Shown piece after piece: positions 1 to 64,000 of a stretch of 64,000 bases of DNA (positions are counted from its first letter, which is position 1; each line of letters begins with the position of its first letter). A model generated the notes under the pieces. The model ran no database searches. It was not told the DNA's origin and saw only the letters and a list, made by a program, of their open reading frames with translations. The stretch comes from Magallana gigas. Its lineage: Eukaryota. The position numbers were made by a program, and so were the translations under genes. Where the stretch lies: assembly GCF_963853765.1 (NCBI RefSeq), contig NC_088856.1, forward strand, positions 20,522,001 to 20,586,000, given 5' to 3'.

Positions 1-29
1 TAAAATCAAGTAAAAGGCAATATAAAATA

Positions 30-1674
30 TTGGAACGAAGAATCAAGAGAAAATATCTTAATGAAGAGGGCAATTTATTAGAAACAATAAGGAAATCTAA
101 TCCTAAAGTATTTTTTTCGAAATTTAGTAGGAGAAAAGTTAACAAAGTAAATGTTTCACTTGTAGATTTACACAATCATTTCATATCCCTTTCTTGTATT
201 GATCATACAGCCGTGGGAAATGACATGGTCGTAGGTGAAAAAGAAGTAATTTTTGAAGAATTAGAAAGTGACATATCTTTAAATGAAATTGAAGATGCTA
301 TAAAGACTTTAAAACCAGGTAAAAGTCATGGACTGGATGGTATAATTAATGAATATTTCATTGAATTCAAGGATATTTTGGTACCTTTTGTACACACAAT
401 TTTTAATGCTATGTTTACAACAGGTCATTTTCCACATATACTGTGTGAGTCTCTCATTGTACCAATATATAAAAAGGGTGGGACAACTGATCCTGCCAAT
501 TATAGAGGAATTAGTTTAATTAGTTGTATGACAAAACTTTTTACTTCAATTTTGAATAAGAGATTTATGTCATGGGCCGAGAAAAATGATGTTATTACAG
601 GCGCACAGTTCGGGTTTAGACCATTTCATAGTACTGTTGATGCCATTTTTGCATTACAAACAATTGTGAACAAATATCTCTCGAAAAAATGTAGATTGTA
701 TTGCGGCTTCGTAGATTTCAAGCGTGCCTTTGACACAGTGGATAGGGTTAAAATGTGGAATAAAATTTCAATGTATGGAATCAGAGGTAAACCTCTGAAG
801 ATTTTACGTTCACTTTATAATAATATTAAGTCTTGTGTTTTATTAGATGGTAAGTTATCAGATTTTTTTGTGAATAATCTTGGTGTTTTACAAGGGGAAA
901 TAATTTCCCCTCTCCTTTTTTCCCTTTATGTCAATGATTGCGAAATGGAATTTTTAAGCAATGGAAATACTCCAATTGAATTACAAGAGCTATCCTTATT
1001 TTTACTGATGTACGCAGACGACATGGTTATTTTTGCAATTACTTTGCAATTAACAAGTATTGGGCTAATGAACTTATGGGAAAACCAATTTTTTGAAAAG
1101 CCAGAAATTATTTTAACGATCGCCAAGCAACGTATTTTTGATAATTTTAAACAGTCTTTACTAGCTGACATAAATGCCTCTTCCAAATGTACAATCTATA
1201 GATATTTAGTTGATCATTGTACCTTGCAGTCATATCTAACAAAAAGAATTCCTTTACAATATAAGAAACTTATATGTAAATTAAGATTATCATCCCATTG
1301 TCTTACCATCGAAACTGGCAGATATAACAATGTTCCATTACAAAGACGTTTATGTCCTCTATGTACTTTAGATATAGAAGATGAATATCATTTTATATTG
1401 AAATGTCCCTATTACTGTAACTTAAGAGAAAAATTCCTTAAGAAGTTTTATTATATTAAACCCTCTGTCTTTAAATTAATTCTATTATTGTCAACACAAA
1501 ATGTAAAGGATTTGTGCAATTTAGGTAAATATATTAAGAATGCTTTTGTAATCAGAAAACTTCATGTATAAACTTGCCTTTTTCAAGTGACCAGTATATG
1601 TATTATAGCATGTGTATATTAATTGTATATGTCTATGAGCTGTACAGCTGTTGACTAATAAACAATACAATACC
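30..1674 (+). mobile_element. Non-LTR retrotransposon (RTE-X-like LINE) 3' part: RT ORF with internal in-frame deletion, C-terminal Cys/His motif and simple-repeat tail
   Basis: ORF 30..1571 has RT motifs (NYRGISL, QFGFR, FVDFKRAFDTV, GVLQG, YADD) and a C-terminal ETGRY..CPLC..EDEYHF..C motif. It ends in AATAAA plus (CAATA)n at ~1658-1674. The 5' end lies outside the window. Confidence 0.9.
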
Positions 1675-1689
1675 CAACTCAGTCCTTCA

Positions 1690-2009
1690 TTATCCTATCA
1701 ATGACCATTCTGGATTGCAATAATCATCTTTGAACAATTTAGTAAATTGATTTAAAAGTGTCCTAGCTTTAGGCATAATTATAATACATTTATGATCATG
1801 ATGAGAAAGGATAATTACTTCTGTATTGTCCACGTGAGAAAAATCTTCATAGGTTGATGGTTTTCTGGGACCAGACTTGTTTTTGGATAACTTCAACCAA
1901 ACACAGAAGAGAAACAGAACGATGAAGAAGATGACAGGGACAATGATGGCGGGAATTAACACAGACACGTACTCCTCGACCGGGTCAGGCACTGCAGTAG
2001 TCGTGGTAC
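1690..2009 (-). CDS. Probable terminal exon of a single-pass membrane protein (Thr-rich stalk, TM helix, basic stop-transfer, short tail)
   Basis: The ORF reads TTTTAVPDPVEEYV-SVLIPAIIVPVIFFIVLFLFCVWL-KLSKNK. Candidate acceptor CCAG at 2013..2010. Upstream exons were not found. Confidence 0.55.
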
Positions 2010-3564
2010 CTGGTTCGAATGAATTTCAATTCGAGATCATTCATCAGAACAATATTCAATGATGCAATATTAGTAATATATTTCTAACAATATTTTTCAT
2101 GGTAATGTTTTACTAGCTTCTTTCAATTACTCTATCAATGCTTTAAAACACATAGAGTTAAATATTCAATAAAAACCAATGAAATCAGAATTAATTTCGA
2201 TTTTTGTTTCAAACTAGAATTATAGCAATTCAGATTAATGTTTACAGCTGCAAAAGAAAGGGCAATTCGATATTTTTTGTGTGCATGGTTTCAATTTTTA
2301 AAAGTAAATTGAAGCAATACAGTTTCTAAATACAGATAAGAAATCAAGGTTAATCACTGTGTAACACTTACTTTGAATCAGGAATATTTTAGGATTGTAT
2401 TTAAATACAATTATTTAGAGAACAGCTGTGACGATATTCAACAGATCTCAAAATCAATTATTGTTCTTTAAATCACTAATTCAAATTTGATTTATTTAAA
2501 AGCTCTCTCGTTTAATTTTATGATTTTCTCTTTTTTTTTCATCGCATCTCATAATATATGACAAAATTATTTTAACGATTGTTGTTTAAGTGTCAATGGG
2601 CTTGTACTATAAGAGGGCATGCAATTATACATACATGTGTGTTCACCTAAAATTTACATTCGGATAGAACAAAGTCATGTGTAATTAAAATTGTAAATAA
2701 CGCTTTCAAATTTATGGAATCCTTTTCTTTTTTCATAGTAACATCATAAACAAAACACTTTAATCAAACCATGATAAGAAGATACCTTAAAGTTAGTATA
2801 TCTACCACACTGCCTCTCTACACGTCCTTGACCTGATTATTATTATATCAGTACCCCCTAAACATTACGTTAAATGATTGCTCAGATATGTTTTGTAGCA
2901 AACAAAAAAAAAAGAAAGAAAGAAAAGTGTCAGCTTACCGTTCATTTTACATCATTATTTGAATGAAGCAGACGCCTATACACGTATCTTCGTCGCAGAA
3001 AAACCTCCTATGGACAAAGAGACAGTTTCCGGTTTAAGGAAAAATAACGGCGATATACTTAATTGTTGTGGCTCGTTTTCCGGATGTTACAGCTTTCAGA
3101 CTTTTTCTGGTTTCCTGGTGATTCGTTCATTATGTATATATTCAAGTACTTTCAAATTATACAACGATACTTTTTTTCTACAATAATAAAGATAACTATT
3201 AAAAATAGTGGTTATATTTGTGTTCTTGATATTCATATGCATGGGCATTGATATAATGACTGTGTCCTTTGATAAACCGTTAAAAACTAAAAGATACTTA
3301 AAGGATGCACTTATTCGAAAGATGAATAACTAATTATTATAGAATGTTCTTCCTCCTCGGCACGTGACACTTTCAATTGTACACAGAGGAATTTGATTCA
3401 TAAAGTGAGGAAATAACGTTTTAACTTATTTGATTTGAAAATATAATGATAAAGCTTGCTACATTATATAATTGTTTTTCTTTTTCTTTTTTTAATTCTT
3501 GCGCAACTTAACCACTCTTAAGTTTTTTTTAAAGTTGCGCTACAATGTGAGTATATAACTATAT

Positions 3565-4239
3565 CCCAGATAGCATGACTATGTTGGGCCAACATTGGCT
3601 GTGGGTGGTAAGGTTGGCGTTGGCTGAACAACGTTATTTGAAACCAACATTGGGCCAATGCACACTTGACAGACCTTACGTGAGTGTCAGTGTTCGTTGA
3701 GAACACAACGTTGGGCCAATATTGGGCCAATGTACACTTGACAGATCTAATCTCAGTGTCCATGTTAGTTGGGAACACAACGTTGGGGCAACATTTGTTC
3801 AATGTATATTAAATTTACCATCAATGTAGTTGAGACCATGATATCGGTCAAACACAGCCAATGTTTATGGCACGCCAAATTCACAAAAATGAGCTAAACA
3901 TGGTAATTAGGTTTCTCGACTGTTAACTATAGTTTTAAGAACAGCTTTAACGGTTATAAACTATAGTTAACGAATGATAACCTAAGTTTATATCTGTCTG
4001 CAACTAACGTTAACAATAGATTTTGCTGATAAATATAGATTCACATCTCTAAACTATAATTTACATTAATTATGTTAACTATAGTTAACAGTTGTTAACC
4101 ATAGTTTCACAATCGTAAAAGTATATCTATCAGATAAATTATATTTTGCGATCGCAAATGGTTGTTTTCAGTGTTACTGAAACATAGATGATCGTGTTAA
4201 CTATTGTTTACAGATACGATATAAAGATTAACAAAGTCG
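3565..4239. repeat. Motif-rich interspersed repeat(s): TTGGGCCAA/CAACGTTGGG motifs, then AACTATAGTT motifs; probable non-autonomous transposon fragments
   Basis: Short palindromic motifs recur at 3584-3790 and 3925-4105. The region is cut by the N gap. Confidence 0.5.
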
Positions 4240-4387
4240 NNNNNNNNNNNNNNNNNNNNNNNNNNNNNNNNNNNNNNNNNNNNNNNNNNNNNNNNNNNNN
4301 NNNNNNNNNNNNNNNNNNNNNNNNNNNNNNNNNNNNNNNNNNNNNNNNNNNNNNNNNNNNNNNNNNNNNNNNNNNNNNNNNNNNNNN
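4240..4387. other. Assembly gap (N run)
   Basis: Run of N characters. Confidence 1.
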
Positions 4388-4702
4388 ATGAATTTTAACT
4401 GAGAAATTGCTATCAAAAACGTAAGATCTCCCTTATTTTAATATGCTTTCAAATGGAATACAAATAAAGAATTTCATTTTCTAACAAATATAACAGGAAA
4501 CTACCTGTGCACAGACCTCATTGGCACAGCCACGCCTAGGTAAAACTGGTTAGCAAACTTGTTTCACATACATGTTTCGTCCCACTTTGATTTGTTGATA
4601 TAAATCCGGGATTGAAAACTGAATTTGGTTTGAGTTCTATAGACGTTATTGATCAGTCGGAACTCCTCGGACTGGTTCCCGAAAGTAAACACGTGAATTG
4701 AA

Positions 4703-4799
4703 CAGGTTGGGACCAATCGCCCAAATGGGATAGAATATCCCAAACGGGTTATTATGACCCAAACGAGCTATATATAGATATCCCAAACAGGCTACATAA
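4703..4799 (+). repeat. Left terminal inverted repeat
   Basis: caggttgggaccaatcgcccaaatggga...gctacataa is the reverse complement of 11633..11729, with 3 mismatches near the inner end. Confidence 0.97.
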
Positions 4800-4881
4800 A
4801 ATTTGGCGGTATATTTTGCACGAGAATTTCCAAAATACGCTTCTTTGCGAGGGATCTGGATTGCTCATAGGGGCCCAAGTT

Positions 4882-4953
4882 TATAAAAGGCAGCTGAAAA
4901 TTCGGTCCTCATAGCCTTAACTGATGCGGAAGTGCGAGAACATAAGGTGAAAA
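4882..4953 (+). promoter_or_regulatory. Putative TATA box and non-coding first exon of the transposase gene
   Basis: TATAAAAG at 4882..4889 and a strong donor GTAAGT at 4954. The acceptor at 5677-5678 lies just before ATG 5681. Confidence 0.55.
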
Positions 4954-5680
4954 GTAAGTCTCTTTTATATTTACGATTACATTTTCCTTGTTAAAGCTAT
5001 TTAAACTTCAGTTAAGCCATAATTACTCTTACCTGCTGAAAAACACGACTTCATTCCGCCATTTTGAAAAGCTTGCATGATCATGTGATCACTAACTGTC
5101 CAATTGAAGAGTGTTTTATAAAATAGGTCATATTTTCAAATAGAATGTATGGTGCGCCATAATGAGAATTATTAAATAATTTTATTAAAACTCTTGTATA
5201 TATGTTTTTGAGGAAACGTATTGAAAAATTTACGGAAATGTTGTTTGAAAGTTGTATAAACGTTTAAAAATCTATGTCACGAATGAATAAAAAGTGATGA
5301 AGGTTAACATACATGCATCATTATATTACGTTACCTATGTAAATATGAAAAATAATGTTCTTAGTGTTAATTTGTCTAAACATATTGCCAAAGTCATTAA
5401 ATCCCTATGAGCATGTTTACTGCAATTTATCTGTGATTTTAAAAATGTAATTCATCAAGATGATATTATGTGCAAGTTTGGAGTTATTAAACGGTACCCA
5501 GTGAATTTGATACTGGTGCATTCTGGTCCGCAATATTTATTGCTGATATAAAGTAAATTATGTTTATAAGATTAACAAATAAGATTGAATACACAATTAG
5601 TTACACATGTTCATTTATGTGAAACAAATTTTTGAGGCTTATATTTACCTTTATCTTATCTAATGATTTTTTATGTAGAT

Positions 5681-7045
5681 ATGCCCCCTAAACGCAAATG
5701 CAGTTGCAAACAGCATGTATACTGTTCAACCCTATTCCCAGACGACGAGGAGATTGTTCAGAGAATATCCGACAAAAAAATTAAAGTTAAAGTCGTTAAC
5801 TTTTTGTTGAAAAGGGAATTTATATTCCCACATTCTACCTTTTTGTGTTCTCTGTGTGTAAAATTTGCTGAGCAGTGTCTTCAGCACGAAGATGAGACTG
5901 AGGAGGCGGCTAAAAAGAAGAAGTTCAGTATTTTGGAGTATTTTGAAGAGTTCCTGGGGGCAGTTTCCAATAATAGACTAACAAGCGATCAGCTGTCTTC
6001 CTTATCATACGCTTTAGGTAATATATCCTCTAACTAACACCTGTAATATTTTACAAGCAACGACGAAATGAAATTTTATTATTTCAAAGAAAAACCAATT
6101 AACTAACTCTGTGTATATATTTTAAGGAGGCAATTATGCATTGGTATTGAATAAATATTTCATACTTTAGGAAAAACACAAACCAAAGCAGTTTACGAGG
6201 ATACTGTGACTTCTGGGAGCCAGTATAAAGATGTAGATTACTTGGAAACGTTCAATCTGAAGGGTAAATAAATAAATTATAGATAATAAACGCACATGTT
6301 CACCCCCCCCCACACACACACACCAACCCCCCCCCCCCCACCCCCACCCCACCCCACACACACACACATACACACTGTTATATTATTTATTGAATATATT
6401 TATATATTATCTATGATATAAATATTTATTATTATAATTGTGTGTCGTTTCAGACTGGTTGCAAGAAAGAAACCATGTTATAGTTAATTTCATCAAAGGG
6501 ATCTGCAACGATGCTTGTGAGGAAATTAGACTAGCAAAGACTGTAGAGTCTATCTACGGGTGTAGAAACAATTCCTTTGTTTCACCAATGTCTTTCTCTC
6601 AAAATCTGCTTGGGTATGTTTAAAATACAGCCACACACACACACACAAGTATTCACGTAATGACTATAATTGCAGTCAAATTACGCCTATTTTATTCAAT
6701 CTACACATTAGTACTGTGTATGTGATGTTTGCATAATTAATTATTTATTCTAATAAATCATTATCTCTATTTATGTTATCTAGATACTACATAACTGGTA
6801 GCAAATCCGCTTTGAGGATAGGGTGTAAGGGCAGTCCATCGGGATCCTACACAACAGTTCAGAACTGGATTTCAGAGCAGAGCAAAGACGCCATAGAATG
6901 CCCCCAAAACGCTGATGTTGTAACATTTTTTGACAATAATCAGGTGATAATAAACATAAACTTTAGTTGCAATAAGCTTATATTCACATATAATTCTATA
7001 TGTACGGTAAACGTTAAGGATTTTGGGGCAAATAATTGGATTAAA

Positions 7046-7129
<84 letters not shown>

Positions 7130-10100
7130 ATACAAGTTATTTGAGTTTGCATATAGTCGTATACGTATATTTACATGTATTTTAAAACAGTATCATATAA
7201 TTTATAATTGAAAAAAAAATATTCCTGTCCAAATTAGGTAATTTTCATAATTTTTTGTGTTGCAACCATAGGTTTTAGAGAAGAAATGGAAGGTGGAGGT
7301 GAATTACAAAGGGAAGGCCAGTGTCGTTACCACCATGGTACATATTATCCCGGACATTGAGAGCAATATTCAACATATTCTGGAACTATCTCCACGACAG
7401 TGGATGAATCACACTAGTGATGGCAAACGAGATACAATTAGTAAAATGAAAGATCTTGATATGATACACTTCGAAACGTTTCGGCACTATAGGTACATTG
7501 TGTTCTATATAAGTAAAATTATAACTCACATTGCATTTATTATCAAATTAAAATTAAATGATAAATTATATGCTGAATAAATATTTTTATAATTTTTTGT
7601 CTGTTTAGAAATGAATTCATTAGAGACAAATTAGAGAAAATTGTTAGCCATCAGGATGACAACGGACTGGACAACATTGATAAGAATTTGCTAAATATAA
7701 CTTATATTACAGCAGAGGAAAGGTACATATTATTTTATTATTAAATAAACGGATTTTTTATACAAAATTAAAATTCGATAAAATTGCATTTTTGTTAATT
7801 TGCAATGATTTGATCATTAAATTTTTTAGGTATTCTTTCATTAAATCTAACGATGGACCAAATCCAACTGTCATCATGGGAGAACCATGTTTCGAAAACC
7901 CCTGTTCTTACGAGGCAGTTGAGAAGGTTTGTAAGTCATGAATCGTTAATTCATCAATCTATTTGTCAACCACTACATGCAGTTGTTAATATTTATTTTA
8001 AATTTATACGCTCTTAGGTTCTTGATCACATTCGAGAGAAGGCGAAGGTGGGTGAGGCGAGGAAATGGACGATGGTTGGGTGTGATGGCCTGCCCTATAC
8101 TCTTGCATCAAGAATCATCGGTTTGTCGCAAATTAAAATACATTAATTTATTAAAAGTGTAAACATAAAAATCACACGAAATCAAAATTGACATCGTAAT
8201 ATATTTTTGTAGAGAACATGTTTACCTGTCCGGATTGTGGCATGGAGTTCATGGATGAACCAGATTTCAAGGAGCACATAAAGAATTACGACCATGCACT
8301 AAACGTCGACATAGAGAAGTGTAGAAAGTACAACGACATTGTCATGTTACCTGGTACATAGTTCTTTGAATTATTTTATAAAACAAGGAAATTTTGTATT
8401 TTTTCTAGTAATCAATAAGAAATAAATACAGCGTTATGCCATATAAAAATGCACAATATTAATTTCAGGACTTGGTCATTATGAGATCAATATGACGAAA
8501 GCCATATTTCGCCTGCTATGGGATGTGATCCTTATAGATCTTGCAAAACTTTTAGGCTTCAATAGCCCAAAAGCACAAGCCTCATTTATGAGCGCAACAG
8601 GTAAAAATAAAATAGTTTTATTTTATAAAAACGAATATTAAAAAAGTTTTGTCCCAACTTTTATCTTATGACATTTATTTTGCAGACCACCACAAAAGCT
8701 GGCAAATTTTTCAGATATTTCTGCAGTCAATGGCTGCAGAGCTTTTGTTGGTATATGTGAGGGATCCGAGTACATCCTCGCCTTCTGTCAGTGGCTTCTA
8801 TGAATGGTATGTTGGGGTTAAAAACCCCAATTATAAGTTTATGGCTGAGGTAGTATTTTCATACTGCCTTGCCCTCCATGTATTTAGAGCAGGGGTCAGG
8901 CGCAACAATTCCACAGCAATTAATGCGTCTAAAACAAAGTTTTCACCATTATTCTTTGGCCTTAACATGCCATTTTACATGGAGACATATATGAGGGACT
9001 CATTTGTTCGAATTCAGTGCCCAAGTAAAGTACGTGGGTTTATTGAGGAACATGAGTCCTACAGAGTTTCTGGCAGTGATGCCAAGGGTGAGGGGGGTGA
9101 TTTTATATTAGAAGCCAAAAACAGGAAAACGAAGATGTGGATCCAAAATGGAGTGCCTGATGAGGAGAAGTGGAGAAATGTTTGTAGGTGCATTGACAAA
9201 CTAGAAAAGGTAACTTCAGCCATTTTGAAATAAAAAAAACCAATAACTCATTTACTTTTTTTATTCTTATCTTTAGCATTATCTTTAGCAATCATGATAT
9301 GGTGAGGGCATTTCCATCCAATTCTGCTCAGAGGTGCTTTGGTTGTGGCTGTAATGCCAACGCACAAAGCATGCACCCAGTACTCGCATGTCTGCTTCAC
9401 CCGCCCACGCTGCGAGACATGTGAACACCCAATCCAGAGAGCCTTGGTATCTTTCCTCCCTTCTCCACAGAATCTACACAGTGTAGAATCTTGAACTGTG
9501 GAGAAGGAGGACTCCGATGTCTGCGTCTCTGTATGGCGCGTCCTGCTCCTTATGGGTGACAACGACAGGGATGTCCTGGGGTCCATTGAGCTTGTAGATG
9601 GGACGTCTTCTTTTTGTTGGGGTCCATCTTGAACATTGATCTTTCCCTGAAATTTATAACATAGGGAATAAAAGTACTCTTTTAATATTAATTGAGTTCT
9701 TTTTTATGACGTTCATACATAAAATATTTATATATGAAATAAAGTATTCATTAATTTATTACCAAGTCAAAATTCACCCCTGCAGACTTGTACACATATT
9801 CTGTCCCTCCAGGGCTCTTTAAGTATAAGACGCAGTCTGCGCCTGTGGTTTCGTGTATCTCTTTTGCCTAAAGTAGATACATGCATGTATATTTTTCATA
9901 CAAATGCATATATATCTTAACATCATTATACATTTCCAATCATAATAATGCGTGTGTTGAACCAAAATTATTGAGAATTGTGTTTTTGAAAAGGGGGGGG
10001 GGGTGCCGCCATTTTTTCTTGGGGTGGGGGTGGCAAAGCCGATTTCCGTTACCTTTTACTATGTCATTTCTTTAACTTTTTTCTGCGATGTTTAATTTAA

Positions 10101-10661
10101 TGAAATAATTTTACAATCGTTTTATTTTTTATTTTTAAACAATTTATTTACAAAACTTTTCATATTTTTGTATAGGTCAGAGGAAACTTGAGTGCTGCTC
10201 TATGCATTTGTGAGCTTGATGCCGAATACGCTTACATGTACAATATTGATTTTGAAATCAATTGTTTTAGACAGTCTATCAGAGAATCAGGCTACATAAA
10301 TGAGCCGTTCAAAGAAAAGAGTCACACGTCTTTTAGTGGGAAATCCTTGGACCGTTCATTGACGGAGTTTCACGTAAACTCATTGCGACACCGCGAAGAC
10401 TTTATGAATTTTATTATCAACCACAGCCTCAGTGACAGAAAAAAATTTCCTCCGATTTTTGTTCTCACAGACGAAAGGACAAAAGCAGAATCCATTGTTA
10501 ATAAAACAAAACCCGAAATTATTAAGATAATTGAAGGTGAACTTGAGGATATAAACAATGAGAAAATCAATGCCGAGTGGAGGAAAGTTAAATCGAAGAC
10601 AAAAGCAGATATTCTTAAATTTTATCATGATGTTTTAAAATCGGAGGGCCGAAATGATTAA
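5681..10661 (+). CDS. Putative DDE-type transposase, 12 coding exons, 855 aa, distantly Academ/Transib-like
   Basis: Phase-consistent GT-AG exons: 5681-6017, 6171-6263, 6454-6613, 6784-6943, 7272-7492, 7609-7722, 7830-7926, 8018-8120, 8213-8353, 8469-8600, 8686-9209, 10176-10661 (2,568 nt, no internal stop). Motifs: FFDNNQ, VGCDGLPY, a C2H2-like CPDC..H..H insertion, PGLGHYE, GGDFILEAKN; N-terminal CxCxxH..CxxC. Confidence 0.88.
7051..7123. repeat. (CT)n microsatellite in a transposase intron
   Basis: Direct reading. Confidence 0.95.
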
Positions 10662-11587
10662 ATTTTTATATGTATATATTGCAATTTTTATGCTGACAAT
10701 TACTTGGAATGTTATTTTCCTTATCACATAATTGTAAATACACCTGTAAAACTTGCAATTAGAATATGTAAATGTTTCACAAATGTAGTATTTTTATCTG
10801 TATATATTGTATGATATTTTAAAAAAACAGTGTGATATGTAAATAATACTAAATATAAACTTTATTTATTTGTAAATATTGTATATATATATAATGAAAC
10901 ATCACATTATGTTACATCATAATATCATCATATTATATAATCAAAATTGTATATTTGTAAATATAAACTTTATTTATTTAATTTAATTGAAAACAATTAA
11001 TAAAACATATTCTTACTTTCTCTAGAAGAGTGTTTTTTCTCTTAAAAAATGATTGGCTAACGCTCCTTGATCCAACTTGGGATGGAACCTGTCTCCTGTT
11101 CTTCCCAAGAGTTAGATTAGAAACTTTTCCGCTTCTGCCATTTTTTCTCTGTTAAAAAATTTCAATGCAAATTTAATATATTAACGTCATATTTTATAAT
11201 ATAGAACGAAATCTAATGTTATTGGCGCATTTCATTTTCCTTATAAATTAATATTTTATTTTAGTCCTTCTGGTGCTCCATACAATAAGCTCTAAATTTC
11301 AACCACACCAAAGATCATAGCCATTTTCTGATTGGATAATTTGATCTCGCGAGAAGTTATTGTTTCAATATGTCTTCCATGTGTTAGTGTCGAAGAAAAT
11401 TACTTCAACTTTTGTTGATATTAGAACATAAAGGTAAGTTTAAAGAAAAACAGTTAAGGTCACCGTGCAAAAGGACTGACTCATGTTTTAGTAAATAAGT
11501 TTATGAAGTGAATAGGGATGAAAAATACGTAGAATTTAACTCAATCTACAGATAATGACTCAATTTCCTTACCAATGTACTCGACAT
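9248..11587 (-). CDS. Transposon-encoded MADS-box-like + PHD-finger protein, 4 exons, 211 aa
   Basis: Phase-0 GT-AG exons 11587-11573 (MSSTL), 11148-11017, 9867-9778 and 9646-9248. The spliced peptide SFFKRKNTLLEK|AKEIHETTGADCVLYLKSPGGTEYVY matches the MADS/SRF pattern. The C-terminus CRFC..WIGCSH..C..WVHALC..WKCPHH is a PHD finger. Confidence 0.82.
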
Positions 11588-11632
11588 CTTGCGGAAACAA
11601 GTCTTCTTTTTCTTGCAGAAAAAAAAACCGCG

Positions 11633-41538: not shown

Positions 41539-43779
41539 CAATCCCAAGTTTTATGAAGAGTTTATTATAAAATTAAATATAATGGTATTTTTTAAATTTT
41601 AAATCCATAGAAATGATATAAAAATATAATTTGGCATGAAATTACTTGTACTTTAGTCCTAAAGCAAAGAGAATTTCATTTCTGAACTCATATCATTCGT
41701 ATGATAGTTTTTAAAAAAAGTTTACTTGTAACCGTTGTATATGTGTTATATTATTAAAGTAAAAAGTAAAAAGCCACCCCTTCTCTCTTTACCCTTATTC
41801 ATTTTTTTATTCTCTCCTATTTCTGTTAAAACCACACTGACAAAAAGCGTTAGTAGAAAACGAACGTATTTATCTGATAATTATGTCAATCGATTCTGAA
41901 ATTATATGTATTTAATCAATTGTGAATTATTTTGATGTATAAGACTATTTAATGCAAGATCATGAAAACAGTTATTATTTCACAACTAAACGTGTTTATA
42001 CTTGTTTATACTTTATACATTTTTGGGGTTCACTTTTGATAATTTTGTATATGTTTTACGTGTTAACATTGGACTGATGAAATAATCCATCTTCAACTTT
42101 TTAAGTGATTTTAAATTTTCAAATATAGATTTCGGAATGCTTATAGTTACGATTGGAATAAATTAAATTTTACAATCTGTATATTGTACATTGCACATAT
42201 ATATGTAAACATATGTTTCAGGTTTTAAAAATGACATGTGTGATGTATTCAATTAGCGTGTTACCAATCTAAATAGAATTATTAAAAAGTGTTAATCATA
42301 TAACAGGGTATTACGAATGATTTTGTCAGAAATGTCCTTAAACATCATCACAATTATTATTTGTTTCCATTTTTTCTATTAGTTACAGGAACAGCACCAA
42401 AATATTACGTAAACTTATGAAATTATTTGTCTACGGAATTCTTGGACTGCAAAACCTCTCAATTTGAAATAATACTTTAAAAATTACTTTTGTATTTTAA
42501 ATAATATTTGAAAAATGAAAATTTTAGATATTTTACCATTTTCTTGGGAAAATTACAGATCATAAACTAAAGATACTTCGCTTTCAAAAATATGCTTTTA
42601 AAACTAATATGATGATTTCATAAATAATATTGAATTCAAACATGCACATATTGCAGTCAGTGTAAAACTGACTATCGACCACCAAGTATCATAGGATTAA
42701 ACTGTGCCATTCAGTCAACGGAAATATCCGAAAGGTCTGGAAAGGTTACTAATAGAAATAAAATGACATTCAGTCACCTTGATGACTGAATGGCAGAGTT
42801 TCATTCTGTGAATATTTTTGCATGTAGCTTCTAAAATAATTTTTGATGGCGTTTAAAGTTGAATTTTAAAGTTAGATTTAGGTTAAATTAAGTTTTATTA
42901 AGGGTTATTAAGTTTTTATCATTTATAAAGTTTAATTAACGTGCTAAACAAGTATCGCTTTCGCCGTGTTGAACCGAATATGTATCATTCTAATAGTAAT
43001 ACGAACGGCTGGATAATCGCACAAGCAGCAATATGCTATAGCATTGAACGCGCTTTATTCAATTTGTCTGCTCACCTAACGGCAGTTATTGACACGACGA
43101 CGTCAAAAATAAATCATTTAATGGTAATATTTACATTACCTTACTGATGAAATCAATTATTTACCTAAATAAATCGATATAAATTGCATATAACGGAGGG
43201 ACTAAATTAGTAACAGCAAGAACAGCTGTTTTATAAAACTGGTTCAAACTGGTTATCTAATAGACTGTTGAGATAAGATCAACTGGCATGAACATAAAAT
43301 CCATGAAAATTAACTCTTAAGATTTTGTTTTTAATAATGAAGTCAACTTTTTTAGAATAACTGTAAAACATGGTGTTTTGACAAATTTATAAATTATGTT
43401 TTCTCATTGATAACATAGAAATCACTGTTTGAGAACTACTTATGTAAATTACTTGTAAATCCATACTCAGTGAATAGGTGTTGCATTAAGAGGCATTTAA
43501 ACATCACAGATTTTAATGGAAAAACATAGTAGAATGTAAATATATCGTTTTATTAACCAACTGATCTTTATTGAGAGCCAATTCAACTGAATAATGAACA
43601 AAATGCTGTTTATGAAACTATACCCTAGCTAAAGCTAATGATTCAATCACATAAAGGTACCAACAAAATCAATACTCATCAGCATGCGCATTAACTAACA
43701 CATCATATTTCACGCTCACTTCAGACGCTGGATTCTGTTGGTTGATTTCAGATAAAGTGAAGTTCTTACAACTGTCATT

Positions 43780-46551
43780 ATGTCCAAAAATATAGGACTA
43801 ATATTATTGTTATTCAAGTTTTCAGCAGTTGGTAAGTTTTATGACTTTTAACGAATGAAGTTTATCAAAGATAATGCAATGTACCTCGAATTTATCTAAT
43901 ACTAATTTAGTTACTTTTGGTAGACACTATTTGGCATCTGTAATTGACTGAAAAAAATGATTCGAAAAATATTTAAACCAAACGTACCTTAGCTTATCTT
44001 ATTAAATATCAGGTTTTTCCGTTCCATTATGATTAAGAACAAGAAGAACGAATAACTAATTATGACCAATGTAGCATTATTATACACAAACCATTTCGTT
44101 TGTAAGTATTGAAACATAATTCTTATCCTAGTGTTAATTCAATTATGCAATGTCTTTTTTAATAGTTTGTACTATGGGTTTGGATACATATAGATCGAAC
44201 TGGTTTGACTTAGTAGTTCTTGACAACTCCCAGTCGTCATCACTGCATGGTTATCTGAACCTAGAGATAGCAAGTTCATCAAGTACCCATTGTGCTACTA
44301 GATGCATCGGAAATCAAAACTGTCAGTCTTTTCTTCTGGATAAATCGTCTGGAATTTGTAAGCTGTTCAATAGAGGTGTTGACCCCCGCTCTGGAAAAGA
44401 TACTGGGACATTATCCGTTTATACAAAGCGAGGTATGCCTACCCTTTTAACGTGTATCGGTATACTAATTGATTTCATTTATGTTCGATAGTCATTAGTT
44501 TAGCTAGTATTAAAAGGTAACCAATGTTTGCATTTAAGATAATTCTGAATCATGAAAACTTGCAAGTTCTATAGAACATTTGATTACCGTTGAAGAATTT
44601 TGGATGTTAATTGCCATAAAGATAAACGATATTAAGCAACTATCTATTGACACAAGAAACGTTTTTACTTTTTAAACATGTAAATGCCCTGAAAACAATA
44701 TGTAACTAAAAGGTTTATTTGATTTACAGTTATATTAATTTACTTCAGCATGTCGACAAGGAACACAATTTCTCTCTGATCTTTGGTATTCTATAATGTA
44801 TGTCCCTGACCAATTTTTATACAATGAATTATAGAAAATCTTTCATGATTTTATAAATTGTGAGAGAATGCAATGAGGATATATGACACTTCCTGATTTG
44901 TGTCAATAATTTAAACCGTTTGTTATCGCAATTATTCAAAAAACATTATCTATTATTTATATGGACTATACTTCATAGCAGCATTTTTTCCTCAAAATAT
45001 TCAAATACATATCAAATCAAATATAATTTTGTCCACTTGAATAGTAAAACGTTCTTTTTTTAATCTAAAATGTGAAAAATAATTTATAAATTAAATTGGT
45101 TTTCGATTTTAAAGCTACTTGTGAAGATATAGGCTATGTCACATTGAAATCTGCAAATAAATGTCTGAAGAGCCTTCATACACCCCTCTCTTGGATCAAT
45201 GCCAACGAAACTTGTGTAATGGAGGGAGGAAGTCTTATCAGCATTACTACAACCAATATGTTGGAGGAAGTTTATAATTTGACTACCGCTACTGGTAAAT
45301 ATTTGCTTATTTACGCCAAAAGGAATATTATTTATATTAATTTATGTAAAATCTTCTGGTAGGGTTTAGAGTAACATCAGCTAAAATATGAGGTTGTAGT
45401 GCAGATGAATTTTAAGATATGACTGATTATGATATATTAATGTACATGGATTTTTTCAGTAGTTTCCGTGTATGGTATAAGTATTCCACATAGAATTTCA
45501 TTTACAGTAAATATCCTGCCTTTGTTTTGCAGTTTTTGATTAAATGTTGCTCCTAAATTAACGTTATAATTCAGGAGTCAGAAATTTTTTCTAAACATTG
45601 TCTCAATTGTTGTTGATTTTTGGTGATCTTTGTTGATATTTTATTTCATTGGTGATGGGCAGGGTAGGTGTATGGCTTTTTTTTTAATTTCATACTTAAT
45701 GCCTACATTGAATTTTCTCTGAAAAAAAAATGATGAATGGGGAAAACTGCGCGCGGTGCCAAGAGTATTTCCGAATGGAAAAAGATGTAAACATTTCCCG
45801 TTATAAGTCTTCGTAATATAACTGATGATATGTCAATGAAGAAATCTTGGCTTTGTACCTTTCTTGGATGGAATTGTGCCTCATTGTCAGATATGTTTGC
45901 TTTGGTTAAAAATCGTCAAAAAGTGGTAGAAGCAAAACTTTTGGACAGGATATAGTATTTATATATTATTTATTTAAGAATTTAGATCAATAAAGCATCG
46001 GACGGGTGCCTTTGAAAGTGGCAGGGTATTGTGTTACAATATGTAGATAGTCTAGAATCATAGATTCAATAGTTATTCTCTGGAAATATGTGTAACCTGG
46101 ACAACAGGGTGTAATGTTACTTTTGTACAAAAAAAAATTAAAAATGATATTCTTTTATTGTTCTGAAAAAAACCCCCATTATTTTACAAAAGGTGTAAGA
46201 AAGAGAAGAAATAATTTTAATATGAAGAACAATACACAATGCAAAATCTCAATAAGGTGTTTCAAACATAATACAATGTATTTTCATTAATACGTATTTT
46301 TCTTAGTTAGTCTGCTTTTTAATACAGATCCATCCTTAACGTTAGTTCACATCGATGGAAATGATTTCAATCAAGAAGGAAATTGGGTTTATAATAACGG
46401 ATTGCCGATGTCTTTTCTGCCTTGGGATTTTGGTCAACCCCAGGGAGGAATGAGTGAGAATTGTATGCTCCTTTTAAATGGAAAATTTCACGATGCGCCA
46501 TGTGATAGTTTTGCATTGAAATTTTTGTGTGAAAGACTTTTGGTAATTTAA
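43780..46551 (+). CDS. Secreted PAN/Apple + C-type lectin domain protein, paralog 2
   Basis: Exons 43780-43831 (MSKNIGLILLLFKFSAVG), 44166-44432, 45115-45294 and 46328-46551 (DPSLTLVHIDGND..GNWVY..QPQ..ENC..HDAPC..FLCE). The last exon is missing from the ORF track. Confidence 0.88.
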
Positions 46552-49500
46552 CCAAAATAAATTTCAACGTTCTTGGTGTTTATGTTATTATGCAAAAATG
46601 AAAAAGAACTCATTTTGAATTTTCTGAAGTTGATATCTTAAGGTTTATTTCATTTTTAATTTGACTTTTTTTATTGTTGTTAACAAAAAAAAAAATTCAC
46701 AGATATTTACATTGTTATTAATCATGATAATATATTAATATCTTATTATATTTATTTCTAGAAAGCCTCAGATTATTAATTGGTATTTTTCCATTTTTTA
46801 TTTTGTTTCATCAAATATTTGATATTTGAAAATAGAATACTTTCTCATCAGTATATCAGAGACGATATCTGGTTACCCTGTGTTGTAAAAAAGTCCTCAT
46901 TTTTTTCCCAACAAACTTATGAAATAATCAAAACTTATTTCATTTTTCATATTTCTTTTTGTTTTAAATCAGTTACATGATTACTAGAGGGCATGTATAC
47001 AATAAATAGCAAAACCTGCATTTTAGAAAACGCATATATGAATGTATTTAACTTCATTTTCCAATATAAGTTCATGACAGAACTATAGGATTTGTTAAAA
47101 ATAAGTGGGTGTGAACTTACTAATTTTTTATACTGATACTCGTGTATATCACGCATTGATAATGTAATATTATTTTTGTTGTTTGTTTGACGTGGCTGCA
47201 TATGCAATTTTCCTTATTTTTTTTTTTAAATCCATTATATGTAAGCCGTGTTTAAAGAATGTGTTATTTCTCATTGCTAAATATTATGTTGACTGGTCAG
47301 CTTTTTGCCCTATACAATGTTATGTGATACTAATATATTAACAGTCCGCGTCTAATCTTGTGTATATCGTTTTTTGTACGAAGACTCACCCTATTCCATC
47401 GATATGTTCTTTTTATTTGTAAGGTAACTAACCCAAACACAACTCGATGATAATGGGCATTACTGCAATAATGACGGTGTTATTATGCTGGTTTTGACAT
47501 AATTTACAGCTGCGCATTAAATAGGAGATCACCCACTCAATTTCCAAAACGCTTTTTTACATTGTAATAACTAAAACTTACTAAAAATAATAATTCTTTT
47601 CTTATTTTCTTTTTTAAGAATACTTTTTGAAAAGACAATAGCATCATCTTCACCTTTTTAGAAAAAAAGTAAGCTGTCATCTTTAATAAAAGTTGATGTA
47701 ACGTACATTTAAGGCAAGGGTAATTGTTGAGGTGGAAGGATAATATATATTTTTCTTATTATTTCATTCTGCTCAGGAATTTTAATGAAAGAAATGAGTT
47801 AATTCACATATTTAGAAAAAAAACCAAATAAACTGTCTATCAAAGTTAAGATATTGTGAAAGCATTTAGAAATATTTCAGGCAGTTAATGGAGTTATTTT
47901 CCCTTGTTTCTTCAAAATGGAGTTATCTTCCTTGTTCATATTAAGTAATTCTTCATTGAATATAATGTAATTAAGAAGTTGTATGATCACAAGAGTTATG
48001 CATGCAAGTATTCTTATCATTTGAACAAAAACAGTTTTTCGAACTTTCTAAAAAAACCCAAATAGAATTGTTAATAGTAAAAAAATGATTGGCTAACCAA
48101 ATTCACTGATAAACAGTACATTTAAGATGATTTTGGCATAATTACCACATGATCATAAATAAAGATTAATTATTAAAAAATCAAACAGGAGAAGTGAGTA
48201 ACATTTTATAGCATTTAATTTTTTGGGGGGGTTTAAATGGCCAGAGGAGTTTCTCTCTGCCCCTGAGGTTTGGGGATGGGAGGTTGTTTTCAAATAAAGC
48301 ATGACTGTATACTAGCCACCTTGTTTTAGTTTATCTATGAAAACATTTACACATAAAACCTCTCTTGAAAGTTACCAATGAAGGGGAGATTATTTTCTAT
48401 CAGAGTCTTGCATTTTTCAATATCAGGTCCTGCACTCTATTATATCTTCAAGTTTTTTGCTAAAATTAAAGGTTTTATAGTCGTTTTTGAAAGGTTTCGG
48501 GCAAGGAGCTGGTCATCATTACACCATCATAATTTTTCTACTCCAGAATGAAACTTATTGAAATGCATATGCATGTATGAGACTCCTCGACAAATTTAAG
48601 TATGGGTTATGGTCTTGTTTAAACAACACTCCAGGTTTCTACAAGATATCTTATCACGAATAGCATGAAGCTAAAATCGTATTGATTTCTTAAATATTAC
48701 TTAACCTTTTCAAAATTGTGTCACTGTGGTGTTGACTTAAATGATAAATAAATTTAGACATAAACCAATTCTGTAAACACATTAAAATATGTTTAATTTG
48801 TTTTTAAAACTACGGTATGTTATAATAGATGGTACACACTTAAAATGAACTTACTTTATATTGCAAAATATATCAGTTTGTTCCACTTATGCCTACATTT
48901 ACTGCTAACATTCAAACATATTTGTGTTGGTCAGAATAAAAGGACACTAATGTTTATGTATCCATTTTCTAACCAATTGACCTACATGACTGTTATCACA
49001 ATCTGAAATGGGTTTGTCATAGTGTAAGGAAAAAATAATAATTTATTTAACTGGAATTCTTATATTGATGTCAGAAAAATCGGGAAAAAATAACTCCCAT
49101 AACCATGTTATAAGGTTATTGATTAAAAATTTGGTTTATCCGCACACTATAGGATTTATGTTATAAGTTGATGTTGTTTTTATATGTTTTGAAAGTTGGG
49201 GTCATCGTTTTTGGATAAATCGGCTTGGTTTGATAAACGCATCATTGACAGCTTCCACTGGTCATCATTGCAAAGTCTTTTGTACGGGGAGTCACCGGGG
49301 TGACGTCGGTATACAATATGATACAAACCTGAAACACCAGATGTGTTTATTCCTTATGGGCAACTAGCCGTCTACAGTTTGTAACCATTCTAATTCAGGT
49401 GTTGGCATCTTTCCTGGGTGACCCTCGGGAATTTCCCTAATTTATTTAAAACAAGGCATTATATGTAAGTAACGTCAATTTAATTTGTAAGTTAACTAAA

Positions 49501-50064
49501 TAATAAATAGGACGGATCTGACAAAATTCCTAATAACAGTGTACATATTTTCTAGGACATTTTTTTTTTACAATTTAGAATCACGAATATATACGTCTAG
49601 CATTATGCCGTAATTGATGTTTCTTTTACTGTTAAAAGAGAACAATTATAATTTCGTCAATTCAGTGGTAATTATTGTTTTACGTTACTTGCACAAAAAT
49701 TGAATACATTAGCTTAAAATCTTCTAATAAGCGTTCGAATCTATTTAGCACAATGACATCTTAAATGGATGCCAACAGCACTTGTGTTCTGAATAGTGAT
49801 CTTTTCAGCATAAAGAAAGAAAAAGAGTTTAAGCTATGAAAATGTATGTTAGCAAATGTGTTCATTAATGGATAAGTAACTTACCAAAGTCCGGTCACAC
49901 AATCCAATATGAAGATTAGATTTCTATGTACTTCGCTAATCTAGGTGATTTTTTCGCCCTTTGTGTATATCTCCAATGGTATTACGTTTTCATTCAGGAT
50001 GTGTTCTCCCATATTAATTTTACTCGGGTGTACTCGCCTCAATATTGTATCATTTACCATTTAG

Positions 50065-52290
50065 GAACCACCAAGTGAACAGGCGACGTTGTTTCAACGT
50101 TTAACGTTGAGGGATGGTTGAAATCAGGTTGCAACGTTGATCAAACATTACTCAACCTTCAATCAACGTTGAATCAACTACGTTGAAAAAACGTTTTATT
50201 AAACGAAACTGAACACATAATTTCTAATTTGAACGCTTGAAAACAAGCATGGCTACCATTTGGCGGAATGTACACTTGGTTTCTTTATTATTATTTTTCT
50301 ACAGAATTATGTTAAATATTATTAAATGACAGGTTCGACTCTTTAACAAGGACTTTATCCACATTTCCTAGTTAACACAACAACGTTCTCACAACGTTTT
50401 AAAAACGTTGTAGGAATGTTACCAAAACATTTTTAAAAACGTTATTACAACGTGAATCTGTGTGGTTTTTTGTTACATTATTATAATACTTTTATAAAAC
50501 ATTTCTAAGAAATGTTTACAAACATTTTTAAAAACGTTATTACAATGTGAATCTGTGTGGTTTTTGTTATGTTATAATAACATTTTCTAAAAACATTTCT
50601 AAGAAATGTTTACAAACATTTTCTTAACATTGTTAGTTATCATTTAGGGAACTTTTTAAAATCATTTCCATTTCCTTATAAAACTTTCTTTCTACTTTAA
50701 TTTAAAACCTATGGTTTTAAATACAATAGTTTTAAGTGTTAAAGACATGAGCCTAAGACATTTTCATACACACGAAAACAACATCATTTAAATTTTCCAA
50801 CTGTTTTATCACATAACTATACTTCACAAAATGAACGATATAAATCCGCAGTTTAACCCATTGTCATAAGATATCAAGACTTCTTAGTATCCCAATGGTT
50901 ACAATTTCACAATTGTCTGAAAAGTTTACACACATTTCGATTGTTATAGTTGCAACAGATGTGTTTCACTGAATTTCTTATCCCTGAAAAAAAAACCCCA
51001 CAAAATAAAACATCTGGTCAGTGGAATTGAATCATTAAAATTGTTCTCCTGTGTTGCAATTAGCAAGTTCAATCAACAATTGCATGTAGTTTATATAAAA
51101 AAAACATATATATTGCTGGGAAATAAATTTCAAATACCTATATGCTTGATACTCCATGAAAGTCATATCTTAGGCTAACATCAACACAATGAAACTAAAC
51201 TTCTCACTCTGGAACGGTACACTGTAGTCAAGCTATGGGAGCAACCCCTAGTATATTGTAAAATATAATAACTGTATTTAAAAGTTGAAAATAACATGGT
51301 ACTGGAATGACAACAAATGGGTTGCATATTGCAAGCATATGTACACATGCATTGCCAATTACATAACAGCATAGCAGTATATAGATATGACATGGCTTAG
51401 CGCATTCAGTTAAATGTACATGTGCACACTACCCAAGTTATTATTCTGCATTGAAAGATAAAAAATACTTACATTTACCGAAAATACCTCCCATTCTAAA
51501 TCCTTGCTCTTTGTAAAATGGTGTGGGTTTTTAAAAATGCTGACCAACTCAGATAACAAATAGCGCGGAAACTGAATAACTGGATCGGCTGCTATCACTC
51601 TGGCCATTGCATCCCGCTGTGACATTCAATTAACCAAATGTCCTGCACTCTAAGTATTTTCATATATTGTCCACTGTTGTTTAATCAAACTGCATGTTTA
51701 TCATAGTCTGTCTTTTTAATATTTAAATTCTTAAAAATACAACAAACAGTATAAATATGAAAATCCATAAATCTGGTTTTTTAACAAAGATATTTAATAT
51801 ACAATCTTCTAAAATGTAATTACATGTATTGCGTAACTTTTATATTGTAAATAGCATGTATGACTGAGGTATGCCAATCTTGAGCATTTAAAAGAGAAAA
51901 AAAAAGCAATTCGATTATTTACTAGGTATTTTAAAAACGCTATGAAACATTGCCGGGTAATGTTTTTATTATGCTGTCTTATAACATTTTCTGTATTCTG
52001 TATGATAAGCAGTTTTCTGGTGATATAGAAATATACATATGAAATACCAATACAATGAAAGCAATTTTGGTTAGGAATTTCTAATTGACAGTGCTATAAA
52101 AATCACAAAGGATACATTTTTATAACATATTTTAGAAATGTTTTATGCTAAATAACCATAACATTTTTGATATTGTTTTTACAACGTTGTCAAGTCTAAA
52201 CGGATATGTTTTTAAATGTTGTATTAATAATGTTTTCTTATAACATCCTTACAATAAAAATAAAATGTTTTTAAAACGTCCTAATAATGT
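50065..52290. repeat. AACGTT/AAAACATT-rich interspersed repeat region with a ~92-bp internal tandem duplication; unclassified non-autonomous element(s)
   Basis: Dense AACGTT motifs at 50085-50200, 50380-50450 and 52170-52290. The duplicated unit is at ~50425-50620. Confidence 0.5.
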
Positions 52291-52924
52291 TTTTTTTTTT
52301 TTTTTGTTTTTTTTTTTTGCAAACGCTTTTGGAAATCAACCTTACAACCAGAATATAATGCTATGGAAACGTTTTGTATAATATGCACTGATAAAAAACA
52401 GACAAAGATCCAAAGGAAAAATACAAAACAGGAGTAGAGCAAACACGGACCTCTACAAAAATTAGAGTTAGGATCAGGTGCCATGAAGGAGCCAGTTTCC
52501 TCTGCTGACTGGTTGTACACAAAACACGCAATATTTTTATGGGTACTCCGGATTCTTACCAAATCTATCACTTCCTCGGTTTTATTTCCGTGCCAACTGG
52601 ATATATTAATCAAGGTTTAATTACTTGTTTGTCGAGAGTGAAAACATAAAACCTTTATAGATGAACAATTCTATTTAGTACAAAAGATATAAGGTAGTTC
52701 GCTGTGTTTTATTACCACTCTTTGGCGCCGTATCGACACAGGGATTGTTACTAATACCATAGAGTAAATTGGTAATGCAAAACCTTAAATTAGTGGTTTT
52801 CAGACACTTTCAGTGCCAATCTTATCCCATTGACATTTAAAATTACATTGACCCCTTCCGTTTCCGAAAAAAAATATTAATTTCTATCCCTTTTTTTTGT
52901 TTTTGTATATATCGGACTCCCCGA

Positions 52925-52992
<68 letters not shown>

Positions 52993-53910
52993 CTCTCTCT
53001 ATTAGAACCACTTAATGTTTCGTCGGCGATTCATGCGGGTATGGATAGAGCTTGCAAGCAGTGTAGAAAATACATAACCCGAGTTACAGTGCATTTTATT
53101 AAATAGTTACAAAATTAAAAATTCTTTAAAAAAAGTTTCTCCACAACATGATAATTATTAACTTTAATTGTAAGGGAACCAAAACTATACCTTTAACAAT
53201 ATATAAGTGACAAAAATAGAAAATATGTAAAAAAAAAATAAACTTTGTGAAGAAAAAGACACAAGAGAAAGACTCGCAATGTCTCTAACGATAATAGCTA
53301 GCACAGCTCGGCGACGAGCGAAGCGAGCTCTTAGATTTAGTGCGCGCGGGAAAAAAAACTAGCTTAAGGAGGTTGGCAACTGAAATACTAGTAATAACAA
53401 TCATCCAAAAAAAATCTTGTAAATGAAGATGAGGACCAAACATGTACATTTTTTTATTTGTGACCTATCTTGAACTTTCTTAAAATCTTCAGTATGATAT
53501 TTTCTTAGATATACATTTTGTTATGATGTATATAGCATTAATGATATGTTCATAGAGAAGATTGCAACCATTTGTTAAAATATTTTTTTCATGTTTTACT
53601 TATAAACTTATTCTTATTTAATCTTACGATCACAGAACAATAATATGTTCCTTAAAAAAATTCCTATAATATAAAAAATCTTAATTTCACAGTTTGAATT
53701 TGATTTTTAAAAATTGCATGAATTTTATTTAATCATGTTTTTTTGTAAAACACCTGTTATTGCATCATAAGCACAGGAAAATACACTTCCCTAATTTGCA
53801 ATGTTAAATTTGTTGTTCGTTTTTTTCGTAATTGACAATGGTAATTAAACCCAAAGTTAGTTTTTTTGAAATGGTTATTCCCTTTACTTTGTTATCTGAC
53901 AGTGTGCTTT

Positions 53911-56900
53911 AGCCACTGAAAAAAAACAGTCAATTAACACAGAATCAACAAATTATAGCATGCTTTTTCTTTGTGTACACATGTCCAGCTAAGACTGCAC
54001 GTTCGATGGCACGGGTGCGGTTTTGGATAGCATGCACGTTTCTACCTCACATGTTGACTTTTTGTGAAGTGTAGGTAGCAGCTAATAGTGAGAAGATTAA
54101 CATTCCAGATCTTTCGGTACCTTTGCGTCAAGATAACAAAGACAGTCATACATCCTTGTCGGTGATGATGCAGTTGCTTTGTGGACGTGGATGATGATGC
54201 CATTTTCCAATCATAATCTATTACCTGATGACGGATTTTCAACTATAGCCTGTAGAGGTCAACGAGGGAAGTTGAACATGCTTTATTGGTTTTTGCAAAC
54301 CGCCTCCAAATCTTGTTCACAACTATGCGTAAAAAAAGATATCGTTACAATCATTGCATTTACATGTTGTTTTCTTTATAACCTCATACAAATCCGATAT
54401 TCAATTGACCTCCAGGTGAAATCTCACTATCTCACCCAAAAATAGTAACGTGTGATTATTTTTTCGTATTATTTTACATTATCTAAGTTTCCTGACAACA
54501 TTTTGTTATGGCGTTCTAAATTTTATTTTTGATTTTTTCTTCTATACGCTACAAATAGTGCAGGTCAAGAAAAAGCTTGTTGCATATTTGCTAAAAAATG
54601 AATAGTCATTGGTGGTTTGTTGACTTTATTTAACTATAGAACGAAAAATGAACAAGATGGAACTTAAATGTAAACATTTTATCTTTTAAAGAAATAAACA
54701 CTAGAAACAAAAGTCTTTAAAATAGTTGGATTTGTTCGCTTTCAAATAGTTTTCTATGGAGCTTTAACGAAATATCTTCATGATCATTTAATATACAAAT
54801 TATTAACTTGCTTAAATCACCCTAATATTTTCCTTTCATGCTTAAGAAACAATCCTTTACTGGCTGAGTAATCATATTCCAGTTTTTATTTTTGTCAAAT
54901 TCTAAAGATAAAATCATCGTTATTATATAATAAAATGAGTCAAGATGAGTCAGCAATAATGAAGAAGGCTACACTTCTTAGTTTTCCCCTATAATAGGCT
55001 GGGAATATGATATATATCATTCTGATGTTTTAATGTACTATGTGATGACTACTAGAGTGACTGGTACGTGTAATGCAATTTACAGTGAAAATGAATTGAT
55101 AAATTGGTAAAATCTCGGGAAAAACAATGAGCACTAAAACATTCAGGTCTGTGAATACTTTTTAACAAATTACTTTATTGTAAACAAAAAGATACTAGTG
55201 TGCCCTATCAGTGACTATCCTCTTTAACTATTTAATACCAAAAACTGCTGCAACATATTCATTAAATGATGCCAAATAATAAACCCACCAACAAAAAACC
55301 AATGAAAATGCAGTCAAATCATCTGCAACAAACAGTCAAAGACCCACTGATGATACTTAACACGGTGAGGGAGCCACAAGATCAGCTATCACACCAAACA
55401 AACCCCCTTTAAGGAGAAAGAGAGTTGAGAGTTCAACCTCCGACTCTATCACCGATGACTCTACAACATCATTTGATGACCCCCAACTCAACCAGCTAAG
55501 CTCTTTACTTTACGACCGCACCAACATAATCGGGGCACCAAACAGGTTATCAATTTGATAATGCAGAAACCATTTATCAAAACCTGTATAAGTGAACTTT
55601 TTATGCCCCATATAAAATCCCTTCAAAGTGAGACAAAATAACTAAATGACCCGATCGATGAGATGGAACAGCACTCTCGTAGAACTTGTCTTAAATTCTC
55701 ACCCATTCCTAAGGTAGGAACCAGTGAAAATACTGATAGCTTACAATGTATGTCATCAACCTGGTATTACCCAAGAAGTCATCCAAAATTTGGCTGGACC
55801 GAATAGAAAGAACCCATCGAGTCAGGCTGCGCAAGAATAATGGCAAATCAAGAGACTTAATCCTTCTTAAAAATTACAACCACAATCCGAGTCCTTCATC
55901 AAAGGTTTTCATAAACGAGGCGTTGACTAAACTAAGATTGACTATCCTATTTGAAGCTAGTAAACTTGTCCCCTAACAAGCTTGTCAATAGTGTGTGGAC
56001 TTATGATGGTCGCATCATTGTTAAACTGGATTAAAACCGAGCAATATTCACATCAGAGGATGACCTTGAAAAACTGCAAATGCGTCTGGAGCATCCCTTT
56101 GAATATGATGAGCACTTGGCCACTTATACTCTCGTCTCTGCAAGGGATTTAGTCGTTTAGTCGTGATGAATTCTGGCTACTAAAGCTGTTGCTCCATAGC
56201 CGCCAACATCTCTTGGTCTTTTTCAGTTTGGCCAACGTTATAACCTATTCCCAAAAATCGAACAAACGATCTGTATATTTTCATTTTAACACTCGCATGT
56301 ATTTTTTCATCATTGTAACTTAGAAGCATAACAATTTATGTTTTCTGTATGCATAACTGAAAAGCCACTGAAAAAAAACAGTCAATTAACACAGAATCAA
56401 CAAATTATAGCATGCTTTTTCTTTGTGTACACATGTCCAGCTAAGACTGCACGTTCGATGGCACGGGTGCGGTTTTGGATAGCATGCACGTTTCTACCTC
56501 ACATGTTGACTTTTTGTGAAGTGTAGGTAGCAGCTAATAGTGAGAAGATTAACATTCCAGATCTTTCGGTACCTTTGCGTCAAGATAACAAAGACAGTCA
56601 TACATCCTTGTCGGTGATGATGCAGTTGCTTTGTGGACGTGGATGATGATGCCATTTTCCAATCATAATCTATTACCTGATGACGGATTTTCAACTATAG
56701 CCTGTAGAGGTCAACGAGGGAAGTTGAAATTGCTTTATTGGTTTTTGCAAACCGCCTCCAAATCTTGTTCACAACTATGCGTAAAAAAAGATATCGTTAC
56801 AATCATTGCATTTACATGTTGTTTTCTTTATAACCTCATACAAATCCGATATTCAATTGACCTCCAGGTGAAATCTCACTATCTCACCCAAAAATAGTAA

Positions 56901-58808
56901 CGTGTGATTATTTTTTCGTATTATTTTACATTATCTAAGTTTCCTGACAACATTTTGTTATGGCGTTCTAAATTTTATTTTTGATTTTTTCTTCTATACG
57001 CTACAAATAGTGCAGGTCAAGAAAAAGCTTGTTGCATATTTGCTAAAAAATGAATAGTCATTGGTGGTTTGTTGACTTTATTTAACTATAGAACGAAAAA
57101 TGAACAAGATGGAACTTAAATGTAAACATTTTATCTTTTAAAGAAATAAACACTAGAAACAAAAGTCTTTAAAATAGTTGGATTTGTTCGCTTTCAAATA
57201 GTTTTCTATGGAGCTTTAACGAAATATCTTCATGATCATTTAATATACAAATTATTAACTTGCTTAAATCACCCTAATATTTTCCTTTCATGCTTAAGAA
57301 ACAATCCTTTACTGGCTGAGTAATCATATTCCAGTTTTTATTTTTGTCAAATTCTAAAGATAAAATCATCGTTATTATATAATAAAATGAGTCAAGATGA
57401 GTCAGCAATAATGAAGAAGGCTACACTTCTTAGTTTTCCCCTATAATAGGCTGGGAATATGATATATATCATTCTGATGTTTTAATGTACTATGTGATGA
57501 CTACTAGAGTGACTGGTACGTGTAATGCAATTTACAGTGAAAATGAATTGATAAATTGGTAAAATCTCGGGAAAAACAATGAGCACTAAAACATTCAGGT
57601 CTGTGAATACTTTTTAACAAATTACTTTATTGTAAACAAAAAGATACTAGTGTGCCCTATCAGTGACTATCCTCTTTAACTATTTAATACCAAAAACTGC
57701 TGCAACATATTCATTAAATGATGCCAAATAATAAACCCACCAACAAAAAACCAATGAAAATGCAGTCAAATCATCTGCAACAAACAGTCAAAGACCCACT
57801 GATGATACTTAACACGGTGAGGGAGCCACAAGATCAGCTATCACACCAAACAAACCCCCTTTAAGGAGAAAGAGAGTTGAGAGTTCAACCTCCGACTCTA
57901 TCACCGATGACTCTACAACATCATTTGATGACCCCCAACTCAACCAGCTAAGCTCTTTACTTTACGACCGCACCAACATAATCGGGGCACCAAACAGGTT
58001 ATCAATTTGATAATGCAGAAACCATTTATCAAAACCTGTATAAGTGAACTTTTTATGCCCCATATAAAATCCCTTCAAAGTGAGACAAAATAACTAAATG
58101 ACCCGATCGATGAGATGGAACAGCACTCTCGTAGAACTTGTCTTAAATTCTCACCCATTCCTAAGGTAGGAACCAGTGAAAATACTGATAGCTTACAATG
58201 TATGTCATCAACCTGGTATTACCCAAGAAGTCATCCAAAATTTGGCTGGACCGAATAGAAAGAACCCATCGAGTCAGGCTGCGCAAGAATAATGGCAAAT
58301 CAAGAGACTTAATCCTTCTTAAAAATTACAACCACAATCCGAGTCCTTCATCAAAGGTTTTCATAAACGAGGCGTTGACTAAACTAAGATTGACTATCCT
58401 ATTTGAAGCTAGTAAACTTGTCCCCTAACAAGCTTGTCAATAGTGTGTGGACTTATGATGGTCGCATCATTGTTAAACTGGATTAAAACCGAGCAATATT
58501 CACATCAGAGGATGACCTTGAAAAACTGCAAATGCGTCTGGAGCATCCCTTTGAATATGATGAGCACTTGGCCACTTATACTCTCGTCTCTGCAAGGGAT
58601 TTAGTCGTTTAGTCGTGATGAATTCTGGCTACTAAAGCTGTTGCTCCATAGCCGCCAACATCTCTTGGTCTTTTTCAGTTTGGCCAACGTTATAACCTAT
58701 TCCCAAAAATCGAACAAACGATCTGTATATTTTCATTTTAACACTCGCATGTATTTTTTCATCATTGTAACTTAGAAGCATAACAATTTATGTTTTCTGT
58801 ATGCATAA
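53911..58808. repeat. Near-identical direct tandem duplication (period 2,452 bp)
   Basis: 53911-56356 is repeated at 56363-58808 with a CTGAAA spacer. The only difference noticed is gaacatgc versus gaaattgc at ~54277/56729. Confidence 0.97.
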
Positions 58809-60800
58809 AAAACGACTCATCGAATTTCATTTAATATATTAAGGAATCCAATCCATAATAGCCCAAGATTCAATGAATCTGCTTGCATGACAGATATGTA
58901 TGGGCTTAAAACTCAGTATACTTGAACATAATTTTCCTATTTATATCAATATAAAAGAGTAGAATGTGTCCTAATTAATTACCTTTTTCCTTTTTTTGAA
59001 GAGTTGCCCCTCCCTCATCTTCGCTGGCCAAGGGTTTTTGATACACTACGCTTCTCATGGCTAGCGAAGATGCCCCCCCCCCTTTTCTTTTATTCTTTAA
59101 AAATTAATTCTAAAACAATACACGGTATAAAACTTATCGTTTTTGTATTCCTTATGACAAAATATATCTTTTTATCAAAGCATTTATCAATATATCTAGT
59201 ATTTATATTTTTATTATAAAAAATGTGTTTGTCCCAATTAACCATAATGCAATCTTCATTAATTAATTACTTCTTAGTTAATAATATTTTTCAAAATTTC
59301 TCTAGTAAAATTTTTCTCTACTCTAAAATGTTTTAAATTAATATCAAAGTATTAAATCCATGATGGATATTCAAGGTTGGAAAAATTAGGTCCTAATATG
59401 GATCGGATACTTTAAACTTGTCACGTTTGTCAGAGGAAAAAGCTTCTTTATGTCCTGTTTATACTACTTCCTTCTTGTTCATTTAATACATATTAAATTA
59501 TCTCCATTTAACTTAATCGGCATTTCCCTTGTTTTGATATGCCTTGTAAATAAGTGTTTAGTTCATCTACCACCTCGACAATAACTAAATATAAATGCAT
59601 ATAAAAAGTTTATTTTTATTGATTTTCTACTACAATTACTATCGTTCAACCCATTTTTATTCTTTTTTAAAACCAAAACGTTTAGCTCAAAGCAGCGATT
59701 ATATATCCCTCCTTATACAATGTTACTTGATCATATCTGTTCACCCAGGAATACGTTCCTGTTGGTATGGACCATCTCGGTCATTAGCTTACACTTATTG
59801 CAATACGAAGGTAAAAGTAAAACTGTTTACATTTTTAAGTATGGAGGCTGTGCATAAAAACTTACTCTATATTTTTGATAATCATGACAAATTTTTTATG
59901 TACAGTATTTTGAACTATAAAACACAACCGATTTTACCCAATCTTGGTACGATATTGTCTTATACTTTACAGGTCCTAACTGTTTTGTATATAATTGATG
60001 GGATAAAAGTCAATTCTGACCTCACTTAAAGTTCATTTCTGTCAAATATTAAAATAGTACATAATAATGCTTTTGACCATAAGTTAAAGTGATATATTAT
60101 TTTAACGAACTCTCTGATTATGACTTAAAGGGACTATCTGAGAGTCACCTGAATAGCACAATTTCTGATATAAAGGAAGGAAATTTAGTTTTGGGGATTT
60201 TAAAAGTCTTTTATGTTAGACCGTAATAGATTTGGAGATGGATTTATGATTAATGTTAAAAACATTTACAGTTTTCTATACGCAATGACCTTAATAGTCC
60301 AGATTTTCAAATTATGGGGGTAGAAATACACTTTATTAATTGCAAATTTCTTACTGGGATCATTTATAGACCACAAAAATCTAAGACTGATAAACTTAAC
60401 AATTTAGCAGTATCATTAAATGATGCTATTGATACTGCTTTATCCATATTTTTGATGGGTGATTTCAATATTGATACGTTATCTTGCGGCAACAATGTAT
60501 TTAAGCATCATGATATATCCTGGGAAAATTGAATAGATGAACAAAGTACTTTATTAGAAAGTATACAGATGAACGCTTCACGAACAATTACTTGTATTAG
60601 GCGAAACTCATCTCAACAATACACATATCAAGAGTTAGGCTAGAAAACACTTAAGAAAGGTAGAAATAACCACAAATTTATATTATTGTTCAAAATATTT
60701 AACAATTATGCCCCTATTTACTTAAACAGTTTGTTGCTGAATGTTTTCTATCACAAAATAACTACAATCTTCGAAACTACTTAACCTATCACACCCCAGT
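55250..60800 (+). pseudogene. Decayed CR1/L2-type LINE: ORF1 remnants (~55250-56130, duplicated at ~57700-58580), endonuclease remnant (~60100-60530) and ORF2 C-terminus (~60530-60800)
   Basis: Interrupted peptides EQHSRRTCLK, DRIERTHRV, KVFINEALTKLR, VWTYDGRIIVK; GIIYRP, LMGDFNID; LLESIQMNASRTI..ELG*KTL..NHKFILLFKI..APIYL. Confidence 0.7.
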
Positions 60801-61655
60801 TACAAGAACAACAGGGTGATCTCTGAAATTGACAATATCAAGAAGGGGAAATTGATATGTATATAATAAAATGTTTTATATGTTTCATTGTCTGATCTCT
60901 TTTTGACCAGTTTACAATTTAATTATTACCAGGGGAGATCATATACTCCTGTATTGTAAGAGAATATATAATATTTTTGTAAAATATTTTGCCCCGTTTT
61001 GCATTATTGGCTATGTCATTTTAATAAATGACATTATGACATTTCACAGTCGTATATAAACAAATAGTATATATATATATCTTAAACAACGTGTCAGACG
61101 GACAATGAACAATGTTGATTATTACGATACTCGCACGTTTTGATCCACTGAAAATACACGATTTATTTTATGAATTTTAGGTTTCGTCGGTCTTATAATT
61201 CACCAGGGCGTGCAAGCAAATTTAGGACAAATTTAATACAGCGTTTAAAGGCTGATGCTCATTTGTGTGCACGGCCTGGTGTGTTTTACATGTAGGACCG
61301 ACAATCTTTAAAAATAAGCATTTGATGCTTCAATTAATTGTTGTATTACATTGTACCTCCCTGCCTCGTCTACAAATGTTATTTATCCCTCAAAGTCATT
61401 GTGTTTTCCTTAGCATAAATTTGAATTAAAAGTCACAGTAACAGCCACAAGTGTAAACTTTGATTTCCGCTTATGTTCATCATTTAAACCTAACGATACC
61501 TGTGTGATGAATGGAGTTATGCAGTAGCTTTTCACACACTTTACATTTACAAGTGTGTGTTTCTTTTTCTAAGAGAAAAGACTTTTAAGAAATGTTAGCC
61601 ACTTTTTAGGCTGTTTCTGATATTGAGACTATAACAAAATTATCAATTATTAAAC

Positions 61656-61784
61656 NNNNNNNNNNNNNNNNNNNNNNNNNNNNNNNNNNNNNNNNNNNNN
61701 NNNNNNNNNNNNNNNNNNNNNNNNNNNNNNNNNNNNNNNNNNNNNNNNNNNNNNNNNNNNNNNNNNNNNNNNNNNNNNNNNNNN
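61656..61784. other. Assembly gap (N run)
   Basis: Run of N characters. Confidence 1.
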
Positions 61785-62238
61785 AAACAAGATACAAATT
61801 GTATACAAAAGATGTAGCTTTTGCACTTTTGCCCTGTGGTCATAGGCTCGTCAATAGATTTTTAAAAGGTTTGTAAATAAAACACAAGATATATAGCATC
61901 AGTTTTGCTTTATTGTTTCAGAATATATTGACAGTGCAAAATTACAAAGAATACATCTTACATCATGAACGAAATCTAGACATTAATGACAATGTTGGCT
62001 AAACATATCAAAAGTGTCCTATGTCTCAACACCAATCCTTATTTTTTAACGCTTACTGCATCAATGCTAGTTAATGGGATCTGCATAAAAAAAATATAAA
62101 AAGAGGCAAATCCTCCTTTATATTAATATTTTTAGATTAATTAAAAATAGTACTAAATTCAATTCAGTCCCGTTGCATGTAATAAAATATTTTATTAATA
62201 ATCAAAAATGTTTTCACTTAATTATTGAGATACACTTC

Positions 62239-63353
62239 CTAAACTTTTGTAAAACATTCTTTGTAATAATCCTCAACGTTTCTAAGACGGCTATGATCTT
62301 TTTTATTTATTACATACTTAAAGTAATCATTTTTGCAATGTTCTTTTACAAACGCTGTACAATCATTTGCTAAACTAACAAACACAATCTTTTTCATGAT
62401 ATTCAAATCAAATTCAAAGAAACCGTTTTCATCAGTCAACAGATAATAACCAACCATGCTTTCACAGTATTTCGATAAATCCTCATCCTCAAATTCAGTA
62501 GCATACCTTTTCTTTAAAGAATCTAATAGTTTCTTGTCAACATTTTTAACATTTATTCTTCCATCTCTAAGACACATGTACGATAATACCAAAAACTTTC
62601 CTCTTTCTTCTACTGTTTCTGCTTTTTTTATCGAAGAGATTTCTTCACTCATCATTTTCAGTGGATAACTAAGACATTTCTTCATTTTTTCAATGCTTGG
62701 CTGTTTGTACATCCATGACACAAATGCCGGAAAACCAATGCACGCATGTGATGTTACCAGCAATTCATTTTGCAATTCAATCATTTTCTCCATTGGTTCG
62801 CGGGATACATCATATCGCGATTTTAAAGTGTTTAACATAGCTAATTTCTCACTGTCTTCTCTTTCATTTAAATCTACTTGCACATTATAAAACTTATGGT
62901 TAAATTCGTTTTCATTACATATCCAAGTATATGAAGGAATGGCGATGATAACGGGCGTTTTTTTAGCCCTATCTATAAAGTCATTGAGAGCTTCAAGGGT
63001 TTCTTTGAATTTCTCAAGCAATTGTAACTCATAAAATATGTCATCGATTATATAGATATCTATTTTGTCACTCGCTCCAAAATGCAATTGACTGAGACTA
63101 CAAATCACAGAACTTTCCTTGATGTTGCCATCCATGTGTAGATCATCGACTAAAGATTTCGCTAAAAATGTTTTACCAGATCCCTGAACTCCTGTAATCA
63201 CTACCATGCCTTCCTTAGTAAGAAAGTCTTTCGCTTTATCAAACACATTTTTTGGTCTTTGGGCTCGGTTTGTTGTTTCTATAGGAGTTCCTTGCATCAG
63301 ATCTATGGATTCTTCATCTCGTATACCAACATTTCTATTAGGTTGTCGACGAC
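62239..63353 (-). CDS. Terminal exon of an nSTAND3-like P-loop NTPase protein
   Basis: Walker A in VVITGVQGSGKTFLAKSL, Walker B in IYIIDDIF, then a helical region. Acceptor ...catag at 63355-63354. Upstream exons were not located. Confidence 0.75.
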
Positions 63354-63775
63354 CTATGTATTGTTTGAAATGTGGAAATACATATACAAGTTTCACTTTT
63401 GTTAAAAACATTAAAAGTAAAAAATCTGAATTTCTTAGTTTGCAAAAAATATAATTGACAAAAAGATTGTACACAGGGGTTCAGAAACAAATTGAAATTT
63501 AAAAAAAAACATTCGTTTTAATATAATAAGAAAATAAAACAAGAGGCACACATGCCTTGACAGTCAACCGGGTATCATAACCCATAGAATGACTTATAGT
63601 CGCATGTTTGCATTTTACAATGAAAGTTTTATTTTGAAGTCTAAACCCTAAGCTAAGACTCCGCCGACCGTTACTCCCTTTAGTATTTGTTCTTTGAAAA
63701 TCAATGATTCATAAAAATATTGCGGGAGGGAGGGAGGAGGAGGGGGGTTGGTTTGTTTGGTTCAAAAATTCGATT

Positions 63776-63806
<31 letters not shown>

Positions 63807-64000
63807 TAATTTGAATTTGAATCGCCACAATAAATCCTTTTTCTTGGTTCCGGGGATGAATAAACACAAAAATAAATCCAATGCTCAAACAACTTTTATA
63901 TATATATACATATATATATATATATGTACATATACATGTATATACATATATATGTATATACACCTTAGCTCCAAATTGTAAAGATTTGGTAAAGAGAAAT

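Follow-up and report, generated by a model that had tools for sequence, protein, structure and literature searches.

Evidence for a transposon-borne MADS-PHD gene beside a putative Chapaev-related transposase gene in Magallana gigas

The window (the whole 64,000-nucleotide stretch of Magallana gigas contig NC_088856.1 that we analysed, positions 20,522,001 to 20,586,000 of the forward strand, numbered here from its first base) contains a DNA transposon within which two genes lie tail to tail, the stop end of the last exon of one being 14 bp from the stop codon of the other. The features of the element are as follows:

4703-11729: DNA transposon, 7,027 bp, with 82-bp perfect terminal inverted repeats and a 5-bp target duplication
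4698..4702, unstranded: left target-site duplication TTGAA, identical to the 5 bases after the right end
4703..4784, plus strand: left terminal inverted repeat, 82 bp, perfect, beginning CAGGTTGGGACC
4720-4729, plus strand: CC-N6-GG box CCCAAATGGG in the left terminal repeat, followed by the boxes CCCAAACGGG and CCCAAACGAG
4768-4777, plus strand: CTATATATAG in the left terminal repeat
5651..9233, plus strand: transposase gene, approximately 10 exons, from tblastn of full-length relatives onto the element and from ORFs
5651-6037, 6161-6262, 6447-6617, 6755-6952 (FDNNQ) and 7272-7493, plus strand: transposase homology blocks 1-5
7828-7929, 8018-8119 (CDGLPY), 8218-8361 (CxxC...HxxxxH), 8456-8611 (GHYEIN) and 8661-9233, plus strand: transposase homology blocks 6-10
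9248..9646, minus strand: MADS-PHD exon 4, linker, PHD finger (PF00628 match) and stop codon
9778..9867, minus strand: MADS-PHD exon 3, second half of the MADS domain (AKEIHETTGADCVLYLKSPGGTEYVY...), with a donor after codon 30 that is kept in the related copy L005
11017..11148, minus strand: MADS-PHD exon 2, basic N-terminal region and first half of the MADS domain (...SFFKRKNTLLEK), with a donor right after the final K that is kept in all families
11573..11587, minus strand: MADS-PHD exon 1, ATG and four codons (MSSTL), 142 bp inside the right terminus
11648..11729, minus strand: right terminal inverted repeat, mirroring the left end
11655-11664, minus strand: CTATATATAG in the right terminal repeat
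11703-11712, minus strand: CCCAAATGGG in the right terminal repeat
11730..11734, unstranded: right target-site duplication TTGAA

We set the limits of the element at 4703-11729 because homology among four near-identical genomic copies (98-100% identity) stops at the same bases in all of them, exactly at the terminal repeats; the first mismatch between the left end and the reverse complement of the right end is position 83. The target duplications of the other copies are TTGAA or TTCAA. A 39-base terminal sequence occurs at 68 genomic sites, compared with none for a control, some of these sites being inverted pairs approximately 370-400 bp apart, and small derivatives that share the ends of the element are present in the oyster genome. 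When terminal repeats were compared among three oyster families (A, B and C), the terminus of family B was the same as that of family A (CAGGTTGGGA), its target duplications being GTAAA and TTCTA (5 bp); both families have the termini CAGG...CCTG and family C has CAGG at the one end that was read. The coding sequences of three family A copies are identical and the C9 copy has four changes, all of them non-synonymous; these copies are too alike for selection tests. A preliminary description of this DNA had assigned the gene to a transposon, an assignment that the terminal repeats, target duplications, four copies and small derivatives bear out, and from its sequence the element appears to be an intact, autonomous and recently active cut-and-paste transposon.

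The MADS-PHD gene was first proposed as four phase-0 exons on the minus strand, and we found all four at the claimed positions, each with its GT donor and AG acceptor, all introns in phase 0 and a predicted spliced product of 211 aa. The same exon plan is kept in diverged families of the oyster genome, in a clam and in amphioxus. For instance, the 5-codon first exon is found in the three oyster families in which it is readable (MSSTL in A, MSASV in B and MSTHV in C), and in families B and C it lies at about the same distance from the terminus. None of the annotated oyster proteins of 73-231 aa matches the PHD exon, and the case shows that gene predictions overlook short, intron-rich transposon genes. 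RNA runs that contain the stretch also contain its introns, and every Logan ORF call matching exon 4 is unspliced; such unspliced calls are uninformative on splicing. The four-exon gene model thus has its basis in sequence comparison, being conserved across families and species.

Exon 4 matches the PHD profile (PF00628) with an E-value of 9.7e-6 and 26 bits, above the cut-off of 24 bits, in agreement with the PHD finger initially read from the sequence. Its eight zinc ligands follow the order C-x2-C ... C ... C-x4-H-x2-C ... C-x-H, the last being His. Families A, B and C and the clam all retain the two Trp residues (LWIGC and EYWVH). Among solved structures its closest relatives are the PHD fingers of Pps, DIDO1 and TAF3; those of TAF3 and DIDO1 read H3K4me3. 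Since the PHD finger is missing from the amphioxus partner, and also from the partner on contig L077, it is not essential to the two-gene system as a whole.

The MADS domain is split between two exons. Exons 2 and 3 joined (60 aa across the junction) match Pfam SRF-TF (PF00319, cut-off 26 bits) over profile positions 9-48 of 48 with an E-value of 9.3e-7 and 28.6 bits; exon 2 alone and exon 3 alone gave no match to Pfam. In the joined oyster families the SRF-TF scores are 28.6 (A), 32.3 (B), 27.2 (C) and 32.2 bits (E), and in two amphioxus partners they are 30.4 and 30.9 bits. A partner-only profile, A1, searched against the PDB, found SRF (2.4e-11), MCM1 (2.8e-9), MEF2 (approximately 1e-6) and SEPALLATA3 (5.5e-6); only MADS proteins were significant, the next match having an E-value of 0.6, and the best match was SRF at 46.6 bits versus approximately 32 for MEF2. 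The MADS homology originally suggested is therefore upheld by two amphioxus proteins and four diverged oyster families whose SRF-TF matches exceed the Pfam cut-off, and by a profile that finds MADS proteins only. The oyster matches begin at profile position 7-10, so that in the oyster partners the N-terminal segment that usually contacts DNA (profile positions 1-8) appears to have diverged, whereas the amphioxus matches begin at position 1-2.

Fold and dimer predictions were made on an amphioxus relative rather than on the oyster protein. In the AlphaFold2 model of P0166:10-110 a helix (14-45) is followed by two strands (50-55 and 59-64) and a second helix (66-73), with a pLDDT of 83-95 in the core and one 10-residue block at 70, and the top 46 matches of this model in a Foldseek search of the PDB are all MADS proteins. 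The predicted homodimer of the amphioxus MADS region scored 0.84 against 0.00 for the best control, a value that may reflect the model's memory of solved MADS dimers; the dimer runs agree in at least 96% of contacts with a partner pLDDT of at least 81, and among solved structures 21 of 30 homodimers and none of 23 single chains reached the mark for a dimer. The partner resembles SRF and MCM1 in its SRF-TF match above the cut-off, in an SRF-like TG motif after the helix, in an intron at the codon boundary of the host SRF gene and, for the amphioxus relative, in the predicted helix-two strands-helix fold and homodimer. It is unlike them in that it lies inside a transposon, is short (211 aa), is without a SAM-type extension and has a diverged N-terminal DNA-contact segment, and in that the mollusc partner is fused to a PHD finger while the amphioxus partner has an RGG-rich tail.

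Could the four-exon model be a chance construct, in which the PHD ORF alone is genuine and the likeness to MADS stems from splice sites picked to fit? That the database ORF calls are without exception unspliced is what such an explanation can draw on, but the same split MADS domain and the same junction recur in families whose proteins are only 34-39% identical, and the same split is seen in annotated amphioxus gene models. Moreover, an independent genome scan with SRF-TF picked out L036, a piece resembling exon 3 that lies next to a transposase homologue. We regard a chance construct as scarcely credible, and we are highly confident that the locus holds a transposon-borne MADS-PHD gene.

The pairing of this gene with the transposase extends well beyond the window. 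The last exon of the transposase was convergent beside every diverged PHD locus that we checked in the oyster genome, and the same tail-to-tail pairing exists in the clam Tegillarca granosa. Similarly, in two assemblies of Branchiostoma belcheri, MADS partner genes without a PHD finger are convergent to Chapa-domain transposase genes. The two-component organisation that had been envisaged thus holds across families and phyla, and the search for co-occurrence with transposase homologues elsewhere, which had been named as a check, succeeded in both the clam and amphioxus. We found no clear terminal inverted repeats at the amphioxus loci, whose mobility is putative. In Owenia fusiformis the neighbour of a transposase relative has no MADS or PHD similarity. 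On metagenome contig L074 the ORF beside a transposase relative is MADS-like by eye and is followed, after a frame break, by a PHD finger; it gave no Pfam SRF-TF match, scored 9.5 bits to a local profile and returned only itself in a homologue search, and we treat it as a lead only. The sole Pfam match of the neighbour on contig L077 is SRF-TF at 15.6 bits, below the threshold.

Because synonymous sites are saturated between families (34-39% of residues identical), only closer pairs, which may include dead copies, could be used for dN/dS. These gave 0.11-0.19 for family A versus L005 and 0.23 for family B versus L014. Estimates of 0.1-0.25, obtained for a comparison that the preliminary description had put forward as a check, indicate that the MADS-PHD gene is under purifying selection rather than evolving neutrally. 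They also bear on whether the gene might be a passenger, a captured fragment of a host SRF-like gene with no function for the element. The intron within the MADS box falls between K and A, where the host SRF gene also has one (between IMKK and AYEL), and this shared position does point to a cellular SRF-type gene copied as genomic DNA. However, passengers decay or vary among families, and here exon 1 and every intron position have been conserved, dN/dS is not near 1, synonymous sites are saturated between families, and at least five oyster families, a clam and amphioxus all keep the MADS partner beside the same transposase. Nor did we see related active elements that commonly lack the gene. 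A functionless passenger is consequently very improbable.

A major question arising from these observations is "To which group of transposons does the element belong?" The last exon of the transposase has 753 relatives at E<=1e-3, some of which bear DUF6589 and RAG1_imp_bd (the Chapa domain). It is 35-40% identical (E approximately 1e-30) to 1,000-1,100-aa proteins of amphioxus and of metagenome contigs that contain both of these domains. The Chapa domain, which is common to Chapaev transposons and the RAG1 N-terminus, was found in the relatives P0054, P0085 and P0100 and in the Branchiostoma belcheri neighbours; it was undetectable in the N-terminal (first coding) transposase exon of the window element itself. 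A protein atlas search with the last exon gave nothing useful. Judged by these relatives, the transposase is probably a DDE-type enzyme of a Chapaev-related lineage. Chapaev was first described from lancelet (PMC4411706), and its literature gives a 3-4-bp target duplication and CAC...GTG termini (PMC4079192), with Chapaev3 described as single-ORF elements of less than 2 kb (PMC4079192, PMC3014272). Although the last exon is related to Chapa-domain/DUF6589 proteins, the window element is 7 kb long, contains two genes, ends in CAGG...CCTG and is flanked by a 5-bp duplication; by its duplication and ends it falls outside Chapaev as so described.

Two other groups were considered and rejected. Membership in PIF/Harbinger does not agree with the absence of a DDE_Tnp_4-type Pfam match, with a MADS-PHD instead of a Myb/SANT partner, or with a duplication of 5 bp rather than TWA. 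The two systems are alike as two-gene cut-and-paste elements whose second protein is small, DNA-binding and a presumed binder of subterminal repeats, yet their transposases are unrelated; the likeness to Harbinger's Myb partner is one we infer at the level of function, the transposase not being Harbinger-like and its relatives being of Chapaev type. For a RAG1/RAG2-like element (Transib, ProtoRAG), the relatives match the RAG1 N-terminal domain family only, with no core match, and the partner is without a kelch region. The element does share with RAG1-RAG2, ProtoRAG and TransibSU its convergent genes, its 5-bp duplication and, in molluscs, a partner that ends in a PHD finger as RAG2 does. In contrast, the partner has a MADS domain where RAG2 has a kelch propeller, the window transposase has no RAG1-core Pfam match and the termini are not CAC heptamers. 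This likeness is one of design and not of shown ancestry.

Taken together, the explanation that we favour, and consider reasonably probable, is an autonomous, recently active, Chapaev-related two-gene transposon with a MADS-PHD partner. What might the partner do? In families A, B and C the ends contain CC-N6-GG boxes whose positions are fixed, against a background of approximately 0.1 per 160 bp; the family B box is a perfect CArG box (CCTTTTATGG), and the boxes of family A are imperfect ones. It is feasible that the partner dimerises through its MADS domain and that the dimer would bind these 10-bp CArG-like boxes, which lie subterminally in the two inverted repeats, and might help the transposase to assemble at the ends or be recruited there, as the Myb-like protein of Harbinger does. 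The PHD finger, in turn, could couple the partner to histone H3 tails, most likely to H3K4me3, and such coupling may steer activity or integration towards open chromatin, in the way that the PHD finger of RAG2 acts for RAG1. This particular mechanism of end binding and histone reading is possible, its prospects being in our estimation a little short of even.

The boxes can also be read in another way, namely that the MADS-PHD protein regulates transcription of the element, binding the CArG/MEF2-like, TATA-containing boxes to switch both genes on or off while its PHD finger recruits or senses chromatin state, for instance in imposing silencing or opposing it. MADS proteins act as transcription factors, and both genes begin approximately 140-150 bp inside the terminal repeats, so that the boxes are at promoter position and the right terminal repeat is likely to be the promoter of the MADS-PHD gene. 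Furthermore, CTATATATAG fits the MEF2 consensus and contains a TATA box; indeed, both CTATATATAG and CCTTTTATGG may be no more than promoter TATA boxes within the repeats. Against a purely regulatory role, the small derivatives retain the boxes although they contain no gene that could be regulated, and the known accessory proteins of two-gene transposons, the Myb-like protein of Harbinger and RAG2, act in transposition. We consider regulation of the element's own genes an unlikely account, although it would leave a transposition role possible and both could hold.

That no animal transposon was known to have a MADS-PHD partner had been asserted at the outset, and our literature searches agree, finding no description of a MADS partner in any transposon in the literature outside Repbase Reports and Yuan and Wessler 2011. 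The MADS-PHD protein is a new kind of accessory protein for the short cut-and-paste list. That list includes the Myb-like protein of Harbinger, TnpA of CACTA and the RAG2-like protein of ProtoRAG. To our knowledge, textbooks recognise just two animal MADS-box lineages, SRF and MEF2, beside which the partner would form a third, mobile lineage that has stayed with its transposase from amphioxus to bivalves. With a putative dimeric DNA binder joined to a putative histone reader, it becomes testable how a transposon finds its own ends and chooses chromatin, and the oyster copies are intact and near-identical and their proteins directly expressible.

The Chapaev group has been discussed as a source of the RAG1 N-terminal domain, and a wider scenario, which we consider doubtful, is that of Chapaev-related bilaterian transposons with an ancient, obligatory SRF-type MADS partner that gained its PHD finger in molluscs. 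Such elements would be RAG1/RAG2-like machines in which a MADS dimer pairs the ends at CArG-like boxes and the PHD finger licenses cutting or integration at H3K4-methylated chromatin. If this were true, a chromatin-gated transposase partner would have evolved independently of RAG2, in a group that shares the N-terminal domain of RAG1.

When the window was compared by BLAST with three further loci of the 564-Mb genome, on contigs C1, C6 and C9, identity was 98-100%, and among the four copies it is bounded by the same bases near window positions 4700 and 11735. All four start with CAGGTTGGGACC... and finish with ...GGTCCCAACCTG, and a direct duplication of 5 bp borders each copy, TTGAA for the window and C1 copies and TTCAA for those on C6 and C9.

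Features of the window element
4698-4702 and 11730-11734: target-site duplications, TTGAA
4703-11729: transposon, 7,027 bp, inverted repeats perfect over 82 bp
11587-11573, 11148-11017, 9867-9778 and 9646-9248, minus strand: four predicted exons of the MADS-PHD gene

The perfect repeats, the duplications and the four nearly identical copies bear out the preliminary description, in which the MADS-PHD gene was transposon-borne, and the family is young, mobile and cut-and-paste. Its first 39 repeat bases occur at 68 genomic sites with at most three mismatches (none for a reversed control), and several of these sites form inverted pairs about 370-400 bp apart, corresponding to small non-autonomous derivatives. 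The following pairs, with a spacing of about 370-430 bp, retain the CCCAAATGGG box of the full element.

Small non-autonomous derivatives of family A, the family of the window element, in the oyster genome (G000)
C2:10223203-10223611, inverted pair
C2:47116460-47116866, inverted pair
C6:12835356-12835769, inverted pair
C6:51277439-51277871, inverted pair
C7:39040563-39040937, inverted pair

A (TC)37 microsatellite within a transposase intron (7050-7124) varies in length among copies, as judged from the BLAST pieces, which break there. Elsewhere in the window, a 513-aa ORF (30-1571, plus strand) with FRPFHST and YADD motifs looks by eye like a non-LTR retrotransposon reverse transcriptase.

By homology to full-length relatives, the plus-strand ORFs at 5651-9233 belong to a single transposase of about ten exons, with FDNNQ, CDGLPY and GHYEIN motifs and a CxxC...HxxxxH exon. 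In a protein library clustered at 50%, 753 relatives of its last exon pass E<=1e-3; the full-length relatives (950-1,250 aa), which include Branchiostoma, Owenia and the clam Tegillarca granosa, carry DUF6589, and in three of the ten scanned there is also RAG1_imp_bd, the Chapa domain by which Chapaev transposases are defined (PMC4411706; bioRxiv 10.64898/2026.01.24.700457). Although these relatives tie the window element to Chapaev, it has neither of the published hallmarks, a 3-4-bp duplication and CAC...GTG termini (PMC4079192), and no Chapa domain was found in its own N-terminal transposase exon; we therefore consider it a Chapaev-related lineage rather than a member. Membership in Harbinger was rejected. 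An intronless 851-aa frame in locus L063 (G000 C7:42146360-42149902, ORF 28-2583), 27% identical to the transposase last exon and with a weak DUF6589 match, is a distant relative, possibly domesticated or retro-copied, with no MADS partner seen within 1.5 kb.

Is the MADS-PHD gene built as had been proposed? Its four predicted exons fall at the proposed places, with GT donors and AG acceptors throughout, introns all in phase 0 and a predicted product of 211 aa, and 14 bp separate its stop codon from that of the transposase. Exon 4 by itself matches PHD (PF00628) in Pfam at 26 bits (cut-off 24). Searched singly, exons 2 and 3 have no Pfam match, but the 60 residues spanning their joint match SRF-TF (PF00319; E 9.3e-7, 28.6 bits, cut-off 26) from position 9 to position 48, the last of the profile, the queries for joined exons being spliced peptides of 49-60 aa. 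Both domains named in advance pass their Pfam cut-offs, and that SRF-TF is visible only with exons 2 and 3 joined is evidence for that joint. Coding sequence and splice sites are identical in the window, C1 and C6 copies, and the C9 copy differs by four substitutions in the gene. Inside intron 2 the transposase strand carries an ORF of 157 aa (10188-10661, plus) that is kept in all four copies and has no family match (best Ku_N, E 0.064); the same intron of the C1 copy holds an additional insert of some 1.7 kb near window position 10795. This may be the remnant of a nested element.

A genome search found about fifteen diverged loci with 35-73% identity to the PHD exon, many with exon-2-like and exon-3-like pieces upstream in unchanged order and strand. 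We rebuilt the gene for families B (C4 and C9 near 18 Mb) and C (C1, C5), and for D and E, which are decayed, and the predicted exon plan recurs. Exon 2 terminates in K followed by GT in all families with a readable junction; exon 3 begins directly after AG with A, or with V in D and E (AKE, AHE, ARD, VQD); and the first exon has five codons in A (MSSTL), B (MSASV) and C (MSTHV), where it sits some 140-150 bp in from the terminus. With the exons joined, SRF-TF scores are 32.3 (B), 27.2 (C) and 32.2 bits (E). At all diverged PHD loci examined, the last exon of the transposase (41-75% identity) is convergent and directly downstream. Comparison of A, B, C and the clam shows saturation at synonymous sites, with 34-39% of residues identical; closer pairs gave dN/dS of 0.11-0.19 (A against the related copy L005) and 0.23 (B against L014), values away from the neutral evolution that would have counted against the proposal, and this gene does not drift neutrally.

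As a profile against PDB sequences, an alignment of transposon partners only (A1, 16 rows) matched SRF (2.4e-11), MCM1 (2.8e-9), MEF2A-D (about 1e-6) and SEPALLATA3 (5.5e-6), with no other match under E 0.6. The family is therefore MADS and closest to the SRF/MCM1 branch, which upholds the MADS-like assignment. An independent whole-genome SRF-TF scan recovered the host MEF2-like and SRF genes and, among its weak hits, an exon-3-like piece (L036) adjoining a transposase homologue. In the host SRF gene (C6:18006351-18006608) an intron falls between IMKK and AYEL, the same codon boundary as that between LLEK and AKEI in the transposon gene; for the MEF2-like genes, profile matches that begin at position 8-9 place the split elsewhere. 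Two MEF2-type MADS exons 58 kb apart (G000 C6:26936562-26936681 and C6:26994975-26995097), one with an in-frame TAG, suggest that the host MEF2 gene has a tandem duplicate or a pseudogene.

The fold was modelled with A1 for residues 10-110 of the amphioxus partner P0166, as a stand-in for the spliced oyster protein. The model (mean pLDDT 73.8, 83-95 across most of the core) has a helix at 14-45, strands at 50-55 and 59-64 and a helix at 66-73, and MADS proteins make up all of its top 46 Foldseek matches in the PDB (probability 0.54-1.0, E from 7e-3). For two copies of this region the predicted pairing scores 0.84, the best control reaching 0.00; in a family with solved dimers such a pass may stem from what the predictor learned from them. 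At least 96% of contacts are shared between runs, partner pLDDT is at least 81, and among solved structures 21 of 30 homodimers and 0 of 23 single chains attained the mark.

The co-occurrence with related transposases, which had been named as a check, extends beyond the diverged oyster families. In T. granosa, exon 2 (...NKAFSKRKDTLLLK), exon 3 (AKEIHELTGAEVNLII...) and a PHD exon follow the transposase convergently, and in amphioxus a small gene starting AMQLHVLTGCDV... is convergent to a Chapa-domain transposase. Its homologues in Branchiostoma belcheri, the annotated proteins P0166 (187 aa) and P0167 (193 aa), exceed the SRF-TF cut-off (30.4 and 30.9 bits), share the MADS intron position (between LLKA and ALEF) and are each convergent to a RAG1_imp_bd gene of 1,078 or 977 aa. 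Their tail is RGG-rich in place of the PHD finger; the MADS domain is thus the partner's conserved core, with the PHD finger in molluscs and absent from amphioxus partners. An annotated 204-aa gene just upstream of the partner at both B. belcheri loci (L078 5796-7132 and L079 8178-9448, minus strand) may represent a third gene in the amphioxus element. A one-base frame break separates a MADS-like ORF from the PHD frame in metagenome contig L074 (7366-7380, minus strand); the contig being a 7x long-read assembly, the break may be an assembly error or real.

In its convergent gene pair, 5-bp duplication and partner with a terminal PHD finger the window element resembles RAG1-RAG2, but its partner is without a kelch domain and no RAG1-core match was seen. 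The literature search found no transposon-encoded MADS protein, in line with the earlier statement that none was known, although a second Chapaev ORF may stand in Repbase Reports, which lay outside the search.

What might such a partner do? Subterminally, both inverted repeats have CC-N6-GG boxes of 10 bp whose positions are fixed, against a background of about 0.1 box per 160 bp.

CC-N6-GG boxes of the inverted repeats
Base 18, family A: CCCAAATGGG
Base 18, family C: CCCAAAATGG
Base 55, family B: CCTTTTATGG, a perfect CArG box

On the simplest reading, a MADS dimer would bind these boxes at both ends and aid assembly of the transposase there. The main rival is that the partner acts purely transcriptionally, on promoters inside the repeats, and family A also holds CTATATATAG, which fits a MEF2 site and contains a TATA box too; both roles could hold. 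DIDO1 and TAF3, readers of H3K4me3, are among the nearest solved relatives of the PHD finger, and its two cage-position tryptophans are kept in all families. The PHD finger would link activity, or integration, with the tails of histone H3.

Follow-up and report, generated by a model that had tools for sequence, protein, structure and literature searches.

The window, a 64,000-nt stretch of the Magallana gigas genome (NC_088856.1, positions 20,522,001 to 20,586,000), contains an intact autonomous TIR transposon of the cut-and-paste type (4703-11729, about 7 kb) in which two convergent genes are mutually interleaved. The plus-strand gene encodes a DDE transposase, the minus-strand gene encodes a protein with a MADS box and a PHD finger (MADS-PHD), and some exons of each gene lie within an intron of its partner. 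This arrangement is supported by homology and by its conservation in five bivalve genera. The splice joins are predicted from homology, splice-site consensus, and the gene models of other groups. In their 3′ parts the two genes have traded places, and thus each product needs splicing across exons of the other gene. The features of the element are collected in Table 1.

Table 1. Positions of the transposon and its two interleaved genes in the window
Feature	Position	Strand	Remarks
Left TSD, TTGAA	4698..4702	.	Identical 5-mer at 11730-11734
Left TIR	4703..4799	+	Starts CAGGTTGGG; inverted-repeat search
Transposase coding exons 1-5	5681-6017, 6171-6263, 6454-6613, 6784-6943, 7272-7492	+	One open frame, GT-AG introns
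Transposase coding exons 6-10	7609-7722, 7830-7926, 8018-8120, 8213-8353, 8469-8600	+	One open frame, GT-AG introns
Transposase exon 11	8686..9209	+	174 codons; 709 homologues at E<=0.001
Transposase intron 11	9210..10175	+	966 nt, aag|GTAACT ... tatag|gtc
Transposase exon 12	10176..10661	+	161 codons plus stop; conserved C-terminal domain; phase 0, KLEK|VRGNL
MADS-PHD first coding exon	11573..11587	-	MSSTL, ATG TCG AGT ACA TTG|GTAAGG; 46 nt inward of right TIR; read from the sequence alone
MADS-PHD exon 2, N-terminal MADS half	11017..11148	-	...SFFKRKNTLLEK; Pfam after joining
MADS-PHD intron 2	9868..11016	-	1,149 nt, aaa|GTAAGA ... ctttag|gca
MADS-PHD exon 3, C-terminal MADS (SRF-TF) half	9763..9867	-	Pfam after joining; conserved in 9 lineages
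MADS-PHD last exon, linker and PHD finger	9248..9646	-	PF00628; stop TGA at 9250-9248
Right TIR	11633..11729	-	Inverted-repeat search
Right TSD, TTGAA	11730..11734	.	Matches left TSD

The element and its two gene models

The element has the termini CAGG..CCTG, and its TIRs of about 100 nt each form a 102-nt inverted repeat with 96% complementarity. The left TIR contains three 10-mers, CCCAAAYGRG, at 4720, 4739, and 4758, with a period of 19 nt, and these are mirrored in the right TIR at 11703, 11684, and 11665. The palindrome CTATATATAG occurs in both TIRs, at 4768-4777 (left) and 11655-11664 (right), and is possibly a TATA box. It was also considered as a MEF2-type MADS site and set aside, since the TIRs of other lineages do not contain it, its chance expectation is estimated at about 7%, and a TATA box is equally good. 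The TSDs are 5 bp and have seven different sequences across ten insertions, those at other insertions being TTCAA, TGTAA, CTAAA, GTAAA, TTCTA, and TTAAA.

The genome contains four copies of the element that are 98-100% identical. In three of the four, all coding exons tested (12 of the transposase and three of the MADS-PHD gene, the 15-nt first exon of the latter being too short for the test) are open. In the copy on C9 (L003), 5 nt are inserted into exon 11 at window 9192^9193, and the resulting frameshift precedes exon 12. Variation among copies, calculated with window positions 10115-10155 left out, is 0.56% in coding columns and 1.21% in non-coding columns, and is therefore halved in the former. 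Short MITE-like derivatives that contain neither gene are common in the genome.

The introns of both genes, 11 in the transposase and three in MADS-PHD, are all GT-AG. The first-pass annotation had described exons of each gene within an intron of the other, and its coordinates are all correct. On re-derivation, transposase intron 11 holds the last two MADS-PHD exons, MADS-PHD intron 2 holds transposase exon 12, which continues the frame of exon 11, together with the 3′ flank of exon 12, and the continuity of homologues and domains extends across both joins. The gap between the MADS-PHD stop and the transposase donor again measures 38 nt. The first minus-strand AATAAA past this stop was also placed properly, inside exon 11 at 9044-9039, and is the only canonical AATAAA/ATTAAA in 9250-8800; the variant hexamers TATAAA/AATATA at 9109-9102 (minus strand) are likewise within exon 11. 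On the plus strand, the sole canonical AATAAA past the transposase stop is at 10999..11004, 13 nt before the antisense MADS exon 2.

The joining of exons 11 and 12 yields an 855-aa DDE transposase, while reading through the intron 11 donor leads to a stop, TAA, at 9231-9233. The length of the ten remaining transposase introns is 85-328 nt, and exons 1-10 are collinear with the intronless P0026 and with P0166. The homology to exons 11 and 12 is contiguous (522|523) in the Tegillarca model P0012, and falls into a single HSP both in P0166 (63% identity over 656 aa) and in the intronless ORF P0026. The uninterrupted ORFs of the intronless homologues L030/P0026 and L031/P0084 run through the exon 11/12 junction and are nearly gapless there, and four gene models by other groups (P0166, P0012, P0168, and P0176) are spliced across it. 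In the MADS-PHD gene, the joined exons 2 and 3 match PF00319 (SRF-TF) at E 1.7e-6, with 27.8 bits against a gathering cut-off of 26, over residues 31-69 that span the junction. Neither MADS half alone gives a Pfam match, and the distant L030 ORF is below the SRF-TF gathering score.

It is highly improbable that these gene models are wrong, with a transposase ending at 9233, exon 12 as a relic or a separate gene, unjoined MADS halves, and a PHD-only protein starting from the ATG at 9586. The database models P0018, P0021, and P0022 do stop soon after the exon 11 homology, and exons 2 and 3 of the MADS-PHD gene have no in-frame ATG, so that the model hinges on the 15-nt first exon. However, exon 12 has an open frame and 99-100% conservation in each of the four copies, and its homologue in intronless transposases is the C-terminus, encoded within one ORF. 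Exon 12 is also confidently folded in structure prediction: the AlphaFold2 model of a 663-aa Saccostrea homologue that includes the exon-12 part has a pLDDT of 90.8 and a pTM of 0.90, and the exon 12 region of the P0166 model has a pLDDT of mostly 85-97. The MADS domain passes the Pfam cut-off solely when its exons are joined in phase, and both halves are conserved in several lineages.

Searches for the transcripts show the following. In RNA-labelled runs X1-X4, 85-93% of the words from 8400-11700 are present, those of introns among them, which may reflect unspliced or antisense RNA or DNA carry-over. The PHD exon and exon 12 as queries returned unspliced ORF calls from Logan contigs only. The spliced exon 11/12 junction was not found in JGI metagenome contigs, and neither spliced junction was found as a retrocopy in the genome.

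The window transposase has D247 (exon 4), D417 (exon 8), a C434xxC437...H450x5H456 zinc motif (exon 9), and E481/E662. The residues D323, D521, C538xxC541, H555x4H560, and E589/E773 are invariant in 24 homologues, as are the motifs GxGHxExN and DFxLExxN, and exon 11 carries the invariant GGDFxLExxN. The ranges aligned structurally with RAG1, P element, and Hermes make E662 (9111-9113, exon 11) the probable candidate for the catalytic glutamate. The closest structures in VIA-align are P element, Hermes, ISCth4, RAG1, and HzTransib, with Z of 7-9.6 that does not separate them from one another. Foldseek against PDB gave weak E-values only, a profile of the 24 homologues found generic zinc fingers only among PDB sequences, and the transposase was not recognised in Pfam searches of its exons taken singly. 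Pfam matches to DUF6589 and RAG1_imp_bd (Chapa) occur in homologues. PF12560 matches are present in the homologues P0049, P0084, and P0110 and absent from window exon 1 at E<=1. By eye only, a CxC..H...H..C..C pattern can be seen in window exon 1.

The PHD finger of the partner matches PF00628 at E 1e-5, with 25.9 bits against a cut-off of 24. Its ligands, C4HC2H (C-C-C-C-H-C-C-H), are conserved in 14 sequences, and the last ligand is His, not Cys. The specific RAG2_PHD match is absent from the Pfam results for the window, and an Atlas search gave generic PHD clusters only. The PHD partner adjoins the transposase in 14 of the 15 loci examined, including the metagenomic L030; the L031 contig (3.7 kb) is too short to tell. 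The MADS-PHD protein is probably a DNA- or chromatin-binding helper of transposition.

Interleaved and tail-to-tail relatives

The interleaving is conserved in related elements, both in diverged lineages of the oyster genome and in Saccostrea, Pinctada, Mytilus, and Tegillarca. The order that is kept is exon 11, antisense PHD, antisense MADS half, exon 12, and antisense MADS half. The further interleaved lineages of the M. gigas genome are at C6:37.06M, at C4:48.85M, and at C5:41.36M with C1:35.95M, and the positions of DNA and protein matches suggest a fourth at C6:17.24 Mb. The bivalve loci with gene calls (Tegillarca, Saccostrea, Mytilus, and Pinctada) have an annotated transposase and no called gene for the MADS-PHD exons, which is of consequence for annotation.

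Other relatives have the two genes in plain tail-to-tail order. These are at C4:14.1M, C10:0.8M, and C4:18.06M = C9:18.03M, and in the intronless metagenomic L030. The C4/C9 pair has TIRs that are 99-100% identical, and its PHD exon and main exon-12 match are in open frames. Tail-to-tail relatives in the same genome appear to be undamaged and to have moved recently, with TIRs that are 100% identical and TSDs of 5 bp. Their existence indicates that the interleaving is derived, most likely from a tail-to-tail ancestor, and dispensable to the working of the element. The gaps at the homologous junctions of tail-to-tail elements are about 90 and 220 nt (exons 11/12) and about 250 and 380 nt (MADS halves), and would fit introns that were already present at both junctions. 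The ML tree needs three changes of layout and the AU test of one interleaved clade gives p = 0.069, so the phylogeny does not establish one frozen accident.

Origin and possible consequences of the layout

The layout is probably an inherited arrangement in an autonomous transposon, with 3′ parts swapped after tail-to-tail ancestry and tolerated since. The ancestor would have had plain tail-to-tail genes, with stop codons 30-180 nt apart and introns at both positions. One block would then have been relocated, for example if exon 12 moved into the MADS intron over a distance of about 0.6 kb. Alternatively, a block would have been duplicated and its copies then lost in complementary fashion; no leftover duplicate was found. 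The route of rearrangement is pure inference. Afterwards, the layout would have been handed down as a tolerated frozen accident. The two pre-mRNAs would overlap in antisense for about 2 kb, and the predicted MADS-PHD 3′UTR of the window family would pair with the 3′ part of exon 11, over 100-190 nt at the least. Both properties follow from the sequence, and their use in regulation is no more than conjecture.

It is unlikely that the interleaving, or the close 3′ abutment, is a selected means of self-regulation, in which polymerase collision and dsRNA between the 3′UTR and exon 11 would lead to siRNA/piRNA silencing. It is unlikely to the same extent that partner expression would throttle or alternate with transposase output. 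The 38-nt gap of the window without a poly(A) hexamer, with the first signals inside exon 11, is in line with such regulation, and the Saccostrea and Mytilus elements likewise have no hexamer in the gap. The spacing from exon 11 donor to PHD stop is 31-39 nt in four lineages, which belong to oyster, Saccostrea, and Mytilus, and -8 nt in Pinctada, and its recurrence may reflect selection on the overlap instead of neutrality. The stops of tail-to-tail relatives are also only 30-177 nt apart, so that the family as a whole may be characterized by 3′ antisense overlap. In contrast, Tegillarca and C5/C1 have gaps of 91 and 445 nt with a poly(A) signal ahead of exon 11, and elements of both architectures seem to have been active recently in one genome. 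The exonic sense-antisense overlap proposed in the first-pass annotation thus follows from the sequence for the window, Saccostrea, and Mytilus, and fails for Tegillarca and C5/C1, where the early signal indicates that it is not a conserved feature of the interleaved state.

A stronger form of self-regulation is quite unlikely. It would make the interleaving, together with the pairing of the 3′UTR with the exon of the putative catalytic glutamate, a built-in convergent-transcription/dsRNA switch selected across pteriomorph bivalves. If true, the partner and the transposase would be mutually limiting, and the element would regulate how active it is and give rise to the small RNAs that silence it.

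The genetic coupling of the two genes, also proposed earlier, is weakly supported, and there is very little chance that the interleaving is kept since deletions cannot save one whole gene and one-gene 'cheater' elements are thereby fewer: the 3′ halves do share one 1.9-kb stretch, and a deletion larger than an intron in 9210-11016 strikes both genes, but the TIR pair already links them, intron-confined deletions (within 9248-9867 or 10176-10661) leave the coding exons of the other gene intact, MITE-like derivatives free of both genes are common, and tail-to-tail relatives persist.

Two-gene DNA transposons are a model for the origin of RAG1-RAG2 and for transposases that recruit DNA- or chromatin-binding helpers. 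The presence of tail-to-tail and reciprocally interleaved forms in one genome, both seemingly recently mobile, is a natural paired experiment. It bears on antisense overlap and convergent transcription as regulators of a eukaryotic transposon, and on the reshuffling of exon order between two genes of which neither is lost.

Comparison with known systems

By its motifs, termini, homologue domains, and fold, the transposase is of the CMC/Chapaev-Transib kind. Like this group, the element has 5′-CA..TG-3′ termini and its DDE transposases have, past the second D, a zinc motif of the C(2)C and H(x4)H type, and distant homologues bear the RAG1-N-terminal 'Chapa' zinc domain PF12560. The predicted RNase-H-type fold aligns with RAG1 and HzTransib at Z of about 7. 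However, the window N-terminus returns no match to PF12560, the window histidine pair is Hx5H, and Pfam places the core merely as DUF6589. The TSD of 5 bp is that of Transib/RAG and differs from the 2-4 bp of CMC (bioRxiv 10.64898/2026.08.26.747230).

Other two-gene TIR transposons likewise enclose, within one TIR pair, a transposase together with a small partner that binds DNA or chromatin. These include TransibSU/ProtoRAG, with RAG1-like and RAG2-like (Kelch-PHD) proteins, and PIF/Harbinger, with a transposase and a Myb-like protein. In contrast to both, the N-terminus of the partner is a MADS box and not a Kelch propeller or Myb/SANT, and the exons of the two genes are interleaved; we know of no report of exon interleaving for either group. 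A targeted literature search (MADS/PHD partner of Chapaev elements; MADS-box with transposase, PHD finger, and TIRs) returned nothing relevant. The convergent genes, the partner ending in a PHD finger, and the 5-bp TSD are similar to RAG1-RAG2, and by analogy there is a possibility that this Chapaev-type pair works in a like manner.

The MADS portion has an SRF-TF domain above the gathering score and the conserved core KRKxxLLxKAxE...G..Y.Y, and is thus similar to SRF and MEF2. In contrast, the protein has about 216 aa, is encoded on a transposon, and is fused to a PHD finger. The match spans profile positions 9-47, and an 11-residue insertion breaks the N-terminal basic arm.

Nested and 'interleaved' gene pairs are reportedly described in the Drosophila genome re-annotation of Misra et al. 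in 2002, and for animal genomes in a 2009 review by Kumar. The present pair resembles these in its opposite strands and in the exons that each gene has in an intron of the other. In contrast to them, it belongs to a mobile element that copies both genes together, and diverged lineages of the element share it across bivalve orders.

Interleaved exons of the transposase and MADS-PHD genes

Along the plus strand of the element, the order is transposase exon 11, the antisense PHD exon, the antisense second half of the MADS domain, transposase exon 12, and the antisense first half of the MADS domain. The last transposase intron has 966 nt, compared with 85-328 nt for the other ten, and exon 12 lies in a MADS intron of 1,149 nt.

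Coding exons and terminal repeats of the element (window coordinates)
Feature	Position	Strand	Remarks
Transposase exons (n=12)	5681-6017 ... 8686-9209, 10176-10661	+	GT-AG introns, single open frame, 855 codons
First MADS-PHD coding exon, 15 nt	11587-11573	-	ATG..TTG/GTAAGG, just inside right TIR; putative, from sequence reading
MADS half-exons	11148-11017 and 9867-9763	-	SRF-TF when joined
PHD-finger exon	9646-9248	-	PF00628, 25.9 bits (cut-off 24)
Terminal inverted repeats (TIRs)	4703-4799 and 11633-11729		97-102 nt, 96% complementary

By homology, exon 12 is the true C-terminal part of the transposase family and the join KLEK/VRGNL is right, since the homology of exons 11 and 12 is contiguous in relatives. 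The RefSeq model P0166 of Saccostrea cucullata matches window residues 198-852 collinearly in one BLASTP segment with 63% identity. The 982-aa protein P0026, encoded by one uninterrupted ORF of a metagenomic contig, is collinear with window residues 101-818 (BLASTP). In the intronless loci L030 and L031, exon 11 homology continues into exon 12 homology with at most one extra residue, and in the Tegillarca granosa model P0012 the former runs to residue 522 and the latter starts at 523. An AlphaFold2 model of P0166 (36 homologues; pLDDT 90.8, pTM 0.90) is confident throughout, including the exon 12 part. Transposase intron 2 contains a low-complexity C/CA-rich run (6296-6370) and intron 4 a (CT)n microsatellite (7049-7125).

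On the minus strand, neither MADS half-exon alone gave a match in a Pfam search. Joined in phase, the two give SRF-TF (MADS) at 27.8 bits (cut-off 26), and the match crosses the junction. The MADS exons contain no in-frame ATG, and the start is therefore placed in the short first exon; the predicted protein has ~216 aa. The eight PHD ligands (C4HC2H) are conserved across 14 sequences. The first-pass annotation had claimed that each gene has exons inside an intron of the other, with an in-frame transposase join. Both claims hold, as the transposase join is backed by homologue continuity, in intronless relatives and P0012 among others, and the MADS join by the domain match across it.

Transposon ends, copies and transposase type

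The interval 4703-11729 is a cut-and-paste DNA transposon. It starts with CAGGTTGGG and ends with CCCAACCTG, and the direct repeat TTGAA lies on both sides. Every insertion has a duplication of the five bases adjoining its termini, and these bases differ from one insertion to another (TTGAA, TTCAA, TGTAA, CTAAA, GTAAA, TTCTA, TTAAA), so the target-site duplication (TSD) is 5 bp. Each TIR (4720-4777 and 11655-11712) carries three 10-mers CCCAAAYGRG with a period of 19 nt and, after them, the palindrome CTATATATAG. Proteins may bind the 10-mers. The palindrome could serve each gene as a TATA box for transcription directed inward; in the right TIR, ~70 nt separate it from the MADS-PHD ATG downstream. 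The lineage at C6:37.06 Mb (C numbers denote contigs of the same oyster genome, with the window on C4) partly keeps the 10-mers and lacks the palindrome.

The 564-Mb oyster genome has four full copies with 98-100% identity, namely that of the window on C4 and those at C6:41.56 Mb, C9:45.66 Mb, and C1:4.48 Mb. Variation among them is 0.56% in coding columns versus 1.21% in non-coding columns. Every tested coding exon is open in three of the four, in a test that took in all coding exons but the 15-nt first MADS-PHD exon, which is too short. The C9 copy alone has five extra nucleotides, TTCAT, at the equivalent of window 9192^9193 in transposase exon 11, 17 nt before the donor; this insertion shifts the frame ahead of exon 12. 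Its size is the TSD length of the family, and it could be an excision footprint. The C1 copy has a ~1.7-kb insertion (C1:4476709-4478406, equivalent to window ~10795) at a site belonging both to the 3′ flank of the transposase and to intron 2 of the MADS-PHD gene. Diverged relatives also occur in the genome, as do many short pairs of TIRs resembling MITE derivatives. Examples 350-700 bp apart, with 76-93% identity to the TIR of the element, are C7:34534433-34534829, C8:50772115-50772547, C2:47116445-47116868, and C6:41023840-41024554; such closely spaced pairs are probably MITE-like non-autonomous derivatives.

The Pfam assignment of the transposase core is DUF6589 only. Across 24 aligned full-length homologues, D, D, C-x2-C, H-x4-H, GxGHxExN, and DFxLExxN are invariant, and the window transposase retains D247, D417, C434/C437, H450/H456, E481, and D658/E662. 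The P0166 model aligns structurally with the P element, Hermes, ISCth4, RAG1, and HzTransib transposases (Z 7-9.6). The aligned ranges would place the catalytic glutamate of these enzymes at E662 of DFxLExxN, in exon 11. The RAG1 N-terminal "importin-binding" region occurs at the N-terminus of three distant homologues. This region has been named the Chapa domain, and elsewhere it is found only in Chapaev groups and TransibSU (PMC4411706; bioRxiv 10.64898/2026.01.24.700457). In its CA..TG termini and its zinc motif following the second D, the element agrees with the description of the CMC-Transib clade (PMC12730594). Its TSD of 5 bp has the length of that of Transib/RAG, not the 2-4 bp given for CMC (bioRxiv 10.64898/2026.08.26.747230).

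Distribution and origin of the interleaved layout

The suggested check for conservation in related elements shows the interleaving in other lineages of the oyster genome and in four other bivalve genera; the observation is thus confirmed and conserved. In profile searches of six-frame translations, the interleaved order was found in three further diverged oyster lineages (C6:37.06 Mb; C4:48.85 Mb; C5:41.36 Mb with C1:35.95 Mb) and in elements of Tegillarca granosa, Saccostrea cucullata, Mytilus edulis, and Pinctada imbricata. The positions of DNA and protein matches suggest a fourth oyster lineage at C6:17.24 Mb. In published models for the four bivalves, the transposase transcript is spliced over the antisense exons. 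Exon 12 identity among interleaved lineages falls to ~38%, which indicates that the arrangement is old or widely spread. The S. cucullata element (JAVVLV010000566.1) sits in an intron of a host NIDO/EGF-domain gene; its annotation lists the transposase, and the MADS-PHD exons have no gene call.

Other relatives are tail-to-tail. Transposase exons 11 and 12 are adjacent or separated by a short gap at C4:14.1 Mb, C10:0.8 Mb, and the pair C4:18.06 Mb / C9:18.03 Mb, and the whole MADS-PHD gene lies downstream, with stop codons 30-177 nt apart. The metagenomic L030 likewise has a convergent PHD gene downstream. In the C4/C9 pair, the TIRs are 99-100% identical, the TSDs are 5 bp long, and the frame is open in both the PHD exon and the main exon 12 match; both layouts therefore appear to have moved recently within one genome. 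Where tail-to-tail elements have gaps at the homologous junctions, between exons 11 and 12 and between the MADS halves, the gaps fit pre-existing introns. Because an intronless ancestor cannot be interleaved and these gaps fit older introns, interleaving is read as derived from an ancestral tail-to-tail layout. It would have arisen when one exon block moved into an existing intron of the other gene. This may have happened once or several times: the ML tree of exons 10-12 needs three changes of layout, and a single clade gave p = 0.069 in the AU test.

Interleaving had also been proposed to couple the two genes genetically. This reading is weak, because the TIRs already link both genes, and a deletion that stays within one of the host introns would part them all the same. 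Most likely, the interleaving is a tolerated rearrangement that creates an obligatory antisense overlap; a regulatory use of that overlap, through transcriptional collision or dsRNA/piRNA as first suggested, would be a less likely reading. Two-gene TIR transposons and interleaved gene pairs are already known, and the element is a variant of these.

Antisense overlap and neighbouring features

It follows from the sequence that firing of both promoters would give pre-mRNAs that are mutually antisense between ~9.0 kb and 11.0 kb. As first described, 38 nt separate the MADS-PHD stop from the exon 11 donor, and this gap contains no AATAAA, ATTAAA, or common variant. The first minus-strand signals past the stop are at 9109-9102 and 9044-9039, both within exon 11; the latter is the AATAAA noted earlier. 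With no poly(A) signal before exon 11, the predicted MADS-PHD 3′UTR should pair with ~100-190 nt of exon 11 coding sequence, including the E662 codon. The earlier proposal of an exonic sense-antisense overlap thus stands as a prediction for the window, Saccostrea, and Mytilus elements, and does not extend to the Tegillarca and C5/C1 elements, where a signal precedes exon 11. On the plus strand, the sole AATAAA past the transposase stop, at 10999, precedes the antisense MADS exon 2 by 13 nt.

Elsewhere in the window, a 513-aa ORF (30-1571, +) has a reverse-transcriptase domain (PF00078, E 7e-24) and is probably a non-LTR retrotransposon fragment entering from the left edge. N runs (assembly gap or masked) occur at 4240-4387, ~310 nt left of the transposon, and at 61656-61784. 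A host gene near the element has an LSM/Sm-domain exon (15739-15897, -; PF01423, E 1.6e-11), which by eye resembles small nuclear ribonucleoprotein F.

What the first reader, a model, noticed from the sequence alone, without database searches (positions are those of the whole stretch)
9290..9490. PHD finger resembles the non-canonical RAG2 PHD; architecture parallels ProtoRAG
Seen: WIGCSH...YWVHALC...WKCPHH. Knowledge: the RAG2 PHD reads MIYCSH..HWVHAQC..YYCNEH and ends in C-x2-H rather than C-x2-C. RAG-like transposons carry convergent RAG1L and RAG2L genes and make 5-bp TSDs. Inference: this may be a relative or a convergent analogue of the RAG transposon with MADS in place of the kelch propeller, which bears on where the RAG2 PHD came from. 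The resemblance rests on short motifs and could be convergent.
Basis: partly seen in the sequence, partly recalled or inferred. Interest (0 to 1): 0.72.

Follow-up and report, generated by a model that had tools for sequence, protein, structure and literature searches.

The report
Transposon PHD finger, not RAG2-like
The PHD finger is real and belongs to the helper gene of a young, intact two-gene jumping element in an oyster, but it is an ordinary histone-reader type of finger with no special kinship to RAG2; the only real link to RAG is a zinc domain at the start of the cutting enzyme in related elements.

Summary
Observation confirmed. Window 9299-9478 (minus strand) encodes a PHD finger (Pfam PF00628, 26.5 bits, cut-off 24). 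It is the last exon of a 4-exon, 216-aa gene.

That gene lies inside a 7,027-bp DNA transposon (4703-11729) with about 100-bp inverted ends and 5-bp target duplications. There are four copies, 97-100% identical, and all coding exons checked are open. It converges on, and interleaves with, a transposase gene of at least 10 exons.

The specific RAG2 reading fails:
- "CSH" is not conserved in sister families.
- "W-x-H-x-x-C" is generic to PHD fingers.
- The final C-x2-H is conserved here but is a vertebrate-only trait in RAG2. The oyster's own RAG2-like gene and 13 other invertebrate ones end in C-x2-C.
- RAG2 ranks about 42nd among solved PHD sequences and is absent from the top 50 fold matches.

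The architectural parallel holds: convergent pair, 5-bp duplications, CA..TG ends. One true homology exists. The N-terminus of the transposase family matches the RAG1 N-terminal zinc ("Chapa") domain (hhalign 94%). The catalytic core shows no significant match to RAG1 and resembles the P element transposase more.

Another copy of this element was already noted by the scan (s1-361625).

The parts
4698..4702 (.). Left copy of the 5-bp target-site duplication (TTGAA)
   Evidence: The same 5 bases flank both ends in each of four copies: TTGAA, TTCAA, TTGAA, TTCAA. A sister subfamily has GTAAA and TTCTA, which shows the duplication is 5 bp rather than 3.
4703..4799 (+). Left terminal inverted repeat, starting 5'-CAGGTTGGGACC
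   Evidence: 102-nt inverted repeat, 96% complementary (I1). The homology among the four copies ends exactly here.
4768..4777 (.). MEF2-type MADS site CTATATATAG inside the left repeat
   Evidence: Lies at position 66 of both arms. The sister subfamily has a CArG box, CCTTTTATGG, at position 55 of both arms. Background over the window, both strands (128 kb): 62 and 8 sites respectively.
5663..10661 (+). Transposase gene, at least 10 exons. Approximate exons: 5681-6034, 6447-6617, 6776-6949, 7272-7493, 7828-7935, 8018-8119, 8200-8358, 8456-8611, 8682-9218, 10176-10658.
   Evidence: Exons mapped by local tblastn with 11 homologous proteins. Each exon is intact in all four copies. Exact splice junctions of this gene were not determined.
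5681..6034 (+). Transposase exon 1: reduced version of the RAG1 N-terminal ('Chapa') zinc domain
   Evidence: Alignment A5. This clade keeps C-x-C..H and the P-H-S..C-x2-C element but lacks the middle ID...D...HP..IC block that amphioxus relatives and RAG1-like proteins share. Pfam PF12560 does not hit this exon alone.
6932..6934 (+). Predicted first catalytic Asp (FDNNQ motif)
   Evidence: Invariant column D233 in A1. It lies on strand 1 of the RNase H fold in the model.
8084..8086 (+). Predicted second catalytic Asp (CDGLPY motif)
   Evidence: Invariant column D473 in A1 and D324 in A4. It lies at the end of a strand in the model.
8200..8358 (+). C2H2-type zinc finger inserted after the second Asp (C-x2-C ... 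H-x5-H)
   Evidence: Pfam zf-C2H2, 21.3 bits, below cut-off. The C, C and first H columns are at least 90% conserved in A1.
9111..9113 (+). Predicted catalytic Glu (LEAKNRK motif)
   Evidence: Invariant E686 and N689 in A1. It lies on a helix after the all-helical insertion domain. Coordinates.
9248..9646 (-). Helper gene exon 4: linker, PHD finger and basic tail, ending in the stop codon
   Evidence: Acceptor TTTCAG. ORF. It lies inside the last intron of the transposase gene.
9299..9478 (-). PHD finger of C4HC2H type: the finding itself
9763..9867 (-). Helper gene exon 3: second half of the MADS-like domain
   Evidence: Canonical AG and GT splice sites. Conserved in sister families. A local HMM hits real MADS-box exons.
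11017..11148 (-). Helper gene exon 2: first half of the MADS-like domain, ending ...F-x-K-R-K-N-T-L-L-E-K
11573..11587 (-). Helper gene exon 1 (five codons: M-S-S-T-L), just inside the right inverted repeat
   Evidence: ATG followed by donor GTAAGG. This is inferred from the sequence only; no reads could be laid.
11633..11729 (-). Right terminal inverted repeat, holding the same MEF2-type site at 11655-11664
11730..11734 (.). Right copy of the 5-bp target-site duplication (TTGAA)

Best explanation
The PHD finger is the C-terminal domain of a 216-aa accessory protein. That protein is encoded by a young, apparently autonomous cut-and-paste DNA transposon of an oyster.

The element:
- 7,027 bp, with inverted ends of about 100 bp starting CAGGTTGGGA.
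- 5-bp target duplications.
- Two convergent, mutually interleaved genes.

Gene 1 is a DDE transposase with an RNase H fold. It belongs to a large unnamed eukaryotic family (Pfam DUF6589). Many members begin with the zinc domain also found at the N-terminus of RAG1, the 'Chapa' domain of Chapaev / N-RAG-TP elements.

Gene 2 joins an SRF/MEF2-like (MADS-like) domain to the PHD finger.

The PHD finger is a normal cross-brace finger whose last ligand is His. Its nearest sequence and fold relatives are readers of the methylated histone H3 tail: TAF3, BPTF, ALFIN, ING, Pps.

Inferred, not shown: the MADS-like part binds the MADS-type sites in both inverted repeats, and the PHD finger ties the transposase complex, or the element's expression, to marked chromatin. 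This would be the job that RAG2's PHD finger does for RAG1, reached independently.

The letter-level likeness to vertebrate RAG2 is partly generic to PHD fingers and partly coincidence.
For: Element and copies. All coding exons checked are intact in four copies. 5-bp duplications of unrelated sequence in a sister subfamily.

Gene models.

PHD finger: Pfam; family alignment; ranking against PDB sequences; fold; ranking within the genome.

RAG2-like comparison: the oyster's own RAG-like element has a kelch + PHD protein ending in C-x2-C. Thirteen further invertebrate RAG2-like proteins do the same. PMC7204232 gives the same two ligand patterns.

The helper stays beside the transposase in diverged families, in Mercenaria and on a metagenome contig.

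Transposase:
- 747 relatives at E <= 1e-3.
- DUF6589 in 12 of 25 and PF12560 in 6 of 25 members.
- N-terminus against RAG1-like N-terminus: 94%, E 1.3e-7; reversed control E 0.26.
- Model pLDDT 84.

MADS-likeness: the helper HMM finds two true MADS-box exons as its best hits outside the family, E 1e-4 and 2e-3 among 8,251 segments.

MADS-type sites in the repeats of two subfamilies.
Against: - No binding, expression or transposition was measured.
- Pfam SRF-TF hits neither the separate exons nor the unspliced relative.
- The PHD finger lacks an aromatic residue before its first Cys, so which histone mark it reads, if any, is open.
- The superfamily of the transposase is unsettled. Its ends are CAG, not CAC. 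Its duplication is 5 bp, not the 3-4 bp of Chapaev. The core does not match RAG1-like proteins by profile (E 0.25).
- Two paralogous PHD fingers give weak sub-threshold hits to Pfam RAG2_PHD: 16.4 and 14.4 bits, cut-off 27.
Confidence: 0.72

Rival explanations
1. True kinship. This element and RAG-like transposons descend from one two-gene ancestor whose helper already carried the PHD finger. On this reading the MADS-like domain replaced (or was replaced by) the kelch propeller, and the two PHD fingers are homologous by descent within transposons.
For: - Convergent gene pair, 5-bp duplication and CA..TG ends.
- N-terminal RAG1-type zinc domain in the transposase family.
- A colinear but non-significant hhalign path pairs G-H-x-E-x-N with T-H-x-D-I-N and E-E-x-N-R with N-E-x-G-N-K.
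- Weak RAG2_PHD hits in two paralogues.
Against: - Core against RAG1-like core: E 0.25, with a reversed control at E 0.64.
- RAG1 Z 6.3-6.7 against P element Z 11.9.
- The RAG2-like PHD finger ranks below about 19 PHD-like hits outside the element family.
- The ligand pattern differs from invertebrate RAG2-like proteins at the first pair (x2 against x4-7) and the last ligand (H against C).
- The amphioxus relative has the MADS-like helper without any PHD finger. This suggests the PHD finger is a later addition within this family.
Confidence: 0.08
2. The PHD exon is a captured piece of a host chromatin gene. It plays no part in transposition, and the helper acts only as a transcription factor for the element or on host genes.
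For: - Best matches are ordinary host reader fingers.
- The helper has a transcription-factor-like domain.
- The MEF2-type site in the right repeat sits where a TATA box or promoter element of the helper gene would be.
Against: - The PHD finger is kept, with invariant ligands and the C-P-x-H ending, across subfamilies whose transposases are only 42-62% identical, and in at least one other bivalve.
- No host PHD exon in this genome scores near the family: 25 bits or less against 47-106 bits.
- The MADS-type sites lie in both repeats, not only at the promoter end.
Confidence: 0.15
3. The pair is a domesticated host gene cluster rather than a mobile element, so any parallel with transposons is historical only.
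For: Both genes have introns and intact frames.
Against: - Four copies on four chromosomes, 97-100% identical.
- They are bounded by identical inverted repeats and by different 5-bp duplications at unrelated sites.
- Many decayed relatives carry stop codons.
Confidence: 0.03

Closest known systems
RAG-like (RAGL / ProtoRAG) transposons, including this oyster's own copy (RAG1-like L017:373-3420:+, RAG2-like L035:892-2223:-)
   Same: Two convergent genes. A transposase plus a helper that ends in a PHD finger. 5-bp target duplications. Ends beginning CA. The transposase family shares the RAG1 N-terminal zinc domain.
   Different: - No Pfam RAG1 core match, while the oyster RAG1-like protein scores 284 bits.
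- The helper has a MADS-like domain, not a kelch propeller.
- The ends are CAGGTTGGGA, not the CAC heptamer-like end.
- The PHD ligand pattern differs from both the invertebrate and the vertebrate RAG2 patterns.
- The genes are multi-exon and interleaved.
Chapaev / Chapaev3 / N-RAG-TP elements (Kapitonov and Koonin 2015, PMC4411706; Zhang et al. 2014, PMC4079192; Panchin and Moroz 2008, not held in the library)
   Same: N-terminal 'Chapa' zinc domain homologous to the RAG1 N-terminus. Animal hosts including molluscs and amphioxus. CA..TG ends. Short duplication within the 2-5 bp range given for the CACTA-Mirage-Chapaev-Transib group (PMC12730594). A C-x2-C shortly after the second Asp.
   Different: - The literature gives Chapaev 3-4 bp duplications and CAC..GTG ends. 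Here they are 5 bp and CAG..CTG.
- The C-x2-C and H-x4-H form one contiguous C2H2 finger, not two distant halves.
- The published Chapaev3 transposase (Garfield_BM) has quite different catalytic motifs.
- No second gene is described in the papers I could read.
- Repbase could not be searched, so membership is untested.
PIF/Harbinger two-gene transposons (own knowledge)
   Same: A transposase plus a separate small DNA-binding helper, which in Harbinger binds the subterminal repeats and recruits the transposase.
   Different: Unrelated transposase. The helper there is Myb/SANT-like, not MADS-like + PHD. The duplication is 3 bp.
Histone H3 tail reader PHD fingers (TAF3, BPTF, ALFIN-like, ING, Pps/DIDO)
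   Same: Best sequence matches: 22-24 bits. Best fold matches: probability 0.98-0.99, TM 0.54-0.68. The Trp in C-x2-W-x-H is conserved.
   Different: The last ligand is His, not Cys. This subfamily has a 12-residue loop between ligands 3 and 4. There is no aromatic residue before ligand 1.
Drosophila P element transposase (6p5a)
   Same: Best structural match of the transposase core: Z 11.9, 347 residues aligned, rmsd 5.7.
   Different: No THAP domain and no Pfam P element match. The duplication is 5 bp, not 8 bp. Foldseek is not significant.

Membership tests
PHD finger (Pfam PF00628) | Profile match above the curated cut-off | tested here: met
   26.5 bits against a cut-off of 24. Paralogues score 19-29 bits.
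PHD finger (Pfam PF00628) | Cross-brace Cys4-His-Cys3 ligand set and PHD fold | tested here: met
   Seven of eight ligands are canonical and the eighth is His; the six ligands covered by all eight rows are invariant, the first C-x2-C pair being absent only from the truncated Mercenaria row. The model has pLDDT 83.7, and all top-50 fold matches are PHD fingers.
RAG2 / RAG2-like PHD finger | Pfam RAG2_PHD (PF13341) match | tested here: not met
   No hit for this exon at E <= 10 and none at this locus in the genome scan. Two paralogues reach only 16.4 and 14.4 bits against a cut-off of 27. Caveat: the oyster's true RAG2-like protein also fails this vertebrate-trained model.
RAG2 / RAG2-like PHD finger | Ligand pattern. 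Vertebrate: CCx2Cx22Cx5-6Hx2Hx2Cx19Cx2H. Invertebrate: Cx4-7Cx14-16Cx2-4Cx4Hx2Cx11-18Cx2C (PMC7204232). | tested here: not met
   Here the pattern is Cx2Cx13Cx12Cx4Hx2Cx17Cx2H. In the family it is Cx2C...Cx4-12Cx4Hx2C...Cx2H. Ligand 4 is Cys with x4 spacing, unlike the vertebrate pattern. The first pair and the last ligand differ from the invertebrate pattern.
RAG2 / RAG2-like PHD finger | Closer to RAG2 than to other PHD families | tested here: not met
   About rank 42 of PDB sequences, 15.0 bits. Not in Foldseek's top 50. The oyster RAG2-like PHD finger ranks 54 of 59.
RAG2 / RAG2-like protein | Kelch propeller followed by a PHD finger | tested here: not met
   The helper is 216 aa with a MADS-like N-terminal part and no kelch repeats. 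There is no PF03089 hit in the genome.
RAG-like transposon | RAG1 / Transib-type catalytic core | tested here: not met
   PF12940 hits 0 of 25 family members and nothing at this locus. hhalign core against core gives E 0.25. RAG1 Z 6.3-6.7 against P element Z 11.9.
RAG-like transposon | Convergent gene pair and 5-bp target duplication | tested here: met
RAG-like transposon | Inverted repeats starting with a CAC heptamer-like end | tested here: not met
   The ends are CAGGTTGGGA in two subfamilies.
Chapaev-like (Chapa-domain) transposons | N-terminal Chapa / RAG1 N-terminal zinc domain | tested here: inconclusive
   Met for the family: PF12560 above cut-off in 6 of 25 members, and hhalign 94%. 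This element's own exon 1 keeps only part of the domain and does not hit PF12560.
Chapaev-like (Chapa-domain) transposons | CAC..GTG ends and a 3-4 bp duplication (PMC4079192) | tested here: not met
   CAG..CTG ends and a 5-bp duplication.
Chapaev-like (Chapa-domain) transposons | Sequence similarity of the transposase to Repbase Chapaev families | not testable with these tools
   Repbase is not on hand. The one published Chapaev3 protein I could read shows different catalytic motifs by eye.
MADS-box (Pfam SRF-TF, PF00319) | Profile match to the MADS box | tested here: inconclusive
   Pfam does not hit the exons singly or the unspliced relative. A local HMM of four spliced helpers hits two true oyster MADS exons at E 1e-4 and 2e-3. 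The spliced protein has no reference, so it could not be sent to Pfam.
P element superfamily | THAP domain, Pfam P element transposase match, 8-bp duplication | tested here: not met
   There are no such Pfam hits and the duplication is 5 bp. Only a structural likeness exists, Z 11.9.

The most novel reading that the evidence does not exclude
This family would be a living relative of the element that gave RAG1 its N-terminal region. Like RAG-like transposons, it pairs its transposase with a convergent helper carrying a histone-reader PHD finger, and it makes 5-bp duplications. Either the two-gene, chromatin-reading layout goes back to a common ancestor of both lineages, or it arose twice in elements that share the same N-terminal zinc domain. 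The second case would point to a functional coupling between that domain and a PHD-bearing partner.
Probability: 0.12. Interest if true: 0.85.

Novelty: new variant of a known kind. Interest (0 to 1): 0.5.

Why it matters
The claimed clue to the origin of the RAG2 PHD finger does not hold, which spares a false lead.

What remains is still useful. It is an intact, probably active two-gene DNA transposon whose transposase family shares the RAG1 N-terminal zinc domain. Its helper combines a DNA-binding-like domain with a chromatin-reader finger.

It offers an independent, testable case of how a transposase recruits a histone reader. That is the same design that made RAG dependent on H3K4me3. It may also show what the RAG1 N-terminal domain does in a transposon setting.

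It also shows that a 5-bp duplication and a convergent gene pair are not by themselves diagnostic of RAG-like elements.

Tried and rejected
- Reads. There is therefore no evidence on expression or splicing. One exception must be declared: a local tblastn inside a script used the element, these 41 bases included, as the subject. Later scripts masked them.
- ESM Atlas by features on the last large transposase exon: nothing usable, best score 0.83.
- Transposase family profile against PDB sequences: only zinc-finger noise.
- Foldseek of the transposase core: nothing at E <= 1e-3.
- hAT5 (hAT elements with 5-bp duplications) was considered because of the CAGG ends. It was rejected: no hAT dimerisation domain or other hAT Pfam hit in 25 members, and the nearest hAT-like Atlas cluster has TM of only 0.40.
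- A 3-bp duplication (TSA between T and A, by analogy with the TWA of Chapaev3) was considered. It was rejected by the sister subfamily's GTAAA and TTCTA.
- A 48-nt in-frame mini-intron inside helper exon 2 was considered. It was rejected because it would remove the MADS-like F-x-K-R-K motif.
- Alignment A6, built from separate exon pieces, misaligned and was not used.
- Two homologue loci (amphioxus L036 and metagenome contig L038) showed no PHD finger beside the transposase.
Full report
1. THE OBSERVATION

On the minus strand, window 9299-9478 reads C-R-F-C ... W-I-G-C-S-H ... C-E-Y-W-V-H-A-L-C ... W-K-C-P-H-H. Pfam calls it a PHD finger: PF00628, 26.5 bits, cut-off 24. AlphaFold2 folds it with pLDDT 83.7, and all 50 best Foldseek matches are PHD fingers.

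2. WHAT SURROUNDS IT

Host. The genome has 564 Mb in 29 contigs. Sequencing runs that hold the stretch are labelled as oyster.

Copies and ends.
- The region occurs four times on four chromosomes at 97-100% identity.
- Homology among the copies starts and stops at 4703 and 11729. The inverted ends are about 100 bp and begin CAGGTTGGGACC.
- Each copy is flanked by a direct 5-bp repeat: TTGAA, TTCAA, TTGAA, TTCAA.
- These all fit T-T-S-A-A, so a 3-bp duplication could not be excluded from them alone.
- I therefore took a sister subfamily whose transposase is 62% identical. Its two copies have the same first ten bases and are flanked by GTAAA and TTCTA. The duplication is 5 bp.

The transposase gene.
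- Homologous proteins map by tblastn to at least ten plus-strand exons from 5681 to 10658.
- The last exon (10176-10658) lies beyond the PHD exon. The PHD exon therefore sits in the last transposase intron, and the last transposase exon sits in an intron of the minus-strand gene.

The helper gene.
- It has four exons with canonical GT/AG sites: 11573-11587, 11017-11148, 9763-9867 and 9248-9646.
- It encodes 216 aa.

All these exons are open in all four copies.

3. THE PHD FINGER AGAINST RAG2

I collected the same exon from diverged paralogues, from Mercenaria mercenaria and from a metagenome contig, and aligned them (A2).

What the family alignment shows:
- Invariant features are the C-x2-C pair (absent only from the truncated Mercenaria row), the third Cys, C-x2-W-x-H-x2-C and C-P-x-H.
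- The 12-residue loop after it exists only in this subfamily. Others have the canonical 4-5 residues.
- Ligand 4 is a Cys placed four residues before the His, as in ordinary PHD fingers. In vertebrate RAG2 ligand 4 is a His two residues before the next His.

Rankings:
- The single exon against PDB sequences: Pps, MLL3, DIDO1, DATF1, TAF3 and ALFIN come up, and no RAG2 chain appears at E <= 10.
- The family profile: Pps 23.9 bits, TAF3 22.1, BPTF 21.4, then ALFIN, ING, SIZ1, MLL3, DIDO, Jade, PHF2. Zebrafish RAG2 scores 15.0 bits (E 0.23, about rank 42). Mouse RAG2 scores 14.2 and 13.8 bits.
- Foldseek on the model: AL1, TAF3, Pygo, AL3, MLL1, MLL3, BPTF. No RAG2 chain is in the top 50.

The genome supplies its own control.
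- It holds true RAG-like elements. The RAG1-like ORF of 1,015 aa scores 284 bits on PF12940, and also carries PF12560 and a RING finger.
- A convergent 443-aa protein has kelch repeats and a PHD finger.
- That PHD finger ends in C-x2-C.
- Thirteen further invertebrate RAG2-like proteins, including Mercenaria, Ruditapes and Ptychodera, also end in C-x2-C.
- Martin et al. 2020 (PMC7204232) give the same result: the invertebrate pattern ends Cx2C and only the vertebrate pattern ends Cx2H.
- The shared C-x2-H is thus a derived vertebrate trait, not an ancestral RAG2 trait.
- Searching the whole genome with the element's PHD profile gives about 34 family members at 25-106 bits, then further PHD-like hits outside the family, most of them in long open host frames, at 25-18 bits. 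The RAG2-like PHD finger comes at 17.8 bits, rank 54 of 59.

Two caveats:
- Pfam RAG2_PHD is not hit by this exon. However, it also misses the true oyster RAG2-like protein, so that test is weak.
- Two paralogues give sub-threshold hits to it, 16.4 and 14.4 bits. These rank behind PHD, PHD_NSD, zf-HC5HC2H and SLX1_C.

4. THE TRANSPOSASE

Family. The last large exon finds 747 relatives at E <= 1e-3 among 1.84 billion representatives. They include proteins of Tegillarca, Mercenaria, Owenia and Branchiostoma, all unnamed.

Domains. Of 25 full-length members:
- 12 hit Pfam DUF6589.
- 6 hit PF12560 (RAG1 importin-binding region) above cut-off, at profile positions 142-267.
- None hits the RAG1 core.

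The oyster's true RAG1-like protein hits the same part of PF12560.

The N-terminal domain.
- This is the "Chapa" domain of Kapitonov and Koonin (PMC4411706). It is also the basis of the N-RAG-TP idea (PMC8355894 and PMC8374863).
- hhalign of the N-termini gives 94%, E 1.3e-7. The reversed control gives E 0.26.
- This element's clade keeps only part of the domain.

The catalytic core.
- The cores do not match: score 20.1, E 0.25, against a reversed control of 15.7.
- A permissive colinear path does pair G-H-x-E-x-N with T-H-x-D-I-N and E-E-x-N-R with N-E-x-G-N-K. It is not significant.
- The family profile against PDB sequences finds no transposase.

Structure.
- A model of an intronless paralogue (residues 150-800, 49 sequences) has pLDDT 84 and pTM 0.84. 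It shows an RNase H fold with a helical insertion domain, and the three acidic residues sit in the expected places.
- VIA-align against 48,161 chains gives:
  - P element transposase: Z 11.9, 347 residues aligned.
  - ISCth4: Z 9.0.
  - Hermes: Z 8.9.
  - Integrases: Z 8-9.
  - RAG1: Z 6.7 and 6.3.
  - Amphioxus RAG1-like: Z 6.3.
- Foldseek finds nothing significant.
- The ESM Atlas finds cnidarian and fungal DUF6589 clusters at TM 0.66-0.72 and then a hAT-like cluster at TM 0.40.

Against the literature.
- The element fits the broad CACTA-Mirage-Chapaev-Transib description: CA..TG ends, 2-5 bp duplications, and a C-x2-C after the second Asp (PMC12730594).
- It does not fit the Chapaev hallmarks of CAC..GTG ends and 3-4 bp duplications (PMC4079192).
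- Its motifs differ from the one Chapaev3 protein I could read.
- I therefore call it Chapa-domain-bearing and Chapaev-like, with the superfamily unsettled.

5. THE REST OF THE HELPER

Across subfamilies the two middle exons read, in outline, T-F-S-x-R-K-x-T-x-F-T-K then A-x-E/D-L-x-x-T-T-G-A-x-V ... G-x-x-Y-V-Y. By eye this is close to the SRF-type MADS box.
- Pfam does not hit the pieces or an unspliced relative.
- An HMM of four spliced helpers, built in a script, was searched against 8,251 six-frame segments of everything fetched. Its best hits outside the family are the two strongest true MADS-box exons of this genome, at E 1e-4 and 2e-3.
- The next hit is the convergent gene beside the amphioxus transposase, at E 8e-3. 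That amphioxus protein has no PHD finger and ends in an Arg-Gly-rich tail.
- The MADS-like core therefore looks like the older part of the helper, and the PHD finger like an addition.

Sites in the inverted repeats.
- Both repeats of this element hold CTATATATAG at position 66.
- Both repeats of the sister subfamily, otherwise unlike after base 10, hold CCTTTTATGG at position 55.
- Background counts are 62 and 8 per 128 kb.
- This observation is post hoc and counts only as a lead.

6. HOW IT MOST LIKELY WORKS

Shown:
- A mobile, recently active two-gene element.
- A DDE transposase with an RNase H fold.
- A conserved helper with a PHD finger.

Inferred:
- The helper binds the MADS-type sites in the ends through its N-terminal part, as the Myb-like helper does in Harbinger (own knowledge).
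- The PHD finger reads the histone H3 tail. This rests on its nearest relatives being H3K4me2/3 readers, and on the conserved Trp at the position of their cage Trp.
- Cutting, target choice or expression would then be linked to chromatin state.

This is what RAG2 does for RAG1, so the element works like a RAG-like transposon in layout. It is not a member of that family.

7. VERDICT

- The RAG2-specific reading of the PHD finger is wrong.
- The parallel in architecture is real.
- One homology with RAG1, the N-terminal zinc domain in the transposase family, is real and already known in principle.
- I found no paper describing a MADS-like + PHD helper or 5-bp duplications for such elements. Repbase was not searchable.
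- Another copy of this element was already reported in this scan (s1-361625).

Noticed in passing
G000:C2:53472635-53477822 (L017:373-3420:+ and L035:892-2223:-); second copy near G000:C9:44604791-44607645: Intact RAG-like transposon genes in the same genome. A 1,015-aa RAG1-like ORF carries the core, RING and N-terminal zinc domains. A convergent 443-aa kelch + PHD RAG2-like ORF lies beside it. Known for oysters (PMC7204232); used here as a control.
   Followed up: partly
L036:13614-14015 (-), Branchiostoma, downstream of transposase P0091: The amphioxus relative has a convergent 133-aa gene whose start resembles the second half of the MADS-like domain. It ends in an Arg-Gly-rich tail and has no PHD finger.
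   Followed up: partly
G000:C4:18070327-18076956 and G000:C9:18036521-18043092 (sister subfamily; L022, L040-L043): Two 98%-identical copies of a sister element with the same first ten terminal bases. They have 5-bp duplications GTAAA and TTCTA, and a CArG box CCTTTTATGG at position 55 of both inverted repeats.
   Followed up: partly
G000:C7:42146246-42148942 (L021:2747-5443:+): An intronless 898-aa open reading frame of the same transposase family, 28% identical. It lacks the C2H2 insertion, and no PHD finger was found nearby. It may be a domesticated or solo copy.
   Followed up: partly
window 30-1571 (+): A 513-aa ORF with reverse-transcriptase-like motifs (Y-A-D-D), probably part of a non-LTR retrotransposon.
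   Followed up: no
window 7045-7125: A (GA)n microsatellite inside a transposase intron. It gives long Leu-Ser and Glu-Arg repeat ORFs in several frames.
   Followed up: no
copy on G000:C1 (about 4471500-4491400), at the place matching window ~10796: This copy carries an extra insertion of about 1.7 kb in the helper gene's intron. All of its exons remain open.
   Followed up: no
I worked beside them, except for the local tblastn declared under Tried and rejected.
   Followed up: no
G000:C7:41249912-41255518 and G000:C6:37199594-37206489: Weak Pfam SRF-TF hits (16-19 bits) lie next to further decayed relatives of the transposase and of the PHD exon. This fits a MADS-like helper in other subfamilies.
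   Followed up: no
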